64,000 nt of DNA from Saccostrea echinata (GCF_033153115.1 NW_026889761.1:9176001-9240000); one strand, 5' to 3'. Counted from the stretch's first letter, positions 1 to 64,000 are shown. Made by a program: numbers and translations. The notes: generated by a model not told the origin, from the letters alone.

Positions 1-1706
1 TTTCTTCAATTTCGCTGATATGTCCTTAACAGAATTTTGATGTTTATTTTACTATTTGAAACAATTATATATGTATAGCATGTATTTGAGGATATCATTG
101 AAAATTTTCACCCCTCGAAAACCCCTTGCCTAATTTGACAATGATTTTCTAGTGGTGAATATTTTTCAATATTTCCCTCATCAACTTGCAGTATTTATAT
201 AGATTATTGTTAATTCATTATCGTATGGAGAACCAGTACTAGTTTGTGCTCCAATAGTTTGTTGATGAAAGAAGTATAATGTCCCAATTTAAACTAATTT
301 AAGTTTACTAAGATCGTTTACCTGGTAATTCGTGTACTACTTCAGTCCTCGAAAGCACGTTTGAAGGATATGATGACGTATTCTTAAGAAAGGGACATTG
401 AGGAAAGAAGTTGGTATGGAAAGTCCATGGATTTGTCATGGAACCCAATTCACTGAAACCACCTGAAACATATTTGACTTGAAAGATCTCTATTCAGTTT
501 CTGTCACAAGTTGTGAACAGAGATCTGTTTACAACTTTTTAATTGAAGTCCAAGGAAAATAAGCTTTTAGTTAATAAAGATGCCACAGACTTGATAAATG
601 TAAATGAATGAATCAAATAATTTATTAATAATTTATATACCATCACAGTGAAAACAACGCACTGTTCCTTCAATTTCGTCGTAAAAGAAGCCTGCTTTTG
701 CGTGTTCTTTCTTTGATTTCTGTGAGATTTGGCAGTCTCTAAAAGTAGATAATCGTTCCTGGTATGTAGAATATTTAGGAGTTCGTGGTCGTGGTATAAC
801 ATCCTCTTCTTCAGGAGCAGATTGGCTTTCTCTACATCCTAATGATTGAATTTTTATACTTTGAAACCATGAAATAAAAATGCAGCATAAGAATGATCCC
901 TGTATGCAGTATTATACAATTTTTATAACTTGCAAGAAAGAAAGATACAAATTTCAGGAGATTGGTCTGCATATAATTTTTGATATTGTTAAGCTAATCT
1001 TTTTTCAAGTATAAGAAGCAGTAGTNNNNNNNNNNNNNNNNNNNNNNNNNNNNNNNNNNNNNNNNNNNNNNNNNNNNNNNNNNNNNNNNNNNNNNNNNNN
1101 NNNNNNNNNNNNNNNNNNNNNNNNNNNNNNNNNNNNNNNNNNNNNNNNNNNNNNNNNNNNNNNNNNNNNNNNNNNNNNNNNNNNNNNNNNGTAGAGATTC
1201 TACGTATGAACAATCTCTTAAAGCTATTGAAAGAAAGTTACTTATGCTATGATTTCAGCAATCTCAATAAAATTGAATATTTCGGAAATATTATGATCGA
1301 TACAACGACGTAAATAGCAAATACAATTGTAATGTTAAGTCGAATATTGACTGAAATTTTGTATACAAATCGATAAGTCATATTTATGCTGAATTGTCTA
1401 CGGATTTTCCCGTTTACCCGAACATGTCGAAGAGCACACTGCAGATGTGGTCGGTCGAAAGGGAATTCTTACTCCTTTTGGCACCTGATCCCACCTCTGT
1501 TTTTAAAGTCCGTGTTGCCTCTGCTTACAACTTGTATTGTTTATTGTATTGGACCTTTCAGTCGAAAGCTTATTTCAATGAATTAAAATCATATGTACCT
1601 TGATTGTGCTCTTCATCATTTCCTCTTTCTTCACTATCTGCTGCTTGATCATCATTACAAACAAATGTATTTTCATCTATAGTAACGCTTTGTAGGGATC
1701 TGAAAT

Positions 1707-1752
<46 letters not shown>

Positions 1753-2896
1753 AAAAAAAATTAGAAATGCCTTAAGTACTTACTTATTGAACAATCACTT
1801 GAATTCTTTTGTAAAATTTGTACATTACTTGAGATTCTGGCAAATTCTGAACAGCTATTGTGTTTCTTGCGGTGATTTGCCTTATATGTCTACACTGAGG
1901 GGAATCCAATAAATGTCTCTGTATAGGTTCTTGCCCAATTTCTCTATCATGAAATTCGATTCCACAGCAGAAGCAAATTATTCTTCCCCCGGCATAGAAA
2001 AATCCAGCCTTTGCCAGACAATTTCGTATGCTGTACAAATTTATATTCCACTGTAGAAAGGTGCTTTCACGATTTTGTAGTAATACAAAATTTGGGTACT
2101 TTGGAGGAGTTATTGTGATAAATCCCAATGCTTTTATACGGTTAGTATATTCTAAAAGATGTCGTTCTGATGTAAATTTTCTTGACCTATTATCAAGATT
2201 TACGTAACGTATTGTTTGAGAACTACGAAATCCAGGGAAAAAATAGTCGAATCTGCTTGAAAGAAGTTGTTCTCGAACATCATCTGGTTGTATCTGACGC
2301 TGATGGGGACAATCGTGGTGATGAGAATGTCTAATGTTTCTTAAAGATTCCGAAATATGTATAGACACTTCACATCCATAACATTTACAATTTTCTCTTC
2401 CAGTGAAATAGAAGCCTGATTTAGCCAAAAGCCATCTTCTATCACGTGTTAAGTTCTCACAGGAAGAGAATGAAAGCACTCTGATTGAAAGTATAGAAAA
2501 ATTACCGGACGGGAGATTGTCAATGGGTAAGATAAAGATTATTAGTTCGTTGGAGAGATTATTCATATATTTTCTAAGCACTGAACAGAGTTTAGGCGTT
2601 GTACCATTTGTCATGATATTTAGGAATATTGCTGGCTCTTCTACACCAAAGAAGAGAATTGTAAAAGTGAAAGCTAAGAGAAATGTTCTGAGAAAATTAA
2701 AAAACTCGAATAGCATTTTTTGTTGAAGGTGACACATCTCTAAATATATCATCATTCCTCGAAATTTCAACATGATATTTTTCATGCTGTGATCATCAAC
2801 AAAGAGTGTCGAAGACATGTAGTTCGTAATTATCTCGATGAATATTAATAAATACAGGATATTCATAATTAATTGTTCTAACATCGTCCTAAGCAT
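1..2896 (-). CDS. Inhibitor of apoptosis (IAP/BIRC-like) protein with three BIR domains; multi-exon, 3' end probably beyond the left edge
   Basis: Exons 2896-1829, 1707-1599, 838-641, 462-322 and possibly 24-<1, with GT-AG boundaries and compatible phases (the 1829/1707 junction uses a weaker AAG acceptor after a poly-T tract). BIR1 LAKSGFYF..CYGC..H..DCPH; BIR2 RESTF..LAKAGFFY..CFCC..H..SPQC; BIR3 RLSTF..AKAGFFY..VRCFHCDG|GF..NPWTFH..FPQCPF, split by an intron. Start codon uncertain; a splice acceptor lies at 2917/2918. Confidence 0.88.
1388..1578 (+). mobile_element. Naiad (Penelope-like) 3'-terminal fragment in an IAP intron
   Basis: Matches the 3' UTR of the 12860-15815 element (ctgaattgtc..ggcacctgatcccacctctg..gtccgtg). 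Confidence 0.75.
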
Positions 2897-3519
2897 CTGT
2901 CGTGACTTTATGATTTCTACAAAAAGAAGTAATATCAGTAATTTAAAATATCATGTTTTACTAAATTTTCTCTTAAAAATGTATTTTTTAAAAATTTAAT
3001 CACCTCCTCAGCCAAGAAACTGTTCAATAAAAACCTAAAATAAATGGAATACTGGCATGTTGCACTAATTAAAAAATGTTAATTAGTAGAAATAAGCTCT
3101 GTTCCCGTACTTTTAGGAGACAGATTCCGTAGGTCGAGAGTTCAACCCCGGGCTGGGGCGGAAGTGGGTATCCTTATAAAANNNNNNNNNNNNNNNNNNN
3201 NNNNNNNNNNNNNNNNNNNNNNNNNNNNNNNNNNNNNNNNNNNNNNNNNNNNNNNNNNNNNNNNNNNNNNNNNNNNNNNNNNNNNNNNNNNNNNNNNNNN
3301 NNNNNNNNNNNNNNNNNNNACTAGTTCGCAAACTTATAGGATGATATTCTTCTTGTTTTGGTTGACCACAACATTGCACTTTTCAATTCTGAAAATTTCA
3401 TCATGGATAAAGACGGTAAAATGATGGCAAAATATAACTTTAAAGGACTCTAAAATAAAATGATGGGTCCTTGTAAACTCAGTGTTTTGCAGTTGAATTG
3501 TACGGAAGCATATAGATCT

Positions 3520-4830
3520 CTTTACGTGTTGTGTATTAACTTGTACTTTGTCTTCTTTTTTGGTGTCTTATCAACAAATAAAGCGTTAAAATTTGTTATT
3601 TATACACATTTTGCATTGAATAAATTAAAACACCTTCTTTTAATTGATTGATTTTATTGCTGTAAATTGTATCGGCTTAAAAATATTGATTTGAAAATAC
3701 TGATTTAAGCATGAGATTTAAATATATTGATGTATTAATCTCGACATGGAACAATAAAATATATGCATAGTAGTTTTATCGATCTAAATTTGTTAGTATT
3801 TCCAGGGAAAGTGTAAAAATATTATTCTCGAACTAACTTCGCGGGCGCGGGACTTCTAAAACGTCAATTTACTCGGGATTTAATGTAGCTGAAACGTTTA
3901 CGCATAACTAAAAATAAAGGTAAAGTAAAGTGGTCTGTAAGAGTGCATTTTTGACTATAGGTGACTGAAGTTAAAAATATAAATTAAATCTTAAATCTCA
4001 AGAAAATTCTTATGAATTAATAGTATGTTAGGTACATTGATATATGATGCATTACATTAATTGGCTTTTTTTTTTTTTTTTAAAAAGTTTTCATAAATAT
4101 TTATCATCAATTTAAGGAAAATAACCACAGATAATTCACAGATAATTCAAATCAGTGAAAAAGTTGAATAACCCAGTTTTCAAAATCAAATGCATAAAAA
4201 GTTTATTTTAATCTTGTTTTCCATTCCTAATGAAGAATGAAATAGGATAAACCATACAAGTCATATACTTTTGAATATGTGATAAATTGATTGGAACTGG
4301 CACAGTTCTACATAGTATTCTGCAAGTATTTCTAGGAAAAAGGTTTGAAAATATTTTTCTTGAGCTAACTTCGCGGGAGCAGAAATTCTAATGAAACGTC
4401 ATATCGCCTGGATTTAGTGACGGCACATGTGTAAAGGTCTCTACACCTGTTGTGTTATAACTTGTATATTGTCTTCTATTTTATTGTCTTATCAACATAT
4501 AATGTGTTATAACTCCTTATTTATACACATATTTTGAATTGTATTAAGATGTTTTTCCTTAATGTAAGGCAACTTCTTTTATTTAATTGATTTTATTACT
4601 ATAAGTATTATCAACTTAAAAAAAATATTGATTTTAAGATATTGATGAAAGCAAGATATTTAATGAAATCAATATAGTAATGTCGATATGCAAAAATAAA
4701 TATAGAGTTATATCGAGATAAATATATGAATATTTCCGAGAAAGAAGTGAGAAAATATTGACATTAAATTAACTTCGCGGTGGCGGGAATTCTAATGAAT
4801 CTTCACTTAACTCGGGAATCAGTGAAAGTT
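3520..4830 (+). repeat. Diverged ~350-bp AT-rich repeat (copies ~3520-3890 and ~4440-4830, partial ~4320-4420) ending in an AACTTCGCGG core
   Basis: Visual alignment: tgtcttatcaaca..ttatacacat..taacttcgcgg; an inverted copy lies at ~6600-6940. Confidence 0.7.
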
Positions 4831-5000
4831 CCTGTACCTTGTATTTGCTATCGTATACGATTATAGACTGATTCAGATTCAAAAATGTTTTAAAAAAGGG
4901 GGATGGAGAGGCATTTAGCAGTTAGATCATAGGCATAGACATAGGGGGCTACTGTCCCCATCATCACTTTTGAAGAGTATCTTTGTGTCCCTCCTCCTTT

Positions 5001-6216
5001 TTAGCTCTACTGGTCAGAGACCAGAAGAGCTTATGCGATAGTAAGGTGTCCGTCGTCCGTCCGTCTGTCCGTCCGTCTGTCTGTAAACAATTTTTCAAAA
5101 CGCTACTCCTCCTACAGTTTTCGTCTGATTTCAATATTACTTGGCACACAAATAGACTACACTAAGATACACAAGTAAGTGCATCGATTTTTGATTTCGA
5201 TGAACGGTGTTGCCATGGTTACTAAAAATAGAAATTTCTGTGAAATTCCTTTAAAACGCTACTCCTCCTACAGATTTGGTCTGATTTCAATATAACCTGT
5301 TATACAAGTAGACTACACTAAGATACATAATTTAGTGCATCGGTTTTTGATTTCGATGAACGGTGTTGCCATGGTTACTAAAAATAGAAATTTCTGTGAA
5401 ATTCCTTTAAAACGCTACTCCTCCTGCAGTTTTGGTTTGATTTTAATATAACTTAGCACACAAGTGGACTTCTCTTAGGTACATTACTTAGTGCATTGGG
5501 TTTTGATTTCGATGAACGGTGTTGCCATGGTTACTAAAAATAGAAATTTCTGTGAAATTCCTTAAAAACACTTCTCCTCCTACAGTTTTAGTCCGATTTT
5601 AGTATAACTTGGCATACAAGTGGACTACATTAAAATACATTATTAAGTGCATCAGTTTTTGATTTCGATGAACGGTGTTGTCATGGTTACTAAAAATAGA
5701 AATTTCTGTGAAATTACTTTAAAACGCTACTCCTGCTACAATTTTAGTCTGCTTTTAATATAATTTGGCAAACAAGAAGACTATACTAAGATACATAATT
5801 TAATGCATCGGTTTTTTAATTCAATGAACAGTGTTGCCATGGTTACAAAAAATAGAAATTTCTGTGAAATTCCTTTAAAACGTTACTCCTTCTACAGTTT
5901 TGGTCTGATTTCAATCTAATTTGGCACACAATTAGAATACACTATGATACATAATATGTATTTCGGTTTTTGACTTCAGTGAATGGTGTTGTCATGGTTA
6001 CTAAAAATAGAAATTTCTGTAAAATACTTTCAAAACGCTACTCCTCCTACAGTTTTCGTTTGATTTCAATATAACTTGGCACATTGACAGATGTAGACTA
6101 CATTAAGATACATAATTTTATTCATTATTGCATGCTGTAAAGTTTCAAATCCAAGTGCTACTCTGTGTTATACAAACAGACCAGTAGAGCTACAGTCTCA
6201 TTAGAGACTTCTGGTT
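5001..6216 (+). mobile_element. Non-autonomous Helentron/HINE (DINE-1/pearl-like) with an internal 156-bp tandem array (~6.5 units)
   Basis: 5' subTIR tagctctactggtc and adjacent IR gaccagaagagct; (GTCC/GTCT)n microsatellite; units start at 5101, 5257, 5413, 5569, 5725, 5881, 6036; 3' subTIR gaccagtagagcta; 3' hairpin agtctc-atta-gagact; T-rich target. Confidence 0.9.
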
Positions 6217-6599
6217 TAAAATTTTACCTGAGTATAGCATAGATCAGCTAATATATCCCAAAAATTAAGAAGAATACTCTCAGTTAGATAATTAAATCTC
6301 TTTTTTCCCCATTCATTAGGCTGACTCCCACTCTTTCACCCTTTTAACTTTGTGACTATACTTATGCAGATTGGCTGCAATGAAGCACATTTTTTTTTTA
6401 CATCATTCTAAGTAATCAGATGTAATATTGTTATCCCCCACCCCATGGTTTAATGTTCAATTCATAAATAAATGTACAATGTAGTATTAGGTCTATTCGT
6501 GTATGCATTGAAAGTAGAATATTACAAAATTGACAATTGCTATGTAAACTCTGTAATTGTTTGACGTTTTTTTAATATGTGGTAAACATATATGATAAT

Positions 6600-6940
6600 T
6601 CCACCTCCGTGAAGTTAATTTAATAACAATATTTCTCACTTCTTTCCCGGAAATATGAATATTTTTATATCATTCACAATAACTATATATTTATTGTTAC
6701 AGCTCGACTTTACTATATCGATATGATTAAATCTCTTGCTTTGATCAGTATTTTTAAATCAATATTTTTTTCAAGTTGATATATCTTAGAGCAATAAAAT
6801 CAATTAGATAAAAGAAGGTGTCTTAAATTATGTTCAAAATATGTGTACAAATAAGGAGTTATAGCACTTTATATTTTGATAAGACAATAACAAATAAAAC
6901 AACGTACAAGTTAAAACAAAACAAGTGTACAGACTTATAC
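6600..6940 (-). repeat. Inverted copy of the 4440-4790 repeat
   Basis: Reverse complement aligns with 4440-4790 (ttgtcttatcaa..ataactccttatt..acacatattttgaa). Confidence 0.75.
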
Positions 6941-9900
6941 ACCTCTGTGGAAACGACAAAAATAATACCAAAACCATGAATTGTTTGGACTAGTTGAGAG
7001 TTCAATGTCAAACAATCAACAAATATATAAGATTAAAGCTGAACACGATCCGTAAAAGGAATTTGTCCACCATATTTGATTCTTCACTTGCTATATCTGA
7101 GGACCCCTATATAAAGCCGCTCACTTGGTCACTTCAGTGTAATCAGTCGTTACCGGTGTACACTGGCATATGCTACATAGCACTCGGTAGCGATAAAAAA
7201 TAACTGTACTTCTTCTAATGCAGGAGAAAGAGATACAAAAGAAACTTACAACAGTTGCACAGGTCAGTGTAGTATACAAACAAACACAAATACACGTAAC
7301 TGCAATAAAATGTAAACAAAGATAATGTAAGATAACCAGCACGAACACGGGTCGCCATTCCACGCCGATACCCGTGATAATAAAGCAGTCAGGTGTAACG
7401 AATGAGAAGGGTATATCCCGGTGCTGATATCGTAGGTAGTGTTATTGAAAATGGCGTATGCCTATTTACGAGTCATGTTCAGCTTTAAATATTAAGATAT
7501 TTTAGAAAGAGAGATATAATATGTTGCTTGTTAAACCCAAGAGATCTTTGTCTTTGGTTGTTTTCAGATTTTTAGGTTGTTCTCTTTGTTAGTAAGGAAT
7601 ATAAAGAAATACCGTGACTATGTTTATATGCGTTAAGTCGATGAGATTTTATAGAATTAATTGTAGACATACATTTTTTTTCTTCTTACCTTTATCATAC
7701 ACAGAAAATGTTGATAAATTGATCTATCTTAGAATGACGCAAATTCCTCAATTATATTTTCCTGTCCTAACTTTGCCGATTTTCATGTTCTTCTCATCAA
7801 CTTTGAACATGAAATGTCCGTTGCTTTATGCAAAGTGTAAAATTAACCATGTTTATTTTTATTCAATGATAATTGTCTTTTCAGCTTGCTCTTACAAGGA
7901 AATTAGAGTTGCCAAATATATTTAAAAAAAAAACACTCAAATTTAATGCATCAAGCAATTGATAAAAAAAGTGAAATGTTTGGTTCCAATTTGTGAATGT
8001 ATAAGATAGCGAATAATATACTGAAGCAAAATAGAAATTACATGATTTATTGTGTTTAAATTGTTAGCAATGCAGTGCAAGATGATTGTAAAGGTGCCTC
8101 CACCCTCACACTTTGATGGTTTCAAAGTAGGAAAACTGTATTGATTTCTACTTGATATAATTTAATTCATGTATAATAGATAATAGATAATTACAGAAAA
8201 TGTATAAAGATGTCACTTTTTGAATGAAAAAGCACATATTTTTAGGTGAAAAGAATTTGTATTTTTTTTTTAAAAAAAAAAAGATTAGTCCTGATGACAT
8301 TATAATTAAAAAGGTTCAATTAATTGTTTCTTTATAAATAGGTTAATGTTGCGGATATCAGGGAACTATTAAATAAGAGAAAATATATAAAGGAAGAAAC
8401 ATAATTAAGAGTTACTAGCATGCAATTTGCGATAATTTTAAAAGAATAATTGAATACATGTAATTGAACAAGCATGTTTTTAATATTCTTTTACTTAAAA
8501 CATATTTTTTTATCGTACCTGTGTAAATTTTTGGTTTAAAAGAAATATTTTACTCTAATTAATGAAAGATTTTGTAAAAAAAAAAAAAAAAACAAAACTA
8601 TGATGTCTCATGAAGGAGAAGATACCTTATATCGGCGTGTTCCCGTTTTGCACACATTTGATAAGATATAGAACAATAGCTGGGAATTATGTCTTCATAT
8701 ACAATTATAGTCTGCATTTTAACTGGATTTACCTGTATTTTACCAATGTATCGATGAAAAAGAAATTTGTAAGAGAGAAATATGAGAAAAAGAATTATTA
8801 AGTGAAAAAAATAAACGGAAAATTATGCTATGTAAATCTCAAAAACATTAATAAATAAACTGAAAAATAAATAATTTCATGCTCCATGTACTTAAGTTTT
8901 GCTCACAAAATTAAAATAAAGATGAACTCTCATTTTGGAACATGACAATATTAAATAAAACATTGTATTGTGGAATAATGCAAATAAATGTGTAAATAGT
9001 TTTTGTTTCGATCAAATATTCAAAAATAATAGAAATTCAGCTTGTCAATCCCAAACCAATTGGACGTTGAAGAAATCTGATAATAAAGAATAATCTAGAT
9101 ACTAAATGCATATGACTTTATTTCGCACTATTTCCCAATAGATTCATCTTTTCCTTATGCACCAATTATGGCACAGACTATAGCAATTAAGTTACTATCT
9201 TACCTGCACAAGTTGCCGTTATGCACACATTTTTCTTCTCCTGAATTTCAAATATGTGTAAAATGGGAACAAACCCTTATATTGCAAGTATATCTCACAC
9301 ATCCTGGCTGAATAATTTGCATGTCAATGCATATTGTTTCAAACATTTTTTTGTTTTCTTTACGGTTTTATATCCACACAGATAGTAACGAGTCTACATC
9401 TGAGACGATTTTCACATTCTTAAAAGTTATGTCTCTATATCGGCGTAACGCTCTCACCATATCCTTTGTAACTTGCCTGTAAATATTTTAAACCTTCAAA
9501 TGCTTTCGGACTATTTTCTACCGTTCCTGTATTGTCACGGTATGGGGTAACACGGGCAACACAATGAACATATATATACAGATTTAATTCCATAAAGTTA
9601 GTGATATTATAGAGGGAAAACCGTGGTTTACGCCGAGTGACCCCAGATTGACCCCGCAAAGGGAAATAACTTTTGTAAATGTGAAAGTCGTCTAATGGAC
9701 GATTATGGTTGGAAATTCTTATGATACATTGGGAGAAAATATGAAGAATAAAAGAGGATAGATATCTTAAATCCATTGTCATATGTTGTGTATTTAAATG
9801 TTTCAAATGTCTGCTAGTATTTCTTTTGTATTGTTTTTTTTTAAATATAAAAACACAAAAGTGTTTGAAAGCAATGGTATACCCTTATTTACATAAAGAA

Positions 9901-11104
9901 ATGAATACTATAACACTTATCAGAATCTAAACTCAAACAAGAATTTTTTTTAACTGATCATAAATTCATTACATTCATTACTTTCGTTTTCAAATATCCA
10001 TTTTATATCAAAAACCACCAAACAAATTCCGAAAAAATTTCCGAAAAAAGACTACTTACATAAACACAATTGATTTGCTGCACTATATTTTTTCCACATT
10101 TGCTCATTTAAATAAGTATATATTCATAAATATTTACTTTTGAACTTAAAATCACCTTACACCGTCCACCATACTTTATACTTCTAGGTAAACACTTTCT
10201 GCATGAGTATGTACGTAAATGAAAGAGTTTTAAAGACGTTTAATGCATTAATTAATTTCCGAACCCGATTAAATTACTTGGAGCATNNNNNNNNNNNNNN
10301 NNNNNNNNNNNNNNNNNNNNNNNNNNNNNNNNNNNNNNNNNNNNNNNNNNNNNNNNNNNNNNNNNNNNNNNNNNNNNNNNNNNNNNNNNNNNNNNNNNNN
10401 NNNNNNNNNNNNNNNNNNNNNNNNNNNNNNNNNNNNNNNNNNNNNNNNNNNNNNNNNNNNNNNNNNNNNNNNNNNNNNNNNNNNNNNNNNNNNNNNNNNN
10501 NNNNNNNNNNNNNNNNNNNNNNNNNNNNNNNNNNNNNNNNNNNNNNNTTTCAATAGCTGATTTTTTTTAGCCTTAAGGAGTTTATAGGATATAAAATTTC
10601 ATTGCAAAGGACTTAAAAATATCATCCTGATATTAAAGTGTCTGACAGAATGAGACATAATGATTCAAGACATCACATCACAAAAGTAAGATAATCCTAT
10701 TTCTTTCAGGTGCTTCGATGCTGCATCAAATGTTGTAGCACTATCAGAAATCAACAATTTGGGCAGCTTCCAAAAATGACAACACCCATCAAAACATCGT
10801 TGATTAAGTTACCTACTATCTGTTAATCAAAGTACTGAATCGAGGTGACGCCTTCCAGTAAAATGTTAAATCTATCCCCAAATTAACTGGCATATACAAA
10901 ACCTTACATCAAGAGAACCCCCAATGAAAACCATTGGAAAGCAAAAAGTGAGCAATACGACAAATGCATTTTGTAACTTATTTGATGTAAAAAAAAAAAC
11001 TGAACTAGTTACTTTTAAACAAATGCGAAAATACTAACAAAAGAATCTTTGCCATATGAATGTGTAAAAAAGAGGGCATGTGTCATATGTCTTTGAAATT
11101 CCAG

Positions 11105-11213
11105 GCCCCGGGGCCATAAAACTTAGATGAGCTCATTCTTGATCTCAGTCTCACTTTCCCACTAATAATTCTTTTTGTAAAATGAGTTCGTCTAAGTTTT
11201 ATGGTCCCGGAGC
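11105..11213. mobile_element. ~110-bp hairpin MITE, Harbinger-like
   Basis: ~33-bp imperfect TIR gccccggggccataaaacttagatgagctcatt / aatgagttcgtctaagttttatggtcccggagc; flanks cag/cac. Confidence 0.65.
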
Positions 11214-12859
11214 CACACTATCACTGATACAGCTAGCATTTACAAACAATCGAAAAACCCTCTCTTTGATTTTTTTGGCCAAAAGCAGGCCCATTTAGAC
11301 ATTTTTTCTACTAAAGTAAATTGATATAATTTATTTTATTTAATCATATGAAGCATTGTAGACTCAAAATACCTTCAGATCTGTAGCACACTAGTCGAAA
11401 ATGATGTCCAGATAACTAAAGTTCCATGCATATCTTTCTGAGCACAAAAATGTACAAAAACTTTAGAGCTAATTCTCCGTTTTTCAAGACAGTCATATTA
11501 AAATGTAACTAGCCCATTTTCCTAAAATATTGCTTTACTACATGTACATGTATATGCTTTCAAAAGCAAATCAATCCCACGATAATTGTAAATAGCCCTT
11601 TTGTGCATTTGGTTGAAACTATTTCCAATGTCATTTTCTCCAAATACACTAATTGTGCTTGTAGAAATGTGTAATACCAATGAAGTGCAAAAATGGAATT
11701 CAAACCATTGTTTTCATTCATATTATTTTTTAAAGCAAAAATTGAATTTCCAAGATGATTTTAATTCTTTCACTTTAAATTACCCCAAATCAAAGTACAT
11801 CATAACCACTTCAATCATCACGTTATGAGTCCGTCACTTAACGCCTGTCCAAAGCAGCCGTGTAGGAAAAATGTCGTATTTATAGAAAGGCAATTATACC
11901 GCATTCTAAAATCTGACTTATCAAAAAGACAGTGGATTAGGGGATCCATTATTTTAGCGATGGATTTAGTCCAACAATTCAAAATCTATAGCTGTAAGGT
12001 TTCAAGATCGAAGGGAAATTATGGATACAACTATCAAAATACTTTGTATAAATGCAATAAGGGGACAAAAAAAACTTATATACATGTAATTAAAATTTTA
12101 AAAATTATGGAAATGCAACTGACTACATTTGAAACGCAGCATTCTGTTTTAATTGTTCTTAATCCTCTTTTTAGGAAGATTTCACTTACGACACCTTATG
12201 GAAATAAATGCTTCCGCCACAAGCCCATCCCCGAATGAAGATTAATAAATGTACATGTATTTTAAAAATTAAAAGAAAAGATTAACAAATTTCTTAAACC
12301 GCTAAATACAGAAAAAACAAATTGGTAAACTCAGGGACCAACCTACGAACCTAGACCCAAAATTTAGGGAGACATCACTTCTACCTCAGAGAAATTTAGG
12401 GAGAAGTTTTAAATTCTAGGGAGACTTCTTTGCACATTGATCATAATTTAAACTTAAAAGAATAAATACACGTTAATGTATATACCTTAAATAAATTTAT
12501 ATCCTAAGAATACTTAAAGAGACAAAAAGGTATATTAAAAAATAATTATTTGATATTTTCCAATTGCAAGGCATATTAATGTCTACCTGGAAAACAAAAT
12601 TATACGTACATTGTTAATCTAAAGTTTTAAACAGATAGACTTAAGTTTATCAAAGTTATTTCATTTCATGCATAGTTTATTTACATTATTTGTACACTTA
12701 AGATTAAAACATTTTTCTCTTCTTTTCTCTCCATATTTTCTGAGCCTTAGTTATCAAAGTAGCAAATTTGTTACATTCTCTTCAGAGTAAAGAAAAATAA
12801 GAAATTGCAAATGGTAGTGATCAGAGGGGGGGGGGGGGGGCACCATTGAAGCTGGTCAG

Positions 12860-15815
12860 CAGCTTATGAGGCTGACTTACGTCACCTCCAATGATTACCC
12901 CAAATGGTCGCGCATGTGACGTTTACAGTTGTTCTGCAAAAAACTGTAAAATCTGTGACATTTTGATTTCTAACACTTCTTTTACTAGTAGTCTTACTGG
13001 ACAGAGCTTCTATACCAAAACTTGGGAAAATCTGAACTGCAAATCTTCTAATGTTGTCTACGGAATAGAATGTAATCTTTGTGGACTTATTTATGTTGGT
13101 GAAACCAAGGGTTCACTTCATAAAAAAATATCGGGTCACAGATTTCAAATAAACAACGGGAGCCAGCAGCTTCTCTTCAAGCATTTTAATTTACCTGATC
13201 ATTCAATTTTGTCAATCAAAGTTAGAATTCTAGAAAAGATTTACCATCATACAAACAGTCCATCATTGAGTACACCTTTCCGTACACAACGAGAAGCATT
13301 TTGGATGAGAAAACTAATGACGGCCTTTCCCTTTTGATGCAATGACAATGTCGATAGTGTTGGGAATCTTTCCAGTCCACAGTGTAACAATATCAATGTG
13401 ATGGGACTTTTCAACCATAAACAGAGACGTAAACGTAGTCATGGGCATCGGTCTTACAATAAAATTTTAATACACGATGTCTCTTTTGATTCGTTACTAC
13501 CTTATGTAAATCTACAGTTAGGTATTCATCACATTCGCACCAAACTTTACGCTGTCCATTTGAAACTTTTGAGTAGTCTACTTGAAAAGGTCAAGAAAAG
13601 TCCATTTTTTGATTCCTCGACACCAGAATACAGGCTCGGATCTGTGAGATTATGGATATTGCAAATTATAGGCTATTAAAACCACCACGTTTTACAGAAA
13701 AAAATGCAGCTAAAACAAACAGTTTTTTCCTTAAACTCCAATATGGCAACAAAGGAATTGACGCGGTTAAGATAAGTAATATTCTAAATCACAAAAGGGT
13801 CCAGTCTTGTATTTCACCATATTTCAAGTTGAGGACTACAACTTGTATTTCCTACAAATATACATCGACTATTGCTTCCAAACTTTTTCATTACAAGAAA
13901 ATTTTACAGGGCCTGGATATCGAATATTTGAAACATAATTCTCCTTCGTGTTCATGTTCTTCTTCACCCTATAACTATAGTAATGCTGGACACGTTATTA
14001 CTGATGACTTAAATATAGTTAATAATAAGGACCTTAGATCACTAATTTTAAAAGGTCCTAAATATAAGGAACTCCGATCCTTTAACTGGCGTCATAATGT
14101 CATACATATTATGGGTTCTGTAGAGGATTACGCCAGGCGTTGGGTCAGACATGAAAAAGACCTTGACACTTTGTCAGAATGGATTAAATGTATCAGATAT
14201 ATGTTAAAATCTCGCATTAAACGATTGAGGGGCAGTATGAAAACCATCTATCCTTCTGTAATCAATGATTCAGAAGAGAAAAAAGGAATATTAGGTAGAT
14301 TACACGATCAGAACGTACTGGTCCCTGCTGACAAAGCAGGTAACAACAATATCTTTGTTTGTAAGGCTCATTATATAAATTGTATTTTAGAGGAACTGGG
14401 ATTTAATTCTACAAGTGTTAGTCCAACTTATACCCATAGCTCCCTTTCTAAGGAGGAAATTCTTAAATATCATATGTCAGTTTTGAATATTTTAAATATT
14501 CCCAACAACCAAAATGAATTTGAATTATCATATCTTTATTGGATTCCGAAATCTCATACAATTCCTTACAAACAAAGTTACTCCTCAATGTTACTCCTCA
14601 CTAAGATATTAACAGTAGTGAAGGGGAAACTTCAAGAGTACTGTGCAACAATATATTCGAGAAGTGGTGTAAATCAGATGTAGATACTAAAAAATTTCAA
14701 GGAACATTTCAACATTTTACCAAAATCAACAACATAAAAACTTACGACTTTTCAACTTCATATACAAGTATTCCCCACGATAAATGAAAGTCCTGACTTT
14801 CTGAAAACGTTGACAACTACTTTTTCAATAAAAATGGAACTCGTAAATGTACTTACCTTTGCAAAATTACATTGTTAAAAAACAATCTGATTGTACACAC
14901 AAGTACTCTGAAGTTGACATTAAAAAGATGCTCGAGTTTCTGATTGAAAATATCTATGTGGTTTTTGGAGACCAGGTCTTCCCATGGAATTCCAATGGGT
15001 ACCAATTACTCCGTTATTAGCAAACCTATTTTTGTATTCATACGAATCGGAATTTGTTCAAAATCTTTTACGTGAAAAGAAGAAAAGACTTGATGTGGCC
15101 TTCAACTCGACATTTAGATATATCGACGACGTATTGTCAATTAACAATGTTATTTCCATTCTTATGTCGACACAATATATCCCGGTGAGCTTGAGATAAA
15201 AGATACCACAGAGTCTGACACATCTGTGTCATATTTGGATATTTTATTAGAAAAAGACGTTAATGGTAATCTAACAACATAGCTTAATGGTAAACGTGAT
15301 GATTTTAACTTTTCAATCGTCATCTTCTCATACCTATGCAACAATATACCCTTATCACCTGCATACGGGGTTAATATCTCTCAGTTGATTCGATACGCAA
15401 GAGCATGCTCTACGTATGAACAATTTCTAAAAAGAGGAAAGTTATTGACAAACAAGTTGATGAAACAAGAATATGAGCAGTCTCGTTTAAAGTCATCATT
15501 ACGTAAGTTCTATGGTCGATACAATGACTTTGTCAGCAAATACAATCTATCATTAAGTCAAATGCTGACTGACTTTTTCATACTTATTTTTAGTCCATTA
15601 TTTACACACTGAATTGTCGATGGATTTTTTCGTTATTTCCCGATCATGACAAGGAGCACACGGCAGATGTGACCGGTCGGCAGAGGATGCTCACTCCTCC
15701 ATGGCACCTGATCCCACCTCTGATGTCTTAGAGGTCCGTGTTTCCTCTGCTCCTATTTTGTAATGTTTAATGGACTTTTGAGCTCGAATACTGTTCGTTA
15801 TCTCCACATATTTCA
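12860..15815 (+). mobile_element. Near-full-length degenerate Naiad-clade Penelope-like retrotransposon (N-terminal GIY-YIG endonuclease, CxC linker, RT)
   Basis: ORF fragments in order: CSAKNCKIC and VYGIECNLCGLIYVGET (GIY-YIG with CCHH ligands); linker PSCSCSSSPY (CxC); RT motifs PADKAGNN, YWIPK, KTYDFST, GIPMGT..PLLANLFLY, FRYIDDVL, YLDI; multiple stops and frameshifts; conserved 3' UTR. Confidence 0.92.
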
Positions 15816-16225
15816 TTGTTTTCATTAACGACAATTATATTTTGACGTCTCCTGTAATCCACTCTAGTACCGGGTAACACCGAAAATCCTCAGTTCATAA
15901 TTTTGGTAGGGAATTCCTGTGTGTGCTATTGCTTTCACCTATATAGGGTTATTGTGATTTTCGTTCAAATGTCGAACAAGCTTTTTTTAAAAAGAAAAAC
16001 GAGAGAGAATTAAAAAAAATATATCATGTTGGGATCATGCTATTTATTCCTTTATTTTTAGCATGTTATTTGAATATCATATGTAATCAATGTTTAAATG
16101 TAAGTTCAAATTTAAAAGTAGCTTGACCATTAAGCTCTAAAGTTTCAGCAAAATTATATTCAAATGGTTCAACTACGCGTACTAATTTCGGCCTCCTTAT
16201 ATTTTTCGAAGACCCCTGGTTCTGC

Positions 16226-16652
16226 TGTAACGCTTGAAAGTGGACTAGTGCCTCTTAGATGTAGATGTCACCTCTGTTGCGAACAGTCGCAATTTCAAGA
16301 ACTTTTTATAATTGTAATTATGTAAAATCTAGAATGTTCTACGTGTTACCTGAATGAATGATCAAGAATGCTCTAGAATATGTGAGAATATGATGACCTA
16401 GAATTTTACAGGACTTTCTATTTCTAGATGTTTCCTTCATAGTATATAAGTGACAGTTTTTGTGATCATAGATGAGATTGAGAAAAGGATTGAGATTAGA
16501 TTAAAAACAAAGATTATGTATATATCAGAAAACATTCTGAATATCTTAGCTAATGTGGTATTGTGATTGCTAACCCTTGTGGATTTGTTATTTGCCTTTA
16601 ATCACCATAATAAATGATAAAGAAGATTTCCGTGTGACTGTGATTTGCCACA
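16226..16652 (+). mobile_element. Possible solo LTR
   Basis: TGTAAC...CCACA termini, TATA (gtatataag ~16442), AATAAA ~16608; no clear TSD. Confidence 0.4.
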
Positions 16653-16708
16653 ACCTTACTTCCAGAATGTTCACTCTTAACATTTCTAATTTTTTCAGCA
16701 TTTATCTC

Positions 16709-17063
16709 GCAGGCGCGAATCCAGAGATTATGACTAGGGGTTTGTTGGGACGAGCTTGTGTACATAGACAACTTTCAGACACAGAAATTTTTTGACAAGC
16801 AAAATAGAACAAAACAAAACAAGAAAAAGTTAACAACTTGCTAAAAAACTGGAAAAATCTTTTCTGGAGTGGGGTTAGAAAAAGGTAAAACACACTTTCC
16901 AAAAGTCAATTTTTTTTTCAGAAACCTAGCTTTCCATCCCATTTAGAGAGGTACGTATTCTCTAAAAGGGGGAGATGGGTTAATGTCATTTTTTTATTAC
17001 TTCTACAAAGAAATTTAATAACTCTGAAATTCCAGGGTGGGTGGGAATGGGGGTCTGCGCATG
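16709..17063. mobile_element. Degenerate MITE
   Basis: Imperfect terminal inverted repeats caggcgcgaatcc / gggtctgcgcatg. Confidence 0.4.
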
Positions 17064-18721
17064 TTTCGCGATTGACAATGAATAGCAGGATTAAAGTGGA
17101 ATGCGTAGATAAATAAATAGCATTACGAGGGCTGTTAGAAAAGTTTGAGGACAAGTTCTATCGTGAGTGAACAATTTGCCTGAAACCATTGAAACTCTGT
17201 AGATAAAAGCTAGACGTATTTTCCAGTTTTCCAATTTTTGTGTGTTCCGATGATCTTAAAAAATTATACAGCGATATTATTTTTTGGATAAGACATGCTT
17301 CACGAAGCATTTCACTTTCTCGCACATTTGCATTACATGAACATTTTTTTTTAAAATTAAAAATTAAACTGTTGTAGATTAATGATATCTCACTGTCGCT
17401 ACAATATTCATGAAGCGTCATTTTGCGAAATTTTAAATTAAATGGAGGGGATATGACTGTTTTATCTCTAATTACAGATTATACATGCGTAAAAACAAAG
17501 TCGAGAATGGCAACGTCATTGAACGTCTTGGAGCACCGAGCTATTAAAAAATAATGTCTGCAGACAGGGAAATTCCCGAAAAAGATTAAATTTTTCTGAG
17601 ATTTTTCTGGGTATTGCCTACACGTACATGTATCTAGGACAAGGTGTCCAAATGATAGTGGCTTTGTAAGAATGGAAGGATTGACCTTTTTTTTGATCAA
17701 CTCCTGTGTTACCTCAATACCCCACTTAAATTATCCCTGTGCATTATGCATTGTTACCACACCTGATCGCTTAACTTTGAGAAGCGCTGACTTTTACAGT
17801 TGACGGCTTACTTTGACATTTAAACCTGCATTATGTATTGAGGTACTGAATTAATAATAGACAAGAAAACATTAATAGTTATTGTAGGTATGGTGTTAGG
17901 GGTGCTTACATGATTTACCGGTATACAGTCAACACAAGAGATGATGGGAGGCAAAATAACATAACTTAAAATATATTATTCATGAGGGATAGTATCTCCT
18001 TTCAATTTCATTTTGCTGAAGAAGATAAATAAGGGAGAAAAAATATTTCGAAAGGGAAACTTGGCAGGAGTTGTTCAAGGTCGAAAGGAAGGGGGTTGAG
18101 GATAGGGTAGTTTCAATTCCCTTCTTAGACAACATGATAAGTGCTTTGAAAAACCATTATTACGTTTTAATTAACTGATCAGCTAAATATTTATATCCCA
18201 AAAGAGCTTCCGTATTTTTTCCTTGTGTAAAAGTAAGCCGTTGACTGTAAAGGTCAGCGCTTCTCGCAAAAGTCCATTTTCCGGTACTCCACAAAAGACA
18301 TGTTAGATAAAAATAACATATCCTGCTATAGTTCATATTTAATTTTTAAGTAGGAAAAAATATGAAAAGTTTATAGAACTGAAAAAAATTGGAACTGTGA
18401 AAAAGCTTAATAGGTTGTCATATTACCTAACGTCACATGTTTGCTTCGTGAATCTTGTGACTGCACGGTAAACATCACTGTATATTTTCAATATATTACT
18501 AAATGGACCTGATTTTTTACATACCTATAAAAAATATAAGAATTTAACAGGCATTCGTCATTCTTCAATGTACACAATAAATATTCCGTAAATCAATGTG
18601 TCAGCGATTTTTTTCTATCAATTTCGTATTACTATACGCATTAAACACAAAAACTATATTAAAAACATAGAATGACATATTTTTTGTGACATGATATAAG
18701 TAAAATAATTTTAGGCTAATA

Positions 18722-19960
18722 TGAAAAAAGTGAAGATAACAAACAGTGATCGATCTAAAAAAAAATCCACAAACAAAACAAACCAGTGAGCGAGACATAA
18801 AACACGGACCCTCCTCCCCCTCCGAAATTCCAGAGGTGGGATCAAGTGCCTAGGAGGAGTAAACATCCCCTGTCGACCGGTCACGCCCACCGTGAGCCCT
18901 AAGTATTGATCAGGTAGACTGAATATTCCGAAGTGAAAGGAGATGGATGTACATGACGAGCGATAAGCCTATAGTGTGACAAACATGAAGATGAAAAATT
19001 AAATTTCTATTAAATCAAAATTTTCCTTGATATTTCGTCTAACATTAAAATATACTTCATGTAAAATCTCTACAATTTGCAAAAATCCCTCAAAGTTTGA
19101 AATTATTTGCCTGTGAAATATTAGACACACACTAAAGCGGGCAAAAAGAGTCATTTTCGCGTACTATAACACTATTTATTCGATATGAGTGGGTCTTCGC
19201 TCCACCTTTTTGAAAGTTAATCCATAAAGTTTGCATAAAAATATACATTTTTGCTTACCAAAAATATGGAGCAATGACCGACTATAACTTAAAAATATAC
19301 TTTTATGACATAACATTCGCATCTTTTCGAGAAATACTTGAAGTCCATTAAGTCAAGGGTCATATCACAAACATGATTTAAATGCCACTGTTCGTCAGGA
19401 CTTGTGTAGTCTAGTGGTTAGCGTGTTAGTCTCGAAAGAAAATAATTCTAAGGATTTTTATTGCTAGGGTTCGAACCCCACGAATACCACATTAATTTTT
19501 TTAATAAAAGAATAAATTTTGCCGAGAAAATTTTCCTCAGAAAAGTTTTGTTTATCACAATTACATAAATTTCAATAATGAGAACTTTACTCTGAATATT
19601 AAATTCACAAACTGAACATGATTTTTATATTTCTGAAGCTATAGGCTTTCTGCACGCTATGTTCGCCCATCTCCTTTTGTATAAAAAGAAAGGCTTAACA
19701 ATTGGTATGAAAAACTCAGCCAAAGTGCGATTCAGTGATGTTATATTTGCTTACAAGGTCATTTTAACGACCACAGAATTTACGAAATGCTGACTTTTAA
19801 CGAGGTTGTTGAAATTGTTCCAACAACAACTGATCAGTTTTAAGAATTTTTAAGAATTGGTCGTACTCAGAGCATACGTATCGAAGAAGATGGGATAAAC
19901 CCAATATGCAGTTGATTGCGGAATACTGCTACGCAATGTAATGTGTGTATAACATGATAT
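18722..19960 (-). mobile_element. 5'-truncated Naiad copy (subfamily B), interrupted by a DNA transposon
   Basis: 3' motif at ~18800-18900; RT C-terminal relic resumes at 19676. Confidence 0.8.
18938..19675. mobile_element. Non-autonomous DNA transposon (AGG-ended TIR, Kolobok-like) nested in a Naiad copy
   Basis: TIR aggagatggatgtacat / atgttcgcccatctcct; inner IR aagcctatag/ctataggctt; Naiad sequence is continuous across it; TSD not clear. Confidence 0.7.
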
Positions 19961-20627
19961 GTAAACTGAAATTAACAGGTGTAACTAATGCAGTTACTGG
20001 ATTGCTCCTTATATGTATTCAACTAACAATTAGCAACTCTACTGCATAAAACATATTGAACATAAATAAATATGTCTTAATCAAATATTTTATATTCCTG
20101 AAAGTTTTATTGACCTATGCTGCATCATTGATGTAAACAAATAATAGCGGGTGTCCGAAACCAATATTTTCTCGATTCCCACTTTACAGCACCGCTGGTA
20201 AAGTGCTGATCTAGAAAATATTAGTTTTGGACTCTCGCTACTATTGGCACATGTGAATTGTCTGATTAAATTTATTATTTTTGAAATTACAAAATTAAAA
20301 TTATTTTCATGAAACAAATTGAACAAAAAGCGTTTGAATTACTTCCAGATCCAAAAAAGTGCTCAACATGGAAATATTACATGTAAATAGCTGTTTACAT
20401 CATGTTTTTCATGTACTCGCATTCGAATGACCTAAGGCTAGATGACTAATTGGACAAGTTAGTGGATAAATCTAACTTTAATTAAACGTTCTTCAATACT
20501 AAGGAGGCATACAACGTCCTTTATTCAAAGAAATTCATTTGTACACCTGTGTTGCAACTGATATCTGTAAAACATTGAAACAATACGAATACATTCAAAT
20601 TGTTAGGCCATTATTTATACACTGGTA

Positions 20628-20827
20628 TGTCTACGAATTTTTCCGTTTTTTCCCGATCATGGTAAGGAGCACACGGCGGGTGTGACCGGCCGGCAGGGGA
20701 TGCTCACTCTTACATGGCACTTGATCCCACCTCTGATGTTTAAGAGGTCCGTGCTTACTCTGCTTCTGATTTGTACTGTTTTAATGGACTTTTGAGCTTG
20801 AATACTATTCATTATCTCTGTATTTCA
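20628..20827 (+). mobile_element. Naiad 3'-terminal fragment (subfamily A)
   Basis: Closely similar to 15620-15815 and 37180-37380. Confidence 0.85.
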
Positions 20828-21143
20828 AGCGACTATCTGTATGTTTGTAACGAGTTCTTTTGGATTTTTTATGGCTGAGATGAAAGAACAAATTGAAAAA
20901 TTAACAACAAAAAAATTATTAATGAAAATAAACAAAAAAATTAATAATATTCTCTCTCCCTCCTTTCACACCACACACAAACTAGAAATAATATGAAAAC
21001 AGTTATTAACTTTACAAATATCTGATACTCAAATTACTTTTAAATCACAAGTCTTGTCTCAAATAACGTATCAGATACAATGATTCAAAATTATTGTTTT
21101 TTTTTATTTGAAATTAGAAAAAATTCAACTTCAATGAATAATC

Positions 21144-21923
21144 TGTATAAAGTCTTTGGAAATTCCTTTTCTTGATTTTATTCACATACAAAATTTATTC
21201 ACTAAATTCACTACTCGACACTAGTCACACAGGAAGGGTAACCGCCACCACGTGCTGATCCGCCCCCTGATAACCACACATGCGGAAAACCGACTTCGAA
21301 GGATTCACAACTCTAGCTGGAGGCCCGGACTCTCTGGTCTCACCCTCCTACTTGGAACGAAGGTAACACGTTTGTCCTTTACAACAATCCAACCCTCAGT
21401 ACCCGCATGACCATCCATAATGTCGCTTTACATCACACATTACTCTAATTGGTATCCGCCGAGAAAATGTGCCAAACACCCTCACGCCTCACGCACTGAA
21501 ATATCATACGTTTAACTAACCTTAAACGAAATTGACACCTACAAAAACTCCAAATACACGAATATACTTACAATATTGACAAACTGAACAAACAAAACAA
21601 ATACGCTTACCGGCTAGTGAGATAGGGAAAACACAAAAATATGCCAGTCCAAACGAGCCTTGTTCAAATGGCTACCCGTTTTACAGTCCTCTTAACTGCA
21701 GTTTTCGCCAGGACATAAGAACGTATAGGACAAGTAGAAACGTGGCATCCGGCTGATGTTGTTACCGCTTCCTAATCTGACCACTCTGGCCTAACCGATC
21801 ACTTATATAGTCCTTCTAAAAATAGCTAGCATTCTACACCCATCTATGGTCACCCAATACAGACAAAATTAAATCAACAAAACTATATCGAAACTACAAA
21901 ACAATTGAATCAACTTTATTACA
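21144..21923 (-). mobile_element. Probable solo LTR with TATA, Inr, a short intron and a poly(A) signal
   Basis: Minus-strand termini TGTAATAAAG...CTTTATACA; TATATAAG 21809-21802; TCAGATT ~30 nt downstream; donor G|GTAAGC at 21610; acceptor ttttgtag ~21539; AATAAA ~21199-21194; TSD unclear. Confidence 0.5.
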
Positions 21924-22245
21924 ATGTGTAAATGCGACAACTTGTTTATTAATATGAGACTGTTTGTTTATGCAACTAAACGTGAAAATTATGAAATTAT
22001 TAACGCTTGCTAGATTAAGGATAATAGCTTTTAAGGAGGCTGGGGGGGGGACAACAAATTAACCATCAGTTATAACTTATTTTTTTTTTAGATATGATAT
22101 CTTAAGCTGTCAACTATCATTTGGCAAAGAAAGAAATCATACATTTTAGTTTTAAAATTTGATCATTTTTTTATATCTTTATATGGAGCTCTTCTTCTAA
22201 AGGAGATCAATATAGTCTAAAAATGGCCACGACCACCCAGCCCTC

Positions 22246-22762
22246 TTAACTCTACTGGTCAGAGACCAGAAGAGCTTATGCATTGGTAAGGTGCCCGTCC
22301 ATTATGTGTGTATGTGTGTGTCTGTCTGTTTGTAAAAATAGAAATTTCTTTGAAACTCTTTCAAAACGCTACTCCTGTTACAGTTTTGGTTAAATTTCAA
22401 TAGATGTGGGACACATATAGACAATACTAATATACATACTTTTGTTTATCAGTTTTTGAGTTCAACTAATAGTGTTGCAATGGTTACTAAACAGAATTCC
22501 TTTAAAATTCTTTCAAGACAATACTCCTTCTACAGTTTTGTTTCTAGATTAATAATATTTTGTAATAGTATCGTTTTTCTCGACAAACGGTGTTTGCATG
22601 GGTACTAAAAATAAAAAAGGTCTTCAAATTCTTTTAAAACGCTACTCCTTCTATTGTATTGGTCTGATAAGACGTTTTTCACAAGTAGACTATACTTAGA
22701 CACAATTTTTCTTTTTAAAAGCACACACTAGTAGAGCTACCGACTCGTTAGAGACTTCTGGT
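22246..22762 (+). mobile_element. HINE, same family as 5001-6216, older copy with ~2.5 repeat units
   Basis: Same 5' end (ctctactggtcagagaccagaagagcttatgc) and 3' end (agtagagcta..gagacttctgg). Confidence 0.85.
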
Positions 22763-23100
22763 AATATTTTATAGTCATTTTGGTCATTTCTTGAAGCAGT
22801 ACAATACGTTCCACCCATTCTTTTTTCAGTTATTGTTTTTAGCTTAATTATTTTTTTTTTTACTTTCAAATGGACTTATAGAGTAAAAACGAGAAATACG
22901 ATGACGCCAAATACCGGTAATCCAAAATGCACTAATGCGTATCTACGGATATTGTGATTTTCGTCAAAATGGCGATCGAGCTTTGGTTTAAAAGAAATAA
23001 AGAATGCATAATGGAACTATATGTTTATTCAGAACACACTGTTGACTTCTTTTGTGCCGAACTGCGTTTAATGAAAGCTAGATTTATCTACAAATATGTC

Positions 23101-23400
23101 GGTCGCCCGCGTGGCGCAGTGGTGGAACGTTTGCTTTAGAGTCGCCGAGTAAGGAGTTATCAATACGTCGCGGGTTCGAATCTCACTGCTGGACGTGGAC
23201 GTGGGGACCGGTCTTTCGGATGAGACCGTATAAACCTAGGTCCCGTACGTGTCACAGTAGGTGCTGGCACGAAAAGGATCCCTCAATGGCCTTGAGTGTA
23301 GAGTATAGGTCTAAAATTTGCAGCCCTCCAAAGGCAAGTGGTGGCGTCTCATTAGGTGTGAAAATTCCTCTGAAAGGGACATTAAACAAAACAAATATAA
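23101..23400 (+). mobile_element. tRNA-derived SINE with a Meta/MESC-like central domain
   Basis: A box TGGCGCAGTGG 23112-23122, B box GGTTCGAATC 23173-23182, core tcggatgagaccgtataaacc..ggtccc..gcacg..gatccc, A-rich tail. Confidence 0.8.
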
Positions 23401-24073
23401 AACGATAAGTAGTAAGGCCTCTGTATGTCATTTAAATATGAGAACATTATGTTAAAAACTGAATTATTCCATACAAATTAATCATCGGGAATCTTCAATA
23501 CCTGTCCACGCCAAAGGATGAAAGTGTGTTTGTCGAGTGCAGAGGGGGTCATGCTATTTATTTATTTATAAATTATTTTAATATCGTGTAACTTATACTT
23601 AAATGTAAGTTCGAATTTTAAAGCAGCTTGGCCACAACAGTCAAAAATTGCAGCAAAAATACACTTTAATGATTCATTTCAGCATCTTAATACTTTTTCT
23701 GTGCATGTTTCGCGATTGATGATGAATAGCAAGATTAGAGTGGAATGCGAAGACAAATAAATAGAACTATAGTTTTGTTTTAAAGACCGAAAACTCTACT
23801 AAAAACATAATTATAATGACATTTTTAGTGATATGATTTAAGTTCCAGATTTTTTGGTTAATATCCAATAGGGATCCAATGTAAACAAATCCAAGTGAAT
23901 TCTCCATTTTATAATACCGTTTAAAATACTTTTTTAAAAAATAAAACAAATTATTCAGTACTTATTTATTTGGAGAAGGGGGAGGGGTGGTGATCGGGCA
24001 TATGCAATACATTATAAATGTGTGAATAAAGACTTGTTTATGAAACAAACAATCCTGCACCAGAGTGTATATA

Positions 24074-24285
24074 CTGTAAATCACTTTTTATTCGCGAGGA
24101 CTTTATTTTTGTGTAATTACGCGAGACAGTGTGTTCTCGCGAAAAGTTTTTATTCTCGCGTATAATAGTAATCCTCATGATTATGTAGTGCAATAACCAC
24201 TATTTGTGAAAATTTTGTCTCGCTTATAAAGAGACATTGACTATCTCGCGAAAATAAGGTATCGCGAAAATTTAGTTATATACAG
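24074..24285. mobile_element. MITE with TA target site (Tc1/mariner-like)
   Basis: ta|CTGTAAAT...ATATACAG|ta with internal TCGCGA repeats. Confidence 0.7.
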
Positions 24286-24362
24286 TATCTTGGGGAGGGG
24301 TTGTATTCAAGCACCTGATTTGTACTAAAGCTGTTGTGTCATGTGATATAATGTGTTGTTAA

Positions 24363-25136
24363 AGGACTTGTCCCATGTTTTTCAAAAATCCATAATTTTA
24401 TTAAAAATATTATCTACAACCCTGTTTATTAAAATACAATATAAGATAAAGGCTATTGTAAGCATATCTTAAGAGAAATTTAGAGTTGCAATTCAAAAAC
24501 GGCGATATGCATATTTCAATCGGATTTCGGCGCGATACTGCTGTGACGTCATATGCCACAATTCGGTGATCGAGAGATGATAAACTGCATACTTTTAACG
24601 AAGTTACATGTATCAACGACAAACGTGGGATAATAAGGAAATCTCTGGGGGAAAAAAAATCTTACATGCTTTCAATTACTATAGAAGTATAAATCTGTTC
24701 TGATTTAAAAATAAACATTTATTAAAAAATGAATTTATAAATACATGCATTATAAACGGACTTTCTGAATGTACATGTGTAATGATGTTAATAAGAAAAT
24801 AAAACAGAAATTTTAAATCACAAAGAAACTTGCTGATTGATAGAGGAGCTCGTCAATTTTAATAACAGTACATGATTATAGAAGAAAGGATAATTGGTAA
24901 AGATCCCTTCAACCTTTTAAACTACTGCACATGTCCCGGTCCTCTTTTTCAATGATGATTTAGTCGCTTATTTACATTATGATTTGATTTAAGATTATTA
25001 TACTGACTTTTGTTTTAATCAATAATTTTAATCACAGCGGTATTTCCGCAGTAGAAACACGAAATTCATAAACTGTGATCATGAGGAACATAATAGCTTT
25101 TAATTTCAAGTAACTGAGACACATGGGACAAGTCCT
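24363..25136. mobile_element. Non-autonomous Kolobok-like DNA transposon
   Basis: Perfect 16-bp TIR aggacttgtcccatgt/acatgggacaagtcct with TTAA TSD on both sides. Confidence 0.85.
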
Positions 25137-26113
25137 TTAATTTAAATGTATTCCTTTGAAAGTGATAAACTCATGATACAGCAATCAAACGTCGCACCAC
25201 ACCAAAAAGGAACATTAACCAAAAGTGGCAATTACCGGTGCCAAAAGTCGCAGATAAATACAGCAATCATACTCGCACTATCAAAAAACATAGCACTGCA
25301 TCAAAATTTGAATCTTATCAATAAATGCAATATAAGCGGGTGTCCGAAACCAATATTTTTTTTTCGATTTTCACTTTACCAGCAGTGATCATATTCGTAT
25401 TAGAGCAGGAGTATCACATTTGTGACTTAGAGCTCAGAGTACCTTAAGTTTCATTTAAATTTCGTGAATATAATACTTCATTATGTGTTTTGTTTTACAC
25501 TTTGTCAACTTTTCCAATATTCGTGTGGAAAAAGCAGTTGCTTGTAGATATCATTACACCATAATTCAGTCACTTGTCATGGCATTTAGCTCAGGAGTTT
25601 ACTAGGAATGGAACATTATAGATTTAAATATGTTTTTTTAAACAAAATTATTACCCGAGTACATATATACATGTATGTATCTTAGCTTATAGCCAAGGCT
25701 GGGGAGCTTTGGAATCTATTTAACATGGTAATATAATTGTACATTAATGTAACATGAGGTTATTTTTGTATTCAATCATCTTTCATACTTCATTCATCTT
25801 GTTGCATGTATATGCATAGATCATGGTCTGACAATAATTCAAATTAAACAATTGTAAAGAAATCATTATTTTTTAAAATCTAAGGTAGCAGATGCAATGA
25901 GCTAAATTATCAAGTATTATCACCAAAAGAAATCCATGCCTATCTTCTATTATTTTTCATAGAGATGAATTTTTCACATTTATAATAATATAATATTTCA
26001 CATTTAATTCCAATAAGGGATTGTAATTTTTTTTACCCCCTTTTCTATATAACAGTAAGTAAAACATCAGTTTTGTTCAGAGGGATATCTACATATAATT
26101 CTTCTTTTATCCA

Positions 26114-28575
26114 TGAAATATTGAGATAACGAACAGTATTCAAGGTCAAAGTCCATTAAAAATATACAAATCGGGAGCAGAGCAAACGCGGACGTCCAAA
26201 AACATCAGAGGTGGGATTGGATGCAATGGAGGAGAGAGCAATACTTGCCGACCAGTCGCACACGTCATGTGCTCCTTGTCATGATCGGGAAATAACGGGA
26301 AAATCGGCCGACAATTCAGACTGTTGATATTCTTGTTTCATCAACTTGTTTGTCAATAACTTACCTTGTTTTAGGAATTTTTCATACGTAGAGCATGCTC
26401 TTGCGTATCGAATAAACTGAGAGATATACACCCCATATATAGGTGATAAGGGTATATTGCTGCATAAGTAAGGGAAGTTGACAATTGAAAAGTTAAAGTC
26501 ATCACGTTTATCATGAAGCTTTGTTGTTAGATAACCATTAGCGTCTTTTTCTTGTAAAATATCCAAATATAAAACAGTATTAGACTCTGTGGTATCTTTT
26601 ATTTCAAGCTCACCGTGATATATCGTATCGACATATGGATGGAAATACCATATGGCGGGTTTTCTTGGCAGGTGTAAAATTTGGCGTTTTGCTTGGCTAA
26701 GGGTATGCCAATAATTTTGGCGTAATTTATTTTCGCGGGCACAGGGTTCCAACTCATTGCAAAAAAGCACTAATAAGAACATTGAATATTTTAGCGATTA
26801 AAATTTTAGGGGAGTACTACCAAAACGCCAAAAATAAGCCAAAATTAGCACCCCCGCTAAAATAACCCGCTATACGGCAACAATTGTTAATTGTTAATAC
26901 GTCGTTGGTATATCCAAATATATTTTTTCTCATGTATAAGATTTTGAATAAATTCTTACATATGAATACAAAAATAGGTCTGCTAACAACGGGGCTCAGT
27001 TGGTACCCATAGAAATTCCAATAGATTGTTGGAAGACCTTGTCTCCAAAAAAAAAAAAAAAACACAGATATTGTTAATCAAGAACTCAAGCATCTTTTTA
27101 ATTTCAACTTCAGGGCACTTGTGTGTACAATCAGAATGTTTTTTTTTTTAAAATAATTTTGCAGAAGACCATTGACAAAGCAGCTGTCAATATCAAAAAG
27201 CATTGACTTTAATTTATCGTTGGGAATGGTTGTATAGAGAGTTGAAAACTCGTAAGTTTTTATGTTATTGATTTTGGTAAAATTTTGTGATTTCAAATTT
27301 TCCAAAAGATCTCTGAAAGTTTTAAGTATCCATATCAGATTTACCCCACTTCTCAAATATATTATTGCACGGTACTCCTGAAGTTTCTCTTTCACTGCTG
27401 TTAATATTTTAGTGATGAGAAAAGAAAGAGGCTTGGTAGAACATTTCCTGGAACCCGATATGTATCTTTGTTTGTAAGGATTTTTATGAAGTTTTGGAAT
27501 CCAATATAAATATGGTAATTCAAATTCATTTTAGTGGTTGGGAATATTAAAAAAATATTCAAAACTGTCATATGAATAAGAATGAAATAAGAATTTCCTC
27601 CTTAGAAAGGGCGCTATGGGTATAAGTTGGATTACCACTTTTAGAATTAAATCCAAGTTCTCCTAAAATACTATTAAAATAATGAGCCTTACAAACAACG
27701 ACAATGTTGTTACCTGCTTTGTCAGCTGGGATCAGCACATACTGATCATGTAGTCTATTTTTTTCACTTCTGAATTATTAAACACAGAAAGATAGTTGTT
27801 TTTATATTGCCCCTCAATCGTTTAATTTGGAATACATCTGATACATTTAATCCATTCTGACAAAGTGTCAAGGTCTTCTTTTTCATGTCTGGCTCATTGC
27901 CTGGCATAATCTTCCACAGGATGTATAATATTCATGAAATTATGATTCCAGTTGAAAGATCGGGGTCCCCTAAATTTTGGCCCTTTAAAAATAAGTGATT
28001 TAAGGTCCTTATTATAATCATTAACTATATTTAAGTCATCATTAATAACGTGCCCAGCAGGACTATAGTTGTAGGGTGAAGAAGAACATGAAACATGATG
28101 GAGGATTATATTTCAGATGCCCAATATCAAGGCTCTGTAATGTTTTCTTAATTAAAACATTTGGAAGCAATAATCAATGTATATTTATAGGAAATACAGG
28201 GTGTAGTCATCAATTGGAAATATGGTGGTATACAAGACAGGACCCTTGTGTGATTGAGAATATTACTTTTATTAACCGCGTCAATTTTTTTATTGGCATA
28301 TTAAAAATTAAGGAAAAAAGGGTAGTTTTAGCTGTATTTTCCTCCGTAAAACATTGGTTTTTAAAAGCCCATGATTTGCAATATTCATAGCCACAGACCC
28401 GAGCCTGTATTCTGGTGTTTAGGAATCTATATGGACTTTCCTTGACTTATACAAATAGACTATTCAAAACTTTTCAAAGGGACAGAGTAAAGTTTGGTTC
28501 GAATGTGATAAAGGCTTAACTGTTGATTTACATAAGGTAGTAGTGAATCAAAGGAGACGTGTATAAAAATTTATT
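26114..28575 (-). mobile_element. Degenerate Naiad copy (subfamily A): linker + RT + 3' UTR
   Basis: ORF pieces KEKLQEY..RSGVN..KTYEFSTLYTTIP and YLDIL..DKRDDFNF..RYARACS; colinear with ~13470-15815. Confidence 0.9.
26648..26877. mobile_element. MITE nested in the Naiad RT region
   Basis: TIR ccatatggcgggtt / aacccgctatacgg, flanks ta/ca; the RT sequence is continuous across it. Confidence 0.7.
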
Positions 28576-28599
28576 GTAAAGTTTATATGTTATCTGTTT

Positions 28600-29320
28600 G
28601 ATCTTTGGGAGTTTTAATTACAATAATACGCCCTGATGTAGATGACATTCTTCGAGACCATGAACTAATTAGTAATTTCATTAATTTTTGGCTTAAAATT
28701 CGGCTCATACATATCTTTATTTCTAAATTCACAAAGTGTGTAATACCCAAGACTGTAAACGAATCTTGACACCATTAAGGTTTTCAAAATCTTTTTAAAA
28801 ACGCATTTAGTTTTTTCAAAGTTTGGTTTTAATCCTGAATATTTTGCGTATTCCTCTACAAGTGATAATGCTGACTTAAGTGAATCTTTGGTTCCTTTTG
28901 ATAGTAGGGCTGTGTCATCTGTATATTGCAATAATTTATATTCTTTATCATTTACAATAAATCCTTAATTAATATATTATTTCTTATCATTATGCCCATT
29001 ATCTCTGCACAAAGGAAAAAAGATACGAAAAATTAGGATCACATTGTCTGCATCCCTCGCCCATCCTACAGAATTCTAAAAAAATACCATTTTTAATAAT
29101 AAATAGTTTTGCCTCATTAAATAGAGTTCTTACAGCATTTTGGAAATTTTCACCAAAATTGAAGAAAGTTAAAACTTTCAAACTTTTAAATTTTCACAAA
29201 ACTGAGTCAAATGCCTTTTCAAAATCTAGTAAGAGAACCAATCCTGGAGTATTACTTTCATTACAATATTGAATGATATCAAAAAGTAGTCTAGCATTTT
29301 CTCCTATATATCTTCCTCCT
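28600..29320 (-). mobile_element. Non-LTR retrotransposon (Tx1/L1-like) RT relic
   Basis: GRYIGENARLLFD..GLVLLLDFEKAFDSV, GCRQCDP (for GCRQGDP), QYTDDT (for YADD), SGLKPNFEKT. Confidence 0.8.
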
Positions 29321-29595
29321 TTGGGTAGAATAGAAATAATTCCTTGAATTTGTGATTTTGAAAGATTGCCAGAATCAAGACTGCATTTAAAAGAGTGAAA
29401 TAAATAGGTTCAAATAGATTCCAATATCAGACCAAAACAAAAAAAAAAAAAAATAAAAATTCTGTAAAGAACCCATCTTTTTCCGGTCATTTTTAAATGA
29501 TTTTAATACGTTAACATGACATAGAAATAACAAAAGTATAATGAATAACATGAAACAAATTCACTCAAACTAGACTAGTCGGCAAATTACTCATA

Positions 29596-32500
29596 TCAGT
29601 TTGGAAAAATAATATTGAGTTGAGATACAACTTCAAATATTGTGGGTCTTTGTTTGGGGTTTGGATTCAAGCTTTTCCGAATTAAATTGTCCACTTCTCC
29701 CCAGTTTCGTCTTAAGATTTTGTCTTCCACAAATCTCCCGGGATTTATACGCTCACCATTAATCAATTCCCATAGTGTAAGTCCGAATGAATATATATCG
29801 GATGCTTTGGTATGTAAAAATATCGAGGAATCTCGAAGTTCTGGAGCCAAATATATCAATGTTCCGCGACCAAGAATTGTCTGGACAGTATCAATGTGTT
29901 TTGAATGTCCTACGTCACAGATAACAACATTGTCGTCATCATCAACCTAAAAGAATTCCATATTCAATGAAATAGCTTAATTAAAAGAATGAGTTACAAA
30001 AAAGATTAATTTTGCATCAACACATAAATCTGCTTTGAAATATCTGAAATGAAAGATCATCTTGGATCTTTTTGTTGTACTTTCAAATTACTAGAAAACA
30101 GGCTTATAACAAAGTGCTAAGGAAAGCAATTTTCTTTCGCTATAATATCATTCGTTATATCCGTTTAGTTCATAATATGCTTTAAAACTTTCGAAAAATC
30201 ACTTCGCTGTAATCCTGATTTATTTTAAGAGTGTTCACTGTAACCTTGTTTTACTGTATATACTCAGAATTGAAAAAAACCCTGTAAAAATGAAAGGAAA
30301 TAAAGTAGTTCATACCAAATAGTTGGAGAGTTTAACATCTCTGTGTATAACTTGATGTTTGTGGAGAAATCGAAGTCCTCGTGCAGCTGCTTTTGCATAT
30401 TTGATTCTTCTGATTAGGTCAGCACATTTAAGTACATCTACAAGGCTGCCTCTGTACCTCTTCATAACAAGTTGTAAATTATAATGGCCCTTTTCAACGT
30501 GACCAGCGGAGCCTTCATAATGTACAAAGAAAGGAAAATCTTCATCAGCTTTCTTCAACGACAAATGTCTAAAAATGAAACAAAGATAACTGTGAATAAT
30601 ATCTGCACTTATATATTTGTGAACATTCAATTATCTTTTATGTTGATTTGTTTTTAAACACCTCTGTATCAAAATAAGATAAAATATTGGACACACTCAC
30701 TTTAACAAATATCTTTCCCGAAAAACTGAGGAGTCGCAAGGTAAGGATGTTTTATCGCCCCCTTTCTCCTGTGTTGATCCCTCCGCGCATGTTCCTCGGA
30801 GTTTCATTTGAATTTCCTTTACGGCATACTTTTCAATTTTTTGCGATTTTATTGTAGCTTTATAAACATTTACTTTCAGATTATGTTGACTTATTCCTTG
30901 GTCATAGTGCACTATTATCTCATCTGAGGAAAATTCATGTTGCATAATGGAACCAACATAGACGTCCCAAAGACTTTTGGCGATGTCATTAAATCTCCTA
31001 GAAACGGACGAGCGATCTGTGTTTCCCTCTGACGAAGCAAAATTTTTGTTTTGGTTTAGAATATTTACAAGTTCAATTCTATGTCTATTCATTTCTTGAA
31101 CAATCTTATTTAACTTACAGTCCATATTTTCTTTGATTTTGACCACCACCTTTTTGATGAGATTTTGTTTAGATATGCTATCATTCTCCATTATTGACGC
31201 TGCAAATTCGTAGATGGCAAAAGCAGCTATTCCCAGTCCAACAGGCCATAGAAATAGTGCAACAAACGGTAAGACGATCTTGTCGTTATAAAACAAGGAA
31301 TTCTCATCTTGTGTTACGGTTCCTTGAAATTTCCCGTATATCAGTTTTTCTTGAATTTCTTTCCTTAGCCTTGTCAATGTGTTTTCCATCTCTATTTCAC
31401 AAGCCTGTTGAAAACTTTTAAGGGCGGGGCTTATTCTATCCCTCAAGGACATTACATCCGTAATTGTAAGTTCGTCCATTCGTATTTCATGATCTAAATA
31501 TCTACTTATCTTGTCTTCGTATATCTTTTGAATGTTTTTCATTTCATTCGTTATGCTTGAATCAGTTGTCAAACGATCAAGAAAAGAAAATACATTTTCT
31601 AAGGATTCATGAGTTTTAGCGTCAATCCGAATAACATCTTCCATTGATTTCCATTGGTTTCCAAATTTCATAAAGGCGGACGTACATTCAAGCAAACGTG
31701 TTAACCACCTGTATATATATAGAGAGAGAGAGAGGAAAAAATTCAAACTTGTTCAGAAGTTTGCACATTTAAAGATGCACATATTACTTTCGTATACATA
31801 CATATATTTACATCAGTATTCAATTACATAATTTAGTTATAATATATCTATTTCCGTGTATTCCTAAAAATGCTAAAAAAGAGGAAATTATCAAATTATC
31901 AAATTAAAAAAAACGTTCTAATGAAAATTATGATTGATTTTGACTTTTTAAATCTGGTTTCGCTAATTTTTGTGTCTTTCCCAGACACTAAAACATGTGC
32001 ATCTTTTGTCTTTTGAAAACGTCATTTCATCCTATATCAACTTCCGAATAAAATTTATATACCTATCATTTTTTGATTATGTGGGGAGATTTGGTAATCA
32101 AATAACTAATTCAAAAATTTTTTTGCAAAGCCTGGAGGAAAAAAGCAAGTATAAAATAATGCACATTTGAACGCTGATATGTGAAGTATAAGATTTATGT
32201 AGACATGCAATGTTAAAAACATTCTATTTCAAAATCGTAAATTCCCCATTTTCGATAAAAAAAATCAAATTTGAATAGCTTTGAGTAAAAAAAGTACTAC
32301 ACTGCGTTACGTCGCAGATCAGTAGCCCTTTTCACAAAAAATCTTAAGTTTTTACATAGGATTTTAACTTAAGAATCTCTTACGACAAATCTTAGGTGCG
32401 TTTCACGAACGCATTCGTAGCAGATTGAACTTAAGATTTTACTTACGACAGACTTCATCCCTAGCAACGACTTCAATATGCTTTATTATCCTTAAATCAA

Positions 32501-35500
32501 TGGGTGAAAATAAAAATAAAACTTAGTTTTCAACATATGTCAGCATAACAAACATTACTGACTACAAATATCGAATGCAATCGTTTGTGAAGCAGGGAAG
32601 TTTAAAATCTGACGTCACAATCACAAGTCTGACGAAAATCTTAAGTGAAACTTCAATCGTAAATATTTTGTAGTGAATTTCATTTAAAATTTCGACATTG
32701 ATTGTGATAAAAATATAAAATATTAATGGAAATTGCTTTAAAAAGTTCAATTTAATGTGTATTTTGGTTTTTGTGGTTATATTTTTACAATTAAATCTGT
32801 TTTAAAATACTTAAGAGAGGGTTGGGGCACTCGTAAAGTTACGACCAATTTTGCACTTAAGAATTTCTTAAGAATTTTTGTGAAAACGATATTTATCATA
32901 AGTTTTCACTTAAGATAAAAATATGTCGTAAGATTTTTTGTGAAAAGATCCACAGATTACTTACATGCAGTGCTCCTCCAATAACAAGCGTTCAGATTTC
33001 ATTAAGAAATCTACGATATCTCTCTGAAGATTCATCAAGGTATTTGCCCTAGATTTCATCTAAAAATACACGTATAAAAAGTAAAACTTCCTAGACAAAG
33101 TAATAGCTATAAATTTATGATCAGGTATCATTAAATACTACCTTACCTACTGTGTAATAATGCCGTGTGATATGAGTTAAGTAAATTTAAATTTCCTTTG
33201 ATGATTTAATACTAGTACTCTAATTTTGTGCTGTATACAGTGTCCTCATAAATGTCTTCCCGGAAATCTAGAATGGCGATATTTGCAAACAATTGTAAAC
33301 TAAATTTGTAATACACCTAGAATCCAAAAATAAATATCTAGATTTTGGATATTCGAGGATATACAATTTATATGAATTTGAACATATGATTACCGGTATT
33401 CACATAGTTGCGTACAAAACTGTTCTTTTCCAATTCATATTTATGAATCTATTATACATGTATATACTTAGGGCTTTCAATTCAATATTTAGATAAGTTT
33501 TTATCAGTTAGCAATATTCGTTTCAATCATACTGTTGATTCGATATATTTCACTGAACTCGAAATGAATGACAGAGTCGGTTGCTTGAGTAAGACATTTC
33601 ATTATTAACTTCCTTTATTTATGTAGCAGAGTACTCTATCACCTGCATGTGGTGTTTATGTCTCCAGGTTGATTCGATACGCAATGGTATGTTCTGCGTA
33701 AAAACAATTTCTAAGCAGAGATAGGTTACTGACAAATAAGTTGATGTTTCAAGGATATCAAAAATCATGTTTGCAGTTCAACATTTCGCAAATTCAAAAT
33801 TCGATATAATGAACTTGCTTGAAATTACAGCCAGTCATTAGGACGAATGTTGAATGACGTATTGAGTGCAAACTATTGAGGAATTCTTTTCATACTGAAT
33901 TGTCAATGGATTACTCCATTTACCCGAACCAAGACAAAGGGTTTACGGGGATGTGACCAGTTGACAGGAGATGATTACTCCTCCATGACGCCTGATCCTT
34001 CCTCTTATATTTTTAAAAGTCATCGTTTGTTCTGCCTTCAACATGCATTGTATAATTGAACTTTTGAGCATGATAGCTATATGTTATCTTCAATTTTCAC
34101 TGTTTACTTCTTTAATCATATCTGTTTCATCTCAAGAACAGCTTGTAATTCATATGAGATAAAACACTACTTATAACCAAACAACCATTGCATTTATTCC
34201 ATGGGATGTTGAAATCTTTAAAACACGTGTAGAAATGGTACCAACCTCTGTCATATCGTCAATGAAAATGATCTGTTTCCTCACCACCATTGGCCAACTC
34301 ATTTGAATTCTGGCAAGTATCTTGTCTGTAAGATCCGATTTTCTTCTCTCGTCTTTACTGATACTTTTTGGGCAGTTTGTACAGACAAACAGTGCTGTCT
34401 GAGGATCCAAAGTTGAATTTTCCAATGCGATTACATCAGATATATCAGACATCAACTTTTGCAGCTACCATCAGTGGACATAATATAAAACACAAGAGAT
34501 GAGATATGAAGATATTACCGATGGTGATAATGATGATGTTGTTATCTATTTAGAAATTCATTTTCAAAAGATATTCTGCATACTTTTAGCTTTTGAAAGA
34601 CTCTTTACTATTTTAAAATTAAAACAAGTAGCAGGCTATATGGTTGAATTGTAACAACACTCACCGTAGGTCCGTGTATTCCATGATCTCTGTGTATGTC
34701 AATCATGAATATGAATGTATGGCACTTGTCAACATTTCGAAGATAAGGCTGAAACAATTCTTGATGGTCCGGATCGACGCCAGGGAAATCCATAAATATA
34801 ATGGGTAGTTTTCCCCTCCTCTGAAAGTTAGGAATTCAAAATTGCTTTTTGAGCGATAAAAAGACCTACGCTTCTACAAAGTTATAATAATCTTTTTTTT
34901 AGAAAAAAATTGATGTGTCTAGCTAGAAAGGAATAACTAGAATTTTCTTTCACGTTGCAGCGACAGGGTCAGAGATAAGTGATTGTGTATCGGCTGAAAT
35001 ACCCTCAGCAAGAACAAATGATTTGAAGTATAACGTTGCAGTAGTATTTAGAAAGCAATTGAAAACAGTTTATCTCGGGGTGTTATCACAATTAACACTA
35101 GCTTGTAGCAGATTATAATTACTCAAAATAGAAAATCATATAAATAAGTCAATTAGATTTAAATCAGAACTCACAGGACTTATAATTTCCAACAAGTCAG
35201 ATGCCACATCAATACTACCACTGGTATGTCGTCCCTATAATAATATTCAAAGTACATGTATTCAACAAATATGGTCTAGCCTATCTCTATGCACTTCTTT
35301 TTGATATTTGAGATGGAGCTGGTTAGGTATCCAATAATAATTTTGGATTATACAAGTCAGTTTGTTGCAAAATGAACTTTCAAATTGAATTTCATAAATA
35401 AAAATCTTGGATTTTATCTCTAACGAAGGAAAAAAAACATGTGGGAGAAAACTACCAAAGTTTTGAAACGTGCTGCCAATTTCATTTCTTTCACATGTTT

Positions 35501-38104
35501 TAAGACTTACCGGTTCCTTAAGCTCTGTCTGATGCATACTCTGAAAACAGAAACAGATTTGTAGCTAGGAAATCAAAACTATGACAAAGGTGTTTTTTCT
35601 TTTCTTTAAGTTGTTCAATATATTTTTTTCTTTTGAAATAATGAAGAAATAATGCCTTTTGATAAATTATAATCCATTTTATTTCATTTTTATTTATTTA
35701 GTCAAATTTATTTGTAAATAATTAAGTTGTAAACATACGCACCACTGTACAAAAATTTGACAATTTTGCAAGTACTAGTACTTAAAGATGTATTAATAAT
35801 TTGTAAAATATTGTAAAAGTACTATTTCTCGAGTATTTTTTTAAAAGTAATGGTATTTTCCTTAACTTGTTCCAATTGGGACTTACAGGATAGTCTTTAC
35901 AATCATTAATAGAAAATAGGTTCCAACATCATGTATTAGTATTAAATGGTTTTATTAAAATCTGTCTAATGTAGAGGAAGATTTGTTGAAAGCTAATACC
36001 TTGAAAATCGTCAATGGCCAGTATATTTCGACTTTTGTAACACTGTTTTGATTATCGGTTTTGTTTCTAATACAGGTTTGAATTCTTTTCCATTCGGCAG
36101 AATTGCAGTCTGGTGTTAGAATGATATCTATACGTTGTCCTGTTCCGTAATGTATGATCCCTAGTCTAGTTAAACGAAGTAATTTTGATAAATTAATTCT
36201 TTTCATTGCAGAGAAATGTGAAGATGTTAAAATTAATTTCATGATTTACAATTTTAAAAAATGCTCAAATTTTAATGGTTTACATATTACTTCACATCTT
36301 TATTTCTAAAGTTGTCTCACATCAAACAAAGGCTTAACTTTTCCTAAAACTTATCTATGTTGTTTTCAACCAATTTCTATGTTCAGTCAAAATTGTAGAC
36401 ATATATACCTCACTGGATTATTGTGAACCTCACAGAGAACGTTTGTACAGCTTCCGTGGTCGGTGGGTAAGTAGTCTCCCCCCATCAGTAAGTTCAGAAA
36501 GGTCGACTTACCAACTGCTACCTCTCCTACATGTATAATATAGTACAAGTTATATTACCATTATATAAGTGATTTTGTCTCTGCAATCTGATTGGTTAAA
36601 TTCCATTGGCTTGCAAAAATATTCCATACTAGCATGTAACACTTCATATCTTACGTCTATCACATTAATTCAAAGTGTTAAGAAAAGAAAGATTTATTGT
36701 CAATTAACAATTATTATTTCCATTCTTATGTCGATACGATATATCCCGGTGAGCTTGAGATAAAAGATACTACAGAGTCTGACACATCTGTTTCATATTT
36801 GGATAGTTTACTTGAAAAAGGCGTTAATGGTAATCTAACAACCAAGCTTTATGATAAACGTGATGACTTTTACTTTTCAATCGTCAGCTTCCCTTACTTA
36901 TGCAGCAATATACCTTCATCACCTGCATACGGGGTTTATATCTCTCAGTTGATTCGATACGGAAGAGTATGCTCTACGTATGCAGAATTTCTAAAACGAG
37001 GTAAATTATTGACAAACAAGTTGATGAAACAAGAATATCAGCAGTCTCGTTTAAATTCATCACTTCGTAAGTTCTATGGTCGATACAATGACCTTGTCAG
37101 CAAATACAATTTATCATTGAGTCAAATGCTGACGGACGTTTTTCATACTAATTGTTAGGTCATTATTTACACACTGAATTGTCGACGGATTTTCCCGTTA
37201 TTTCCCGATCATGATAAGGAGCACACGGCGGGTGTGACCGGTCGGCAGGGGATGCTCACTGCTTCATGGCACCTGATCCCACCTCTGATGTTTTGGAGGT
37301 CCGTGTTTGCTCTGCACCTATTTTGTAATGTTTAATGGACTTTTGAGCTAGAATACTGTTCGTTATCTCCATATATTTCATTTACGACCTGTCTCTTTGT
37401 TGAATGAACTAAATTGAAAATACTTCAAGGTCATTAAAATAGAACACAATTTTTATAAAGGCTTAAATCAGAGAACGACAGCGGAAGTGGGTTAGTCTGC
37501 AGATAAACTGACATTAATGTCCAATGTCAGTCTTGACTAGTTTGTACTTCACTTTTGAGAAAAGGGTACCATATTTGGTCATACCTGCTATGTAAACACG
37601 TAGCTCACGCTGACCTTCTTTTAAGCTTTCCATTCTTCTCTGTAGAACCTCTGTGATTGTTATACGTGAGTCCTTCATCATATGGTACTGTAGAGTTAGT
37701 TTCTCCAGCGTGTCCAGCTGACTCTCAGTAAACGCTTCATCGGCCTCTTTGTACAACTTATAGCATTTGTTGTATTTAGCATCAGAGAACATTGACCATA
37801 TTCTTTCCTGTGAATAATAATTGGTAAGTATAGATATTTCACCTAGTCTCATATTACTATCTTTCCAATATTCCTTTGCAATTCTTAGACAATATAATTT
37901 ACAAGAAAAAATACAATGTTATTCATTCTAATACCGATTTGAATTTGAAAAATGTTTGAATCGATATGGATGAAACTATTAAATACCCCTAAAGGAATAT
38001 GTCAGATTGTGGGAGAATTTTAAGATGTACACATCCAAGAAAAGTCGTATCAAAGGGTACAAAGGAGAAAAATGATTTCTCGGCGATGAAAACAATATAC
38101 ATTC

Positions 38105-38174
<70 letters not shown>

Positions 38175-38262
38175 TATATATTCCATTATTATCTTTATAT
38201 TATTTCTGTCAGACAAAATTACCATTCTATATACTTACTGCAGGGTCATCTTCACTAGCCAT
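29596..38262 (-). CDS. Dynamin-like GTPase / hydrophobic segment / protein kinase fusion (DSTYK/Dusty-like), ~900 aa, 12 coding exons
   Basis: Exons 38262-38239, 37807-37585, 36526-36409, 36165-36000, 35540-35511, 35234-35175, 34820-34665, 34464-34246, 33059-32965, 31708-30701, 30568-30316, 29946-29596; all GT-AG and phase-compatible (2703 nt). Start in aaccATGG context. G1 GEVAVGKST, G2 LPTDHGSCT, G3 DFPG; kinase YAVK, HRDVKLSN, DVG, GTLIYLAPE, SDIYSFG. A possible alternative first coding exon lies at 39504-39439. Confidence 0.87.
32323..32952. mobile_element. PIF/Harbinger-type MITE in a kinase-gene intron
   Basis: TIR core cttttcacaaaaaatctta/taagattttttgtgaaaag; CAG TSD (32320-32322, 32953-32955). 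Confidence 0.75.
33540..34099 (+). mobile_element. Old 5'-truncated Naiad copy (intronic)
   Basis: ttgattcgatacgca.. RT C-terminus plus a degenerate 3' motif. Confidence 0.8.
36692..37380 (+). mobile_element. Relatively young 5'-truncated Naiad copy (intronic) with an open 153-aa RT C-terminal frame
   Basis: ORF 36697-37158 (YLDS..DKRDDF..RKFYGRY) followed by a well-preserved 3' UTR. Confidence 0.92.
37219..37312 (+). ncRNA. Conserved structured RNA motif in the Naiad 3' UTR (reference copy; present in 11 copies in the window)
   Basis: P1 GAGC.CACGG/CCGUG..GCUC; K-turn-like GGG-UGU-GA/CUGA-UCC arm; P3 CCUCUG/UGGAGG with compensatory variants in other copies. Confidence 0.55.
38108..38169. 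repeat. (TA)n microsatellite
   Basis: Direct inspection; source of the spurious YI-repeat ORFs. Confidence 0.97.
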
Positions 38263-38790
38263 GGTTCCAAAATACGCCGGGGTCTGACCAGGTGTACGAC
38301 TATAACATGTTTGATTTAGGTGATCATAATGCTCATCAAATATGTAAACCATTATCAATAGATCATACGTTATTACGATTGGTTGAGGGTATCACACCCG
38401 TGAAGGACAAGATAAACTTTACAATAGGTTAGATTACCAAATAAATCGGGAAGTCCTACATTTGCATTGCCTCAAAAGTACCCTTAAACTATCAGTATGA
38501 CACGAAATCGAAAGAAATGATAAATTGTACTCTCATAAAATGTTACCGGAGCCATTGTTATCTTTTATATGTTATAGATTACTTTCACCCTTGTAGAGTA
38601 CAGCAGATATTAATCGAAGTGATATCAGGTTCGATGGTGATATATTTTTGACACTCTCCCCATACAAATTACTACTAAGAATGATTTGATATGCTTTTGT
38701 AAAGTTTGTTTTGTAAACATGTATAATATTTTAAAGATTTACTGAGACAAATTGCCCAATTTAGCAATAATGATACTTTTAATTATATTA

Positions 38791-63200: not shown

Positions 63201-64000
63201 CAAGCTATAGATAATATCTGCAAATTCTTACATTTGAAATTGTTACTCAGAAACTTTCTCACTGTATTATTCAGTCAAAAACTTGTCATGAGCATACAAT
63301 GTGCCTACATTGGTTCATTTTTTAATCTAAGAGTATATGGTTTGATTTGATAAGTTGAGAACTTGTGTGTATACTGTAGATTCCTAAATGTATGCGAGGA
63401 ATAAATTAAAGCGTAATTACACGAGAAGCACCACTTGTGAAATAAAATTACTCACTTTTATTTTTATGGTGCTTTAATGCATGTAAAATCCCTAGATAAA
63501 TCACCCATTTGCAAATTATTGTTCTCGCGATTTGACGCCCTTGGGCCTTTTCGCGACATTAAGTACTCGCGTAAAATAAGGAATCTACAGTACTTGATAA
63601 ACTTACAGACTTGTGCTGGTGTTTCTGGAGGACACTGACAAATGATTTGTATGAAGTCGGATAATCAGCCAGGGCAGTGCAACAGTCTGTGTGCAATGTC
63701 ACCTTACTGTAATCAAGAATAAAATATCACCATTTTAAAAATTTTATTATTAGACATATGTACTTTAATATAAATACTCACATCTCCTCTGATTTTGAGA
63801 CAGCTTTATCATGCCTTATCTACGCCATGGATCATTGACTTTCAAGTTTTTATTTAGTTTGTAGTCAAGTGGTAAGCTGACATCAAATGCCAGATGTTTA
63901 CAGCATACGCATATAATAAATCTATATCAACAATAGTCTGATAGTAAGACATCACTAGTTACCTAAATATTCTGGAGATATTAAGCATGAGGTCCCCATC
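60256..64000 (-). CDS. ARMC2: Armadillo repeat-containing protein 2, 3' exons (5' part beyond the right edge)
   Basis: Exons >64000-63963, 63706-63607, 63120-62980, 62814-62640, 62315-62193, 61991-61878, 61696-61564, 60817-60657, 60422-60256, phase-consistent. Peptides RVSFVLGNMTAKN, DVLIKVIRVIANLSI, EELVLNTVATINNLSFY, EACRVFANLT, CGVLINF, LRDFSKTDWELASLVCQILWNYS and FCPVAEQLLQRI resemble the ARMC2 C-terminal half as I recall it. Confidence 0.9.
60910..61315 (+). mobile_element. Highly degenerate HINE-like element in an ARMC2 intron
   Basis: 5' palindrome ctttgc-ct-gcaaag, tctgcctgtccatctgtc microsatellite relic, tgaccttgacc-type unit, 3' hairpin gtgttc-ttag-gaacac. Confidence 0.5.
63374..63590. 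mobile_element. MITE with TA target site
   Basis: ta|CTGTAGATTCCT...AGGAATCTACAG|ta. Confidence 0.8.

Follow-up and report, generated by a model that had tools for sequence, protein, structure and literature searches.

As the available part of one account has it (PMC5084822), the bacterial dynamin-like protein BDLP is closed when off the membrane and becomes open and oligomeric on it through insertion of a paddle, and the same text describes the role of the Asp in the G4 motif. Among kinases, DSTYK (Dusty, RIPK5/SgK496) resembles the protein described here in its layout, with the kinase at the C-terminus and a long region in front of it, and it has been placed outside RIPK1-7 (PMC9573974). 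In the accessible portion of a zebrafish study, the N-terminal part of DSTYK is assigned to "non-catalytic regions", the protein is found at late endosomes/lysosomes, and its overexpression leaves these organelles enlarged and fused (PMC6981171); the accessible part of a second report states that human DSTYK phosphorylates STING and is located on late-endosome membranes (PMC11933320). Kinase fusions go unmentioned in the available parts of two dynamin surveys (PMC10280142, PMC11789081), one of which leaves out BDLP/mitofusin-type proteins by design, and the word "dynamin" is not present in PMC8195603. No paper describing a family that joins Dynamin_N to a kinase was found in the literature searched, which consisted of listings and the beginnings of abstracts, and absence from print is not thereby established.

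The gene considered here lies in a window of 64,000 nucleotides of Saccostrea echinata DNA (the window being this whole stretch, with coordinates counted from its first letter). It is real and intact, and it is the degenerate oyster representative of a family of dynamin-kinase fusions that is widespread and has apparently gone undescribed. The surprise is limited by the fact that the gene has already been annotated, and its domains called, automatically.

Gene Structure and Transcript Evidence

Six-frame reading together with a listing of splice sites gives a 12-exon gene on the minus strand, running from 38262 to 29596, with its ATG at 38262, one open frame, a TGA ending at 29596 and GT-AG at every exon joint, which bears out the intact 12-exon frame of the preliminary description. 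Splicing exon 8 at the donor 34225 yields exactly the 907-residue NCBI model (XP_061176015.1, LOC133184967, Saccostrea echinata), whose numbering is used below. Three exon-8 donors were tried and the frame stays open with each; the one at 34246 yields 900 residues, dropping seven that are missing from the oyster orthologs; it fits these orthologs better than 34225 and is probably the real donor.

Exon 1 (38239..38262, minus strand, as are all that follow) carries the ATG and residues 1-8 and matches P0001. Exon 2 (37585..37807) encodes N-terminal neck helices and the strand leading into the P-loop, and the intron behind it splits the first glycine of G1 (phase 1). Exon 3 (36409..36526) holds G1 (36504-36526) and the G2 threonine T110 (36444-36446), and by itself scores 29.8 bits against Pfam Dynamin_N. 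The dynamin-type insertion of the G domain lies in exon 4 (36000..36165); the 30-nt exon 5 (35511..35540) starts a low-confidence loop before G3 that takes in the 60-nt exon 6 (35175..35234), and residues 185-205 of the AlphaFold model, in this region, have pLDDT <50. G3, read as DFPG (34779-34790), is in exon 7 (34665..34820), and a degenerate G4, CTNCP (34369-34383), is in exon 8 (34225..34464, with the NCBI donor at 34225 or the donor favoured by ortholog alignment at 34246), after which exon 9 (32965..33059) begins the long neck helix behind the G domain. Exon 10 (30701..31708), which matches nothing else in a search of its own genome, encodes the helical stalk, the hydrophobic segment, return helices and the kinase N-lobe with Lys668 (30817-30819) and the alphaC Glu702; the hydrophobic segment (31195..31278), recognised by hydropathy between stalk helices, has a central Trp-Pro-x-Gly and is a predicted membrane paddle. 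Exon 11 (30316..30568; Pfam Pkinase) runs from the kinase hinge to the catalytic loop, with HRD at 30337-30345, and exon 12 (29596..29946; Pfam Pkinase 42.3 bits) supplies DVG (29908-29916), APE (29839-29847), the C-lobe and the stop.

Retroelement-like repeats lie in intron 2 (36682-37380), in intron 8 (33580-34070) and at 12876-14680 and 26300-29400; weak GIY-YIG and RT matches are seen at 12876-13334 and 28668-28964, and the intron-2 copy matches hundreds of contigs in the sequencing runs compared. Elsewhere in the window, a minus-strand ORF at 1787-2950 has two BIR (IAP) domain matches, and a gene of GPR158/179-like or Cache-domain type, its matches slightly below the Pfam cut-offs, has plus-strand exons over 43913-53241.

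Public contigs from runs presumed to be RNA, with run X4 representing a second organism, join five of the 11 introns at a depth of 2-4: those between exons 4/5, 5/6 (imprecise by a few bases), 6/7, 7/8 and, in one contig, 10/11. By this contig evidence the gene is transcribed at a low level. No contig in these runs bridges the GTPase exons to those of the kinase, and none covers the exon 8/9 joint. A complete 899-residue ortholog, which clusters with Magallana gigas LOC105347395, is carried on a 3,018-base public contig, and since this contig would be too short unless spliced, GTPase and kinase would share one transcript in that ortholog; complete fusion ORFs of the family are found on contigs of 3.0-3.1 kb. 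The early claim that both domains belong to one polypeptide is upheld by the single reading frame and by the 3,018-base contig. Of the three outcomes that the preliminary description named as contrary to it (identity with the single-copy DSTYK ortholog, an N-terminus with no dynamin fold, GTPase and kinase exons in separate transcripts), none was seen.

Predicted Fold

In the AlphaFold2 model of residues 1-630 (40 alignment rows; pLDDT 76, pTM 0.66), N-terminal helices lead into a G domain at about 77-335; beyond it come long helices at 341-495, a low-confidence stretch at 496-538 that contains the hydrophobic segment, and return helices at 551-625. Foldseek placed BDLP (2j69) at the top (E 8.7e-14), then MFN2, Fzo1, a Campylobacter DLP and IniA, and VIA-align against 48,161 chains returned MFN2 (Z 23.0, rmsd 12.7, 369 aligned), Fzo1 (Z 22.5, 5.2, 343), SynDLP (Z 20.9, 3.9, 338), IniA (18.9) and EHD4 (17.8), with small GTPases at Z 13.8 or below. 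A structure search with the full-length model (pLDDT 78, pTM 0.77) retrieved BDLP and then kinases, and in the ESM Atlas residues 1-630 matched bacterial Dynamin_N clusters first (0.94), a mitofusin cluster reaching 0.92; PDB sequence searches gave kinases only among the best 60 matches. On these models a BDLP/mitofusin-like fold is predicted for residues 1-630, and the proposal of such a fold with a hydrophobic segment in the stalk agrees with the Foldseek and VIA-align results.

Matches to truncated constructs of G domain plus neck cover model residues ~5-629 in both searches, which suggests that the helix preceding the kinase folds back into the neck and that the kinase starts there. The kinase is thus predicted to follow immediately on the last neck helix (603-625), an arrangement that would hold it close to the G domain and at a distance from the membrane end. 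The hydrophobic segment is mid-stalk in the chain, where a membrane-inserting segment is expected; it is modelled at pLDDT <50, and the 1-630 and full-length models place it differently. A complex prediction with two copies of residues 5-395, GTP and Mg scored 0.32, 0.00 and 0.00, values that tell neither way on dimer formation.

Catalytic Motifs

On the 907-residue product Pfam finds Dynamin_N at 80-251 (36.7 bits, cut-off 27) and Pkinase at 660-899 (85.4 bits). The GTPase motifs are G1 (GEVAVGKS, 83-90), G2 (T110) and G3 (DFPG, 218-221), the last in the context DFPG-V with no catalytic Gln behind DxxG, as in the dynamin superfamily. The kinase keeps K668, the alphaC E702, HRD (782-784), N789, DVG (802-804, with D802) and APE (825-827), and the hydrophobic segment, which starts at 515, reaches 2.26 over a Kyte-Doolittle 19-mer. 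The dynamin G1, G2 and G3, the hydrophobic segment and the kinase Lys, HRD and APE of the preliminary description are all present, with Dynamin_N over the Pfam cut-off; what it had missed are the CTNCP at G4, an Ala in the P-loop, the missing Gly-rich loop and a dead-looking kinase in Crassostrea virginica.

The G4 motif has neither Lys nor Asp, so that the guanine-reading Asp of N/TKxD is missing. This Asp is kept, in NK/RxD-type form, in 30 of the 36 family rows that cover G4 (some rows of the family alignment being isoforms of one gene), and the six rows without it are oyster and Pinctada. Conservation of the altered motif across oysters suggests that function has changed, more than that the motif has decayed. 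EHDs, GBPs and atlastins likewise deviate at G4, according to the available part of PMC5084822, and the missing Asp therefore weakens the term "GTP-specific" but not the assignment of the fold. The third P-loop position, given in the same partial source as the catalytic Ser in dynamin, is Ala in the window gene and Ser in 14 of 33 family rows. In the kinase, the Gly-rich loop GxGxxG is missing from the window gene and from every aligned oyster ortholog, the pattern being present in 22 of 41 family rows. A hydrophobic 19-mer (KD at least 1.9) is found at the site corresponding to the predicted paddle in 20 of the 37 family rows that cover it, and the other 17 have no strongly hydrophobic segment there.

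The orthologs of S. cucullata, O. edulis and M. gigas, at 60-83% identity, keep G1-G3, K668, E702, HRD, DVG and APE. In the C. virginica ortholog (P0304, LOC111102787) HKD and NVG replace the HRD and DFG-Asp motifs; judged by these motifs its kinase is likely dead, and kinase catalysis would then be dispensable in at least one oyster.

An Invertebrate Family of Dynamin-Kinase Fusions

A family profile search of 1.84 billion proteins gave results crowded by multi-kinase proteins, so that the counts and range are lower bounds: at least 41 of 192 stored proteins match the N-terminal profile, of which 36 include a kinase, and in 30 G1 and a kinase are present together. N-terminal matches and kinases occur in the same proteins, and homology thus runs across both halves. 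Word-index searches returned family proteins as 6 of 44 and 5 of 87 matches, again lower bounds. Organism names, looked up for 30 proteins, place the fusion in the octocoral Dendronephthya, gastropods, bivalves, the brachiopod Lingula, the nemertean Tubulanus, the hemichordate Ptychodera and the amphioxus Branchiostoma. The description of the gene as "lineage-specific" accordingly fails for the architecture, which ranges from cnidarians to amphioxus; only the orthogroup is bivalve-restricted, among the sampled sequences. Invertebrate proteins listed in databases as "Dynamin_N + Pkinase" have the domain order and length (900-1,060 residues) of the window protein, and most keep NKxD and GxGxxG, whereas the window gene's clade is without both. 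Their labels (uncharacterized, DSTYK-like, MAP3K9/12, irlB) leave mislabelled a family that is large in oysters and amphioxus. Amphioxus gene models P0196, P0006 and P0108 have an N-terminal CARD and TIR or a C-terminal trypsin-like domain, the CARD-TIR fusion being known from a single NCBI gene model.

Dynamin_N matches occur at 40 places in the window gene's own genome, and the 39 that lie outside the window were all examined, in 35 stretches of 9.9 kb. A count of paralogs, one check named in the preliminary description, comes to at least 26 further family loci, each with collinear matches to the family profile in at least two exons and many of them clustered; a kinase lies inside the stretch in at least eight of these, three with HRD and five without. 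NKxD and GxGxxG are both kept in paralogs L005, L014 and L016. The G1 intron and two kinase introns are common to the window gene and its paralogs. The genome holds no close copy of the window gene, which has a conserved ortholog across oysters.

The five loci without HRD (L003, L007, L011, L031 (C29 cluster) and L012 (C10)) read HMEL or HLDV instead and are dynamin-pseudokinase fusions. Six others (L006, L013, L020, L021, L025, L030) have a G domain and stalk exon with no kinase elsewhere in their 9.9-kb stretch, and are possibly kinase-less forms. Long ORFs near paralogs were considered as fused effectors and rejected, one being an EHD (L002) and another a Ty3/Gypsy element (L015:2-5379, minus strand; long gag and pol frames), downstream of paralog G-domain exons. 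At L033 and L034 (C33), long ORFs of 876 and 1,205 residues adjoin or contain a different P-loop type, and we take them to be probably very large GTPases.

Given such pseudokinases, one might envision the window protein as a double pseudoenzyme in which neither half turns over substrate, and which serves as a membrane scaffold or as the allosteric partner of active paralogs in hetero-oligomers. Loss of the G4 Asp and of the Gly-rich loop, the C. virginica kinase that is dead by motif, and the replacement of HRD in five of the eight kinase-bearing paralogs are all consistent with this; for IRGs control by heterodimers has been shown, and for BDLPs it has been proposed (PMC5084822, in the part available). 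We nevertheless consider it unlikely, since both the GTPase half (P-loop Lys/Ser, switch-I Thr, DxxG) and the kinase (Lys, Glu, HRD, Asn, Asp) keep these residues in six of seven aligned oyster rows, two of which are models of the window gene itself.

Relation to DSTYK

A separate gene, which we take to be DSTYK by its kinase motifs, was found through a paralog kinase exon at G000:C29:18986179-19016351 (L043-L046, minus strand); it is intact, with 13 exons and 959 open residues, and a stretch resembling a P-loop but lacking the Walker A Lys lies in its second exon. A maximum-likelihood tree was built from 49 kinase domains, 33 of them from the family, 1 from DSTYK and 15 from the outgroup, with P0004 and fragments excluded. 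In it the window kinase groups with oyster orthologs (100/98), then successively with Pinctada (96/90), with other bivalves (99/96) and with a Lingula gene (99/98), lying three starred nodes deep in the family; the family kinases form a single clade (81/90) whose inner nodes are starred. DSTYK, a single row on a long branch, is sister to the family (90/87, not starred). That the window gene is instead the DSTYK ortholog of the oyster, or a gene model joined in error, is thus already contradicted, and we regard it as highly improbable: although NCBI names one S. cucullata ortholog "DSTYK-like" and two kinase introns share place and phase with the C29 gene, that gene exists separately, the window gene nests in the bivalve/brachiopod clade apart from it, and complete fusion ORFs are found on single contigs. 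In the window gene, three paralogs and DSTYK alike, these shared introns follow the alphaC helix in phase 2 and the catalytic loop in phase 0; an intron after the catalytic loop may be common among kinases. The separate gene and the nesting in the tree sustain the earlier view of the window gene as a paralog rather than a DSTYK ortholog.

The N-terminal part of oyster DSTYK is without Walker A (GQNIYTKG at the matching site), DxxG and the hydrophobic segment, and its kinase keeps the Gly-rich loop, unlike the window protein. It has no Pfam match. ESM features link it to Dynamin_N (0.93, 167 of 256 features), a level of 0.9 being reached by 4-10% of shuffles; against the family, hhalign aligns it in register at G1 with E 0.08 and a probability of 0.7%, a score matched by 6 of 60 shuffles in local and 33 of 60 in global mode, and HMMER gives -1.7 bits, under the best shuffles. 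It may be, and we put this forward tentatively, at rather less than an even chance, that an undescribed animal branch of bacterial-dynamin/mitofusin-like proteins was hard-wired to a kinase and that its invertebrate members multiplied as sensors of pathogens or of membrane integrity, some of them pseudokinase or kinase-less forms and others carrying CARD-TIR or a protease, and that human DSTYK is the branch's degenerate survivor with a dynamin-like pseudo-GTPase and stalk. If true, this pseudo-GTPase and stalk would explain the late-endosome location of DSTYK and its endolysosome-fusing effect, and a shared N-terminal fold would give a human kidney-malformation and spastic-paraplegia kinase a testable structural model.

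A Putative Membrane-Docked Switch

By analogy with BDLP, the window protein may be a membrane-docked, nucleotide-gated scaffold or switch that brings its own weak kinases together and activates them, a putative mechanism whose chances we put only just short of even. A closed soluble form would dock on an internal membrane via the hydrophobic segment (residues 515-542); nucleotide binding would open the hinge and favour oligomers, and oligomer formation would cluster or free the kinases hanging on the neck. Because the oyster clade lost the G4 Asp and the kinase Gly-rich loop, nucleotide would be bound with relaxed base specificity, hydrolysis would be slow and phosphorylation weak, and the protein would be more a scaffold and switch than a membrane-bending motor. 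A plain model of a kinase driven by GTP hydrolysis is weakened by the partial degeneration of both enzymes. Against the switch model itself stand the missing G4 Asp and Gly-rich loop, the P-loop Ala, the 17 of 37 relatives without a strongly hydrophobic segment, the low pLDDT of that segment and the lost kinase motifs of C. virginica.

As for the setting, clustered expansion, pseudokinase turnover and fusions to CARD-TIR or a protease in the family suggest stress or innate immunity, which we judge likelier than housekeeping though still a doubtful call; that the window gene is single-copy and conserved in oysters counts against a fast-turning immune gene. The same single conserved ortholog would suit a working membrane remodeller that tethers or fuses endolysosomes or other organelles, with the kinase as accessory regulator, in a housekeeping rather than immune role. 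The nearest folds are indeed fusogens, and DSTYK in excess enlarges and fuses late endosomes/lysosomes (PMC6981171, in its accessible part), but the degenerate G4 and P-loop Ala, together with family-wide expansion and pseudokinase turnover, make a remodeller quite improbable. If the switch reading is true, a dynamin-superfamily membrane domain joined to a kinase converts membrane state directly into phosphorylation; no paper on such coupling through a dynamin-kinase fusion was found in the literature searched.

Comparison with Known Systems

The window protein most resembles the BDLP/mitofusin-Fzo1 branch (2j69, 6jfk, 9kfd, IniA), with which it shares G1-G3 and, by prediction, a G domain, a neck, a stalk that bears a hydrophobic segment midway, and a last helix that turns back to the neck at the C-terminal end. 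It differs in adding a C-terminal kinase, in being without the G4 Lys/Asp, and in its shorter stalk, at 11-16% identity, and, set against mitofusin, it has no Fzo_mitofusin Pfam match. The immune GTPases Mx and GBP belong to the same superfamily but are without a kinase, and MxB scores under BDLP/MFN against the window model (E 1e-7, Z 13.4). Roco proteins (LRRK2, DAPK1) offer a further likeness in having GTPase and kinase in one chain with dimer-linked regulation; their GTPase, however, is a small Ras-like Roc with COR, whereas the best folds for the window protein are large dynamin-type GTPases.
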